Part shown: in pieces, positions 1 to 64,000 of the stretch
Numbering within the stretch: the first letter of the stretch is position 1
Layout: each line of letters begins with the position of its first letter
Assembly (NCBI GenBank): GCA_030390025.1
Contig: CM059431.1
Span: 122,018,001 to 122,082,000, forward strand
Direction of reading: 5' to 3'
From: Squalus acanthias
Lineage: Eukaryota
DNA: 64,000 nt
Position numbers and translations under genes: made by a program
Notes under the pieces: generated by a model
Database searches by the model: none
What the model was told of the DNA's origin: nothing
The model's input: only the letters and a program-made list of their open reading frames with translations

Positions 1-1297
1 AAGGTAAAAAATCACGGGATTGGGGGTAATATTCTGGCATGGATAGAGGATTGGCTATCTAACAGAAAGCAAAGAGTTGGGATAAATGGTTCATTCTCAG
101 ACTGGCAATCAGTAACTAGTGGTGTTCCACAGGGGTCAGTGCTGGGTCCCCAACTCTTCACAATCTATATTAACGATTTGGAGGAAGAGACCAAGTGTAA
201 CATATCAAAATTTGCAGATGATACAAAGATGGGAGGGAAAGTAGTGAGTGAGGAGGACATAAAAAACCTGCAAGGGGACATAGACAGGCTAAGTAAGTGG
301 GCAGAGATTTGGCAGATGGAATACAACACTGGAAAGTGTGAGGTGATGCACTTTGGCAGGAAAAATCCAAGAGCAATTTATTATCTTAATGGCAAGAAAC
401 TGGAGAGTACTGAAGTGCAAAGGGATCTGGGGGTCCTGGTGCATGAAACTCAAAAGGTTAGTATGCAGGTGCAGCAAGTGATTAAGAAGGCAAATGGAAT
501 GTTGGCTTTCATTGCTAGGGGGATAGAATATAAAAATAGGGAGGTATTGCTTCAGTTGTACAAGGTATTGGTGAGACCGCACCTGGAATACTGCATACAG
601 TTTTGGTGTCCTTACTTAAGGAAAGACATCCTTGCTCTCGAGGCAGTGCAAAAAAGGTTCACTCGGTTAATCCCGGGGATGAGGGGGTGGTCATATGAGG
701 AGAGGTTGGGTAGATTGGGACTCTACTCATTGGAGTTCAGAAGAATGAGAGGCGATCTTATTGAAACATATAAGATTGTGAAGGGGTTGGATCGGGTGGA
801 TGCGGGGAGGATGTTCCCGATGACGGGTGAGACGAGAACTAGGGGACATAGTCTTAGAATAAGGGGCTGCTCTTTCAAAACTGAGATGAGGAGGAACTAC
901 TTCACTCAGAGGGTGGTAGGTCCATGGAATATGCTGCCACAAAAAGCTGTAGAAGCTACAACATTAATTAAATTTAAAACAGAAATAGACAGTTTCCTAG
1001 AAGTAAAGGGCATTAAGGGTTACGGGGAGCGGGCAGGAATTTGGACATGAGTCTAGGTTCGGATCGGTCATGGCCCTGTGGGTAGTGGAGCGGGCCCAGG
1101 GACTGTGTAGCCTGATTCTGCTCCTATTTCGTGTGTGCAATTCTGTTAGATGCAGGAGATGGTTCTGTGATAGATAGTAGATTGGCGGTTAGGATCAGAT
1201 CAGCCATGATCTTATTGAATGGCGGAGCAGGCTCGAGGGGCCGATTGGCCTACTCCTGCTCCTATTTCTTATGTTCTTATGTTCTTATGTTCTTATG
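1..1297 (+). mobile_element. CR1-clade LINE, 3' part (runs off window start): uninterrupted RT/C-terminal ORF2 frame 1-1050 plus 3' UTR ending in (TTCTTATG)n
   Basis: Frame is open from base 1 to TGA at 1050. It carries GVPQGSVLGP, FADD, RPHLEYC and RRMRGDLIETYKI motifs. Octamer-repeat tail at ~1267-1297. Confidence 0.95.
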
Positions 1298-1970
1298 AAC
1301 ACAATTAGGTGCCTTTGAAGCTGTGCTGTTTCTCCTTCATTTTGGATTTTGTCCTGAATCAGCAGGTCAGCAAGGGAACTAAACACAGAAGTTTCCAGTT
1401 TAATTGTTGTTGTGTGGATATAAACGTTGGGTGAGTTCCAGAAAGGGGTAGCGCCACCTACAAGCACAATGCCTTCGAAATGTTGGGTTACTCGACATGT
1501 CTAATACATAATAGATGGATGGTAAATTGTGAGAGGCATGCTGACCTGACATGAATTGCTGACATGCTCTCCCACTGTGCAAAGCTCCATGCCAGAAGTA
1601 TTCATTTATAAAGTCTTTCCCATACATCAGAGACAGCCACATGTTGTGAAGTTCTGGCAGACTGGGCCTGTATGCTTGCTGTGTAACTTACACAGAGACG
1701 CGTGAGGGCCAGATGTGGCATGATTGTGGCAGCTGGGATGTTGGCAGCTGGAATGGCTGGGGTTGTTTTGATACACAATAGCCTCAGAATAAAAATGTTA
1801 GGGCCAATTTTCTGAATGCACATTCCTGGCACAGAAGCTTGCTCATTGGTTGCACGTACAGTGTAACCTGTAAATCACTGGCACCTTGGGACTGGCATCA
1901 GCTGTCCTTTTTTTGTAAGTGATCTTATTTTCAAAATGGTCATTGTAGCTACTGTAAGAACTTTCAGTAG

Positions 1971-2108
1971 AATGGGGAATTCTTTACCCAGCAGTCATAG
2001 CGGCAGAGAAACCGCTCTATCCCTGGGATGGAACCGGGCAAGCATTCAATCCCAGAGATGGAGCAGATTCTCTGCCTCTATTGATGCTGGGTAAAGTGCT
2101 CCCCCATT
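1971..2108. mobile_element. Short palindromic MITE / fold-back element
   Basis: AATGGGG...CCCCATT ends. ~65-bp imperfect arms (tttacccagca...tgctgggtaaa; ggcagagaa...ttctctgcc). Confidence 0.7.
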
Positions 2109-4681
2109 CCACAAAATCCATTTCTTTCACAAAACCCGCTGTCGCCTCGCGCTGACCTGCACATCCCGTATTTTAAGTTGTAAGCAGCACTGTCATTACA
2201 AGGGAGTCACTGTTTACTGTATGCCTGCATGACTGTTATTCAGTATGACAATGGCCCATAGCATTAACATTGTGATATTGGCTATAAGCTTGAGGGAAGC
2301 TTCCAATGTTACTGTTTCCCACTCTCTCTATGCTCTCCTGGTCAGTGGTTTGCAGCGTGACCTCCTTAGGTGGGTAGTGGGTCTGGATTCACTAGTTCTA
2401 TCACCAATTGGCACCGTTCATGCTAGCTGAAAGCCGTCTCATTCTGAAAGTAGAAGAATAGGACTGATGCTTTGAAAATACATAAAGTAGTGACAATGTT
2501 AGGGAACAACAGTTTATGTGGCATACTGGATTCATTATGTACATTACATTGTCCTGCTGTATTCCCTTCGTAGCACTCACTAAGTGTCCTTTTAGAATTT
2601 TTACTTTGCACACAGGTATGCATGAACATTCCTGAATTGCCTCTTACTTATACATAACTATTCCTACCCATGTAAATTGTTAATTCCCTTGATTATCTTA
2701 TGGCAACACTGGGTAACTTCCCCAAATTACTTTTGACAAAGGAACAGTAAATGATGAGAAACTGATCCAATTATGGCAGTCATGTGTCATGCATATTAAT
2801 ATTCCTTATTTAGATTAGGGTTTTATTGGGTTTGCCATTTTCTTCCTGACCACCTTCCAGCTGCACTGGGTTTGGGACACATCATTGATTCACTCAGCAA
2901 TTTATTCCCATTCTGCTGAAGCAAGAACGTCTGAAGGGGGTGGGTCACATGCCATCCTAAAGATGGTCTTCTTGCATTTCCTTACATGTCAGTGAAATGG
3001 GATATCACTGACTCCTGCATTTCACTTCCATAGTAAAATTGCTCTAGAACCAGTTGAGGTGGTGTTTCAAAGATTAAATGGCTGCTTAGTGCTCTAAGCA
3101 GTTACTAGACATGATTAATGTGGCTAGCATTTCATTGGCTCCTCCATTGTATGGATATTACAGTGCAGAACATCTTGGACTACAGGTAAACAGTAAAGGG
3201 TAAATTCACCATGGGCCAAAGAAGGCAACAAAGTACCTGTACAGTGAGCACAAGGGTCTCTAACTTCTAGCAGGGCTGACCTCTCACAGTCAGCCCTACT
3301 TACAAATTGGCAGCAAGCTATCTGCCCATGTTGGGCCTGGCACTGGGAGCTTGCCAAAGGGGCGGGATGGGAAATTATATGCAACAGCAATCCTTTTAAA
3401 TAAAGGGACGTAGCCACTCAAAAGCCACATGTGGCAAAAGCTTTGTTAGTCTTTAAAAAGACACCAAAGGATATATTTTCCTAAGTCTTCACACATCTTG
3501 AGCCTAGCCTGGACAGATGGAAAATCACACTCGGCTTCATTTCAAAGAATGATAATATCTTTCTAGAATAATAAGGCTGCAGTTTGCTTCTGGCAAAACT
3601 ACATTAGACCGGGCTAAAGTATCTGCCAGGAAATTGTGTTCAACGCAAATGTGGTAAAGTTCTGTTTTTATGGCTCTTAGTCAGTTTGTTCTGGTGCCCC
3701 AGTGCCCATTCTACGCCACAAGCTTCAAGAAAGACTGCCCTTAAAATTGTAGATTCAAAGATAAAACTTACTGCCAGCAATAATGAATGCTTAAATCCTC
3801 TGTCCATTATTTTAATGGCAGCTTTATCCTGCTTATTTTAAATGAGATGATCTTTTTATAGTTCACATACAGTTAATCTGAAGTTCAAAATTATTAGTGT
3901 CTGCAATGTGCCCATAAAATTGGAGGAAACAATTTCATTAGATGGACAAAATCTAATATCCGATAAGAAGTAAATACTTGAACTTATCATTACTTATCAT
4001 ATCTCAAAACTTCTGAAGTACAATTAATTGCAGTATATTGAAATGCAGTGATTAGTTGTGAAAGTAGTCCTTTGACACTTCCCTGAGGTGTAAAAACATT
4101 TTCCAGTGGTATAAAAATAACTGTGCACAGTTACTTTGTCTATGTGTGAAAGTATAGGAGGAAAATTGAATGCAGCTGGGCATTGGAGAAAATATGTCTT
4201 TAAAAGAGCAAACTGCTTTGGCCATTGTCTTCCAGGATGAAGTGAAACCTTCTTCCTGATAATCTTCTCCAGTTGTTAAAGAGCTCTAAAAGTACCACAT
4301 GAGAAACATAAAAATGATGGTCAATACATTTATACATAAGTATTAGGACAGCCACTGTTTTGTTATTCCAAAGCCGAAATATGATTTTATTCTGTAAACA
4401 TCATGCACTTCCCCACAATAAAAATGATTTTCATTGGCCAACCAAACAATAAGTAACATAAAACAAACAGTAATGTTTCCAAACAAAAATGAGGATTGAA
4501 AATCCTTCATTACTTATAAAATATACATATTATCCACACAAGATATTTTTCATTCGCTTCATCTATAATCACCACTCTTTAAATGATTGTATTTAAGAAT
4601 TCTGCATTGTTTTATGATTCATATTTGAATAAGCACAGAAGAAAAACACAAACATTGTTCATAATATTTGTACTTACTCAC

Positions 4682-4695
4682 CGAAAGAACAATAT
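4682..4695 (-). CDS. Candidate 14-nt microexon (ATATTGTTCTTTCG) of an unidentified host gene
   Basis: Minus strand reads catttgcattcag|ATATTGTTCTTTCG|gtgagt. Phase 1 entry is compatible with the 26101-26247 exon and gives D-I-V-L-S. Lies in a repeat-free stretch. Confidence 0.25.
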
Positions 4696-5507
4696 CTGAA
4701 TGCAAATGTAAATGTACTACTGAGCAACGAATTTAGAAATCTTTGAGTTTACAAGGCATTAAATTGATCTTGTCTCCTGCATAAATGATGAGGCGCAGTA
4801 CGACACACTTAGCAATTCCTGCATTTATCACTAAACTACAGATCTGAAATTCTAAATTATATAAAGAAGTGGGCAAGAACAAAGACAGAGCTTTTTATTA
4901 ACGGAATGAGTCCACTATACAGTGGTTCCATTAAAGGAACAATGATGTTATGTTGTCAAGCAGTCATGTGGTGATTAATGTGCCCTTAATTCTAGGGAGA
5001 TCACATGGCAGCACTCTGTTTATGTGAGTGGTTTACAATTGTATCACTTAATAGAAGCGTCAATAAGCTACAATGCCCTTGCCAATGACAGTTGCAGGAA
5101 CATTGAAGAAAAAAAGAAAGCTTGATTGTATTTGTTGTTTATTGATTCTGGGACAGAATTTTTTTTTAAAAGCTTTCAATTTCAGAAAGAGAAAAACAAG
5201 GCCTACATTATCTAATATCAAGGTGATTTCCACTTTGTAACTGTTTTTCGTACATCTTGTTATGATGTGCTCTTCGAATATAATTCAGATTTGCATTTGC
5301 TGCATTGAAACCAAATGCACGATACACCAAACAAAGTGAATGGCTCACAGTTCTCAAAAAAACACAGGACTATATAAAACACCAAATGTACAAATCAACA
5401 CTGTAATATCATAGAAAAAATATGTCCACCCTCGGCAATGGCAAGTAAAAGAAAAAAATCCAGAATCAAATATTCACAAGATAGCAACAAAAGCAGTTGT
5501 ACACCAG

Positions 5508-6201
5508 GGGCTTAAAATTGAGTAGTACCCCATTTGGGGCGCTAACTTTGCTGGGACGCTACTTTTAGCGCCCCGGAAAAATTAGCGCCCCCGTGCCGGA
5601 AATTGAATGGTTGCACCTCAAGAGGGAAGTGGGGTGCTACTGGAAGCGCCCTGCATCCCTCTTGGGGCGCTGCTAGTCAATATCGTGCTGCTACGTGCCG
5701 CGGTATTGCAGGGCTTCCTCCCCATCTTAAAGGGGAGGGGCCTTGCGCAGTGCGACCTGGGGCCCAGCTGGGACCCCGGGGATTGGGAGTGCCGGCAAAA
5801 GAGCCCGGCACTCAAGAGAAGTGGGGGCCATTCAGGAGGCCGGGGATGGGAGCGCAGGCAGGTGCTGACAAAAATGGCCGCCCCGCACCTCGCCTTTAAA
5901 TAGCGCCTCCCAGGCAGCAAGTAGGCCCCCCTGACCCTGTCGGACATGGCGTCCGGCGGTAAGTCAGGGAGCACTCCCGAAGATCGCGGCCGGGGCCCGA
6001 GCGGGGCACTGCACACGGCGATGATGTCATCGCTGGTGGCGCAGCGCCGTGGGGTGCTACCAGTTAACGCCGCCGCTAACGACCCGATGAATTTCGCGGG
6101 AGGTGTGGGCGGCGCCGCACCCAGGCGCCAGTTGCTTTGCGCCCCGTTTGCGCCCTCTTAGGGCGCTAACAGAAGGTGCAAAGCAACCCAATTTTTTCCC
6201 C
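5508..6201. mobile_element. Non-autonomous PIF/Harbinger-like DNA transposon (GC-rich MITE)
   Basis: GGGCTTAAAATTG...CAATTTTTTCCCC termini, subterminal gcgctaa repeats and cag/caa flanks. Internal motifs (ttaaaggggaggg, gatgatgtcatc-like) are shared with 26321-27079 and 45652-46413. Confidence 0.75.
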
Positions 6202-6362
6202 CAAGTGTTCAGCTCAGTTCAAATTAATTGAACAACAAACAAAAAGCCATCAAGAAACACCACACACAATAAAAGCACAACAAAAAGACCTCACCATAAT
6301 GCCGAAAAAACTGTAAGGAAAAACAATCATATCTGACACTTATTTTGGAGAAAAAGATGCTG

Positions 6363-7290
6363 GCCCTGAATTCACGGTCGGCAGCGCAGCGAAGGAGAAC
6401 GCCGTCGACATCCGAACGACATTCGCACTTACCTCGTGTGAAGCCCCTTCGAAAAGTTGCTGTCAGATGCTGCAGGATTGTGCGCAGTGCCGTGGCCCAC
6501 AGATCCCAGGGACCCACCGTTGTGTGAATGCGAACCTGGGATCACGTGGGGCGGTGCTCCTTTTATTTCCTGACTCTTAGACAATCAGGAAACAGAGGAG
6601 ATTTCTGATTTGTCCACAACTCATTTAAAATAATTTAGCAACCAGAAATGCTATTTTATTAATAAATTACAATCATTGCAATAGTATTTAATACACAAAC
6701 CAAGATTATAATACACAAATCTATAATTACAATCTTATAGACTAACTAACTTTTGATTAATTTAAATAATCTAAAATCAAGAGTTTAAATGTCTGATAAC
6801 ATGAGGAAATCATGAAAGTGAATTAAATCATATCTAAATAGAAGTTGGGAATTAAACCGAAATTACAAAAGGTTTTTTGGGCAGCAAAGATGGTGACACA
6901 AATAAGCCCTAAAGTTTCTTTCAAAGTTTGTATCCACTCAGACACGAACAAGTGCCTCATTGTTATGGGCTGTAGCATAAACTAATACAATTTTCTCATC
7001 CCCCCCTCCCCTTATGCTGTGCAACAGGCTCCTGCGCCTGTTTGTACCAGACGTAAAAATGTTCAGTGAAATTAATGCGCAGTAGGGGGGCAAATAGCCC
7101 AACTTTTCGGTAGCACGTTGATTTGAATGGGGAGGTGAAATGTGCAGCGAAGCTAATGCGCAGTCGGAACTTGACAGATCACAAGTTCGGGATTTAGCGC
7201 ATGCGCCCGCACATGTGGAAATCATGAACTTGCGGTCAATTTCAAAGGCGGTATGAAATTACGCTGTCATACCAACTGCGAATTCAGGGC
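6363..7290. mobile_element. Non-autonomous DNA transposon (Harbinger-like MITE)
   Basis: Terminal inverted repeats gccctgaattcacggtcggcag / accaactgcgaattcagggc around an AT-rich core. Confidence 0.7.
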
Positions 7291-7578
7291 TACGGTGTCA
7301 TCCGAGTAGGGAAATCCTGATGGAAGTCTCCTCCCATGACAAAGAGTTTGACCACCTTAACCATTCCTTGCATCTTTATCTTCTAATGACCAGGACAATG
7401 CTAAAGATCATAGACTGACATGGTCATACGTTTTTCCACAATTCTTAGTACAAAGATTAATATGTATTGCTAATTAATTTATGTGCTATGGACCACTTGT
7501 TTTGTGATATTTTGTCTCCTTCCCATGGGGAGAACTCCTGTTTAGTGGCATAGAATGGGCTCAAATCACAGCAAGTCT

Positions 7579-8735
7579 TGTAAAGGAATGAGCCATATTT
7601 CAGAAAAATACACCATCCTATGAACAGAATTCTAACATTATTAAAATATGACAAACTGTGTTTAAAAATCTTAAAGCCTCAACGACACAAGCTGTAAACA
7701 GAAATACAGGCTTCTGAGATAAGATGAATTGTTAACACAAAGCTGTAAACCCCATACAAGCTTTTGAAATGGGAAATGGTTATTGACACAGAGACAATTA
7801 TGTCTCCCAACTGTTCCAATTTCAATACAAACACAATCTGCTTATAACTAGTTAAGGGGATATTAAGAATTCAATAGAAGACCTCATAAGAATGGCATCA
7901 AATAGATAAATCTGTTAAACCATATTTGATGATAAGTTATGAAACACCTACACAGCAGACAGGATTCTGAGAGTTAGCAGCTGAACTAACAGTAAGAATA
8001 GAAAGAAGTCAACAGAAAGACTGACTAGAGATAATTAGCTTACATCAGCACAAAACTTCAAAGGAGATACCACTGCAAAAAGAGTATAAGATATGGGATT
8101 TTCAAATGGGAAAACAGAAGTCGCTGGAAAGGGCAGGCGATTCTCAACTTCAGAGGCAGGCTCTGTAAGTTTTTAACTCTTTGAGTCTCTGGGATCAAAT
8201 GGTACTTTAATTGATTTTGGTGGATATTCTGGATTAAGAATAAGACTTAGAAATGTAAAAATGTAACAAAGTTAAGATTTGAGAATAAGGATCTCTGAGA
8301 ATAGAATTGTAAGCTATTTGTATTTTGAACTGTTAAAGTTGCGATTGACTCATCAACTATTAACTAAATGTCGGTTCCTTAATAAATCTATATATTTTTA
8401 GAATTGTCTCACAGAGTATTTCTATATCAGCTTCGCAAACTCAAATCTCTGTACACTCTTTTGTGAGGAGTTGCAGAATTCTGGGGGTGTTTTCCGGACC
8501 CTCATAATATCCGGAACTTTAAAGTCTAGTTAAACTTATTGAAAGTGCTATCTGGAGGACGGTAATATCTTCAAGTTGTTTCTTTCATTTAGGGAGAGAT
8601 AGTCTGGACCTTTAGACCCAATTAAGCATCTTATACGATTTGGCTATCTCTAACTTTAGTTGAAGGGGAACTTCTGGGGAATACGCCTGATCTGGGGTAG
8701 CCCGAGAAGGGCTAGGACTAGTAATAATCCCTTCA
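7579..8735 (+). mobile_element. Solo LTR (~1.16 kb)
   Basis: TGTAAAGG...CCCTTCA ends with 4-bp TSD GTCT (7575-7578 / 8736-8739). Also a ~50-bp tandem duplication (aagctgtaaac, ~7685-7790), TATAAG at ~8085 and AATAAA at ~8381. Confidence 0.75.
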
Positions 8736-9281
8736 GTCTCTTACTATAAACAATCAGGGTATCCAGGAATGATTCCTAACCAAGTTCCCCATGAATATGC
8801 AATGTGTCAGTAGGAGTGAAACCAATAATTAAACCTCATATAATGACGTAAAATAATATTTTCCTTATTATGATTTTGCAGTTCAGTGCACTTCTCCATA
8901 TATGCCCCGACTACAGTAGCATTAGATGGATATGTAATTCCATCTGACGCATTGACTAATTCTATAAGACACAGTGCCCTTGCTCTAAGTGTAATACTCC
9001 TTCATATTTAATAAATGTGATGCTGGAAATCAGTTTTAGATAAAAATTAAACTATTGTAGGACTGAATCTTGTTTGATGTATATACAGAATTGCAGGTCT
9101 GTAAAATTAACAGGTTTTAGAGCCACAATCACAAGGAAGGAATGAAATGTTAAACTTACTAGGCAGCACTGAGCACCAACTCGAATCTGCAGATCCATTT
9201 TAAATGGAGAGATTTCAAGTACTTGAGCAGCGGGATAATGACAGATCATAAGTTTGGATTTGGAGGGCCCAAATCCAGACC

Positions 9282-11640
9282 CGGGGCCGATTATTTTTTG
9301 TCAGTTACATGCTGTGTTCACCAATTCGTGGGTGTAATGAACTGGAAAAAAAGGCCAGAGACCCGTAACTCCGCGCCTCTGCTCCAGTTGTGTATGAAAC
9401 GCTTTTCTGTTGACTCAGGGACCTCCTGCCTGAAATAGGCAGGAGCTTAATAAATAGACAAATGTCCGGGCAGCAATGCCATCATGCTTCCTGTGTCTTT
9501 TCCATCCATTACACGAGAATAAAGCCATTTCTAAACCATATCCTTATATCATGGGCTTCCAGGATTCCGGGGGATCAGCTGCATGCAGAAATTTTGGATT
9601 AAACAAACAGTTTTAAGGCCATTTCTGCACTGAATTTTTTTTCCTGCTGCCACATAGGCTTCTCTAAGCCTTTGTCAGACTTATTCTGCTGCGTATTTTT
9701 GATTTCCTCCACCTCCATTGCTGACACCAATGATTTTCCGAATGGGAATGCCCATACATGTCAAGAAGAAAGAGGAAGAGGAGCTGAGGGATGACAGGCT
9801 GGTTAGGCTGCACCAGAAGTGCGCTGTGTCCACAGGCCAGTACTCTCACACCCACATCTATGCATGGTGGCGCACATAGTTTGATGTGGCACAGGATTAG
9901 GGGCCATGGAGAGGCTTCCGCTCTTAAGGTGTGTTGTGACAGCTGGCCTGATGGCACAGACACACGTGAAAGCCCAAATAATCAGTATGCTGGATTGCTC
10001 ATCAGAAACATCCTGATCAAGTAGTATCACTCCAAAAGACGAAAGGGGGGATCTTAACCCCAAAAAAAGGGTGGGTTGGGGTCAGGTGAGAGGTTAAAGA
10101 GTTAAAAATCTGAATCCCGACCCCAACCCACCTCCAACCTGCCAATTCCGGTTTTAATGGAGGTGGGACAGGGGGCTGGCAGCCAACCCACATGCAGGAG
10201 ACGGGTTGGCACTTTAAATATTATAATGAGTCTGGCGATCCACCATTTAAAATTTAACTGTGGGCCTCGGGAATGCACCAGCTAAAGAGAGGCGAGGACT
10301 GCTGAATCCAGGAGGTAAGTGCCTATCCACTTACCTGCTGGATCCAGTGTACCTGCCTCGCCAACCCCCCACAATCGGAGACCCTCCCCAGACCCTTGCA
10401 ATCCCCCTGATCTCCCCCCAAGGCCTCCAAACACTGCCACCTCCCCCCCCCCACCCCGCCCCACCATGTGGCATAGTGGTTAGCACTGTTGCCTCACAGC
10501 GCCAGGGACCCGGATTCGAATCCGGCCTCGGGTGACTGTCTGTGTGGAGTTTGCACATTCTCCCTGTGTCTGCGTGGGTTTCCTCCGGGTGCTCTGGTTT
10601 CCTCCCACAGTCTAAAGATGTGCGGGTTAGGTTGATTTGGCTATGATAAATTTACCCTTAGTGTTAGGGGGATTAAATACATGGGGTTACGGGGATAGGG
10701 TGGGATATGTGTCGGTGCAGGCTCGATGGGCCGAAATGGCCTCTACCTGCACTGTGGGGATTCTGTGACCATGAGCCCTCCGATCTCTGATTCCCCCCTC
10801 CGACCTTTGATCCTCAGCCCCCGGTCCCGAACCCCACTCCAGCCTTCCGACCTCTGGCTCCAGGCTCCCAATCCCCCCACCAGCCTTCCGACCTCCTCCC
10901 TCTGGCCCCCCGATCATCTATACGGCCTTCCGACCTCCCGTCTCTGGCCAACCGATGACCCCTCTGTCCTTCCGACCTCCCCCCTGAGGCCCCTGATCAT
11001 CCAATCCCTCCCTCCTCTCTGCGGCCTGGTGCCACAGGAATGCCCACCTGACTGACAGCCTGCCTGTCCATCTGGCTAGCTGTGGGCGAGAAACAGTGAT
11101 TCTAAATGCTAATCGGCCCCTGCCGTTAAATTTGGCAAGGCCTGCGGGAAACCCACACTGCACTGAGGTCAAGGGGTGGGACACTGAGTACCAGCAGCTG
11201 CTAAAGGACCGCTGGCTGCTGTTGCAGTTCTTCTTATTTTTTTAATGCGGCTTGCAGAAAAGTGGTCCAATTAGCAGTCTGGGATTTGGGGACCATGCTG
11301 CAGGAGATCCCACAATGAAAGATGTCAGTTCTTGGGCGGGGGGGGGGGGGGCGGTATAAGGGTATGGTTGACGACCACCCAGCAATATAAACCTTCCATT
11401 TTATTGCATGCCTTCCTTGAAGCGCCTATTGCAAATAGATGCTGAGCTCGTGCAATGCTGCTTAGGGAATATTAGGCACGTTACTGGGCTTGCCTCTAAT
11501 TCAACATAGGAATAGACGTCTTAATGCAGCTTGTGTGCAGTAGGCGCGATTTTATGATTGGGTTTGCCCGATTTGCAGGTGCAGCTCAAACAAACTCGGT
11601 TGAAATAGTGGGCAGCACACGATTATGCTGAATTTTCCTC
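9282..11640. mobile_element. Degenerate composite of Harbinger-like non-autonomous elements, with a nested SINE and C-rich ccttccgacctcc repeats
   Basis: GGGGCCGATT start, and cccgaccccaaccc / ccacttacctg motifs shared with 57732-58346. Boundaries are approximate. Confidence 0.4.
10469..10767 (+). mobile_element. tRNA-derived V-SINE (HE1-like)
   Basis: A/B boxes (tggcatagtgg; ggattcgaatcc), V-domain gtctgtgtggagtttgcacattctcc...cctcccacagt, and a CR1-like tail. TSD ACCATG (10463-10468 / 10768-10773). Confidence 0.9.
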
Positions 11641-12280
11641 GAGAGGATCGGTCTGGAGCATGCTTGACAATTCTCTTACCTGAAGGTTTATTTTATTCAA
11701 GTCGAGATGCAGAGGCATTTTTGCAGATGATAAAGAATTTATTCCTGCTGTGCATCCATTAACTGACTTTATTTAAGCTGTCTCGTCACTGCACTTGGAG
11801 AATTGCCAAGGTTTGGAAGTAAAATAGGGAGCATGGTTAGAATGCTGATGATTTTACTTAAATTATTAAAGTGATTCACATATTGAACATTTTATTATAG
11901 TGTACTCGTATAGTATATGGACACTTGGCTTGTTGTGGCTGAGTTGTATTGCCCAGCTACACTCTGTAACTTTGAAAGCAGTTTGTAGTTTGTTCATATG
12001 CTCCTGGTGGAGGTCCCTTTGTCACCAGGCAGTACCTGGGGAGATCTGACACCCTCTATATTAGAGTGGTCAACATTCATGGGGAAATGTGAGGAGGAAT
12101 GACATTAATAATCAATGAGAGCATCATAGGTGCAAACCTCGGACTGGAAGCAGTCAGTCAGATTCATCTGAGAGAAAATAATTCAGCTCCCCAATTCTTG
12201 CAAACCATTTTGTGCATTTTAAGTTTTTTTTAAAGATCAAGGTCGGAATTTTCCCGTTGACCAGTGTGCGGGTTTGGGGC

Positions 12281-13922
12281 TGTAAGGGGTTCGGGTGGCT
12301 CTGTGCTTAGCCTGGGTGCTAGTGCGGGGTTAGGCCTCGTTGCCTGTTCTGGTCTCCAGCCAGCCTGGTAGCACTAGACACCTGTGAGTGGTTCGACCCA
12401 CTCGCCCTTACGGTTCTGACACTGGACTTAGGTGCGAGAGCAGTAATGCAGAGAAAACTCAGGTAGACCCGGTTGAATAGTACGAAATGGAAAATCTTTA
12501 TTGCATATTGTTCAAGATTACGAAATACATGTCATAAGCACAGATTAATGACAGTACAAGCTTACATACATTTATGAAACTAGGTTTAGGGAAACGAGGA
12601 GCGCACGACACATCGTAAAAGTGGACACACATTATAATTATCCTTAAAAAAAAACCCTCCCCTATTAATACCTGTCCTAATCTAGACTGTAGGATCGAGA
12701 ACCATGCTCACCACTCGTGATAACTCGGAGAATTCTAAAACGATGCTCGGATGTTTTCACCACAGCACCTGACTATTCACGTGTTGATCAGGGGTCTCTG
12801 TACCCCACTTGTTTACTCGCTCTGCTCCGGCTAGCAGGCTGGACCGTCTGCTGCCATGAAGATCTGTGTTGACCTCAGATTCCTGATAAAACTCAAAGAA
12901 GATTCTTCCTGTGCCCGACACCGGTTGGCGGTAGAATTCGTGTGGTAACCTGTAAATGGTCTTTATAGTTCCGGCGCGGTCGGGGTTTACTGACCGCGGC
13001 GGCACGTGTAGTCGTCTTCTTCTTCTTCTTGTCTTGTTTCGTTTCGTCGCGCCTTCGGGTCCCTACACCGTTTACCGACCCTCGGGATGGTGCACCCGCT
13101 TCCCGGCCTTCGCAGCCCAGCTCTTCACAGATCTTCGCGGCAAGCCACGAGGTTGACTCCCGGAAGATCAGCGGACCAAGAGCTCGGTGGGCAGCAAGAG
13201 CACAAGTCAAAAGTCGTCAGGGAATAAGAGGAATAAGAGTCAAGAGCCAGGAGTCCAGAGGATAAGAGAGTCAAGAGAAAGATGGACGTTTGTTCACTAC
13301 AGTTATAGCACTGTAATTCATTATCTCCCGCCCAATCTTAATGTTTATCTTTTGTCATGTTTTGGCGCTCAAACTTCTTGTATGGGGTGGTTCTTGTCGT
13401 TAATGGGTTTCGGTGATACTTGTAACTTTCTAAGTACCCGTTAATATTTCTCCCATTGTGGAACCGGCTAGGAGTCTCCCTGGAGGGGTTTTGGGGGCCT
13501 CCAAATTCTTGCTGTGAGTACCCGTGAACGGCTCTCTCATCGTAGAGCCGCGGGGAATTTGCATATCAATGTCTTTGGATGGGCCCTTGATTGCTCAGTA
13601 CAATAGCCCCCGTTTGTGCATGGAAAACCGATTCCAGCACTTATATTTCTTGCTTAGGTGTTAAAAATGCAAAACGATCGCGTCTTGTCTTCTATCAATA
13701 TGCTGAGTACTGTCCGATCTTGCTGAAATGTTTATTGAAACGCCATCTTGTCTGCCTACTGAAAAATCTGGAACCTTCTGCCACGAGGCGCGGCGGCCAT
13801 TTTACAGGCTGTTTGTGTCCGTTTTGAAACATGACAGCATTTTGCTGAAATAAAACTGTTTTTACGAAACTGTATGTCTCTTTCTCATTATTTTGAAATC
13901 GCGATAATTTGCGAATTCTACA
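12281..13922 (-). mobile_element. Solo LTR (1642 bp), ERV/Gypsy-type
   Basis: TGTA...TACA ends with 4-bp TSD GGGC (12277-12280 / 13923-13926). Minus-strand TATAA (13303-13307) and AATAAA (12497-12502). Homologous to 16830-18239. Confidence 0.9.
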
Positions 13923-14789
13923 GGGCGGGTCAGCAGTAAAAATCCTGGAAATAGCGAGCATATCGGGAACCCGCCGTCATCCTGCCGCCTCGCACATTTA
14001 ACTCGGTTGGCTTTGAAGGCGTGACACAGACCCGATCGGCAGAGGTGGACGACCTCATTGAAATCATTAAGTGCTTGTTGAGAGACACTTAAGAGTGATT
14101 TTAACACCAGCTTTTGACTTTAACTGCAGGAGCACGGGATTCAGGAAGGTCGGGTACCTCACCTGTGAAGGCAGAAGTTCAGGCCGTGATTTTGTTGATG
14201 CTCAGAGGGCGGGTTTGGAGGTGGGTCAGAGGTTAAATTCGATTTGATTGACGGCGGGTTCCAATCCCGCCATCAACCCGCCTCGAAACAGCTTTCCCAA
14301 GTGTTGGGTCCCCGATTTGCGAATCGACCTGACACCTAGCAGCAGGAAGCAGATTAAAGGCAATTACCTGCCTATTAGCAGGTACTTGCCCATAGTTTTC
14401 AGCCTGTTTTTGGATTTTGCAGGTTCTGGGTCGGGTTTCCTGACGTCTGGACACCACGCCAGGTAAGTGTGGCGTGTTGTGAGTCTGCTGTAATGTTTGT
14501 GGAATGATGACAGCTGCAGAAGTGGTGTGAAGGATCCAATGTCGCACATGGTGAGTTTTCAGAGCAAAGAAAATGTTGGTTACTGCATTTTTAAAAAATT
14601 TACAGATTTCTTTAGCTTACCAGTTTTTAATTCCAACTATATGTCAAGTGCCACCTCACTGGGAGAACCTCTCTCACCAGTGACTGATCGCTTCTGTCAC
14701 CTCACCTGCAGCTGCCATCTATTCCAGCATATGGAGGGAGTCATTGGAGAGCCTGGATGCAAGAGTTCACCTTTGTGCAGTGACTTGTC

Positions 14790-14951
14790 AGTGTTTTCAG
14801 CACCTCAATGCTGTCAAACACTGAGAAATCAACTGTCAAAATAAAATTGTGCGTGGTCCCTTTAAGGACTGAGGTGGAGATGGTACCAGCAGCGGCGCAC
14901 ATTGCTGCCCGGGAGGCCCGGGATGGCCTCATCATGGCCAGATTTACTTAA
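14790..14951 (+). pseudogene. Harbinger transposase remnant (internally deleted; C-terminus AAHIAAREARDGLIMARFT*)
   Basis: The C-terminal peptide resembles the end of Harbinger transposases. It converges on the Myb/SANT gene remnant. Confidence 0.5.
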
Positions 14952-15253
14952 CTTGCTCTAATGCAGCCACATGCCTGTCAAATGCTGTACTAAGTTCCCC
15001 CCCGCAACAACACCATAAAGCAGCCCTACAATGACCAATCCATTCCTCTCACCCAAAGGCCCAATGCTCGAGGTTAAATAATGTCTCTCCATTCACTCCA
15101 AGTGACAAAGCCACTTCCAAGGTTTGAGGCAAAAATGGACAAGACTGGAAAGTGGTGCAGAGAAAAACATTTATGTGCGTCATCAAAATAACTGAAACTT
15201 AACACTAACATTTTTTGATACACCCACGTGCATACACCCGTGTGCATCTACTT

Positions 15254-18200
15254 TCATGTCATTTTTCTTTTCAGAGTGATTCTATGAGGTGCCACCCCTG
15301 TGGCTTCAGCAGAGTTAGAGACAGGCTGCTCACTTCCCTGCTGCGACTCGTCAGACACTTTTGGCAGATGTCTTCTGGGTTTTGGAGCCTGTGAGGGCCC
15401 CGCTAATGTCTGCTCCTCCTGCGACTGTGCAGGGACAGACTTGGTCATCGGGATCTGAGGATGCATGTGGGGCTCTGACTGAGGGGGAGGCAACGGGAGA
15501 GAAGTGGAAGCACGTTGAGAAGAGCCCCCACTTCCATGTCCCCTCTCACCATCATCCCTCTCATGGGCCACCCGCACTTCCCTGCTAGCAAGGAGCTGGC
15601 GAGCACCTTGCTGCACATCAATGGGGCGATGAAGGCCCAAGTCCACGGTTACAACCCTCCTTGAGAGGAGGTCTATGAGCTCCTGCCATCTGTTGTTCAC
15701 AGCAAGCATGCTCTCATGTGACTGGCGCATTGCTGCTCCATGCAGGTCGCCAGCCTTTCCATGGAACAGCACATCATCGCCACTGCCTGCGACATGGTGG
15801 TGCTCATGTTGGAGATGGACTCCTTCATTCTCTGAACATTTGCAGACATTGCGGCTGCAAAATATGTCAGAGCCTCATGCAATTTTGGCTGCACCTCCAG
15901 GATCACCCTCTTTCTCGATGGCCCCCGAGGCTCAGCGTCTGCATGCAGCTCAGCAGGGCTTGGGCATCCTACGCCCTCCGGCGAGGAGTCTCCACTGCTG
16001 TCCCTGTCAATACCAGCTGCTCTTGCTCACTTGTGAATTGTGAGACACCAGGTGACAACTCTGCTCTATGGCGCAAAGGACCCACCGAGGTGTGTGTATC
16101 TGCGCTGGTGCTGGCTGCACTTGGGTCTGCTGATGGTGCTCCCTCAGGGGCTGGAGTCTCGTCTGGGGAGTCGTCTTACTCCTCCAGCTGGACAGTGTGG
16201 GGGTGGGGGGCACTTAATGAACCTGTGGGAGAGTAAAGAGATGAATTAGAAGTGTTATAATAAGAATGGGTAAGGTTGCCATTATGCACATGATGACATT
16301 TCTCTGGCTGCTGACTTCAGTCACCATATGAGTGACTGTTATGTGCCATGTGGCTTTATGAGATGTGATTCTGTCACCAGGTTGCTGGGATGCGCCCTCT
16401 CTCCATCTCCAACTGCCAGCATCTCTCCAACTCCTGAGATCTCCAGAGCCCCCTCCTTTGCTGCTGTTAGTTCTGCGAAGACTGGAGGGCCACCTCCAGT
16501 TCTCTGCCTCTCCCTATTGTTGTGTGGCCTTTTCTCCTGCAAGGAGGGAAAGAAGAGAAGTTTGTGTGAGAGTGATGGAATGAGTGTAAGGAATGGATGG
16601 GTTACATCTGTAGAGGGTGACTATGAGGGAGTGGCATGACACTGCCAAATGGCCTCCTTCTGTGGTGTTACTTGCTATGATTGCATTAGGATGAGGGTAA
16701 GTGTCAGGGGTGGGTAGTCAGAGGGGGATGTGAGCATGTACATAGAGAGAGAGGGATGGGTGGACATACAAGTTATGTTGGTGTGAGGAATGATGTGCAG
16801 GAGTAGGCTTGGGAAGGCAGAGTGATGGGTGTAAGGGGTTCGGTTCAGGGTGCTTGTATCGCAGACGGTGCTGGTGCGAGGTTAGGCCTTCGTTGCCTAA
16901 TACTATTGCTTGCTCTGGTCTCCGGCCAGCCTTGTTGCAATAAGCACCTGTGAGTGGTTCGACCCACTCGCCCTTACGGTTCTAACACTGGACTTAGGTG
17001 CGAGAGCAGTAATGCAGAGAAAAACTCAGATAGACCCGGTTGAATAGTACAAAATGGAAATCTTTATTGCATAGCGTCCAAAATCATGAAGTACATGTCA
17101 TAGGCACAAATTAACGACAGTACAAGTATACATACATTCATAAAGCTTGGTCTATGGTAATGAAGAACGCACGGCACATTGTACAAAGGGGAACACATTA
17201 TACTTTATCCTTAATAAAACCACCCTCCCCTATCAATACCTACACTACGTCTAGATTTGTAGGATCGGGAAACATGCTCACCACTTGTGATACTTCGGAG
17301 AATTTTAAAGTAAGGCACTCGGCTCGTTTCGCTGCAGTTCTTTCTTGTATTTTCGGGCGCGGGCGGGGTTTACTGACCGTGGCGGTACGTGGATTCTTCT
17401 CCTCTTCTTGTCGTCTCATCTCGTCTCGTCTCTTCGGGCCTTCGGGTCCAGACACCGTTTATCGACTCTCGGGATGGTGCACCCGGTCACTGGCCTTCGT
17501 CGAGGCGGCTCGTTCCGTTCGAGCTCCACCCAACATAGTCAACAGAGTCCAGAGAAAAACAGAAAGCTGCTCGTCCAGCAGAGCGATACCCGAGGATCAG
17601 AATAGGAGAATAAAAGTTCAGCAGTCATCAGCGAGATAAAACAGTCAAGAGACCGATGGACATTTGTTCACTATAGTTATAGTGCTGTGTTCCCTTATCT
17701 CCCGCTCAAATCTTGATGTTTGTCCTTTGTGTAATACTGGTGCACAAAACTCCCAGCATGGGGCGATTCTTTCCTTTAATGGGTATTGGTAGCACCTGAA
17801 ACTGGCCAACTATCCGTTAATGTTTTCCCCATTGTCGAACCGGCTAGGAGTCTCCCTGACTGGTTTTGGGGCCTCCTTGAATACTGATATGTGTATTGCT
17901 GTGTCTGGATGGGCCTTCGATTGCCCAGTACAATGGTCCTTACTTGTGCATGGAAAATGATTCCAGCACTTATATCTTTGCTATTGTCACAAATGCAAAC
18001 AGGTTGCATCCTGTCTTTATCAATGTTTGCCGAGTATTATCCAATCTTATACTGAAATGTTTATTCGAACGCCATCTTGTCTGCCCACTGTATTCTGGAA
18101 GCTTCTGCCACGATGCTCGGCGGCCATTTTACAGGCTTCTGTGTCCTTTATATCATGATAGCATTTCGTTTAAATAAACTGATCAAACGAATCTGCTTCT

Positions 18201-18533
18201 ATCTTGTTATTTCGAATCGCGATAATTGCAAATTTTACATGGGGATGTGGTGACAGGCACATCAGGATGAAGGTGAGTGTGGCATTTCACTCAACTGTCC
18301 TGACCTCATGAGATCATTGAATCGTTTTCTGCACTAGATCCAGGTCTTCCTCACAACATCCCTGCTGTTCACCTCCTCAGCTATATCCAGCCAGGCTCTT
18401 TTGGCCTCTTATGGAGGTCTCCTTCTCCTATCAGCTGGGAAGAGGACCTCCCTGCGTGCTCTGATTGCCTCCACCAGAGTATGCAGGGATGAGTTGAAAA
18501 GCGCGGTGCAGCCCTCTGCCTTTGGCTGTCCAT
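15254..18533 (-). pseudogene. Harbinger Myb/SANT-like DNA-binding protein pseudogene, 3 exons (~18533-18295, 16536-16378, 16222-15254)
   Basis: Exon 1 reads MDSQRQRAAPRFS...RREVLFPAD...AWLDIAEEVNS...CRKRFNDL with a frameshift and stops. Exon 2 reads EKRPHNNRERQRTGGGPP. The cag acceptors are intact and the first donor is mutated to tt. Confidence 0.85.
16830..18239 (-). mobile_element. Solo LTR (1410 bp), same family as 12281-13922, inside intron 1 of the Harbinger Myb/SANT gene
   Basis: TGTA...TACA ends with 4-bp TSD TGGG (16826-16829 / 18240-18243). Minus-strand TATAA (17677-17681) and AATAAA (17063-17068). Confidence 0.9.
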
Positions 18534-18690
18534 CCTTGCTACTTTATAACAGTACTCAGGCCTTTGTATGTCAGGTTCCACCCTCCTCTAGCAACCTTCA
18601 AATGATGCGGAGATGCCGGTGTTGGACTGGGGTGGACAAAAGTGAGAAGTCACACAACACCAGGTTATAGTCCAACAGTTTTATTTGAAA

Positions 18691-18728
18691 TCACAAGCTT
18701 TCGGAGCTGCTGCCCCTTCGTCAGGTGA
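18691..18728 (-). ncRNA. Minimal hammerhead ribozyme motif (inverted-arm copy)
   Basis: Reverse complement reads tcac-CTGACGA-a-ggggc(agca)gctcc-GAAA-gc-TT-gtga. Confidence 0.78.
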
Positions 18729-18795
18729 AGTGAAGGAATACGAATCGGCAAAGCATATATAGACTATATGCTGTGCCGATTTGTATTTCTTCACT

Positions 18796-18833
18796 TCACC
18801 TGACGAAGGAGCAGCCGCTCCGAAAGCTTGTGA
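18796..18833 (+). ncRNA. Minimal type I hammerhead ribozyme motif
   Basis: tcac-CTGACGA-a-ggagc(agcc)gctcc-GAAA-gc-TT-gtga: intact core boxes, helix I tcac/gtga, 5-bp helix II, palindromic loopless helix III (AAGCTT). Confidence 0.8.
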
Positions 18834-20009
18834 TTTCAAATAAAACTGTTGGACTATAACCTGGTGTTGTGCGACTTCTCAACCTTCAAATGAGTTGAGT
18901 GCAAGGCTGCTTTAAATATCGGTGCTGGAAACGAGTCATCGATGATGTCATCAGATCCGCTCCATTTAATAGGGCTGGGAAAAGCGCAGGAGTCTTTCAA
19001 TTGGGGCCATTAAGTTAAAGTCGCTCTGAACAATGCGTTGCTCAGAACATCTTGTTCCCGACCCACTACGCGGTCCGCACGCCCAAGACCTGACTCCAAG
19101 GTAAAATTCCAGCCCAACTTTTTGACAAGAGTCAATGGAGCAACATAGGGAGGGAAATTACTATTGGCAGTAATAACCAATGAATGCTTAACACATTCAA
19201 ATGGCTTTCCTCTATCTGTTATTTTAATAGAGGGCACTAACCCATTTATTTTAAATAGGTTTACCCCTCTGTTAAAATTGCAGACAGTGGAATGCTATAC
19301 GAGCTTGTTAAGAATTCATCAGCTATCATCACCAACAGCTACATGTGTTAAAAAATGACACGGCTGGTTGATCAATATCTAAAAGTGGAAAAAACAAGTG
19401 ACCTTTGGGTGTGACCTTTCATCAGAAACCCTGTTCTGTTTGAGTAGTATTGACTCACAGCTATCTGTCATGAATCTGTTTAAGAATAAATGTTGTTTAT
19501 TTGCAATAGTTAAATTAGCATACCTTCAATTCATGTAATCCTGCGCCTGGCTGTGGGCTGCTGTGGGATTGGGGGACTGGAACAGATGTGGGACTGAGCC
19601 AACTTAGTTTTGTGCATGTAGAATGCATTGTTGCTAGGGATTATGTAAGTGTGTGTGGTAATAGATTTCAGTTCGTAAATGAATATGATGGATCGGGAGT
19701 CAAATTTCTTGAAGGATGCGTGACTGGAGGTGATGTTGTATTGAAGCCCATACCACTTATTTTATTTTCTATATAAAATATCTGTAAATCTGAAAATTCA
19801 GGAGAAATACATTTTGGTTTGACAGGCTGAATTACAGTAGGCTCTAAAATATTAGAAAATGCACCAAATAAAGTCTTCTTCCAAAAAGTGATGGACTGAT
19901 TGGTTTACCTGCAGCTGAGATAGTGGTCGACTGTATCCCATTGCACTTTCAATCTAACTGCTCCTCTTCACGTCTCAAAAGACCCATATTTATATTCGTT
20001 ACCTTTTTT

Positions 20010-20780
20010 TGGATCTGAGGTGCCGTCTTTCAGATGAGTCATTAAACCGAGACGGTGGCATAGTGGTTAGCACTGGTGCCTCACAGCGCCAGGGACCCGG
20101 GTTCGAATCTAGCCTCGGGTGACTGTCTGTGTGGAGTTTGCACATTCTCCCCGTGTCTGTGTGGGTTTCCTCCGGGTGCTCCGGTTTCCTCCCACAGTCC
20201 AAAAATGTGCGGGTTAGGTTGATTTGGCTATGATAAATTGACCCTTAGTGTTAGGGGGGGATTAAATATGTGGGGTTACGGGGATAGGATGGGATATGTT
20301 AGGGGGAATTAAATACGTGCGGTTACGGGGATAGGGTGGGATATGTGTCGGTGTAGGCTTGATGGGGATTCTGTGTGAGGAAGCAGGGATAGGGTACTGG
20401 ATTTGGATGATCAGCCATGATCGTATTGAATGGTGGAGCAGGCTCGACGGGCCGAATAGCCTACTCCTGCTCCTAGTTTCTATGTTTCTATGAGACTCCA
20501 TCTGCCCTCTCAGGTGGACGTAAAAGAACCCCTGGCACTATTTCGAAGAAGAGCAAGGCAGCTCTCCCTGTTGTCCTGGTCAATACTTATCCCTCAACCA
20601 ACATCACTTAAACAGGTTATCCGGTCATTATCACATTGTTGTTTGTAAGATATTGTTGTGCTCAAATTGGCTGACGCATTTCCTACATTAAAACAGTGAC
20701 TACATTTTGGCTGTAAAGCACTTTGGGATGTCCTGAGGTCGTGAAAGGTGCTATATAAATGCAAGTATTTCCTTCTTCTT
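20010..20780 (+). mobile_element. SacSINE1-like Deu-SINE interrupted by an HE1-like SINE
   Basis: gtgccgtctttcagatgag...ctgccctctcaggtggacgtaaaaga...gaagaagagca..., with L2-like tail gctatataaatgcaagt. Confidence 0.8.
20054..20491 (+). mobile_element. HE1-like V-SINE with an internal duplication and a second CR1-type 3' tail
   Basis: tRNA head plus V-domain, a ~46-bp tandem duplication, and tail gatcagccatgatc...ctactcctgctcct...(tttctatg)2. TSD GAGAC (20049-20053 / 20492-20496). Confidence 0.88.
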
Positions 20781-20907
20781 TCTATATTTAGATCTGTGTC
20801 AACTTTTTTGAAGCCTTCAGTCGGTTCTTGCTAGCTTTCTGGATTGGCATGTACGGTTAAAAATTGTCTTCATAAGGTCCAGCTCAGCAGATAGCCAGAT
20901 GCAGAGA

Positions 20908-23900
20908 TAGAATCATAGAGTCATAGAGTCATAGAGTTATACAGCACAGAAAGAGGCCCTTCGGCCCATCGTGTCCACGCCGGCCATCAAGCCCTGTCTA
21001 TTCTAATCCCATTTTCCAGCACTTGGTCCGTAGCCTTGTATGCTATGTCGTTTCAAGTGCTCATCTAAATGCTTCTTGAATGTGGTGAGGGTTCCTGCCT
21101 CTACCACCCTTTCAGGCAGTGAGTTCCAGATTCCAATCACCCTCTGGGTGAAAAAGTTTTTCCTCAAATGCCCTCTAAACCTCCTGCCCCTTACCTTGAA
21201 ACTATGCCTCCTGGTTATTGACCCATCTACGAAGGGCAAAAGTTCATTTCTATCTACCCTATCTATGCCCCTCATAATTTTGTACACCTCAATCAGGTCC
21301 CCCCTCAGCCTTCTCTGCTCTAAGGAAAACAACCCCAGCCTGTCCAGTCTCTCTTCAAAGCTGAAGCGCTGCAGCCCAGGTAACATCCTGGTGAATCTCC
21401 TCTGCACCCTCTCCAATGCAATCACATCCTTCCTATAGTGTGGCGACCAGAACTGCACACAGTATTCCAGCTATGGCCTAACTAGTGTTTTGTACAGCTC
21501 CATCATAACCTCCCGGCTCTTATATTCTATGCCTCGGCAAATGAAGGCAAGTATCCCATATGCCTTTTTAACCACCTTATCTACCTGTCCTGCTGCCTTC
21601 AGGGATCTATGTAAATGCACACCAAGGTCCCTCTGATCCTCTGTCCTTCCTAGGGTCCTACCATTCATTGTGTATTCCCTTGCCTTGTTAGTCCTCCCAA
21701 AATGCATCACCTCACACTTTTCAGGGTTAAATTCCATTTGCCACTGTTCTGCCCATCTGACCAACCCGTCTATATCGTACTGTAGCCTGAGGCTTCCCTC
21801 CTCGCTATTTACCACCCCACCAATTTTCGTGTCATCTGCGAACTTACTGATAATACCTCCTACATTCATATCTAAATCATTAATGTACACTACAAACAGC
21901 AAAGGACCCAGCACTGATCCCTGCGGTACACCACTGGACACAGGCTTCCAGTCACAAAAACAACCTTCGACCATCACCCTCTGCCTCCTGCCACTAAGCC
22001 AATTTTGGATCCAATGTACCAAGTTGCCCTGGATCCCATGGGCTCTTACCTTCTTGACCAGTCTCCCATGCGGGACTTTGTCAAAAGCCTTACTGAAGTC
22101 CATGTAGACCACATCAACTGCACGACCCTCATCCACACACCAAGTCACCCCCTCGAAAAATTCAATCAAATTGGTCAGACATGATCTCCCCCTGACAAAG
22201 CCATGCTGACTATCCTTGATTAATCCTTGCCTCTCGAAGTGGAGAGTAATTCTGTCCCTCACAATTTTTTCCAATAATTTCCCTACCACTGATGTCAGGC
22301 TCACTGGCCTGTAATTCCCTGGTTTATCCCTACTACCCTTCTTGAATAATGATACTATGTTAGCTGTTCTCCAGTCCTCTGGCACCTCCCCTGTGGCCAG
22401 AGAGGTTTTGAAAATTTGTGTCAGAGCCCCTGCAATTTCCTCCCTTGCCTCACATAGCAGCCTGGGATACATCTCGTCTGGGCCTGGGGATTTATCCACT
22501 TTTAAGCCCGCTAAAACCGTTAGTACCTCCTCCCTCTCAATACTAATTTGTTCAAGTATATCACAATCCCCCTGCCTGATTTCAATGCCTACATCGTCCT
22601 TCTCCATAGTGAACACAGATGCAAAATATTCATTTAAAACCCCACCTACATCTTCTGGCTCTACACACAGATTGCCACGTTGGTCCCTAATGGGCCCTAC
22701 TCTTTCCCTGGTTATCCTCTTGCCCTTAATATACTTATAAAACACCTTGGGATTTTCCTTGATTTTGTTCGCCAGTGTTATTTCATGGCCCCTCTTCGCT
22801 CTCCTAATTTCTTTTTTAAGTACCCCCCCTGCACTTTCTATACTCCTCTAGGGCTTCCACTGTTTTTAGTCCTTTGTATCTGCCAAAAGCCTCCCTTTTT
22901 TTCCTAATCCATTCTCGTACATCCCTTGACGTCCAGGGTTCCCTGGGCTTGTTGGTCCCACCCTTGACCTTTACGAGAACATGTTGCCGTTGTACTCTCT
23001 CTATTTCCTTTCTGAAAGTCTCCCACTGCTCTGATGTGGATTTTCCTACAAGTAGCTGATCCCAGTCCACTTCGGCCAGATCCTGCCTTATCATATTAAA
23101 ATCGGCCTTCCCCCAATTTAGAACCTTTATTTCCGGTCCATCTTTGTCCTTTTCCATGACTACCTTAAATCTCACCGAATTATGGTCACTGTCACCAAAA
23201 TGCTCTCCTACTGACACTTCTACCACTTGCCTGGCTACATTCCCTAGAATTAGGTCCAGTACCGCCCCCTCTCTTGTAGGACTTTCTACATGCTGGCTCA
23301 AAAAGCTCTCCTGGATGCACTTTAAGAATTCCGCACCCTCTAAGCCTTTCACACTCTGACTATCCCAGTTAATATTGAGGAAGTTGAAATCTCCTACTAT
23401 TATTACCCTGTTATTTCTACACTTCTCTGAGATTTGCCTACATATCTGTTCCTCTATCTCCACCTGACTGTTTGGGGGCCTATAGTACACTCCCAGCAAA
23501 GTGCTTGCCCCCTTTTTGTTTTAAGTTCTACCCATATGGCCTCATTAGAGGAACCTGCTAAGATATCATCCCTCCTTACAGCAATAATTGACTCCTTGAT
23601 TAATATTGCGACACCCCCTCCTCTTTTACACCCCCCTCTGTCTCGCCTGAATATTCTATACACCGGAATATTGAGCTGCCAGTCCTGCCCCTCCCTCAAC
23701 CATGTCTCTGTGATAGCAACAATATCAAAGTCCCATGTGTTCATCAACACCTTCAATTCATCTGCCTTACTCACAAGACTCCTTGCATTAATATAAATGC
23801 CATCCAGCCTTGCCATGCTCCCTTGTGCCGTTACATATTTGCTCTGCCTTCCAGGCTGACTTGTTTTTTCCTCTATATTTGGCTGTGCATCACCCCCTAC

Positions 23901-23955
23901 TATAGCTCCTCTCCGTATCCCATCCCCCTGCCAAGTTAGTTTAAACCGCCCCCAA
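20908..23955 (-). mobile_element. CR1 LINE with near-complete but disrupted ORF2 (APE endonuclease + RT)
   Basis: YINARSL..DIVAITETWL (APE), GDFN, SDHN, NYRPVSLTS, DFSKAFDKV, FADD. In-frame stop at 21471-21473 plus frameshifts. (TCATAGAG)n tail at ~20908-20937. Confidence 0.95.
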
Positions 23956-24304
23956 GATGTACCGTCATTTGGTAGGATAGCTACAGCATACCATACAGGA
24001 TAGGGCAGGCACAACCAATGAAAACACCAGTCAGCTGAGGCCTCAAATCTGCCTCCACCTCTTTCCAGAGATGCTGCATTGTTCAATGAAGGGGATGGTG
24101 CCGAGACGTAGTAAACAAGGCCACACACTTGCCATCACTTCATGCAGCAACAACTTCACTTTAGCCACCTTCAAACAGGAGGTGAGGTGCTCTACTGTTG
24201 TATACATTTGCCTGCAAATTCATGCCTGCACACTTGGTTGCCTTTCACTTTATTTTGAACTGTCACCTCATCAGCCTTCTTCCTCTTCAGTCTTGGTGAA
24301 TTGC

Positions 24305-25751
24305 TGCAGATTGGAGGGTGGCAAATGTAACCCCACTATTTAAAAAAGGAGGGAGAGAGAAAACACGGAACTACAGACCAGTTAGCCTAACATCAGTAGT
24401 AGGGAAAATGCTCGATGTGATAACAGGACACTTAGAAAATACCAATGGGAGTAGACAAAGTCAACATGGATTTATGAAAGGGAAATCGTGTTTGACAAAC
24501 CTACTGGAGTTTTTTGAGGATGTAACTGGTAGAATAGATAAGGGAGAACCAGTGGATGTGGTGTATTTGGATTTTCAGAAGGCCTTTGATAAAGTCCCAC
24601 ATAAGAGGATAGTGTGCAAAATTAAAGCACATGGGATTGGGGGTAATATACTGGCATGGATTGAAAATTGGTTAACAGACAGGAAACAGAGAGTAGGAAT
24701 AAATGGGTCTTTTTTGGGGTGGCAGGCGGTGACTAGTGGGGTACCACAGGGATCAGTGCTTGGGCCCCAGCTATTCACAATACATATCAATGATTTGGAT
24801 GAGGGAGCCAAATGTAATATTTCCAAGTTTGCTGACGACACAAAACTAGGTGGGATTGTGAGTTGTGAGGAGGATGCAAAAAGGCTTCAAGGCGAATTAG
24901 ACAAGTTGAGTGAGTGGGCAAAAACATGGCAGATGCAGTATAACGTGGATAAATGTGAAGTTATCCACTTCGGTAGGAAAAGCAGAAAGGCAGAGTATTA
25001 TTTAAATGGTGGTAGATTGGGAAATGTTGATGTGCAGAGGCACCTGGATGTCCTTGTACACCAGTCACTGAAAGCAAACATGCAGGTGCAGCAAGCAGTT
25101 AGGAAGGCAAATGGTATGTTGGCCTTCATTACAAGAGGATTTGAGTAAAGGAGCAAAGATGTCTTACTACAGTTATACAGGGCCTTGGTGAGACCACACC
25201 TGGAGTACTGTGTGCAGTTTTGGTCTCCTTACCTAAGAAAGGATATACTTGCCATAGAGGGAGTGCAGCGAAGGAAACCAGACTGATTCCTGGGATGGCA
25301 GGACTGTCGTATGAGGAGAGATTGGGTCGACTAGGCCTGTATTCACTAGAGTTTAGAAGAATGAGAGGGGATCTCATTGAAATGTTCTGACAGGGCTAGA
25401 CAGACTGGATGCAGGGAGGATGTTTCCTCTGGTTGTGGGGTTGAGAACGAGGGGTCACAGTCTCAGGATACGGGGTAGGACATTTAGGACTGAGATGAGG
25501 AGAAATTTCTTCACTCAGAGGGTGGTGAACCTGTGGAATTCTCCACCACAGAAGACTGTGGAGGCCAAGTCACTGAATATATTTAAGAAGGAGATAGATA
25601 GATTTCTAGACACAAAAGGCATCAAGGGGTATGGGGAGAGAGCGGGAATATGGTATTGAGATAGAGGATCAGCCATGATCATATTGAATGGCGGAGCAGG
25701 CTCGAATGGCTAAATGGCCTACTCCTGCTCCTATTTTTCTATGTTTCTATG
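24305..25751 (+). mobile_element. 5'-truncated CR1 LINE (RT region + 3' UTR)
   Basis: ORF 24318-25148 has RT motifs, followed by downstream fragments and a (TTTCTATG)n tail. Confidence 0.95.
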
Positions 25752-26100
25752 AATGCGTCCTATCGGTTGAAATGCCTTTTTTTTAGCTTTTCCAAAGTCT
25801 TTCAGAATTTTTTCTCTTCTGGTGGACAAAACTCTACAGTCAGACCAGGAAGTCATAAATCTAGGCTAATGACTGTTTCAGTTCAGCAAGATCACAAACA
25901 TCTGCAAAGTTCTTCCACATTATAAGATTAATCTGTTACCCCACCCACCCCTGTTTGATTTCTTGAATTAAAAAATATCTTTCTCATAATATTCCTTGCC
26001 CGACAAAAGTTCCCTGCAACTTTCGGCATTTGTTTTCATGATTTCCAAATCAACAGTTCATCAATAATCTCGGTAAAGAGTGTGAAATCCCTTAACTTAC

Positions 26101-26247
26101 CTTTCTCTGTAACACCTGTAGCAAGCTCATTGTTGTTTAAACTTCTTCCAGTTTTCTGCTGGTTTCCAGTTAGGAGTTGCGATTTTTTAAGCAGATGTAA
26201 CGATGAGTAAGGTGAGCGAGCATCCAGTCCACTATTTTCACCGATAT
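26101..26247 (-). CDS. Candidate internal coding exon (147 nt, phase 1-1) of an unidentified host gene
   Basis: ctgtttttctcag|ATATCGGT...GAGAAAG|gtaagt. Only one frame is open: (D)IGENSGLDARSPYSSLHLLKKSQLLTGNQQKTGRSLNNNELATGVTEK. Length is a multiple of 3 and the context is non-repetitive. Confidence 0.5.
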
Positions 26248-26320
26248 CTGAGAAAAACAGAGTGTGGATTTTTTTTCAAATGGCAAGCCAAATATTTGAT
26301 GCAAATAAAGAAAATACTAA

Positions 26321-27079
26321 GGGGGAAAAATTCGCTAGCGACTATTTTGGGTCGCTAACATCGCCTGGGTGCTGAATTCAGCGCCCGGCGAAAAATCGTG
26401 CCGGTGATTGCTAATTTCAGTTTTAGCGCCCCAAGAGGGAGGTGGAGCATTAATTCAAGCGCTCAACTTCCTTCTTAGAGTGCTAACCCCGAATATCGGG
26501 GCGGTGCGTTCTGCAGCGCTACGCACTGGGCCACATAGCACTGCCGCATGGAAGGGCTCTTCCCCTCATTAAAGGGGAGGGCCTAAGCCCACAACTCTGT
26601 GGAGCCCTACCTGGACCACCGGGGAGCGGGGTGCCGTGCCAGCAGCCCGGCACACAAGAGGAGTTCAGGGCTGCCAGATCGCGGCATGGACCTCGTGTTC
26701 AAAGAGGCAACGGGCCGTGACAAGTAAGTCGGCCGATTTTTTTTCCCTCGCCCACCACCTCCCCTTTACTTAGCGCCCCCGCGAGCCTCCTGCCGCTCCG
26801 TTTCCGCCCCCAGAATCGGTCACTGTCATTGCCCGGCACAGATTCAGGGGGCGCGGGCCAATTTTGCAGGCGGGACGAAAACGGGGCGCTACGCATGGTG
26901 ATGACGCCGTTATCGCCTGCGCAGCGGAGCAGGGCGCTACCGGTTACCGCTGCTGCTAAACTCACGCTGAATTTAGCGGGAGTCGTTAACGGTGCTGCTC
27001 CCGGGCGAAAGTCATTTGCGCCCCGTTAGCGCCCCCAGGGGTGCTAACAAGAGGCACAAATGCACCGAATTTCTAGCCC
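26321..27079. mobile_element. Harbinger-like GC-rich MITE
   Basis: GGGGGAAAAATTCG...CGAATTTCTAGCCC termini. Same internal motifs as 5508-6201. Confidence 0.78.
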
Positions 27080-27751
27080 AAAATGTCGACCAGCGTCAGT
27101 CAAAAACAAGTGGGGAAAAGAAGCAACAAGAAATACACAGGAGGACTTGCTGATCAATTATTTTCACAACTGTGTGAAAAAACATCAGCTAGGAACTCAA
27201 AGCCTCAATCATTTATTAATTCAATATGACTACCATGAACCATGCACTTTGAGATGAGAAGTGCTATAGAAATCTATCATCTGAGATGGAGAGAAAATGA
27301 ATTAATTTCTGACTGCAATGCAGCAAAATAAAGTATCTGCAGTTCACCACAGAATGTCAGGCACAAACAAGAACTGGATCCAATCAAAGTGACTCAAAAG
27401 CAAAGCATGCACTGTCCCTTTGCATCTGAAGAGAGATCCGGAGCACCTTACAAATGAACAAGTAAAAATACTGAAAGAATATAGATAGCATACAATACAT
27501 AGAATAATGTTGGAGGAAGGCTATAAGAATTAACAAGGAGAACGCTTCACTGCAAATGTAATAGATTTCACAATATGAAGATGACATTTCCATTTCTTTC
27601 CTATCTTAAATATTGCTCTGTAAGCAGCATGCCAGTGTTAGTCTTAGAAAAACATTTTTAGTCATTTTTATTCTATTTTATTCTAAATAAAGACCTCAAT
27701 TTCATAAAACAAGTCAGAATAAACCTGCCACGACAATGTTTAAGAGTAGTT

Positions 27752-27946
27752 GGGGGTAAATTTGGCTTTGTGGGATAGTATAAAATGGGTGATAGCAAAG
27801 TGGCAGTTCCTTTTACATCTCCCTCGATGTTTCCATTGAAGTTTCGATCCCACTTTCATTGAAGTCAATGGAAATAAAAATCAGGAGGGATGTGAAACGG
27901 GCCAAACACTCGTTTTACTCTATTACATAAAGTCAAAATTACCCCC
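27752..27946. mobile_element. Palindromic MITE
   Basis: gggggtaaattt...aaaattaccccc termini with a central cattgaagtcaatg palindrome. Confidence 0.7.
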
Positions 27947-28452
27947 ATTGAGTGGCTTACTACTGTTGCACTTGTGTTTAACCTCCAGTAGTAGGTTTAG
28001 TGAATATGCTAATAATCAGCTCAGTAAGTGAGATATAATAACAATTTAATAACAAATGGCATAGGAGAGGGGGGTGGCTAGGAACTAATGTTACGACTTT
28101 TTACCAACTTGATCAAAGATCTCAGAAACGATTCTATACTTTAGAGTTATATACTACTTTTATCCATATTCTAAAAACTTTTGTAAGCAGGGATATAATT
28201 CAGAGTTTTATGCTTCAGTGTTAATGCTCAGCCTCAGGTCATATTTTCATATATCAGATTTTTATATCTCCCTAAATCAGTGTTAATAATATATTAACAA
28301 CAACATACTGTAGGGAATTTCAGGTTTGCTTTTGTGCCTAGACTGAAATTGTAATTATTTCTGTTTGGCGAAACTGTATGTGACAAAAATGAAGCATGTT
28401 TGTCCAATATCTATCATGGTGTTCGTTTCCTTCTTTCGGTCTCGGCACATAT

Positions 28453-28718
28453 GGGGGTAGAAATTGGCATGCATCGTGCCCATTTTTTTGCCAAATTTGG
28501 CATTGGGGTCCTATAGCAGGGTGTTGGGCCCCTGATAAGCATATTCACAGGGCCTCGTGTCCATTTTAGGCGATTGCCCCAGGCACTCAGAAGGTGCCAG
28601 CTGCCAATCTGGCAGCACTTCTGGGGGATTCAGGCACAGGACATCACGCCCAGAAATTGGTCCCCATCTCTTCTTTATGGGCTAGAAATCGAGCATGATG
28701 GGGACCAATTTCTTCCCC
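28453..28718. mobile_element. Harbinger-type MITE
   Basis: gggggtagaaattgg...ccaatttcttcccc termini with exact 3-bp TSD TAT. Confidence 0.78.
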
Positions 28719-28945
28719 TATATGCCTACAGTTTGAGTTCTAAATTGTTGCCTATTTTTATCATGCTGCAGTATGGCTTTGCATGGTTAGCCTCCAATGA
28801 GCTGTTTCTCTCATGGCAGGACTGCACTTCTATTAACTGTAAGGATTGCTCAGCACAAAATGATTTACAGTTTATGAGGGTACAATTTTTTGACATGCCA
28901 ATCTGGTGCAGGTACTTTATATTCAAAACTGTACTTTAGCCTTAC

Positions 28946-29003
28946 CTAAGCAGATTTCTTCTCCCTGACCTGTGTCCAAGTGCAATGCTTCATTAAACAG
29001 CAT
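28946..29003 (-). CDS. Candidate first coding segment MLFNEALHLDTGQGEEICL, phase-compatible with the 26101-26247 exon
   Basis: ATG directly after an in-frame TAA. 58 nt ending TTAG|gtaagg (phase 1). Confidence 0.3.
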
Positions 29004-29516
29004 TTACTCGCTGCAGTTTGTTTTGAAGCCTATTGAACTGGGCATATTTGGGGAGGTGCCCTTCTATAACATACTAGAGAGCCCTCCTTCCCCTTATTTC
29101 AGGAATGAGCACTTCCAGTGGCTGGTCATCAAAATGGGTCGTATTAACTTTTCACGCCTGTATTTTTCAGGAATTCTGCTGTGTAGACCTTTAGCTTGCT
29201 TTCCCCTGCACAAATGCTGGAGTTTAAGAGCCTTCTTAAGCCATTTAACTGCTGCTGTGCCTATAAATCAGTCCGAATGCTTCATTGGTTAGCCCACAGG
29301 CACTACCTCACATCATTTACTCCTGCAGCTGAAAACACCAATTGTGGAGATTAATGGTCAAGAAAAAAATTCTCACAGAAGTTTTCAGCAACCCTCATTT
29401 AACCCTTGACATGCACATCAATAGCAATCTATAGACTATAGTCAGTGTAGCTGATATTTCTGGTACAGCAACAAGTCGTTCTTCATTCCTGAGGAATCTT
29501 GAACAGATGAGAGATC

Positions 29517-29600
29517 ATCAGTTCTGACGAAAGGTAAATCGCCCTGAAACGTTGACTCTGTTTCTCTCTCCACAGATGCTGCCTGACCTGCTGAGCATGT
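29517..29600 (+). mobile_element. Degenerate Penelope pLTR end fragment with hammerhead-like motif
   Basis: cagttCTGACGAaaggtaaatcgccctGAAACGTTgactctgtttctctctccacagatgctgcctgacctgctgag is homologous to 55064-55140. Confidence 0.75.
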
Positions 29601-29893
29601 TGAGAGGTACATGCTTGATCATTTGAACTTGTTGGTAGAACCTCAAATCCATCTTCAGTGATGACACAAATCAGCAGCTGTGAGAATTTAGTTATGTGAT
29701 GTGTGCAACATGGGGTCACCAAGAAGTAATAATTAATAATGGCATGGCCAAGAAATATCATCACTGTTTCCTTGAGCATCTTACTCTTGCTACAATCGTA
29801 AAACTGAGAGAACAGGTAACTTTCTTGTTCCTAATTTGAACTTCCTCGTGCCAAGTCTGATATATATTTCAAAATATTTTTGCTTATAATAAT

Positions 29894-30790
29894 GTCCCAG
29901 ATTTTGCGGTAATAATAACAGTGAGGTTATCAGTGCTCGCCATTATTATGGGGTAAATCGGACAGCAACTTCTGGTGTTCGCACATGTGCAGTTAAATGC
30001 GGAAATCCGGGAGTTGCTATCTGAAGTACCCTGCTCCTCCACAGGGTGCGCTGTTGCAGTCCTCGCCCATAGACTCAGCATTGAAGTGTCAGCAATAGTA
30101 TGAACTTGCTGTACCTGCTCACTAGTTTCGCACTAAAAACGGCTGAAAAAGTTAGGGCTGGTGCATTCAGGAGCAAGTGGGGGTGAAATTTGACATGGGC
30201 GGGAACGCAAAGCGGGTGGAATCGCATCTGACACCCGTTATATGTCCCGTCCAATATTCCGTTCCATTGATTTCAATAGAACTTAATATCGGGCAGGGCG
30301 TATAACGGGCGACAGATGCGATACTGCCCGTTTTGCATCACTGTCCAAGTCGAATTTCACCCCCAGTGAGTTTTTAATGCCGTGATAAGTGATAATTACT
30401 GCTGAACAATCTCCCTGGCCCTGAAAATTTAGTTTTACTAATGTGAGGTCTCATTCCCTCAGAAGAAAACCAGTGTTGGGGATTTTTAAAAAATTCAAAT
30501 AACTTTTTTTTACTTTTTCTGTCTGTCTCTTTTATCTCTCTCCCTTAATCCCATTTGTATTTCCCAATCTTTATTTGTTTTCTTACATTATTTAAATCTA
30601 ATTTATATTTCTTGCTTTATACTTCCTGGTTGAGGCTCTGCTTGTCTCAGTGAAGATTCTTCAATTTGATTGGTTGAAGAGCCTCATGCTCACAGATGCC
30701 ACAGATCCCCTGTAGGGGGCGTCGCGCTGGACCAGACGCCGGATTAGAGCAAGTCTGTGCTCTAAAGACAGCTGACTGCAAAATCTGGAC
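29894..30790. mobile_element. Non-autonomous DNA transposon with a nested palindromic MITE (30179-30364)
   Basis: Outer ccagattttgc...gcaaaatctgg inverted termini. Inner gggggtgaaattt...aatttcaccccc with a central ccattgatttcaatag palindrome. Confidence 0.7.
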
Positions 30791-30939
30791 CATCGTTGCA
30801 TATACATTGCAAAACCACTTCTAATGGAAGGGAAGGAGATGGGTGCAGGCCATCATGGTATAGCAATGGCACATCAGCAGGCACGATCCACTGCTCATAT
30901 TGCAGTCCTCAGTGCTGTGGGCCAGAGTTTGGACAACAT

Positions 30940-31110
30940 GGAGATGAATTTCCGTGCGGGTCTCTCGCTGGTCCACTGTGACTTTGGTAGAACCTACGGA
31001 AACCCCAGGAAAATAGCGTCAACACTGTTGACACATTTTTCCTGCGTTTCCATGGCGCTTCTGCCAAAGTTATGATGAACCAGCGGGAAAACCATTGAGG
31101 AAATTCAGCA
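30940..31110. mobile_element. Palindromic MITE
   Basis: gatgaatttcc...ggaaattcagc ends, actttggtagaa / ttctgccaaagt arms, centre gtcaacactgttgac. Confidence 0.65.
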
Positions 31111-32094
31111 CCCCCCTCCCCATACTTTTTTGAGTGGAAAACATTTATGGAGCACTCTATATTCCCAGAGGGAGATTGTTTTGTCCTCAGCTACATATAT
31201 AGCCACTGAATGTTCTAAAGTGTCTTCATCAGCTGATTTATTCAGGTGATTTTTTTTCTTTAATGGTAGTTTGGGATTACAGTTTCGGAAGTAAATCATT
31301 TTTAGTTTATATATCATTTTGCGTGGGTGTGTATATATTTATATTTTTTTTCTTTTAGTGGGTCTTGACAATAATGCAAAATAAACAGTACCAGGTTGCA
31401 AGCATCATTGCTATGGAGGTAGGATGACAATTCAGTGAACAGTAAAACAAATGAAGAAGTACATTTCCTACACGGGTGACTGCTTTCATAAAATATCTAA
31501 GCCTTTAAGTCGTGAATAGCTGCAGAAAAGTGATCAATCATCATAAGACTTCCATAATAGGGTAGATTTAGCAGTGGAATGGAAATGGAAAGCTTACATT
31601 CAAACACATCACCAGTACTTTAACATTTCTAGTCGGTATTCCTGGACACCAAGGATTCCTGATATTGTGCTTATATTGCAATGTGACAAGGCTGCTGTTT
31701 CTCTGATTTCCGTGCACTGATGGCAACAATTTAGCATGTGCAAGATTATATATGTGTAGCTGTTCAGAAGTCATGATCCCACATTTAAAGCAATTGAACA
31801 TGCACAGTTGCTTTCATGTTGATGTTTGTATCTTTAAGTTTCAGACCATGGACCGTTGCCAATGTCAGGGATCCTGCAGCCAAAGCAAATAGGAATCGTG
31901 CAGTTTCCAGAATGACTAGTGGTTGTTTTGTCCATCTGTAATATTCCAACCCATGCAGTGCAGGGACATGCCATTTCTTGTTAATTCTCCTGCAGCCAGA
32001 GATGTGTTAGAGGTTAAGATTTAGAGATAGCAAAGGATTCGATTTATGCTATATTCCGTTGTATATTAATTCTATCGTTAAAAAGCAGCTGACA

Positions 32095-32585
32095 GAAAGA
32101 AAGAGAGAAAGAGAGAAAGAGAGAGAAAGAGAGAAAGAAAGAAAGAAAGAACTTGCATTTATATAGCACCGTTCATGACATCTGGATGTCCCGAAGTGCT
32201 TTATGCTAATGAAGTACTTTTGAAGTGTAGTCACTGTTGTAACGTAGGAATCGCGGCAGCCAATTCGCACACAGCAAGCTCCCACAAATAGCAATGCGAT
32301 AATGACCAGATAATCTGTTTTAATGATGTTTGTTGAGGGATAAATATTGGCCAGGACACTTGGGAGAACTCCTTTGCTCTTCTTCGAAATAGTGTCATGA
32401 GTTCTTTTACGGCCACCTTAGAGGGCACACGGACTTTAATGGTTTAAAGCCTCATCCAAAAGATGTCACCTCCGACGCAACATCAGTACTGCACTGGAGT
32501 GTCAGTCTAGATTCTAGAGTGGGACTTAAATCCATGACCTTCTAACTCAGAAGCGAGAGTGCTACCACCGAGCCAAGGCAGCACC
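32095..32585 (-). mobile_element. Full-length SacSINE1-like Deu-SINE with expanded (TTTC/TCTC)n tail
   Basis: tRNA-like head on the minus strand (ccttggctcggtggtagcactctcgcttctgag), Deu-like core, L2-like tail, and microsatellite at 32095-32150. Confidence 0.85.
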
Positions 32586-33921
32586 TATCTGACAAGATGC
32601 ATACAGAAGTCAGAAGAGGCATGCTTCTGGGTTAGGTCACACATTGTTTACATTTAGAGGTTAAGTTATCTGTAACTAATGATAATAATACATTCTATGC
32701 CAAACTAACCCTAAACACCAGGCTGTTAGTCTTGGAACCATGGACATCAGGATAGAGACGTAAATGTTTAGGTAGCCTGAAACATCTTGATACACGCTGA
32801 CACGGACTGGTACCGAAAGTGGGTAAAGTCTTATGGAAAGCAGATGCCTATGGGTTAGTGCAGCTAGAAACAGCATAAATGGGGTGAGATCGTAGCCAGA
32901 AGTTAGATGAAGAATCAGAAGGAGGAGAGAAAATTGATCTGAACTGGCTGTAATATGCGTTCTTCTACAGCAAAAACATCTTTTGTAATCTTGGTGTGAG
33001 TATATGTTCACTTACTCTTTAACAAATGAGCAAAGTGCTTGACTCCACCTCTCGAGCTCATCCTTGGCATATAGACACAGGAGTGCAGCCTTTGTCTATA
33101 TTATTACAAAAATACACATTCCAACAGTTGGTGCTGGCTCTGATGTCAGCAGCTTATGAGGGTGATTCCATGATCCAGTACTACCAGTGGATGGGCTGAT
33201 GCTTGCAGGGGGGCGCAATTGAGTGCACACAGCCCAGGAATTTCCATCCATAAAAATTAAATGAACAAAAACTGATGGGCCGTGATTTGGCAATTTTGCA
33301 AGACACAGTTCCAGTGATGCAGCACTGGGTCACAGAATCAATCCTTGTATTGCAGCCTTACCTCAATCACTCTTTCTGAAAATAAAATGAAACAACTAGA
33401 AATTCTGTAATTCCCACTTCTCTGCAAGAAATGTGATGGGGCAGGACTCTGCCAACATATCTACCCTTACCCTGAAGCCAACCCAAATCCTGGACATGGG
33501 GCTATTCGAATAATAAGAGCGTGCGACTGCACCATTAATGATTTCACTATGGCACCCGCCGCAGCATTGCCGGAGCCATTCCCAGCCATTTACTGATTCA
33601 TGGAACTGGTGGGATTTCCTAGGAATCTCAGAAACCCGCCAGTCTTGCCTCTAAAAATGAGGTCACAACCGAGGGATGGATGGAAGAAGTGCCCACCACC
33701 TCCCTCAAAAATATTCAATGAGGCAAGGAAGGGGTGGAAACCTGGCGGAAATAGGTTCTGGTCCAAATTCCTCTCCCTCATCGAGATTGTGCTAATTCCA
33801 CACTCTCATTGGAATTTCTACCGCTAAATGTTGAGTAGCTACAGTGGAATTCCAACACAAGAGTCTGAGAAATCATTTGTTATATATTGTGTGACTGTCA
33901 CGATTAATGAACTTACTGATT

Positions 33922-35540
33922 TCATAGAATCATAGAATCATAGAATGGTTACAGCACAGAAGGAGGCCATTCGGCGGTCGAGCCCGTGCCAGCTCTCTGC
34001 AAGAGCACTTCAGCTAGTCCCACTCCCCCTGCCCTTTCCCTGTAGCCCTGCAATTTTTTTTCCTTCAGGTACTTATCCAATTCCCTTTTAAAAGCCATAA
34101 TTTTGTCTGCCTCCACCATCCTTTCAGGCAGTGCACTCCAGATCCTACTCATTTGCTGCATAAAATAGATTTTCCTCATATCACCTTTGGTTCTTTTGCC
34201 AATCACCTTAAATCTGTGACCTCTGGTTCTCAACCCTTCTGCCAATGGGAACAGTTTCTCTCTATCTACTCTGTCTAGATCCCTCATGATTTTGAATACC
34301 ACTCTCAAATCTCCACTCAACCTTCTCTGCTCTAAGGAGAACAACCCCAGCTTCTCTAGTCTATCCATGTAACTGAAGTCCCTCATCCCTGGTAGCATTC
34401 TCGTAAATCTTTTCTGCACCCACTCTAAGGGCTTCACATCCTTCTTAAAGTGCGGTGCGGATAATTGGACACAATACTCCAGTTGAAGCCGAATCAGCAT
34501 TTTAGAAAGGTTCATCATAACTTCTTCGCTTTTGTACTCCATGCCTCTATTTAAGAAGCCCAGGATCCCATATGCTTTGTTAACTGCTTTCTCAACCTGC
34601 CCTGCCACCTTCAAAGATTTGTGCACATATACCCCCAGGTCTCTCTGTTCATGCATCCCCTTTAGGATTGTAGCCTTTTGTTTATATTGCCTCTCCTCGT
34701 TCTTTCATCTGCCACGTGTCCGCCCATTTCACCAGCCTGTCTATGTTTTCTTGAAATCTATCACTATCCACCTCACTGTTCAATATACTTCCAAGTTTTG
34801 TGTCATCTGCAAATTTTGAAATTGTGCCCTGTACTCCCAAGTCCAAGTCATTAATATATATCAAGAAAAACAGTGGACCTAGTACTGACCCCTGAGGAAC
34901 ACCACTGCTTACCTTCCTCCAGTCCGAAAAATAATCGTTCACCACTGCTCTCTGTTTGCTGTCACTTAGCCAATTTTGTATCCATGCTGCCACTGTCCCT
35001 TTTATTCCCTGGGCTTTAACTTTGCTGGCAAGCCTATTATGTGGTACTTTATCAAATGCCTTTTGGAAATCCATGTACACCACGTCAACCGCGTTGCCCT
35101 CATCAACCCTCTCTGTTACCGCATCAAAAAACACCATCAAGTTAGGTAAACATGATTTGCCTTTAACAAATCCATGCTGGCTTTCCTTAATTAATCCATA
35201 CTTGTCCAGGTGACTGTTAACTTTGTCCCAGATTATCGTTTCTAAAAGCTTCCCCACTATCGAGGTTAAACTGACTGGCCTGTAGTTGCTGGGTTTATCC
35301 TTACACCCTTTTTTGAACAAGGGTGTAACATTTTCAATTCTCCAGTCCTCTGGCACCTGTATCTAAGGAGAATTGAAGATTATGGCCAGTACCTCTGTGA
35401 TTTCCTCCTTAATCTCCCTCAGCATCCTAGGATGCATCCCATCCAGTCCTGGTGACTTATCAACTTTAAGTACAGACAGCCTTTCTAGTACCTCCTCTTT
35501 ATCAATTTTTATCTCATCCAGTATCTCCACTACCTCTTCT
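33922..35540 (-). mobile_element. 5'-truncated CR1 LINE (RT region), with internal deletion
   Basis: ORFs 34682-35356 and 33949-34656 carry CR1 RT motifs. (CATAGAAT)n tail at ~33922-33946. Confidence 0.95.
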
Positions 35541-35756
35541 TTTCAGTTGGTAAACTAATATGTAGAAGATGAAAACTATAAACAGAAATCAATGACCACT
35601 AGCAGTGTTGAAAGCTGCTTGACCTCATTTTATTTATATGTATTTAAAAGTGTATATTTTGTGTGTATAGGGTCTCACACTTACAAGTATCTGTGAGTGG
35701 GGTCAGGATGAAAAATCAAAATTGGCTCAAATATCATATTACTAAAAGACCAACTA

Positions 35757-36410
35757 TTAACAATAACAACTTGCATTTATATAGCGCCTTTAATGTAGTA
35801 AAATGTCCCAAAGTGCTTCACATGAGGGTTATCAAACAAAATTTGACACTGAGCCACATAAAGCGATATTAGGACATGTGACCAAAGGTTTGGTCAAAGA
35901 GGTTGGTTTTAAGGAGCACCTTAAAGAAGGAGAAAGAGGTAGAGAGGAGGAGAGGTATAGGGAGGGGATTCCAGAGCTAAGGGCCTAGGCAGCTAAATGC
36001 ACCGCCACCAATGGTGCTGTGATGGAAATCGGGAATGCGCAAGAGGCCAGAATTGGAGGAGCGCAAAGATCTCGGAAGGTTGTCGGGCTGGAGAAGGTTA
36101 CAGAGATAGGGAGAGGCGAGGTCATGGAGGGATTTGAACACAAGGACGAGAATTTTAAATTTGAGGCATTGCCGGACCAGGAGCCAATGTGGATCAGCAC
36201 GCACAGGGGTAATGGGTGAATAGGACTTGGTGTGATTTAGAATACGGACAGCAGAGTTTTGGATGAGCTGAAGTTTATGGTGGGAGGAAGGTGGGAGGTC
36301 GGCCAAGAAAGCATTGGAATAGTCAAGTCTGCAAGTGACAATGGCATGGATGAGGGTTTCAGCAGCCGATTGGCTGAGTCAGGAGCCGAGATGAGCAATA
36401 TTACAAATAA
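35757..36410 (-). mobile_element. L2 LINE 3' fragment
   Basis: KLQLIQNSAVRIL..ITPV..HWL peptide. The 3' end (gctatataaatgcaagttgtt) is homologous to 43900-44490. Confidence 0.9.
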
Positions 36411-36774
36411 CTGTCTGAAATGAATGATGCTGATTGAGTAAAATCCACTTTCGATTAGGAAAAGCAATTAGCTGTAAATGCAAATCAAAACAATAGCCAC
36501 TTCCAAACTACCAATGACCACCTCCATTTACTACACAGCTAGGAAACAATCATCAACCAGCAAGGAACCACAGAACCTGTCAATCAGATGATTCAATTCA
36601 TTTTTAAGGTCAGTTATACAGCCATGTTGCATTCTAACCCAAAGCACTACATACCGCCAAAAATTAAATTTAGAACATTAATGGACTGATTTTCTTCAAC
36701 CTTTGACCTGAAATTGTGCTTTACTATTTGGGAACAAGTATTTCCTAGTTCTGTATTTGGGGATATTTGTCATC

Positions 36775-37120
36775 TGTCACCATTCCCCTCACGTAATGAG
36801 AATCACCTTTGTGGTCCCACTGTATTTGTGCTGCTTGGGGGAAGTGGAGGAGGATGAGCAAGAATTGTGGGAAACCAAGGGAATCCGACAGCATCGGAGG
36901 AGAAGGGTTCATACCGTGCCCAACGGAATAATCTGCCAGGTTCAAATTCACCAGAGAGACCATGGCTGAGCAGTATTACTAGTTACAAGTCCTGCATCTA
37001 CACAGCAGGACAAGCACACGACAACCAGCAACAGTCGAAGTGTTATCCACCTCAGACTCTTTCTAGGGGGCCAGTGGGTACATCACTAATATCGGTCAGT
37101 CCTCAGTGCAACATTGAATA
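36775..37120 (+). pseudogene. Old Harbinger transposase N-terminal fragment
   Basis: Frameshifted peptides ARFKFTRETMAE and SF*GASGYITNIGQSSVQH resemble the Harbinger transposase HTH region. Confidence 0.45.
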
Positions 37121-37904
37121 AAGAATTAGATTGATAAATTCTTGGCTCGAGTAAACAATTGCATCACTTTCTGCATGTGTAAGAGGGAGGAAGTGCAGAT
37201 CAGATTGGATAGGTTGATGAGGAAAAAGGGAAGATGAAATATGGGAGCACGGTAGATAAATGTGATTCAGACTGTTTACTCACATGGAGGGTAAAAACCG
37301 ACATGGACTTGTTAGCTGGAATGGACTGCTTCCGTGTTGTACCTTCTATACATTTCTATTGAGAGAGCCAGATGAGGAAATTTGGCCTAATAAATACATT
37401 AAAAATGCTGCATTACTTTAATTCAAATCACTTGCTTAGAATCTCTGATGGGAGATCAGTGGAACCCCTCGATATATAACATAAATAGCTAAAAACGGCA
37501 GGAAATTGGGAGAACTCCGTGGAAATTCAAGACCATTAAGTTTACCCATTGCAGATCAGAATTGCATGAATTAATTTTCCCTGTACAGGCCTGCCCTTCT
37601 CTCTTTGGCCTGGATATTGAATTATACTGCATCCGAAACCTAGCAGTGCTCACTTTATCGTCATTGCTGGTGCTTCTTGGGCTCTGCATATGCCTAAGCT
37701 CAGTGCCTGTCACTGTCTATTTTAGATATCTGCACATGTGTAGGGTGGCAGTGCTATTCATTACCATTTTGGTCAAATATGACTTTGTTCATGGCTTTTG
37801 TTTTATTATTTTCCTCTAAAGCTTCCTCGATGTTTCTCAGCAGCTCACTCCCAGGCTGCACCCCTCATCAATAATGATTTAAATAAAAGTACAAAACCAA
37901 GTCC

Positions 37905-38140
37905 CATCGCCACATTGTCTCAATGGGCAAATGCACCATTTAGTGTAGTACTGAGCCAAGAAGACCAGGAAGATCCTCAATTCAGCATGTGGTCTATACT
38001 GAATTGATTAATCTGAGCCGCGGTGACAGATGAACTATATAACTGGTCTCAATATCACTGGCCAGGAAAAACTGCCAGGTTTCCATTTCTGCTCACTACT
38101 CAGATTCCCATGCTCAGAAGACATGTTTTCAGGTGAAGAC
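37905..38140 (+). mobile_element. Degenerate tRNA-like SINE
   Basis: Pol III-like head remnants (ctcaatggg...gtactgagcc...gaccaggaagatcc...ttc). Heavily mutated. Confidence 0.4.
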
Positions 38141-38303
38141 ATGGAATAATGACACCTTGGCCAAATGAGGAAATGTTAGAAAAACCTGGACTCATCACCC
38201 TGCAAAAGAAGAATGTGAAATTATAATTACATTATGAATGGGACAGTATAAAGCTATGTAAAATACTAAATATAAATTAAATCATGACTTATAGACATGG
38301 GCC

Positions 38304-38433
38304 ATGATGTGGAGATGCCGGTGTTGGACTGGGATGGACAAATGTGAGAAGTCGCACAACACCAGGTTATAGTCCAACAGCTTTATTTGAAATCATAAGC
38401 TTGCGGAGCTGCTGCTCCTTCATCAGGTGAAGT
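38304..38433 (-). mobile_element. Single-arm copy of the 18606-18880 Penelope-derived family; hammerhead core mutated (GAAA to GCAA)
   Basis: Closely matches 18602-18732. Inserted in an old CR1 fragment (38150-38570) with imperfect catggg..cat flanks. Confidence 0.85.
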
Positions 38434-38569
38434 CATGGGGGCATAGATACAACTGGTGAAGGTAAGTTATGGGGTAATGCAAGGACATTTCTTCACACAA
38501 AGAGATGTTAATACCTGGAATGGTCTTCTGGGTAGGATAATGGAGGCAAAAACTTTGAAGTCATTCAAG

Positions 38570-39035
38570 AACATAAGAATTAGGAGCAGGAGTAGGCCAT
38601 ATGGCCCCTCGAGCCTGCTCCGCCATTCAATAAGATCATGGCTGATCTTCGAACTCAACTCCACTTTTCCGCCCGATCTCCATATCCCTTGATTTCCCTA
38701 GAGTCCAAAAATCTATCTATCTCAACTTTCAATTTACTCAACGATTCAGCATCCACAGTTTTTTGGGGCAGAGAATTCCAAAGATTCACATCCCTCAGTT
38801 TTAAATGGCCGACCCCTTATCCTGAGACCATGCCCCCTAGTTCTAGACTCTCCAGCCAAGGGAAACAACCTCTCAGCATCTACCCTGTCAATCCCCTCAG
38901 AATCTTATATGTTTCAATGAGATCACCTCTCATTCTTCTAAACTTCAGAGAGTATAGGCCAAATCTACTCAATCTCTCCTCGTAGGAAAACGTTCTCATC
39001 ACAGGAAACAATCTAGTGAACCTTCGTTGCACCGG
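38570..39035 (-). mobile_element. CR1 LINE 3' fragment
   Basis: VQRRFTRL...RRMRGDLIETYKIL plus the CR1 3' UTR. Confidence 0.9.
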
Positions 39036-40191
39036 GACAGTTGAATGCTGTGATGGGAGATTGTAGGATTCTATGGAAGGATGAAGAAGGTCAGTCAAGT
39101 GGCTTTGCCATTTATGATCTTTGCAAAATAGCCCAACATTCAGAGGTAAATTTTATGATTTAGGAAATGGATCCTTGTTGTTTTGTGAGATTTGGAGGCA
39201 GACAGAAAGGGAATACAATAATTAACATGAATTAACCTGAGTCAAAATAAGAGGCCCTAAGCTCTGAAATTTCCTCCCCAAACCTTTTCACCTCTCCACC
39301 TCTCTCTCCTCCTTTAATTCAAGATGGATTCAAGATGGCTCCTGTGCTGGCAGCTCGTTTCTGAGCTGCTCTTCTCTGCAACTGTATCCGTGGTCATCCA
39401 TTGCCATCTTTTGCCCTTTCTTCCCCCAATCTCTTTCTTCCATTGCTTAAGATTCCCTACCTCTGATAGTGAAGGCATTTCAGCCCAAACTACAAGTTCA
39501 AACTACAAGTTTAAAGCTCCCCCTACAGAGTCCACTGTCCATCCCCCAGCGTGTCTTTGTTCTCACTGAGCTCTTTCAACTGCCGGAACTCAGCTGAAAC
39601 TTAACTTCCATCACTGGATTCCTCGTGAACAGGACTTTGTTGACTCAGTGGCTGTGGCGCTGCTCTGCTTTTCAGTCACTTCAAGTCTTATGCTGCGGTA
39701 TTCTTTTGTCAAATTGGTTTCTGATCTCCTGGGCTTCTCTGGACATCTTGACTACGTTTCTGCTTTGAACTACACTGGATTACACTAGGGGGGCGATTTT
39801 GCCAATTTGCGTTGGAGGCAGGACTGCTGCTTGTCAGGTTTTAGTCCCGCCTCCATCGACTTGTGGCCAACCCACGCTATTTTCCCTTGATTGACCTTGT
39901 TAAGCCTGCCCAGCGGGCTTAGCAGGCCAATTAAGGGGAAGCTGGTTACAGAGAACATCAGCGTATGACGTTTCATCAGTCAAAAATTTTTGACAGATGA
40001 ATTGTCATAGTTTGACAGCTCTGTGAAGCTGTCAAACACTGACATTCTATGTTGTTTGATGAGTCCTTGTATTCAAGACCTCATCAAACCTCTTTCTTTA
40101 GCAGAAATTAAATGGTCGTTGCATCGGAGAATGCAGCAGCCATCTGTCATCTCTGCTGGTGAGATGTGAGACTCTCCGCATCCCCAACTAT

Positions 40192-40505
40192 TCACAGAAT
40201 CACAGAATCCCCACAGTGCAGATAGAGGCCATTTCGGCCCATTGAGCCTGCACCAACACATATCCCACCCTATCCCCGTAACCCCACGTATTTAATCCCC
40301 CCTAACACTAAGGGTCAATCTATCATAGCCAAATCAACCTAACCCGCACATCTTTGGACTGTGGGAGGAAACCGGAGCACCCGGAGGAAACCCACGCAGA
40401 CACGGGGAGAATGTGCAAACTCCACACAGACAGTCACCCGGGGGCCGGATTCGAATCCGGGTCCCTGGCGCTGTGAGGCAACAGTGCTAACCACTATGCC
40501 ACCGT
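40192..40505 (-). mobile_element. HE1-like V-SINE, inside a Harbinger-like element starting at ~39788
   Basis: Reverse complement of the 10469-10767 SINE, with a (CACAGAAT)n tail. Confidence 0.9.
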
Positions 40506-41299
40506 GTTGCCCTTGAAGCCTGCAGGAAGCAACAAAGGCAAGTAAGCATTTTCTATCACTTTCCACTCACCTCACATACTTACCTCTCCACACTTGCACC
40601 CATCATTTACTTTCACAGCGCACTTTTGGAACTCTCCGACCCCCGCAGACCCACTGCTCACCTTGGTGACCCTGGCAGGGTTTCCCGACATTGGCAAGCC
40701 CAAGCCTCTCCTGGAAAAATGGGGATAATCCTCTTAACTGCCTGTTAACTACCTGTTAACTATCTTTCTGCACCGCTACTGACTCTCATTCCTATGGCAA
40801 CAACCTCCATCCTTGAACTCTCTACCCTTCAAATAGCTTCTGGACTTCATTCACCCGCTTTGGACATCGGTTCGTCGATGCTCCGTACCGGCCCCATCCT
40901 GCTTACGTCGGCATTGTCCTTCCATGAGACCTTTGACTTTAACCCTGGTCTCCCTACTATTGTCCCCAACCTATTTCCTGCTACCAGGAAATATGTATTC
41001 CATTAATTACTATGTAACCTGAGCTTCTCCCGTGTCCATTCGCGTGCGCACTTTGGCTGCCGCTCCGGACCCGAGCCATTCAATACTTTTCCACTTTTTC
41101 CCCCTCGTTTTCTTTTCTCCATATTCCTCCCTTGCTGCTCTCTCCTGTCATCATGCCTCCTTTAATCTCTCCTCTCTCGGATACTCTGCCTTCCCAAATC
41201 CCTACCCCAATCCTTCATTACTTTTCGACCTTCCTACTCTCCTGCCGCTGTCCCAGGCTTGACTCCCTCTTAGATAAGCCTACAGCTTTCCTCTGTGCC

Positions 41300-44200
41300 T
41301 CTCTTGGTTACCTACGAAGGGCCCATTGAGGCACGCATCGCTGCCTCCTCATGAGCAGCAACCCCAACTGTCCCATCCTACTCTCTCACTGACCTTCCCA
41401 CCCAACGTGCCCACTGGGAGCAAATCTTCCCAATCTCCTCCCCATCCAACACATCCTCCCCAGTGCTGACTCTGTGGACACTGGCAGTGGGTCAGCCATC
41501 ACCGACCCTCTCCGCATCTCCCTCCAGAATGTCCATTCACTTGTGAACAAGGCCCTTGCCATCCATGAGCTTATCGTGGATGATTGCATCGACATCATGG
41601 CCCTGACGGAAACTTGGTTGAGGGGTGATGACACCTTACCATTAAATGAAGCCTTCCTGCCTGGCTATACCTTCCACCACTTGCCCTGCTCAGACTGCCG
41701 TGGTGGCGGTGTGGCTCTCATTACCAAATCACACCTTGGTCTGTCCTCCTACTCCTCCGGCACTTTCTCCTCCTTTCAGCATCTCACCTTATTCCACCAC
41801 TCTCACCTCTCATTTAAAATTCTTGTTCTCTACCGCCCACCCAAGTACCACAAAAATGTTATCTTCACTGCTGTCCTCCCTCAGCCTCTGCACCGAACGA
41901 CTTCTCATCCTTGGTGATTTCAACCTCCATCTCAATTCATCATGCTCTCTCTCCTCTGACTTCACTAGCCTCCTATCCTCCCTTAATCACTCCCTCCATG
42001 TAAACTCCCCAACCCATATTCACAGCCATTCCCTTGATCTTGTCATCTCTTGTGGCCTCGCTACTCCCATCATGTCAATCGCAGATAAGGCTATCTCTGA
42101 CCACTTCCTCGTATCGCTCTCCACTCACATCCCACTTCCAACCACCCCCACCCCCTCCAACTCTACTTCCTTCTGTGTCCACCCCTGGAAAAAACACTCT
42201 CCCAACCCTTTTATAACTGCACTTATGAAAGCCCAACTGTCCAGCCTTTGGCTCTCCATTCACCATGACATTTCTGCAGCTACCGATCTGCTCAACCACA
42301 CCCTCATCACCATCTTTTATGTCCTATTTGATATTAAAAGAATTACTCTCTCTCATCCTGGCCACACACCCTGGTACGGCCCTCATCTTCACTCCCTTAA
42401 GTCCAAGGGACACAGAATTGAACGGATTTGGTGGACAACTGGTTTAGCCATTCACCGCCAGATCTGGCTGCACCACATAAAGCTTTATTGGGTCCTGCTC
42501 TCGTCTGCCAAACTTGCTCACTATTCCAGAATTATTCTGGAATACAAAGATAAACCCCAGCTCCTATTCGTACTGCTAACCATATTCTTAAACCCCTCTC
42601 CCCTGTCTGCTCCACCCTCACCTCCGACAACAAGTGAGAAGAGCTCATGGACTTCTTTGTCACTAAGATTGAGACCATCCATTTAACCGCCCCTGCTACT
42701 TCCCTTCCTTCCCGAGCTCACCAGGCCAAACTTCCTCTAAGGTTCCCTCCTGCCCTGGCCCTGAACTCACATCTTTCGCCAGTTTCTCTCCGCTCTCCCC
42801 TCATGACCTTTCTACGCTCATCTTGTCCATGAGACCCACCTCCTGCTCCCTCGACCCTATTCCCACCAAACTGCTGACCACCCAACTTCCTTTTCTGGCT
42901 CCCATGTTAGCTGACATTGTTAATGGTTCTCTCTCCTCAGGTACTGTCCCCCTCTCCCTCAAATCTGCTGTCATCACCCCTCTCAAAAAAACAACCCTTG
43001 ACCCCTCTGTCCTTGCAAACTATTGCCCCATCTCCACCCTCCCTTTCCTCTCCAATGTCCTAGAATGTGTTGTTGCCTCCCAAATCTGTGCCCATTTTTC
43101 CCGCAATGCCATGTTTGAATCCCTCCAATCAGGTTTCCGCCCTTGCCACAGTACCAAAACGGCTCTCATCAAAGTCACAAATGACATCCTTTGTGACTGT
43201 GACAAAGGTAAACTATCCCTCCTCATCCTTCTTGAATTGTCTGCAGCTTTTCACACAGTTGACCATGCGATCCGTCTCTAATGCCTCTCCACCGTCGTCC
43301 AGCTGGGTGGGACTTCACTCGCCTGGTTCCATTCTTATCTATCTAATCGTAGTCAGAGAATCACCTGCAACAGCTTCTCTTCCCGCTCCTGCATCTTTAC
43401 CTCTGGTGTCCCCCAAGGATCTATCCTTGGCCCCCTCCTACGTCTCATCTACATGCTGCCCCTTGGTGACATCATCCAAAAACACAGCGTCAGTTTCCAC
43501 ATGTATGCTGACGACACCCAGCTCTACCTTACCACCACTTCTATCGACCCCTCCACTGTCTCTAAATTGTCAGACTGCTTGTCTGACATCCAGTTCTGGA
43601 TGAGCAGAAATGTTCTCCAATTAAATATTGGGAAGACCGAAGCATTGTTTTCAGTCCTCGCCACAAACTCCATTCCCTAGCCGTTGACTCCATCCCTCTC
43701 CCTAACATCTGTCTGAGGCTGAACCACACTGTTCGTAACCTTGGTGTCATATTTGACCCTGAAATGAGCTTCCAACCACATATCTGCAGCATAACTAAGA
43801 CCGCCTATTTCCACCTCCGTAACATCGCCCGTCTCCGCCCTTGCCTCAGCTCATCCACTGCTGAAATCATCATCCATGTCTTTGTTACCTCTAGACTTGA
43901 CTATTCCAACGCATTCCTGGCTGGCCTCCCACATTCTACTCTACGTAAACTTGAGGTCATCCAAAACTCGGCTGCCCGTGTCCTAACTTGCACAAAGTCC
44001 CGTTCACCCATCACCCCTGTGCTCGCTGACCTACATTGGCTCCCGGTTAAGCAACGCCTCGATTTCAAAATTCTCATCCTTGTTTTCAAATCCTTCCAAG
44101 GCCTCGCCCTTCCTTATCTCTGTAATCTCCTTCAGCCCCACAACACCAACGGCCCCCCCCCCCGCCCCCCCGAGATATCTGCGCTCCTTTAATTCTGCCC

Positions 44201-44491
44201 TCTTGAGCATCCCTGATTATAATCGCTCAACCTTTGGTGGCCGTGCCTTCTGTTGCCTAGGCCCTAAGCTCTGGAATTCCCTGCCTAAACCTCACCGCCT
44301 CGCTACCTCTCTTTCCTCCTTTAAGACGCTCCTTAAAACCTACCTCTTTGACCAAGCTTTTGGATACCAGCCTTAATTTCTCCTTATGTGGCTCGGTGTC
44401 AATTTTTTTTGTCTTATCATACTCCTGTGAAGCCCTTGGGACATTTTACTACATTAAAGGTGCTATATAAATACAAGTTGTTGTTGTTATT
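41300..44491 (+). mobile_element. L2-clade LINE with near-complete disrupted ORF2 (APE + RT)
   Basis: LQNVHSLVNK..IMALTETWL, ILGDFN, SDH, QSGFRPCHST, GVPQGSILGP, YADDTQLY. 3' end gctatataaatacaagtt(gtt)n. The 5' boundary is approximate. Confidence 0.93.
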
Positions 44492-47400
44492 GTATAAATG
44501 CAAAGATTAGACAAGAGTGTAGCAAAGGTAGTGTGATTTTAATGGGGGATTTTAACTTTCATATAGATGGGGATAAACTGACTAGCACCTGTCAGAAAGG
44601 TAATTAATTTCTTTAGTGTGTCCAGGATAGTTTTCTCCAACAATATATCCTAGAGGCAACAAGGGGGCATGTCATATTAGATTTAGTAATGAGTAATGAG
44701 CCAGATTTAGTTAACTGCCTAACTGTGCGTGAACATTTATCCAATAGCAATCATAACATGATTGAGCTCAATGTAGCGTTTGAAAGGGTGAAACGCGATA
44801 CAGCTACTGAGATTCTAGATTTGGGTAAGGCCGACTTCAAAGGGATGAGACAGAGACTGTCCACAGTAAACTGGGCAAATCTATTAATAGATAAAATGAC
44901 AGAAGATCAGTGGGAGATGTTCAAAAAATAATTTAATGTGATACGGAGCCAGTTTATACCCCTGACGGGCAAGAGCTCTACTTGCCAAAAAAAACAGCCA
45001 TGGACAACTAAAGAGATAAGGGACAGCATAAAACTAAAAGAAAAAAGCATACAAAAATGCAAAATATAGCACAAATCCTAGCGAATGGGAAAGATACAAA
45101 GAACAGCAAAGGGTCACAAAACAGAAAGTAAGAGCTACAAAAAGGGAGTCTGAAAAGAAACTTGCAAGGGATATGCAAATCAACACTTTTTTTACAATTA
45201 TATTAGGAAAAAGAGGGTAGTCAGGAGTAATATTGACCCCTTAAAAACTGAAAGCGGTGATATTATCAATGATAATAAGGAATAATTACTTTGTGTCAAT
45301 ATTTACAGTAGAGGAAGAGGATAGCATGCCAGAAATCCCAAGGAAACAAAATCAGGGACTCAATGAAATTAATGTAAGTAAAATAACAGTAATGAAGAAA
45401 ATAATGGCACTAAAGAGTGACAAATCACCAGGACTAGATGGTTTCCATCCCAGGGATTTAAAGGAAGTAGGTGAGTACATTGCAGATGCTCTAATTATAA
45501 TCTTCCAAAGTTCTCTTGATTCAGGAACCGTTCCTTTAGATTGGAAAATTGTGCATGTCACTCCGCTATTTATGAATGGCGAGAGAGGGAAACCAAGGAA
45601 TTATAGACCAGTTAGCCTAACATCTGTTGTTGGGAAATTGCTAGAGTCAATGGGCACGAAATTCAGTTACGCCCCATTTAGGGGCAGTAATCGAATTTAG
45701 CGCCCGGTGTGGAAGTACTGCCGCAGCCACTAAGTTCGGCTTACCGCCCCACACAGAAAGTGGAGCGCAATCTCGGGCGCTCCACCTCCTGGTGGTGCGG
45801 TAACCGAGGTGATGTCGGGGCGCGATCGGCAGCGCTCTGCGGAGGCTCCGCGGTGCGCTGCCACTTTTCAATGCCCCTCCGCTCCAGTTAAAGGGGAGGG
45901 CTGCTGCGCACTCTGCACAGCATCCGATGGTCTCAACTAGGCCACCAGGGTGGCGTGGTGCCGGGCTGCACGATGGCTGCCAGCACTACTCCACTGCCCA
46001 CCACGGAGGGCCAACCTTGAGGTTGGCCAAAACCAGAAAATTGCGGTGTGGGTCGCGGCCACACCTCCCCTTTAAATACTGCCCCACGAGCGGAGGACCG
46101 CCCGTTCACGACCCACGAGGCTGGCGCTGACACCGCCTGTGATAACCTCGCGGGGCACAGCCGAATTTCTGCTGCAGGGCGGTAAGGGGTCACGGTGGGG
46201 CAGTAAGGGGTTGCGGCGCATGCCGTTGACATCATCGCTGGCTGCGGCCCGGGGTGCTACTGGCAGGACATGGCGCTATCGGGTAGCGCCTCAGCAATGC
46301 CTTGCTGAATTTCTCGGGAGGCGCTTTCCCCCCCCCGCCCCACCCCCCCGCAGGCAATAAGCCCTTTGCCGGAGGCGCTAATGGCAGGCAAAAAGGAGCC
46401 AAATTTCTAGCCCTATAATTAAGGATAGGGTGACTGAACACCTCGAAAATTTTCAGTTGAGCCAGGATGGATTTGTGAAAGGTAGGTCATGCCTGACAAA
46501 CCTGATTGAAATTTTTGAAGAGGAGACTAAAGTAGTGGACAGGGGAATGTCTACGGATGTTATTTATATGGACTTCCATAAGAGACTGTTAACTAAGGTA
46601 GAAGCCCATGGAGTTGAGGGCAAATTATTGACCTGGTTAGGAAATTGGCTGAGCGGCAGGAGACAGGCCGTAGGGTTAATGGGTTGGTACTCAAATTGGC
46701 AGAATGTGACTAGTGGTGTCCCGCAGGGATCTGTGTTGGGGCCTCAACTACTCATAGTATTTATTAATAACTTAGATGATGGCATAGAAAGTGCTATATC
46801 CAAATTTGCCAATGACACAAAGATAGGCGGCATTGGAGGTAGTGTAGATGAAAGCATAAAATTACAAAGGGATATCGACAGATTAAGTGAATGGGCAAAA
46901 CTATGGCAAATGGATTTCAATGTAAACCAATGTGAGGTCATCCACTTTGGACCTAAAAAGGATAGAACAGGGTACATTCTAAATGGTGAAAAGCTAAAAA
47001 CAGTGGCGGTCCAAAGAGACTTGGGGGTCCAGGTACATAGATCATTAAAATTTCATGAACAGGTACAGCAAATGATCAAAAAGACTAATGGGATGCTGGC
47101 CTTTATATCTAGAGGACTAGAATACAAGGGGGTAGAAGTTATGCTGCAGCTATACAAAACCCTGGTTAGACCATACCTGGAGTACTGTGAGCAGTTCTGG
47201 GCACCACACCTTGGAGGGAGTCCAGCGTCGGTTTACCAGAATGATACTTGGGCTTCAAGTATTAAGTTACAAGTAGTGATTACACAAATTAGGGTTGTAT
47301 TCCCTAGAATTTAGAAGATTAAGGGGTGATCTGATCGAAGTTTTCAAGATATTAAGGGGAACAGGTAGGGTAGACAGAGAGAAACTATTTCCACTGGTTG

Positions 47401-47712
47401 GGGATTCTAGGACTAGGGGCATAGTGTAAAAATTAGAGCCAGACCTTTCAGGAGTGAAATTAGGAAACACTTCTACACACAAAGGGTGGTAGAATTTTGG
47501 AATGTGCTTCCACAAATGCCAATTGATGCTAGATCAATTGTTAATTTTAAATTGGAGATTGATAGCTTTCTGTTAACCAAAGGTATTAAGGGATATGTGC
47601 CAAAGGCGGGTTATGGAGTTAGGTCGCAGATCAGCCATGATCTTATTGAATGGCGGAATAGGCTCGAGGGGATGATTGGCCTACTCCTGCTCCTATGTTC
47701 CTATGTTCCTAA
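44492..47712 (+). mobile_element. Degenerate CR1 LINE ORF2 (APE C-terminus through RT) + 3' UTR, split by a MITE
   Basis: GDFN, NHN, KSPGLDGFHPR, NYRPVSLTS, GVPQGSVLGP, and a (TTCCTATG)n tail. Confidence 0.93.
45652..46413. mobile_element. Harbinger-like GC-rich MITE inserted in CR1 ORF2
   Basis: GGGCACGAAATT...AATTTCTAGCCC termini with AAT/TAT flanks. The CR1 reading (KLLES|IIKDRVTEHL) resumes after it. Confidence 0.85.
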
Positions 47713-47929
47713 TACCAAGCTAAAACTTAAGCAAGCATGTTTCATTTTTGTTACATCCCTTATAAAATTTAAAAAGGGTGTCTATTGTAAGTTGCAGCTT
47801 GAATGCGTGTCCTTCTGAAGTATGAGCATATGCTGTAATCAATAACTCCAAGAAGAAATTGGTACCGTGATGGAAGAAATTGTAGGTTTCTGTGGAATGA
47901 TGAGCTAGATGGGTTAAATAGCTTCCTTC

Positions 47930-48120
47930 ACCTCTATTATTGTGAGGTGCTAATGGATGTGATTGGGTACCTGGTTCGCACACTAGGGTACCCTCCTCAG
48001 ATGACAGCAATACAGAATGCTTGGCAGGAGGTGGCATCCAGGCTGAATGCTGTGTACGGTACCTGCATGGACACAGAAGTGGAACAATATGGCAGATGTT
48101 AAGAAAACTGCCACGGTATG
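47930..48120 (+). pseudogene. Old Myb/SANT-like (Harbinger-type) fragment
   Basis: Peptide QNAWQEVASRLNAVYGT resembles the SANT/MADF helix. Confidence 0.35.
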
Positions 48121-48834
48121 GCTACACAACATAACCATATCTCAGCTGGCTGGACAAAATGTGCATGCCATAAATTTTGGCTGTCAACCCACTACACATT
48201 TACTGCCGGCCTTTGACAAGCCCTCAGACAACCTAACAGCTTTTTTATTGCTTTTTCCACTTCGCTATCCATCAAATAAAGGGGTTCTGGTATGCCATGC
48301 TGACTTTCTTAGCTTTCAATTTCTAAGAATCCTATTACTTTTACTAACATTTGCCAACCTTTTCTTGTTTTGTCTTTTAGGAATAATTAAATAAGTTTTT
48401 TTTTAGAATAAGGAATGCATACTTGTTAAAGCTGCTATTGCCTTCCCAAAAAACGTCCATCATTAACCTTGGTCACTCATGCTTCAAATGCATTTCGTTT
48501 CCCGGATATTTCTGTTTTATTATCAAGAAATGACATTTCACGGTGCGTGGCTTTGTTTGTGAACAGATTGTTAGCATTTTCAATCATCCAATGCCAGCTG
48601 CTTCATTTGTCAATCAATCTCGGAGCCATGATCTAGCATTGCGTGATTAATAAAACTGTGATTGGCACTGATGCCATTTTATTTGTAAACAAAGGAAAGC
48701 TCAAAGAAACATTGATCTGTGATGAAAAATGCAAATACCTTCTAAATGAGTTGTGTTAGCAAAGAGATTTTTGGTAGCCATCCAGATTTGAAAGACCACG
48801 TTTAAAATCAGAAAATCCTCATTATACTTCAGAT

Positions 48835-51565
48835 AGAATAGAATCATAGAATGATACAGCACGAAAGGAGGCCAGTCGGCCCATCGTGCCTGTGTCGGCT
48901 CTTTGTTGGAGCTATCCAATTAATCCCACTCCCCTGCTCTTTCCCCATCACCCTGTCTTTTATCCCATCAAGTACTTATCGAATTTCCTTTTGAATGTTA
49001 CTACTAAATCTGCTTCCAACACCCTTTCAGGCAGTGCATTTCAGCTTACAACAGCTCCCTGTGTTAAAAAAAATGTTTCCTCATGTCGCCTCTGGTTCAT
49101 TTGCCAATCACCTTAAATCTGTGTCATCTGGTTACCGACCCTTCTGCCACTGGAAACAGTTTCTCCTTATTTACTCTACCAAAACCATTTATGATTTTGA
49201 CCACCCCTATCAAATTTCCTCTTAACCTTTACTGTTCTAAGGAGAACAACACCAGCTTCTCCAGTCTCTCCACATAACTGAAGTCCCTCATCCCTGGTAG
49301 CATTCCAGTAAATCTCTTCTGTACCCTCTCCAAAGCTTTGACATCCTTCCCAAAATGTGGTGCCCATAATTGAACACAATACTCCAGCTGAGGCCTAACC
49401 AGTGTTTTATAAAGGTTTAACATAACTTGCTTGCTTTTGTACTCTATTCAACAACAACAACAACTTGTATTTATGTAGCACTTTTAACGTAGTAAAACAT
49501 CCCAAGGCACTTCACAGAAGCGTTATAAAACAAAATTTGACACTGAACCACATAAGGAGATATTAGGGCAGATGACCAAAAGCTTGGTCAAAGAGGTAGG
49601 CTTTAAGGAATGTCTTAAAGGAGGGAAGAGAGGTAGAGAAGCGGAGAGGTTTAGGGAGGGAATTTCAGAGCTTAGGGCCTTGGCAGCTGAAGGCACGGCC
49701 ACCAATGGTTGAGTGATTAAAATCAGAGATGCTCAAGAGGCCAGAATTAGAGGAGCACAGATATATCGGAGGGTTATGGGGCTGGAGAAGATTACAGAGA
49801 TAGGGTCATGGAGGGATTTGAAAACAAGAATGAGAATTTTAAAATCAAGGCGTTGCTTAACTGGGAGCCAATGTAAGTCAGCGAGCACGGGGTGAAGGGT
49901 GAACGGGATTGGTGCGAGTTCAGACACGTGCAGCAGGTTTTTGGATAAGCTCAAGTTTATGGAGGGTGGAACATGGGAGGCTGGTCAGAGAGCATTGGAA
50001 TAGTCAAGTCTAGAGGTAATAAAGGCACGGATGAGAGTTTCAGCAACAGATGGGCTGAGGCGGGGAGTGGGGGGGAGTCGGGTGATGTTCCAGAGATTTT
50101 AAATAGGCGGTGTTAGTGATAGCGTGGATATGTGGTCGGAAGCTCATTTCGGAGTCAAATATGACACTAAGGTTGCAAACTGTCTGGTTCAGCCTCAGAC
50201 AGTTGCCGAGGAGAGGGATGGAGTCAGTGGCTAGGGAACTGAGTTTGTGGAGGGGACCAAAGTCAATGGCTTCGGTCTTCCCAATATTTGATTGGAGGAA
50301 ATTTCTGGTCATCCAGTACTGGATGTCAGACAAGCAGTCTGACAATTTAGAGACAGATAAAGGGCTGGATTTTCATTGACCTGTGGAGGTGGGTTTGGAG
50401 GCGTGTGGGGGGTTAAAATTGCGAAAACTGGCGGGCGGGCACAAGTCCGCCTCCATCCCGCCTCCACGCAATTTTCATTAAATCATGTCTGCTGGTCCCG
50501 ACTCCGTCCCACCTCTAAGAGGCGGGATATGCTGTTAAGGCCCTTAACAAGCACTAAATTGCCTCTATAATGCCATTTTGAAAGGCCTTTGTGATTTTAA
50601 CCCTTTTTCTACGTGAAGCACGCCTGTTCTGAACCACGAATGTGAAACCTGGCAGGAGCACATTTGGATAGCTGACTATCAGCTGCAGGTCCACTATTAC
50701 AACGGAGATGTGATGAAGGAAGAAGGAGGAGGAGGAGGAGGAGGAGGCAGAATAGACATATCAGGGAGTGGTGGTGGAAAAATATCTGGGAGCAGACTTA
50801 GGGCTGCTGCTGCTCATTTTGCATCCAGGTCCTCTCACAGCAAAGGCCAGGCAGTCTTTGCAGACCTTCAATGCAGCAGCAATGATGACATCATCAGAGG
50901 CGACTTTCAGACTGAAACCACTAATTGGTTCATGGGTTCCCACATGCTGGAACTCAATTGCCCAATTAGGTGAAAATCGCATCAATTTCCCACATCCAAT
51001 TCCAGTCGGGTGGATAACACGAAAAGTGGATGACACAACCCCAGCTCGCCCCAGTATCAGAATCCAGCCCATAGTGTCTGGGTCCAGAGAGGTGATGATA
51101 ATTCCTCTATTAATAAAGCCAAGGATCCCATATGCTTTTTTTCAAGTCTTCTCAACTTGTCATGCCACCTTCAAAGATTTGTGCACATACACACCCAGGA
51201 TTCTCTTTTCTTCTCTTTTCCTGCACCCCCTTTAAAATTGTACCATTTTGTTCAAATTGCCACTCCTCATTTTTCCTACCAAAATATATCACTTCACACT
51301 TCTCTACATTAAATTTCATCTGCCACGTGTCTGCCCATTTTATCAGTCTGTCTATGTCGTCCTGAAGTCTGTTGCTATCCTTCGAGTTTTGTATCATAAG
51401 CAAAGTTTGAAATTATGCCCTGTATACCCAAGTCCAGGTCATTAATATATATCAAAAAGAGCAGTGGTCCTAATACTGAACCCTGGGGAGCACCACTGTA
51501 TACTTCCCTCCGGTCTGAAAAACAACTGTTCACCACTATTCTCTGCTTTCTGTCCCTTAGCCAAT
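48835..51565 (-). mobile_element. CR1 LINE 3' part interrupted by an L2 fragment (49450-51097, -), itself interrupted by a Harbinger-like MITE (50362-51070)
   Basis: CR1 sequence resumes at ~51100 (cctctattaataaagcc). L2 tail (AAC)n at 49450. MITE TIRs gggctggatt / aatccagccc. Confidence 0.9.
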
Positions 51566-52671
51566 ATTTTGTTATCTCCTACTAAGCATAGCTAATTAGT
51601 ATAAAACAACCTATTCTTTCCATCTTCCAATTTAAAAATAAAATATCTTTGCTGACTTGAGTCTTGTTTTGGACACAAACCCTGCTAATTATTTAATCTG
51701 AATTACTACTAAAGATGAAATTCCTTCCCTCACCCATTTTGCCCCTATTTCTGATAAATTGCAGTGTGCTTTACGTTTCCAGCAAATTACTCTTTTTAAT
51801 ATGCTAATGATTTTAAAACAGTGCAGTGCTTCCTGTGGTGGTATCAACATAATGAAATGGCAGAGATAGCCCACGTAGTTCCTGTCTGGCAGCGCAAACA
51901 ACACTGTATGAAGAACAAAATAGGCTTGTAACACCAGGTCCCCATTCTGCAGAGAAGGAAAACATCCGAGAAGAACGTGCAAGTGATCTCCAAGATCAAA
52001 GGAGACTTGGGGGAGGGGGAACAGTAGGAAGTGCTTTAATGATGGTCTCTGGCAGACGAAATAGAAATTATCACCATTCAGGGATCAGTGAAGACAACTG
52101 AAGGTGAACTTGACACCACAGAATAACTCACTCAGCAGAGGAGAAGTCTGACCAAGCTTTTGTCACTAAATCCTTTGCTGGTGTGGAGATAAAAGAGGTG
52201 CATCTTCAAAACTCAGATAATAAACAGCACATCAATAAGTAACGTATTGAATTTACAATGCCTACACATATGTAGTGTCTTCATGATTCTACAAGTATAA
52301 TCTACAGAATATCTAAAACAACATTAAGTTGAACAAATTTTGTATCTTTCCTATATTTATAGCCAAATAGTGCATATACTGGAGCCTCAAGAGCCACAAG
52401 TAAAGTTGAAATCCATGTTCCCATTAATTTGCATATTTTAAAGATCCTAATACGAAGAGAACTTGGTGTTCTGAGTGTGGATTTTCTCACCAATTAAAAG
52501 ACCTTTCCATACCGCCCAGCTTAAAAAGTACAAAAGGATAAACCAGCAACTAAAAAATATAAGAGCAAATAGGTCTGAGATGCATGGGTTTTGTGAGCCA
52601 GATGTCCAGGGCTTGAGGCTGCCTGTGACTCATGCCTCAGTTTAGACACCCAGTCCAGTATTCCCCTCTTT

Positions 52672-53180
52672 GGAGCAAAGTTCCGACAGGGTGGAACTTC
52701 TGCCCACCCTCCAAATCGACCCCAACCGTGACTAATTTTCCTAGGTTTGGGTCATCAGGATTCCCACCTTCAAGATGGAGTCCGCCAGTACAACAAGGAC
52801 AAGCGAGGCTGCTGCTGCAGCACCTGAAAATGCAGCAAGAGACCTTAAAGGGGCAGAACGCCCCAAAGATTGGAATTAATGTCCCACTGAAGATCTTGGT
52901 CGTGACCGGTGTCTTCAGCAGGTGAGGTTTGGAGGGTTATATGAAGGGAGATCAGGTTGGTACAGTGCCCTCTCCCTCCATGGGAGCACCTCAGGCCAGT
53001 ATGCCACCTCTTCTTGGGTGGGGAAGGAGAGGCCAGTGGCAGTCGGGAGGGAGCAAGCGGAGAGAAATATTGGTTTAGGTGGTGAGGTGATTGTAGGCCT
53101 CTCCAACTATATTTTCTTTCATTTTCCACTGCTCTACCACCTGATTTTAGGAAGGATCACAGATGAAATTTCCGACCCCC
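52672..53180. mobile_element. Degenerate non-autonomous DNA transposon
   Basis: Right end gaaatttccgaccccc is of the same type as other Harbinger-like termini here. Left end is uncertain. Confidence 0.35.
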
Positions 53181-53337
53181 TGCTCTAAACTAACAGATGG
53201 CTCAATAAACTTTTGAGATAACTCTTATTGTAATTAATACGATAGCAAAATACTGCAGATGCTGGAAATCCGAAATAACAACAGAAAACGCTGGAAAAAC
53301 TCAGCAGGCCAGGCAGCATCCGTGGAGAGAGAAAGAG

Positions 53338-53374
53338 AGTTGACGTTTCAGGTCGATGACCTTTCATCAGAACT
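53338..53374 (-). ncRNA. Hammerhead ribozyme motif, inverted-arm copy
   Basis: Exact reverse complement of 55064-55100. Confidence 0.82.
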
Positions 53375-53542
53375 GGGAAGAGCTGGAAATCAAATAGATT
53401 TAAGGCCAGGGTAAAGCTGGGAAAAGGGGGAGGGGATAAAGGAACAAAGGAGGAGATGAAGAGACATTAAGAGACATTAAGAGATATGCAAGGCTAGAGG
53501 TGGTGTTAATGTGACAGATTAAGGCTGAATGAAGTGTGAAAT

Positions 53543-54787
53543 GAACTTGTTCTCACATTGAACAACTTCTCCTTTGACTCTACCCATTTCCTCCAAATTA
53601 AAGGTGTTGCTATGGGTACCCGCATGGGTCCTAGCTATGCCTGCCTTTTCGTGGGATATGTGGAACACTCTTTGTTCCAGTCCTACTCGGGTCCCCTCCC
53701 TCACCTCTTTTTCCGGTACATTGATGACTGTATCGGTGCCGTCTCCTGCTCTCGCCCTGAACTAGAACATTTCATTCACTATGCTTCCAATTTCCACCCT
53801 TCCCTCACCTTCACATGGTCCATCTCCGACTCTTCTCTTCCCTTCCTCGACTTCTCCATCTCCATCTCTGGGGATAGGTTATTGACTAACATTCACTACA
53901 AGCCCACCGACTCCCACAGCTACCTGGACTACACTTCCTCCCACCCCGCCTCCTGTAAGGACTCTATTCCATTCTCCCAGTTTCTCCGTCTCCGCCGCAT
54001 CTGCTCTGATGATGCCACCTTCCATACCAGTGCTTCCGACATGTCTTCCTTTTTCCTCAACCGAGGATTCCCCTCTACCGTGGTCGACACGGCCCTCGAC
54101 CGTGTCCGTTCTATCTCCCGCACATCTGCCCTCACCCCTGCCCCTCCCTCCCGGAACCACGATAGGGTTCCCCTTGTCCTCACCTTTCACCCCACCAGCC
54201 TCCACATTCAACGGATCATCCTCCGCCATTTCCGCCACCTCCAGCGTGATCCCACCACCAAACACATCTTCCCCTCACCTCCCCTTTCAGCATTCCGCAG
54301 GGACCGCTCCCTCCGCGACACCCTAGTCCACTCCTCTACCACCCCCAGCACCCCTTCCCCTTCGCCCGGCACCTTCCCGTGCACGCGCAGGAGATGCAAC
54401 ACATGCCCTTATACCTCCCCTCTTCCCACTGTCCAGGGCCCCAAACACCCCTTCCAGGTGAAACAGCGATTTACTTGTACTTCCTGCAATTTAGTATACT
54501 GTATTCGCTGCTCACGATGTGGACTCCTCTACATTGGGGAGACCAAACGCAGATTGGGTGACCGCTTTGCGGAACACCTCCGTTCAGTCCGTAAGGGGGA
54601 CCCCGAGCTCCCGGTGGCCTGTCACTTTAATTCACCGCTTCACTCCCACTCTGACCTCACCGTCCTCGGCCTAATACACTGTTCCACGGAAGCTCAGCGT
54701 AAGCTCGAGGAACAGCACCTCATCTTTCGTTTAGGCACGCTACAGCCCTCTGGACTCAATATCGAGTTCAACAATTTTAGATCATAA
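53543..54787 (+). CDS. Penelope ORF C-terminal part: RT palm/thumb + GIY-YIG endonuclease (no true start codon; truncated)
   Basis: QIKGVAMGTRMGPSYA, RYIDD, LPFLD, YKPTD, CxRxRCxxC linker, LVYCIRC..LLYIGETKRRLGDRFAEH, GLN. The frame is uninterrupted from the inversion junction to TAA at 54787. Confidence 0.93.
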   Translation, partial: ELVLTLNNFSFDSTHFLQIKGVAMGTRMGPSYACLFVGYVEHSLFQSYSGPLPHLFFRYIDDCIGAVSCSRPELEHFIHYASNFHPSLTFTWSISDSSLPFLDFSISISGDRLLTNIHYKPTDSHSYLDYTSSHPASCKDSIPFSQFLRLRRICSDDATFHTSASDMSSFFLNRGFPSTVVDTALDRVRSISRTSALTPAPPSRNHDRVPLVLTFHPTSLHIQRIILRHFRHLQRDPTTKHIFPSPPLSAFRRDRSLRDTLVHSSTTPSTPSPSPGTFPCTRRRCNTCPYTSPLPTVQGPKHPFQVKQRFTCTSCNLVYCIRCSRCGLLYIGETKRRLGDRFAEHLRSVRKGDPELPVACHFNSPLHSHSDLTVLGLIHCSTEAQRKLEEQHLIFRLGTLQPSGLNIEFNNFRS

Positions 54788-55063
54788 CCTCAGCTCCAAT
54801 CACATTTATATTTTATTTTATCCACCCTTTTATTTGTCCCCCCCACCTTTTTTTTCCTCCTAGAAGCTGGCAGCTGTCCTTCATTCTGCCAGTAGATTTC
54901 ACACTTCATTCAGCCTTAATCTGTCACATTAACACCACCTCTAGCCTTGCATATCTCTTAATGTCTCTTAATGTCTCTTCATCTCCTCCTTTGTTCCTTT
55001 ATCCCCTCCCCCTTTTCCCAGCTTTACCCTGGCCTTAAATCTATTTGATTTCCAGCTCTTCCC

Positions 55064-55100
55064 AGTTCTGATGAAAGGTCATCGACCTGAAACGTCAACT
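55064..55100 (+). ncRNA. Minimal type I hammerhead ribozyme motif in the Penelope 3' region
   Basis: agtt-CTGATGA-a-aggtc(atc)gacct-GAAA-cg-TC-aact: intact core, GUC cleavage triplet, helix I agtt/aact. Confidence 0.82.
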
Positions 55101-55751
55101 CTCTTTCTCTCTCCACGGATGCTGCCTGGCCTGCTGAGTTTTTCCAGCGTTTTCTGTTGTTATTTCTTATTGTAATTAAGTTGTGTTTATACTTAGGCAG
55201 TATCTCCTTACTCTTCCGTGTCTTACACGGGATCTTAATTTCCTGAGGTAATAAAAAATTAATTGAACTGTGACTTTAGCATACATTATCCATACATGTA
55301 TCCTGGTGTTATTTATCAAACAGGTCCAATAGTGCCTGCTTATAAATTGGACATTATTCTGTCCTCTTCAAAAAATAAATTTTTGCTACACAATATTTAC
55401 TTTACTGGGAGAGGGCAGCACAGACCTGGGGAATGTTCTGTGCCATTCTGAACATAAGGTTAAGAAAAGCTATTTTGATTGAAAGGTATTCAAAGGCGAT
55501 GCAGTGTGATATTTATGATATTTATTGATAATTGGGATGTATAAACGAATTTGCAGTTCTGTTTCACCTTTAATGTCCTCAGGACATCCCAAAGCACTTG
55601 GACACTTTATAGCCAATAAATTACTTTTGAAGTGTAGTCCTTGTACCTTTTCAGACAAACGTGGCAGCCAATTTGTGTGCAGTAAAGTCCCACAGACAAT
55701 AATGAGATGAATAAACAGTTAACCTGTTTTGGGTGGTAGTTGAGAAGTAAA

Positions 55752-57549
55752 GGGGAAACATTTGTGTTCGCCAGCTAAGTTGCCGGTGTCACAGCAACTA
55801 CAATTAACGGCCGCTGGAAATGGCCACAACGCTAACTGACTGAAATTGGTCTGGGGGGCATGGAGATAGGTGGTGCAGTGTTCACCTGCCATGCAACACC
55901 GCCCTGATTCGGTGTTGCAGCTTCCCACAGCCTCTGTGAGCGAAGCTGTGGCACTCACAAGGAATTATGGGTAATGAAGAGGTCTGAGAATTAAGGGGGC
56001 CATGCACGCTGAAGCAATGCAAAACAAAATGCAGTGAATCAATACATTTTTCAGCCCTTTCTGCCTTTTAAGAAATATGCAATATTTAAATGTGAATATT
56101 CAGCTGTTAAAGCTGAATTACCTTCCTAAACTCAAGGAATGGGAAAACTGCCTCAGCACTAACACAAATGGCTCAGCAAGCCAGCGAAGGGGAACTGAGG
56201 GTCTCATACGCAGCACTCCAGTTTTGTGCAGAGGGTCAACACTGCAAGAGCGGCCCTCTACCCAGAGGGGCCAGGAGGCCCTCCAGAAACAATGATGTGG
56301 GAGTACATCACTAATGCCGTCACTGCCAACAGTGTCACCCCCACCACTTGGTTCCAGTGCCCAAAGAAGCTTCATGACCTCTGACCACTAGTCAAGGTCA
56401 GACAATGCATCTTCAAAAGCCGTCTCCTACCAACTGCACCACTAGCTTCACACACTGCTCAATGCATAACCCCCAATCACTCATCTACCAACAAACTGCA
56501 CCAATGACAAGGCACATCTCCCATTCCTAGCCTCACCTCACCCCTTTGGAGGAGACAGTGCAGGCCATTCTTGGCAGGGGCATGGTTTAGTCCTTAGCCA
56601 GTGGTGAGGCTGAAAGGATACAAGATGCTAGTATCCTCGTACATTATCCTCCTTCTGGCATGCACCTCTTGATTTCCTGCCCTCCCATCAGCACAACTCC
56701 ATCCTTGTGCCTTCCCCATTTCACACACCCAAGAAATGCAGCCTGCCCAGCCAGTGGGTCAACAAGAAGAGGCAGCCTGCCCAGCCAGTGGGACCACAGG
56801 CTGATGATTCCATCCTAGGTATCCCGGACACAAAGGGGCTGTCTGGGATGCATCCTTCCATCTAATTCCTCCTCTTCGGCTTCCTCCTCTTCTGTGTCTT
56901 CCTCTTCCCTCTGTAAGCGAATGCTGTAAATGTGAATTGACAGCATAAAATGCTGGAAATACTCAGTTGGTCAGGCAACATGTTGACCTGAGACGTGAAC
57001 TCTGTTTTTCTCTCCACGGATGTTGCGTGACCTGCTGAATATTCGCAGCATGTTCTGTCTTCTCAAAGGCTTTCATTTACCATCCGAGCCCTTGCAAGCA
57101 TCCAGCAGCACTCCCGACACACTTAAAAAACTTTTCACCTCTATTGCAGCAAGCCACCACTTCAATAAAATCATAAAAAAGTCCAAATCATTCAATTCAA
57201 ACTTACCTGAATGATGTGTGTGTCCCTTTAAGAGCTGCAGACATCGCCACTGTCAGACACTGTCAGCCTGCTTGCACGGCAGGTTAACCTGCGTGCTTAG
57301 GACCCAGCGCTGAATTCAGTGCTAGGGTCGAAGGTCGGGTTGGTGACGTTAAGTCGACATTACATGCTGATTGACGTCACCACGCCTTTTTTTTTCCAGG
57401 GTGCTGCCCGTTACCGGCAGCACAAAGGGGGAGCGGAATATGGCGGCCGGTGTGGGTCCCACCACTAGCTGGCGAAAGAGTGGCTGCCGCCATTTTAATG
57501 CCATTTCATGACGTTACGGAGTGGCAATAAGTATATGAATTTCTAGCCC
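55752..57549 (+). mobile_element. Defective Harbinger element with Myb/SANT remnant (~56168-56400) and a nested mini Penelope fold-back (56941-57060)
   Basis: ggggaaacattt...aatttctagccc termini and a TWFQCPKKLHDL-like peptide. 56941-57060 matches the ends of the 53-55 kb arms in both orientations. Confidence 0.7.
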
Positions 57550-57731
57550 GAAGTATTGATCTTCAAGTAGTACCATGGGATCTTTTAAGTTTACCTGACA
57601 GGGCAGATGGGGCCTTCGTTTAATGTCTCATCTGAAAGACACAAACTTCTAAATGCAACATTCCCTTAGTACCGCACTGAAGTGTCACCTTAGATTATGT
57701 GTTCCAGTCCTGGAGTGGGGCGTGAGACTAT

Positions 57732-58346
57732 GGCCGGAATTTTAAGAGGTAAGAATGAGTGGCTTTGAGGCGTGGGAGTGACGTGAGAGTTGTAAACATG
57801 TAAAGCCCGACCCCAACCTGCCCACTTTCACCTTTTACTCTGGTGGGACGGGGTTGGGGGGGGGGGAGAGCTGCCAACCCGCTGCCAGGTGGCGGGTTGG
57901 CAATTTTAATATTGTAATGAGCCTCTACTTTAAGCTGCTTTGCAGGTTTTACTGCAGGCGCCCGGGGCTCCCGGGGCTCGGGATTCCCAATGGCTGCAAC
58001 GAGATGGCCTCACCTTTGGGGAGCAATCCTTATGGGCTAGGAGGAGCAGGAGTGCTTCCTCCCAGTACCCCAAGCTCCCCAACCATCAGCCCGCCCCTCC
58101 CCGGGGGTTGCGGATCGGACCCCCCTCCACCCTAGCCTTGGACCCCCACCCCCCTTTACCCTTCCTGACCCAGCACTTACCTGGTCCTGTGGCCTCCTTG
58201 TCCTAGTTCCCTGCACAAATGGAAGCTAGCCTGTCAATCAGGCTGGCTTCAGGGTGGGGAACCCGGCCTTTCCGTCGCACGCACGCTGTGGAGTTAAAAC
58301 TCCACAGCGTGCCGGGAAACCTGTGGGACCCGGGAAAATCCAGCCC
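57732..58346. mobile_element. Harbinger-like MITE
   Basis: ggccggaatttt...aaaatccagccc termini with tat/tgt flanks. Confidence 0.75.
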
Positions 58347-58666
58347 TGTGACTTTCTGACTCAGAGGAAAGATTGCTGCTATTAGGCCAAGGCTGACATT
58401 TTTTAACACCATATGTAATCATCCATAGTTGAGATGTTACTATTGGTGCCACAGACTCCTGCAAGAAGAACCCAGTTACAGAGTCCACATACTCCATGGT
58501 TGACTGCAGATTGTCAATGCCGTGCACCAGAAGCACATACAAGTTGGAAGTGGACTCCTCTACCATCTCTGATATGTGCTGGTAACTCACTGGCAGGCTG
58601 TCCAATATAGTGATCAATTGCTGGTATGCAGAACACATTTTTCTGTCGAAGACTGGGCATCTAAAT

Positions 58667-58882
58667 TATTTATTCGTTCATTGGATGTGGGCGTTGCTGG
58701 CAAGGCCTGCATTTGTTGCCTATCCCTAATTGCCCTTGAGAAGGTGGTGGTGAGACACCTTCTACAACTGAGTGGCTTGCTAGGCCATTTCAGAGGGCAG
58801 TTAAGAGCCAACCACATTGCTGTGGGTCTCGAGTCACATATAGGCCCAAACCAGGTAAGGGCGGCAGGTTTCCTTCCCTAAA
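58667..58882 (-). mobile_element. SINE/LINE 3'-end fragment
   Basis: Minus strand ends gcccacatccaatgaacgaataaa, resembling a non-LTR 3' tail. Family not assigned. Confidence 0.55.
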
Positions 58883-59779
58883 TTCTGCATCGCCCTGTGC
58901 AATCCTCTCTAACTCGCTCTCTATACTAACTAAGGTGCCAATCTCCGTGCTGGTGGTTGGAAATGTATAAGCGAGTGACAGTGCATCTTCAGGATGGTGG
59001 TTCTCCTCTATCTATCTGCATGGCTGTAGGGCTGGAGTCATCAAAAGGACCGAGGAAAAGGGAACAGAAACATGGGTTAGGAGGTAATGGCAAAGGTAAG
59101 CAGTAGCAGATGAGTTCAACAACACCATTGAGGACCAGGTAGCCCTAATATTTCAAGGGGATAAATGTTCAACTTGCTGTCTTGTCGTAGTACTGGCATT
59201 GTGAATTGTTCGCCTATGGAAACCACCCGCTTTTAATTTCCATTGAAATCAATCAGTTAGAAACTCACCAACCCTATCACTTACTTGCATTCACCAGCCC
59301 ATATAGTCACTAGAGATCATCAATATAGTTTAGATAAGGAAATATGACTCGGTGAGGCACAGAACACAATGAGGCCAGAGGATGAATGTATGGAAGTGGT
59401 GTCCTAAGAGGCGCCTAAGGAGATGCTAAGTCCAGCTGCAAAGCACGAGGATGATGATCTGAAAGAACCTACCATGAACAAAAGGATGCTTGCAGAGTAT
59501 CAGACAAATGTTAAGGCACTTCAGAGCCTCTCTGCAGATCTGTGCCAAATCTGGGATCATTGTGGAATCCAATGCCCTACTCTTCAGCACAATGTGAGGG
59601 GGATTTCTGTCAATCCATTGCATGCTGGAGAAAATAGCAGCTCTAGAAACATCTGGATTCAGTTCCACCCCCCCCCTCCCCCCCACCATCCCACCATTCC
59701 CAATAACAAGGCCCTCAGGTAAGTCTGTATCTGCAACTTGGAAACATTGATTTTTGATCTTCATCACACATCTCTTGGA

Positions 59780-60500
59780 GTCTGTTCTCCCGCAGATCAG
59801 TAGATATGCTGAGCCACAAAATGGTGACCAGCCTTTAATTTGCTGTGCAGTGGGCAAACAGTGGGTGATGGGCGATTGATGCAATACAGAATCACAAGCA
59901 GGCACACAACTTCATGATGCACTGTTGACCAGTTACATATTAAAAGAGTGGAAGTCCTTGCAATTGATGATGGCAGCCACATTGTGTGAAAAGCCCACTG
60001 AGCCAAATGGGTGCAGACAATACTGCCCAGTACTTGGGAATCCAGAAAACTGTGTGAAGTCTGGACTTCAACCCTGCTGCCCCCAGATGTCCAAGGGAAA
60101 GTGAAGAATTTGTTTGCTCGAACAAACAAGGGATTAGTCACCTGTTTAATGCAAGCACAGACTGCAGACTGACAAATGTTCCTGCTGTCACCTGAGGTAA
60201 CCTGGAAGGAGCCGGAGGGAAAGAAGTTCAGAGCTACAGAGTCCTGACTGCAGCAGGCAATTCTGTGCTAGATACAACAGTTAGCAGCAGACCTTCTTGA
60301 TAATCAAAGCCTTCTTGTGCACTGCTCCTCAGACAATTGCAGGTATGTTGTTCTGGGTTTATAAACTCGGTTGGGAGGGTATGGTTTGCGCTGAGCATAC
60401 CTTCTTGTATTTGCTCTCCCTCCGGCTGGAGTTCTGTTTTCCCATTCCTCCTGCTTCTTCTGCTCCCAGAGTGGGATTCCTAGAAGGCCTGCAATCAAGA
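59780..60500 (-). pseudogene. Harbinger transposase pseudogene (element extends to ~61420)
   Basis: RKPYPPNRVYKPRTTYLQLSEEQCTRRL, VTNPLFVRANKFFTFP, INCKDFHSFN, CDSVLHQS and GW..GSAYL correspond to Harbinger DDE transposase motifs. Terminus gaatttcagccc at 61420. Confidence 0.8.
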
Positions 60501-61442
60501 AACATTTGCAATGCCAGAAGCTCCTTACAATTCAGAACCTACAGTAGCAACTTCAAGCATTTTCAAATCCTTTAACGCCAAATAACCCACAAGCTCCTGC
60601 AGGAAAACAGTCTCCAATAGCTCGACACAGCTTTCCCTGACAATAGCTGAGGATCCCTTTAAATAGTATTTGAAATGGTCGCATCAGGACTTGTACCACC
60701 CTTGGTTGGTGGGCAGAAGCAGCAAGTGGCGATAATCAGGCAGTAAGGATAAAAAATGGCATTGGCACCCGAATGATGTCACTCGACTCGGATTTGAATT
60801 TCTTTCATGATTTCTGATTTGAATTTCTCCCGCTTGTTTCAGACAGGACTTCTGACTGCCAAGATTAATGTCTCCTGGAAAATCTGACCACTTGCAAAAG
60901 CAGCAGTAAATGGATTGGGGCAAAACACCGATTTATCTTGTGCCTGCCCCTGCCCCGTTTTTGAGTGCAAACAAGGAAGTAAAGAGACAAAAGTCCCCCC
61001 TCCCCCCTCCTTTTGCAGCTGTCACAGATTTTATCCTAAATTCTCCAAGCGCAAACCCGCTCCCAAAAAGACGCAACTGATAGAAAAGTTTTTCTTACCG
61101 AGCCTTGTAGACTCCACTTCCACCTTCTTCAGCTGGGACTGGCAACAATGCCTGTTTTATACAACGTTTCTTAGAAGGGCTGAGTTGAATGTGGAAATGA
61201 CAGAATGTGGGATGGGTGATGTGATTCCATTCTAAATCTATCATTTACATGCATGCACTGTTTCTAGGACAGGCACTTCTTTCTCTGGTCCTCATTGCCA
61301 TAGGAACTTGAGACACCATTTAAATGGGGTACGGATCTGGTACATCCAGGTTCTGTCTCAAATTTCAGCCCGCCAAGATATAAATTGGCTGCATTGTGCC
61401 ATCTGCGGGAATTTCAGCCCCACCCTCTACGCCTATTTTTAC

Positions 61443-61655
61443 GTAGAATTTTACAGCACAGAAACAGGCCATTCAGCCCAATAGGTCTATGCTCCACACG
61501 AGCCTCCTCTCACCTTACTTCATCTCAGCCTATCAACATATCCTTCTATTCCTTTCTCCATCATGTACTTATCTAGCTTCCTTTAAATGCATCTATGCTA
61601 TTTACCTCAACCACTCCATGTGGTAGTGAGTTCCACATTCTCACCCCTCTCAGAA
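61443..61655 (-). mobile_element. CR1 3'-end fragment
   Basis: acagcacagaaacaggccattcagccc...gagttccacattctcacc is homologous to the other minus-strand CR1 tails. Confidence 0.75.
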
Positions 61656-62934
61656 TATTTTGAAATGCATTAAACGGGATTCAGAGAGAGAGAAACATTG
61701 CTGCACCCAGAATTAAAGGTCCAGAGTCCTGAGGAGAATTACATAGCTGAATTTCTTTTCACTGGTTTGAGGGGCAACATAACCAAAGCATTAAATGCTG
61801 AGAAATATAGAAAATGAAGATATAAACATGCTATTTGACTTAAAGGAGCTGCCCTTCCCACAGTGCGTTTCCACTGGGAGTGTGATGGAGTGCCCACAAT
61901 TTGGTTAAGACATGGGTTGCTGCCTTGTACAGGAGTTTCCTGATGGCCTGCTAAGTAGATAAGTGGATAAGACTCTGCCCATATCGAACAAGGTCATCAG
62001 TTAAGAGGGAGCAGGGGGTGAGGGCTCACAATGTCAGAAGTTCCCATACGCCCACCTTGTGAATAGTCAGGTGTATCATTGGCAAGCCAGTTGAATCCAG
62101 GCATATTCACCAGCTGAAAAGCAGAAATGGGGCCCGACTTGGTTGTAGCCTGGAATCCTGACAAAGAAACAACTTCACAGAAACTTTGACCCCCCTTACA
62201 AAGAGGTCAGAGGCGGCACCTCTCTTTTTATCATGGGGAGAGGCAGTGCTTCTTGACTTAGCAAACAGAGCCAGCGTTTGTGGTCTCCAGATGCACCTCT
62301 ACTGATGCAGATGCGCAGAATAGAATAGTATATAAAGGAGGGAACTTCCCTCTAATACGGGAAAGTCCTCCAGGGTCAGCGGTGGAGGTGCATCCGGTCA
62401 TTTATGCTGGGATGCAGCCTGCACAGATTTCCAATACCGAGAAGAGTTAAATTTTACAGGGTAGTGGATATGAGTAAAGGACTTTAAGAAAAAGCTGTTG
62501 TCGCTGTGTTAATTAACTCCTTCAAAAAAATGGATAAATACCTGTCTGGGAATGGGAAATGATTTTAGGAATAGGTAAAGATTGAAATGATCAAAATGTT
62601 TGGAAACAATGGTCGTGTGCTACTGGAGTCTGAAGTGATGGTGGTAAGGTTTAGGTGAGTGCAGGGCTGTTGGCAGAGTAGGATGTTAAGCCAATAAGAT
62701 GATTTTGGAGATGTGGCAGTGCATAAGTATTCGAAGGTTTTGCTAACTTTCTGGAATTGGAGCATTTATGCAGAATGTTCCCTTAGGAAATCAGATAGAT
62801 GGAGTTGAGATTGATTGCATGTGCTTTGGAAAAAGATTTTGTTTGAGCAGCTGAGACGCCATTTCTCATTCAATGTTTTTTTCTGCTTTTATAGTTCAAC
62901 AGTGATTATCACTGTTTGTTAAACATTATTTAGC

Positions 62935-63945
62935 ACCAGTCATTTCCTCCATGAGACCCAACATAAAAGTCCTTATTTATATGCAGCCCTTGAACAACAT
63001 TATTCACAAACACAGTGTCAGTTTGCATATGCTAATAACACTGTGGGCAAAATGCCCTGTGAATTGCTTTAAATGTGTCCTCAAAATGGAGGCGGCAGTC
63101 AGACCGAACTATAGGAAACCGAAAGGACAATGCTAATTAAAGCTTTCAACAGTCATGTGAAATAAGGCTTTGCTGACCCATCATTAATCTAAGGTTATCA
63201 AGGGTACCAACGTCTTTAATGATGAGATTTATTACCCTGACATCCCAGAGGGCAAACACCATCGTCACAGAGGGAGGTAAGATGAGCAGCTTAACTAAGC
63301 CAACTTCTGGATACAGTGCTCATTACAGGATAGGGGATTTGTAGGGTAAATGTGAATATAATTCAAACTGGTTGATGTAAGACAGTTTGGTGAGCCAAAT
63401 CTTGGCATCATTCATGCCGAGGCCTAAACTGGGTGGTAAACATTAGAAAAATCCTTGATGAGCAGTTAAGGTGAAGAGTTTAAGGATTTGTCTGGTGCCT
63501 TGATCAATGTATTGTTCCCAGTATTCTTACAACATGCAGCTTAACCTCTCCCTCATTATCCTTAATTCCACACTGCCATCATCCTGTTCGACTGCCTGCT
63601 AATACAAGTCCTGGATGAACCTCAGCATCTTTCAGCTCAGCCCTGGCAAGGCTGAATCTGTCCTATTTAGCTCCTGCCAGAAATATTATGCTTCAGATGG
63701 TGATCCATTTCCCTTCCCAGCTGATCACTCAGACTGAAGATGATAGGATGTAACTTCAATGTCCTGCTTAACCCTGAGCTAATCTGCAAACCTCACATTC
63801 AGTCTATTGCCAAGCGTGCTTATTACCACCTTCAGGACATTGCTGTTCTGCCACTAGCTCATCCCAATTGCTGCTGAAATTCTCAGCCATGCTTTCATTG
63901 CCTCAGGTTTGGTTTCTACAATGTTCTCCTTATCAGCTTCCCCAG
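62935..63945 (+). mobile_element. Old L2 RT fragment interrupted by a non-autonomous element (~63044-63450)
   Basis: LIYMQPLNNIIHKHSVSLHM matches 43450-43510. 63580-63945 aligns with 43570-43930. Confidence 0.65.
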
Positions 63946-64000
63946 CTGATAGTCAATGGAAATGAAAATCTGGAGAGATGCATAATGGGCGGCTGAATTA

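Follow-up and report, generated by a model that had tools for sequence, protein, structure and literature searches.

In a 64,000-nt stretch of Squalus acanthias DNA (the window), positions 18592–18893 hold a short insertion related to Penelope-like elements (PLEs), built of two inverted arms with a tail on one side. Its features are listed below in window coordinates, with a dot where no strand is assigned.

18592..18605 (.): left TSD, maximum 14 bp, the last 4 bases overlapping the element end (direct-repeat comparison; family TSD mode 12 bp)
18602..18642 (−): PLE tail, about 40 nt up to and including the start codon of the parent ORF; on the left arm only
18643..18764 (−): left, tail-bearing arm, corresponding to the parent pLTR and extending to family position 163
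18691..18728 (−): putative minimal type I hammerhead motif, variant GGGGC-AGCA-GCUCC, predicted cut after 18695, CUU triplet
18731 (−): Inr-like +1, the A of TCACTTC, family position 130, with an excess of copy ends
18754..18761 (−): TATA-box match TATATATG, starting 30 nt upstream of +1; turn point of the hairpin
18765..18881 (+): right, inverted, tail-less arm, family positions 158 to 42
18796..18833 (+): putative minimal type I hammerhead motif, variant GGAGC-AGCC-GCUCC
18880..18893 (.): right TSD, the first 2 bases overlapping the arm end (direct-repeat comparison)

Anatomy and putative hammerheads of the insertion

The inverted arms (18643–18759 and 18765–18881) measure 117 nt each, are 95% complementary, with six differences between them, and are separated by a spacer of 5 nt. 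The longest direct repeat flanking the unit is 14 bp, with copies at 18592 and 18880. Its final 4 bases double as the start of the element end common to the family copies, and its initial 2 as the end of the right arm; since the repeat overlaps the element ends at both sides, the TSD is truly about 10–14 bp. The tail (37–41 nt) is one-sided and was found left of the arms only. An earlier note on this DNA had recognised the two inverted arms, the single tail and the TSD, and this layout stands, while the arm spacing of about one base and the TSD of 13–14 bp given there have to be replaced by the values above. Sequence matching an older dispersed repeat flanks the unit on both sides, roughly collinear in copies L002 and L013, so the unit is an insertion. 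The insertion is young; the left arm is 100% identical over 157 nt to another genomic copy, which argues for little decay since insertion. In the left arm the TATA match (no other TATAWAWR occurs across 470 nt of 3′ sequence of the parent), the Inr, the hammerhead motif and the tail are all intact; the right arm retains the Inr, at 18793, with the TATA clipped. Neither Pfam searches of three ORFs near the unit nor a Harbinger-like tblastn search gave a match.

Both arms read CUGACGA-A-5-bp stem II-GAAAGCUU-GUGA, with a stem I of 4 bp. The characters of minimal type I hammerheads (core, extra base, palindromic stem III, short stem I) are present in each arm, as an extra A after position 9, G10.1-C11.1, a palindromic AGCU and a 4-bp helix I. 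As judged from the sequence, the hammerhead core is intact in each arm, as the earlier note had stated. The extra base between 9 and 10.1, G10.1-C11.1, the palindromic 15.2-16.2 and the 4-bp helix I are the same in the minimal hammerheads of PLEs described by Cervera and De la Pena (2014, PMC4209133), whereas helix II, given there as 7–8 bp, has 5 bp here, and the CUU triplet differs. Among the fetched loci, the core is intact in 95 of 101 whole motifs and CUU is the predicted cleavage triplet in 95 of 101 (tally without L005, L049 and L027, a duplicate of L026). CUU is a slow hammerhead cleavage triplet, and the activity of the family's hammerheads may therefore be low. Rfam found no hammerhead in the unit at E ≤ 1; matches to MIR821 and MIR399 were rejected as generic miRNA-hairpin models under the gathering score.

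The two motifs lie on opposite strands and face outward from the hairpin centre. Read-through RNA from either side would therefore contain one sense hammerhead, in the 3′ arm and duplexed. RNA folding predicts a single long hairpin for the whole unit (−213.8 kcal/mol, z −27; 0 of 200 shuffles equally stable), as against about −12 to −13 kcal/mol for a free hammerhead motif, and the sense hammerhead in read-through RNA is predicted to be buried in a duplex with its complement. A cofold of two motif copies gave predicted pairing via stem II, not stem III. The earlier claim that a transcript of either strand contains a ribozyme and can fold into a long dsRNA hairpin thus holds for the hairpin and for one sense motif, but this motif, in the 3′ arm, would be paired to its complement. 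The term double hammerhead was overstated, as no transcript carries two sense hammerheads. Pairs of hammerheads on opposite strands, 100–700 bp apart, are described for Schistosoma (PMC4209133). We propose that the hammerhead is a passenger carried in from the pLTR.

The parent family and its copies in the window

The arm represents the pLTR, at the 3′ end of a coding PLE, and copies continue inward from the tail into common sequence. At locus L005 the arm adjoins an open frame of 405 aa, in which RT motifs (YTRYIDDIF) are accompanied by a CX4CxxC linker and a motif of GIY-YIG type. CHGNLCKTC and YLIRCRKGC..WYIGET in this frame provide a CX2-5CxxC linker and two Cys in the GIY-YIG core. The RVT_1 match of the frame in Pfam (E 1.2e-4) is below the cut-off, and Pfam on the EN part alone gave no GIY-YIG match; among the atlas neighbours of the frame, GIY-YIG is present in 16–32% and RVT_1 in 10–23% of members. 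A single ORF with RT followed by a C-terminal GIY-YIG, as in endonuclease-positive (EN+) PLEs, is thus present in L005, with weak Pfam support. L074, which is L005 extended, is a 3.1-kb pLTR-ORF-pLTR copy with frameshifts; it bears the arm at both ends (95.6% alike), that is, a pLTR-flanked ORF together with the hammerhead motif, and an ATG at L074:1009 corresponds to arm positions 1–3, the tip of the tail. An intact parent ORF was not seen, the sole full-length copy examined (L074) being frameshifted, and a PDB search with a fragment of the parent protein returned 0 matches. The CX2-5CxxC linker upstream of GIY-YIG and the two core Cys are described as defining the Neptune and Nematis clades (PMC8557442). 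On this definition, its linker groups the parent, an EN+ PLE, with Neptune/Nematis. The earlier note had considered an extremely truncated Penelope insertion and had recommended a search for a PLE ORF adjoining the arm; L005 and L074 provide this ORF and trace the arm to a coding element with RT and GIY-YIG.

Copies were searched in the 3.7-Gb genome, where the arm has many copies of 97–100% identity. Exact-match counts gave at least 10,098 tailed ends genome-wide, 2,613 RT 18-mers of the parent, 86 junctions of pLTR and ORF start, 4,371 matches to the TATA region and 103,940 matches to arm positions 62–77, the last probably including sister subfamilies. At G000:C19:16456601-16457175, nine head-to-tail matches to the pLTR-ORF-start junction with a spacing of 68 bp form a satellite-like array of the parent start region.

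The window holds further PLE copies:

38304..38433 (−): solo 130-nt copy of the arm family, from the tail to exactly +1, without inverted arm
53223..55179 (+): copy of another PLE family, identical in layout, TSD 15 bp
53267..53547, 53540..54787 and 54891..55171 (+): tail plus inverted arm, ORF fragment and arm of the 53–55 kb PLE

The copy at 38304–38433 had been taken as proof of dispersal. It is indeed 93% identical to the arm over 130 nt, but its hammerhead core is broken, GAAA reading GCAA, and its flanking repeat is only 6 bp. Its tail extends 4 nt into the ORF start. We agree with the earlier note that the PLE at 53–55 kb is not the partner of the unit: it gave no blastn match, and its amino-acid identity to the L005 parent frame is 31% over 405 aa. 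It has a weak GIY-YIG match in Pfam. Decayed pLTR fragments of the 53–55 kb family were seen at 29489–29614 and 56985–57058, the first retaining a hammerhead core at 29524. An imperfect hairpin at 30163–30380 (108-nt arms, 74% complementary) is unrelated to the arm.

Turn points and ends of the family copies

In 62 of 71 loci the tailed arm starts at position 1–2. Inverted arms end at 29–61, mostly at 35–42, with a tail of their own in 1 of 50, and the TSD (mode 12 bp) commonly extends 0–5 nt into the inverted arm. An inverted, 5′-truncated copy with a tail at one end and a TSD of variable length was thus found for the family. In EN+ PLEs as described by Arkhipova et al. (2013, PMC3846280) and Craig et al. 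(2021, PMC8557442), a 5′-truncated copy and an adjacent inverted copy likewise occur with a one-sided tail, a TSD and a junction palindrome; the 30–40-bp tail at one end and an inverted copy about 37 bp shorter are the same. The TSD is given there as 8–10 bp, in contrast to 10–14 bp in the 18592–18893 unit, which is cut back to the pLTR alone. This unit accordingly conforms to the described architecture, as a truncated PLE insertion. We found no literature on such hairpins in cartilaginous fish or on copy ends accumulating at an Inr.

Of 39 loci compared, 18 have an inverted arm that exceeds the tailed arm in length and 9 have one that falls short of it; plain fold-back of a tailed cDNA is therefore ruled out for many loci. 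In 7 of the 15 long copies the two arms differ by no more than 15 nt in length (shuffle mean 1.07, p 5e-5; arm-end table without L027 and L001). The same loop-II variant is present in both arms of 30 of 38 pairs (shuffle mean 12; tally without L027 and L074), and 8 of 38 are discordant, for which a binomial p of 1e-6 is overstated, as several bases make up the variant and the change in L056 is private. Arm discordance at position 51 was set aside because of CpG decay and selection by the query. In L001, L036 and L038, the 18592–18893 locus included, the arms differ at two linked non-CpG family sites, implying that the arms of the 18592–18893 unit were probably copied from two templates of differing family variants. 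The two pLTRs of L074 bear different variants, so one tandem RNA could supply both arm variants. Both concordance and discordance of arms can also stem from later gene conversion. Junctions were found at self-complementary patches, namely AAGCTT, stem II and TATATA.

The earlier note had alternatively proposed a discrete SINE- or retrozyme-like family. Turn points across the family copies vary from about 60 to more than 900 nt. In 28 other best matches (without L027, the duplicate of L026) the tailed arms end anywhere from 172 to more than 1,661 nt, and in 15 an inverted piece lies directly next to the tailed arm. The first 30 tailed ends on contig C1 represent 29 independent loci, L047/L049 being a segmental duplicate; an inverted arm adjoins 24 of the 30, and 23 are complete units of 129–527 bp; none of the 54 arm 5′ ends in this sample lies at 150–170, the turn zone of the 18592–18893 unit. 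At least 13 other hairpins turn within 30 nt of its centre, a lower bound because the pattern demands exact matches. Each has its own TSD (8–14 bp) and its own right end, and 0 of 13 share the junction of our unit; the nearest, L037, has a junction 2 nt different and another right-arm variant. Among these hairpins the junction 163/165 recurs three times and 163/171 twice, and since the three 163/165 copies carry different arm variants, a hot spot for turning is indicated. Of the 23 complete hairpins in the C1 sample, only one pair, L053/L054 (G000:C1:2938470 and 3041735, 100 kb apart), has a common junction. It contains an 8-nt insert and is flipped relative to the tail; the two loci have a rare SNP in common and are 98.75% identical over 320 bp, with differing TSDs and flanks. 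To account for this pair, either a hairpin RNA was copied again or gene conversion took place. L035/L042 are possibly another propagated junction pair. Hairpin junctions are thus occasionally copied. Many copies with one fixed junction and fixed boundaries, as in a SINE-like family, were not found in these two sets of 13 and 23 hairpins. Variable turn points, the coding RT-EN parent and the lack of a sibling junction among the 13 close-turn hairpins together argue against a discrete protein-free family, and that proposal is abandoned. The 18592–18893 unit is an extreme truncation in the published inverted-copy-plus-tail pattern, most likely a one-off, and minimal hairpins with both copies cut back to the pLTR are the family's commonest product.

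Non-LTR retrozymes (Li, Clavereau and Pollet 2026, bioRxiv 10.64898/2026.07.22.740005) are, as described, likewise non-coding, with a type I hammerhead and PLE pLTR ancestry. They form head-to-tail tandems with at least 2 same-strand hammerheads, whereas our unit is head-to-head with one hammerhead per strand, and retrozyme identity was rejected on this ground.

Counting exact matches genome-wide by their reach gave 28,034 to position 129, 24,947 to 130, 19,467 to 131 and 18,675 to 132, corresponding to drops of 11.0% at 129–130, 22.0% at 130–131 and 4.1% at 131–132. The drop at 130 had been predicted from the Inr match ahead of counting. In the C1 sample, positions 122–130 account for 21 of the 54 arm 5′ ends, and the copy at 38304–38433 ends exactly at 130. 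This position is the A of the Inr match, with the start of TATAWAWR 30 nt upstream; both assignments follow the general consensus motifs for Inr and TATA. The pLTR of Adineta Pen2a is described with the same TATATATA and TCACT Inr (PMC3846280), and D. virilis Penelope with a TATA-less internal promoter (PMC2377424).

We lean slightly towards the view that short copies are run-off cDNA from an mRNA leader of about 130 nt, with RT starting internally at the ATG. The drop at 130/131 could be due in part to sister subfamilies with other upstream sequence, or in part to stalling of the RT at the hammerhead base. Hammerhead cleavage as the main source of short copies was rejected, since only 1 of 54 arm 5′ ends (L064, at 94) lies at the cut site 93–94. 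Of 20 ORF-linked 5′ pLTRs, 12 stop before position 122 and 2 of the remaining 8 end at 130–133; for ordinary arms the figure is 21 of 37 (Fisher p 0.13), and the leader reading is not confirmed by these ends. The 5′ pLTR of L075 stops at position 50. Eight of the 20 ORF-linked 5′ ends (L075-L094) lie at 15–58, in or near the tail, two of them looking like duplicates; the ORF of D. virilis Penelope is reportedly flanked by 34-bp direct repeats, which these ends resemble. A spliced leader via CAG in the tail was dropped, as 0 of 20 ORF-linked ends lie at position 25. Most short family copies end at or inside +1, and the 18592–18893 locus is in the minority class: both of its arms reach about 30 nt past the predicted +1 and were therefore probably copied from the 3′ pLTR of a read-through RNA.

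Proposed formation of the insertion

We consider the 18592–18893 unit to be one insertion of a coding EN+ PLE whose two cDNAs each ended after about 160 nt, and give this reading a probability of roughly 0.86. The head-to-head layout with one tail and a TSD of about 12 bp is the usual product of the family. From the biochemistry of PAc, a Poseidon-type PLE of Anolis carolinensis (Frangieh et al. 2024, PMC11167929), and from the copy structures we infer that the RT-GIY-YIG protein would make staggered cuts about 12 bp apart, and that both target 3′ ends would prime reverse transcription. One cDNA would be primed at the tip of the tail (ATG to +6), and the other 35–42 nt further in, aided by 0–5 nt of microhomology. 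Both would be extended on one RNA, or on sibling RNAs, up to a shared stop, and would be joined head to head at a self-complementary patch, which for our unit would be the TATATA box, with two family variants as likely templates. The correlated arm lengths and common variants indicate that the two cDNAs usually derive from the same or sibling RNAs. For PAc, cutting and extension of both target strands are described, the hammerhead is reported as dispensable for insertion, and the tail arises via two internal RT start sites near the pLTR-ORF junction. These lie 111–118 nt into the ORF, whereas the parent family ends at ATG to +6, and PAc as described is without the CX2-5CxxC linker that the parent family has (PMC11167929). 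How inverted and tailed PLE insertions form is called still undefined by Craig et al. (PMC8557442).

Self-priming fold-back, as proposed in PMC3846280, would have a single cDNA fold at the TATATA palindrome and copy itself, the six arm differences arising later. The junction within a palindrome fits this, as do the turns of other copies at AAGCTT, stem II and TATA palindromes, the correlated arm lengths and the same variant in most arm pairs. However, two of the six differences belong to a linked pair of non-CpG family variants that is also found in L038, the identity of the left arm to another copy over 157 nt leaves little room for decay, and in 18 of 39 loci the tail-less arm has sequence absent from the tailed arm; we regard fold-back as unlikely for our unit. 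Still less probable is secondary mobilisation, in which hairpin inserts are transcribed, by read-through or from TATA-Inr, and re-copied in trans by the parent RT-EN, so that the locus would be the offspring or source of a small non-autonomous lineage. The common junction and rare SNP of L053/L054 with their differing TSDs and flanks, the recurrence of junctions among the 13 close-turn hairpins, the intact TATA, Inr, hammerhead motif and tail of the left arm, and the in-trans mobilisation through pLTRs described for Adineta (PMC3846280) are all consistent with it. The lack of a sibling junction among the 13, with even L037 being 2 nt off and of a different right-arm variant, speaks against it, as do the differing arm variants of the three 163/165 copies, and the flipped common junction is equally explained by ectopic gene conversion between neighbouring hairpins. 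Our unit is also without the first 172 nt of the ORF, which the PAc template is reported to need (PMC11167929), if this rule is transferable. Co-option by the host, as a source of dsRNA and siRNA or as a bidirectional ribozyme-trimmed promoter, is very improbable: the predicted 117-bp duplex and the intact left TATA-Inr would suit such a role, but the insert is young, lies inside an older dispersed repeat and resembles thousands of other copies, and no conservation was shown. The two-cDNA insertion is retained as the preferred reading, and the locus was most likely dead on arrival.

A broader proposal, which we consider doubtful, is that promoter-retaining hairpins act as secondary source genes, giving from TATA-Inr a hammerhead leader of about 130 nt, or a junction-bearing read-through RNA, that would be primed from both target ends by a dimeric PLE protein. 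If true, some of the short hammerhead copies, which number in the tens of thousands, would constitute a lineage that is non-autonomous and moves in trans, and the combination of inverted arm and tail would be the trace of two cDNAs, sometimes from two different RNAs. The 18592–18893 locus itself is minor, one among thousands of truncated PLE ends. The family statistics (the Inr end, the correlation of arm lengths, the longer tail-less arms and the mixed-variant pairs) give testable predictions for PLE insertion, and may explain the abundance of solo minimal hammerheads in genomes.

Two further observations concern individual copies. L012, L053 and L063 have a near-identical 12-bp TSD, apparently from one site in another common repeat, which suggests a target preference via AT-richness and microhomology. 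L016 bears a tail at both ends and combines a short inverted arm with a longer pLTR running into the N-terminal part of the ORF.

Follow-up and report, generated by a model that had tools for sequence, protein, structure and literature searches.

Positions 53223–55179 of the window (the whole 64,000-nt stretch of DNA that was analyzed) almost certainly hold a Penelope-like insertion. As far as its sequence tells, this is a non-autonomous, 5′-truncated copy of a Penelope-like retrotransposon with a C-terminal endonuclease and a Neptune/Nematis-type linker. The structure is ordinary for the class and already in print, and the insertion is recent. New here are an empty allele in organism A and in a related organism, the hammerhead motifs, and a second family with the same anatomy. 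A preliminary description of this DNA, which had overlooked the hammerhead motifs and the second family, had proposed that the insertion's anatomy records the mechanism of integration. It does so, but the anatomy is the standard published one of the class and not a new one.

Contigs of four out of 24 listed sequencing runs were compared with the window over 52500–56000. Runs X1 and X5 are from organism A, which is the best match to the window, X6 is from the related organism B, and X11 is from organism E. X5 comes from a different study than X1. The features of the insertion are as follows.

53223–53237, plus strand: left target-site duplication, an exact repeat, of which the empty sites of X1 and X6 have one copy
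53238–53271, minus strand: 34-nt element-derived tail, on the inverted arm only, with no counterpart after 55166
53272–53542, minus strand: inverted pLTR arm, 271 nt, 100% complementary to 54896–55166
53338–53374, minus strand: predicted minimal type I hammerhead motif, inverted copy, from a descriptor scan
53542, no strand: inversion junction, with a single base (T) common to the arm and the family ORF
53543–54787, plus strand: 5′-truncated uninterrupted ORF with RT motifs B to E and thumb, a CX4CxxC linker and a GIY-YIG nuclease with CCHH residues
54788–54895, plus strand: 3′ untranslated stretch, absent as a repeat from the left arm, delimited by the ORF end and the arm alignment
54896–55166, plus strand: pLTR arm in direct orientation (271 nt), which stops at the tail-less (proximal) site
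55064–55100, plus strand: predicted minimal type I hammerhead motif, from the descriptor scan, with a predicted cut after 55096
55165–55179, plus strand: right target-site duplication, whose first two bases are common with the element end

The 15-nt direct repeat at 53223–53237 and 55165–55179 is exact and has no third occurrence in the window. The right arm ends in TC, the two bases with which the repeat begins, so the duplication measures 15 bp, or 13 bp if TC is counted as element. The preliminary description had given the same range and the same shared bases. The data favor neither reading of the target. A 4-bp inverted repeat (53220–53223 and 55179–55182) flanks the 15-bp target, whose nicks would both lie at A/GTT (the slash marks the nick). 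Under the 13-bp reading, the nicks would lie at TAA/G on both strands.

Alignment of 53272–53542 with 54896–55166 is gapless and gave 271/271 complementary nucleotides, upholding an earlier visual impression that the arms have no mismatch. The tail extends the left arm continuously in this alignment and accounts for the 34 extra nucleotides that had been noticed there. The right side, in turn, is longer by 1353 nt without a left equivalent. Given these extra parts on each side, neither arm is a plain copy of the other. These 1353 nt separate the two arms; at the junction, one base is shared and there is no palindrome. A 7-nt match between the arm and the upstream ORF sits 13 nt before the junction and is unused in the join. 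The tail end is a recurrent boundary of the family, because family contigs diverge into unlike sequence before 53238 in X11 (267 contigs) and before 53244 in X1 (158) and X6 (169).

A possible hairpin in the left flank and target is no better than shuffles (z −0.37). A search of Rfam over 53000–55400 gave one chance snoRNA match (E 4) and no hammerhead. A 21-letter pattern scan found no viral stretches and nine metagenome stretches, none alike beyond 21–22 nt; eight of the nine are at pattern length and one is under the cut-off.

The frame is stop-free from 53540 to 54787 (414 codons). It is element-derived from the shared T at 53542, and the first full element codon is at 53543. Its content is the 3′ half of a reverse transcriptase, a linker zinc finger and a GIY-YIG nuclease. 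RT motifs B, C (YIDD at 59) and E and the thumb are kept, and motif A and DKG are absent. As had been proposed, the ORF thus begins mid-RT at the inversion junction; the break lies between motifs A and B. Since the first catalytic aspartate and a start are missing, the copy cannot move itself. Loose contig ends before 53542 occur in all four runs (37, 46, 56 and 55 contigs), and the family frame continues upstream. The preliminary description was also right that the ORF is uninterrupted and CpG-rich: its observed/expected CpG ratio is 0.73, versus 0.24–0.48 in five decayed LINE-type stretches of the window.

We compared the encoded protein with 120 long relatives, which have 36–55% identity to it and most of which have RT Pfam matches. 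The linker, CX4CxxC at residues 280–288, has the same spacing in 112 of the 120. C323 and C326 lie within the GIY-YIG motif, and H345, H361 and H367 are nearly invariant. The Pfam match to GIY-YIG is weak (21.8 bits; the curated cut-off is 22.6). N-terminal statistics cover the first 115 of the 120 relatives listed. These have a median of 485 residues (range 308–721) upstream of the truncation point, so the N-terminal loss in this copy is about 485 residues by this comparison. DKG is found upstream of the matched part in 113 of the 115, a region that the truncation removes here.

Among named proteins, those of the whale shark, zebra shark, bamboo shark and rays match best (58–71% identity), which makes a cartilaginous fish the most likely host. 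Penelope-like elements are known from the whale shark (PMC8455134; bioRxiv 10.1101/443036), and PMC4350176 reports them in all vertebrates that it surveyed. Two ray proteins, P0124 and P0142, match the ORF over 100% and 80% of its length. Because they are named as host-gene isoforms and yet match the ORF, element sequence has apparently been taken up into their annotations. An ATG in the hammerhead core, which opens a 43-codon frame through the tail, was dropped as a candidate start codon, because a similar peptide occurs in 1 of 240 relatives, where it is C-terminal, and because other copies have ACG at this position.

Several features are those of EN+ Penelope-like elements. A reverse transcriptase and, C-terminally, a GIY-YIG nuclease are joined in a single ORF, and a CCHH motif has two cysteines inside GIY-YIG, bearing out the earlier assignment to a GIY-YIG Penelope-like element. 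There is also a pLTR with a tail in the 30–40-nt range on one end, a target-site duplication, and a predicted hammerhead motif in the pLTR of both arms. Going by the feature descriptions in PMC8557442, we assign the copy to the Neptune/Nematis type, and not to Penelope/Poseidon, Naiad or Hydra. Neptune and Nematis, as described there, have a C-terminal GIY-YIG whose motif contains two cysteines, and between RT and nuclease a linker of the form CX2-5CxxC, all of which resemble the present copy. The linker zinc finger rules out the Penelope/Poseidon clade, and the C-terminal rather than N-terminal nuclease rules out Naiad/Chlamys. The Hydra clade, in which CCHH is absent and the linker is CxCX5C, is ruled out by the CCHH and CX4CxxC linker found here. 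A DNA transposon or MITE is also ruled out, as the left repeat is set in by the 34-nt tail and the interior encodes an RT-nuclease.

In LINE-1 twin priming, both target ends prime cDNA and an inverted 5′ part lies inside one duplication, and in these respects it resembles the route that we propose below. However, the inverted part of such LINE-1 copies comes from an internal stretch and the 3′ end is not repeated. The present insertion has two copies of 271 nt of the 3′ end, which does not fit a LINE-1-type twin-primed inversion.

Both arms carry a predicted minimal type I hammerhead motif. The descriptor scan for such motifs gave four matches in the window and none in 200 dinucleotide shuffles. 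Two of the four form a second pair of different sequence, near 18724 (minus strand) and 18800 (plus strand). The descriptor was drafted after the first motif had been seen, so this second pair is an independent check. Minimal type I hammerheads of metazoan Penelope-like elements are described in PMC4209133. The motifs found here resemble them in the conserved core, an extra base before helix II, a short helix I, self-complementary helix III positions 15.2–16.2 and the occurrence of pairs on opposite strands. By contrast, helix II has 5 bp in the motif predicted here, and 7–8 bp in Schistosoma as given in that paper.

The second pair of hammerhead motifs belongs to an insertion of a second Penelope-like family, at 18592–18893. 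Its repeat is 14 bp long, its tail of 37 nt is confined to the inverted arm, and its 117-nt arms differ at six positions; the center measures 5 nt, and there is no ORF. Each arm contains one minimal hammerhead motif, and two bases are common to the element end and the target at the tail-less end. The sequence A/GTTG is found at the tail-side target boundary of both clean insertions (55179–55183 and 18893–18897); across the window, this 5-mer has a per-position frequency of 0.0009. Both this sequence and the 2-nt overlap come from two cases noticed after the fact, and are leads only.

The window contains other relics of these families. A solo, hammerhead-bearing piece of the first family is present at 29519–29595; it is 88% alike, and its helix II contains a mismatch. 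At about 56913–57080, the hammerhead end and part of the tail of this family occur in an older inverted copy, which is decayed and has no reliable duplication. The second family is also represented by a solo arm plus tail at 38304–38438, which is about 92% alike to 18602–18736. A 108-nt inverted repeat at 30163–30380 is 74% complementary, has a 2-nt center and no clear match to either Penelope-like end, and is possibly an old non-autonomous DNA element. Decayed LINE-type fragments are found at 21003–24134, 24300–25148, 33949–35362, 41393–44192 and 45245–47314. No host gene or exon was found in the frames scanned; of eight other frames of the window that were scanned, seven have no Pfam match and one is a LINE-type RT.

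An empty allele with a single repeat had been predicted, and contigs from two of the runs contain it directly. In X1, one contig of 2155 nt crosses from flank to flank with a single 15-mer; its positions 468–1191 correspond to 52500–53222, and its positions 1–467 to 55165–55612. In X6, one contig of 1003 nt crosses the empty site (442–649 and 1–441), also with a single 15-mer. For X5, the empty allele is implied: a 543-nt contig spans 55165–55594, and the depth left of the site is equal (14.2). X11 hardly covers the flanks adjoining the site and gives no verdict on the orthologous site.

The X1 flanks differ from the window at 6/1171 nt and, in addition, by a gap of 1 nt and an indel of 19 nt, and the X6 flanks differ at 49/1160 nt; these counts leave out one repeat-overlapping piece each (6/257 in X1 and 23/~260 in X6). 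The right flank of X5 equals the window at 430/430 aligned nucleotides, and X1 and X5 differ from one another at 53192 and 55324. Given both of these observations, the window lies within the variation of organism A and probably belongs to this organism. The insertion site is probably polymorphic or private to this haplotype. Assembled contigs drop variants, and X1 or X5 may be heterozygous. The 19 nt of the indel, at 55340 and thus 160 nt right of the insertion, are absent in the window and present in X1, X5 and X6. A separate high-copy repeat at 55542–55658, about 360 nt right of the insertion, has very high depth in all four runs.

The insertion had been called very young. The empty allele supports this and is a better sign of youth than arm identity, which on its own only bounds the divergence. 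With no differences in 271 nt, the upper bound is 1.1% (95%). This corresponds to roughly 8 million generations at 7e-10 per base per generation, a rate taken from another shark species, the epaulette shark (PMC10587355). Judging from the contigs that cross the site, the insertion is recent enough for the empty allele to persist.

The family is abundant in all four runs. Its UTR bin (54840–54956) has a depth relative to an ORF bin of 0.36 in both organism A runs; for organisms B and E the value is less than 0.004. By this measure, the first part of the direct arm is subfamily-specific UTR. Although contig depths, when summed, do not give a copy number, the hundred-fold contrast suggests that the subfamily multiplied in the lineage of organism A. 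An intact donor elsewhere is presumed, and the lineage, which had been called recently or currently active, may still be active.

As to how the insertion arose, we lean toward two-ended priming, in which a staggered double nick lets both target ends prime reverse transcription, at start sites 34 nt apart. First, the RT-EN protein of the presumed intact donor would nick both strands of the AT-rich target, 13–15 bp apart, yielding two 3′ overhangs; the duplication is observed, and such nicks would account for it. Next, each overhang would prime reverse transcription on element RNA. The left overhang would use the distal start site, at the tail end, and give 305 nt. The right overhang would use the proximal site 34 nt upstream, possibly aided by 2-nt pairing, and give about 1625 nt. 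The two different ends are observed, and in vitro work on Poseidon suggests by analogy that each reflects a priming event. Finally, the cDNAs would be joined nearly blunt, with one shared base, and filling of the gaps would duplicate the target; this repair route is our reading of the observed junction. One donor may have supplied two RNAs as templates, or a single tandem transcript may have served with both of its pLTR-plus-tail copies.

Several observations are consistent with two-ended priming. The arms are unequal, the empty site has exactly one 15-mer, and the tail end recurs as a family boundary. The second family in the window is built alike, with its repeat and its tail on the inverted arm only. 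The target is 75% AT over 55 nt, in agreement with the preference of Poseidon. [quoted passage not shown] The insertion studied here resembles PAc in having a hammerhead upstream of two ends that are a tail-length apart, and in its AT-rich target.

Other observations weigh against two-ended priming. PAc belongs to a different clade, Penelope/Poseidon, which lacks the linker zinc finger, and the experiments described in PMC11167929 do not rebuild an inverted insertion. Its start site is described there as not homologous to the target, whereas both of the two clean insertions in our window share 2 nt with the target proximally. The donor is itself a presumed one, the tail hairpin is at the level of shuffles (z −0.75; 60/300 shuffles as good), and energy folding gave the active hammerhead fold neither as a monomer nor as a dimer. 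Moreover, PMC3846280 explains inverted copies differently, by self-priming on an antisense template.

The main rival, which we consider possible but rather unlikely, is that self-priming (fold-back) was followed by deletion and trimming. Here, a long cDNA would fold back and copy itself into a palindrome, one side of which would then be deleted across the center, and a nuclease would shorten one end by 34 nt during resolution. Such copying would leave the arms perfectly identical, and the window's second insertion, with its 5-nt center, comes close to a palindrome. Self-priming from palindromes at inverted junctions is proposed in PMC3846280, and PMC8557442 ascribes the tail to nuclease-mediated resolution. 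However, the arms of the insertion are 1353 nt apart and their junction, with one shared base, is not a palindrome; for this reason, self-priming requires two additional steps. In addition, both ends correspond to in vitro RT start sites of Poseidon as described in PMC11167929.

An older insertion seems improbable. In that case, the insertion would be fixed in a sister species or population outside the runs, and slow mutation, or conversion between the arms, would account for their likeness. The shark mutation rate in PMC10587355 is low, neither organism A run has a filled allele among the matches listed, and the window differs from X1 by the flank differences given above, including the 19-nt indel common to X1, X5 and X6. 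The X5 flank and the differences between X1 and X5 speak against it, since they put the window within organism A's variation, as do the intact frame and its CpG content.

We regard two separate insertions, in which a truncated copy was already in place and a short inverted one landed at its 5′ end, as very improbable. The family is very abundant and, according to PMC11167929, Poseidon nicks its own pLTR in vitro, so that such a landing can be imagined. However, a single duplication brackets the whole unit and there is none at the junction, and the same build recurs at 18592–18893. The arms are also identical, although only 15,772 of 80,249 X1 contigs are at least 99% alike. Least credible of all is an assembly artefact or somatic event: filled junctions were not found in any of the four runs among the matches listed, but a mis-join would not yield an exact 15-bp duplication of a sequence that is single at the empty site, the tail ends at the recurrent boundary of the family and the truncation point is in frame.

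Whatever the route, an inverted truncated copy, a tail on one end and a target duplication are typical of these elements (PMC3846280, PMC8557442, PMC8969392), and PMC3846280 presents an empty allelic site as well. The closest published structure is Pen2 of Adineta vaga (PMC3846280; Fig. 2 of PMC8557442). Like the present insertion, Pen2 has a 5′-truncated body with an inverted truncated copy at its 5′ end, a 30–40-nt tail on one end only, a duplication around the whole unit and a single-copy empty site. In the rotifer, as these sources describe it, the duplication is 8–10 bp, versus 13–15 bp here, in what is most likely a cartilaginous fish host, and our insertion differs in having neither a direct upstream pLTR nor a junction palindrome. 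A literature search that covered few subscription papers and neither Repbase nor supplements found no report on polymorphic shark Penelope insertions, or on two-ended or twin priming in Penelope.

According to PMC11167929, the later steps of Penelope integration are not validated. The mechanism is not settled by one insertion. A clean insertion together with its empty allele does, however, fix the duplication and both priming ends. The findings point to a subfamily that was amplified recently in a slowly evolving vertebrate, and which could supply many pairs of filled and empty alleles. As a more speculative idea, which we consider doubtful, a lineage-specific Neptune-type subfamily may still be transposing and inserting by fixed rules: one target end would always prime at the tail end, the other would use the proximal site and pair there over about 2 nt, and the nick on the tail side would fall at A/GTTG. 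If this were true genome-wide, the in vitro claim of homology-free initiation would need qualifying, and the pairs of filled and empty alleles would chart in vivo those steps of Penelope integration that are still unresolved.
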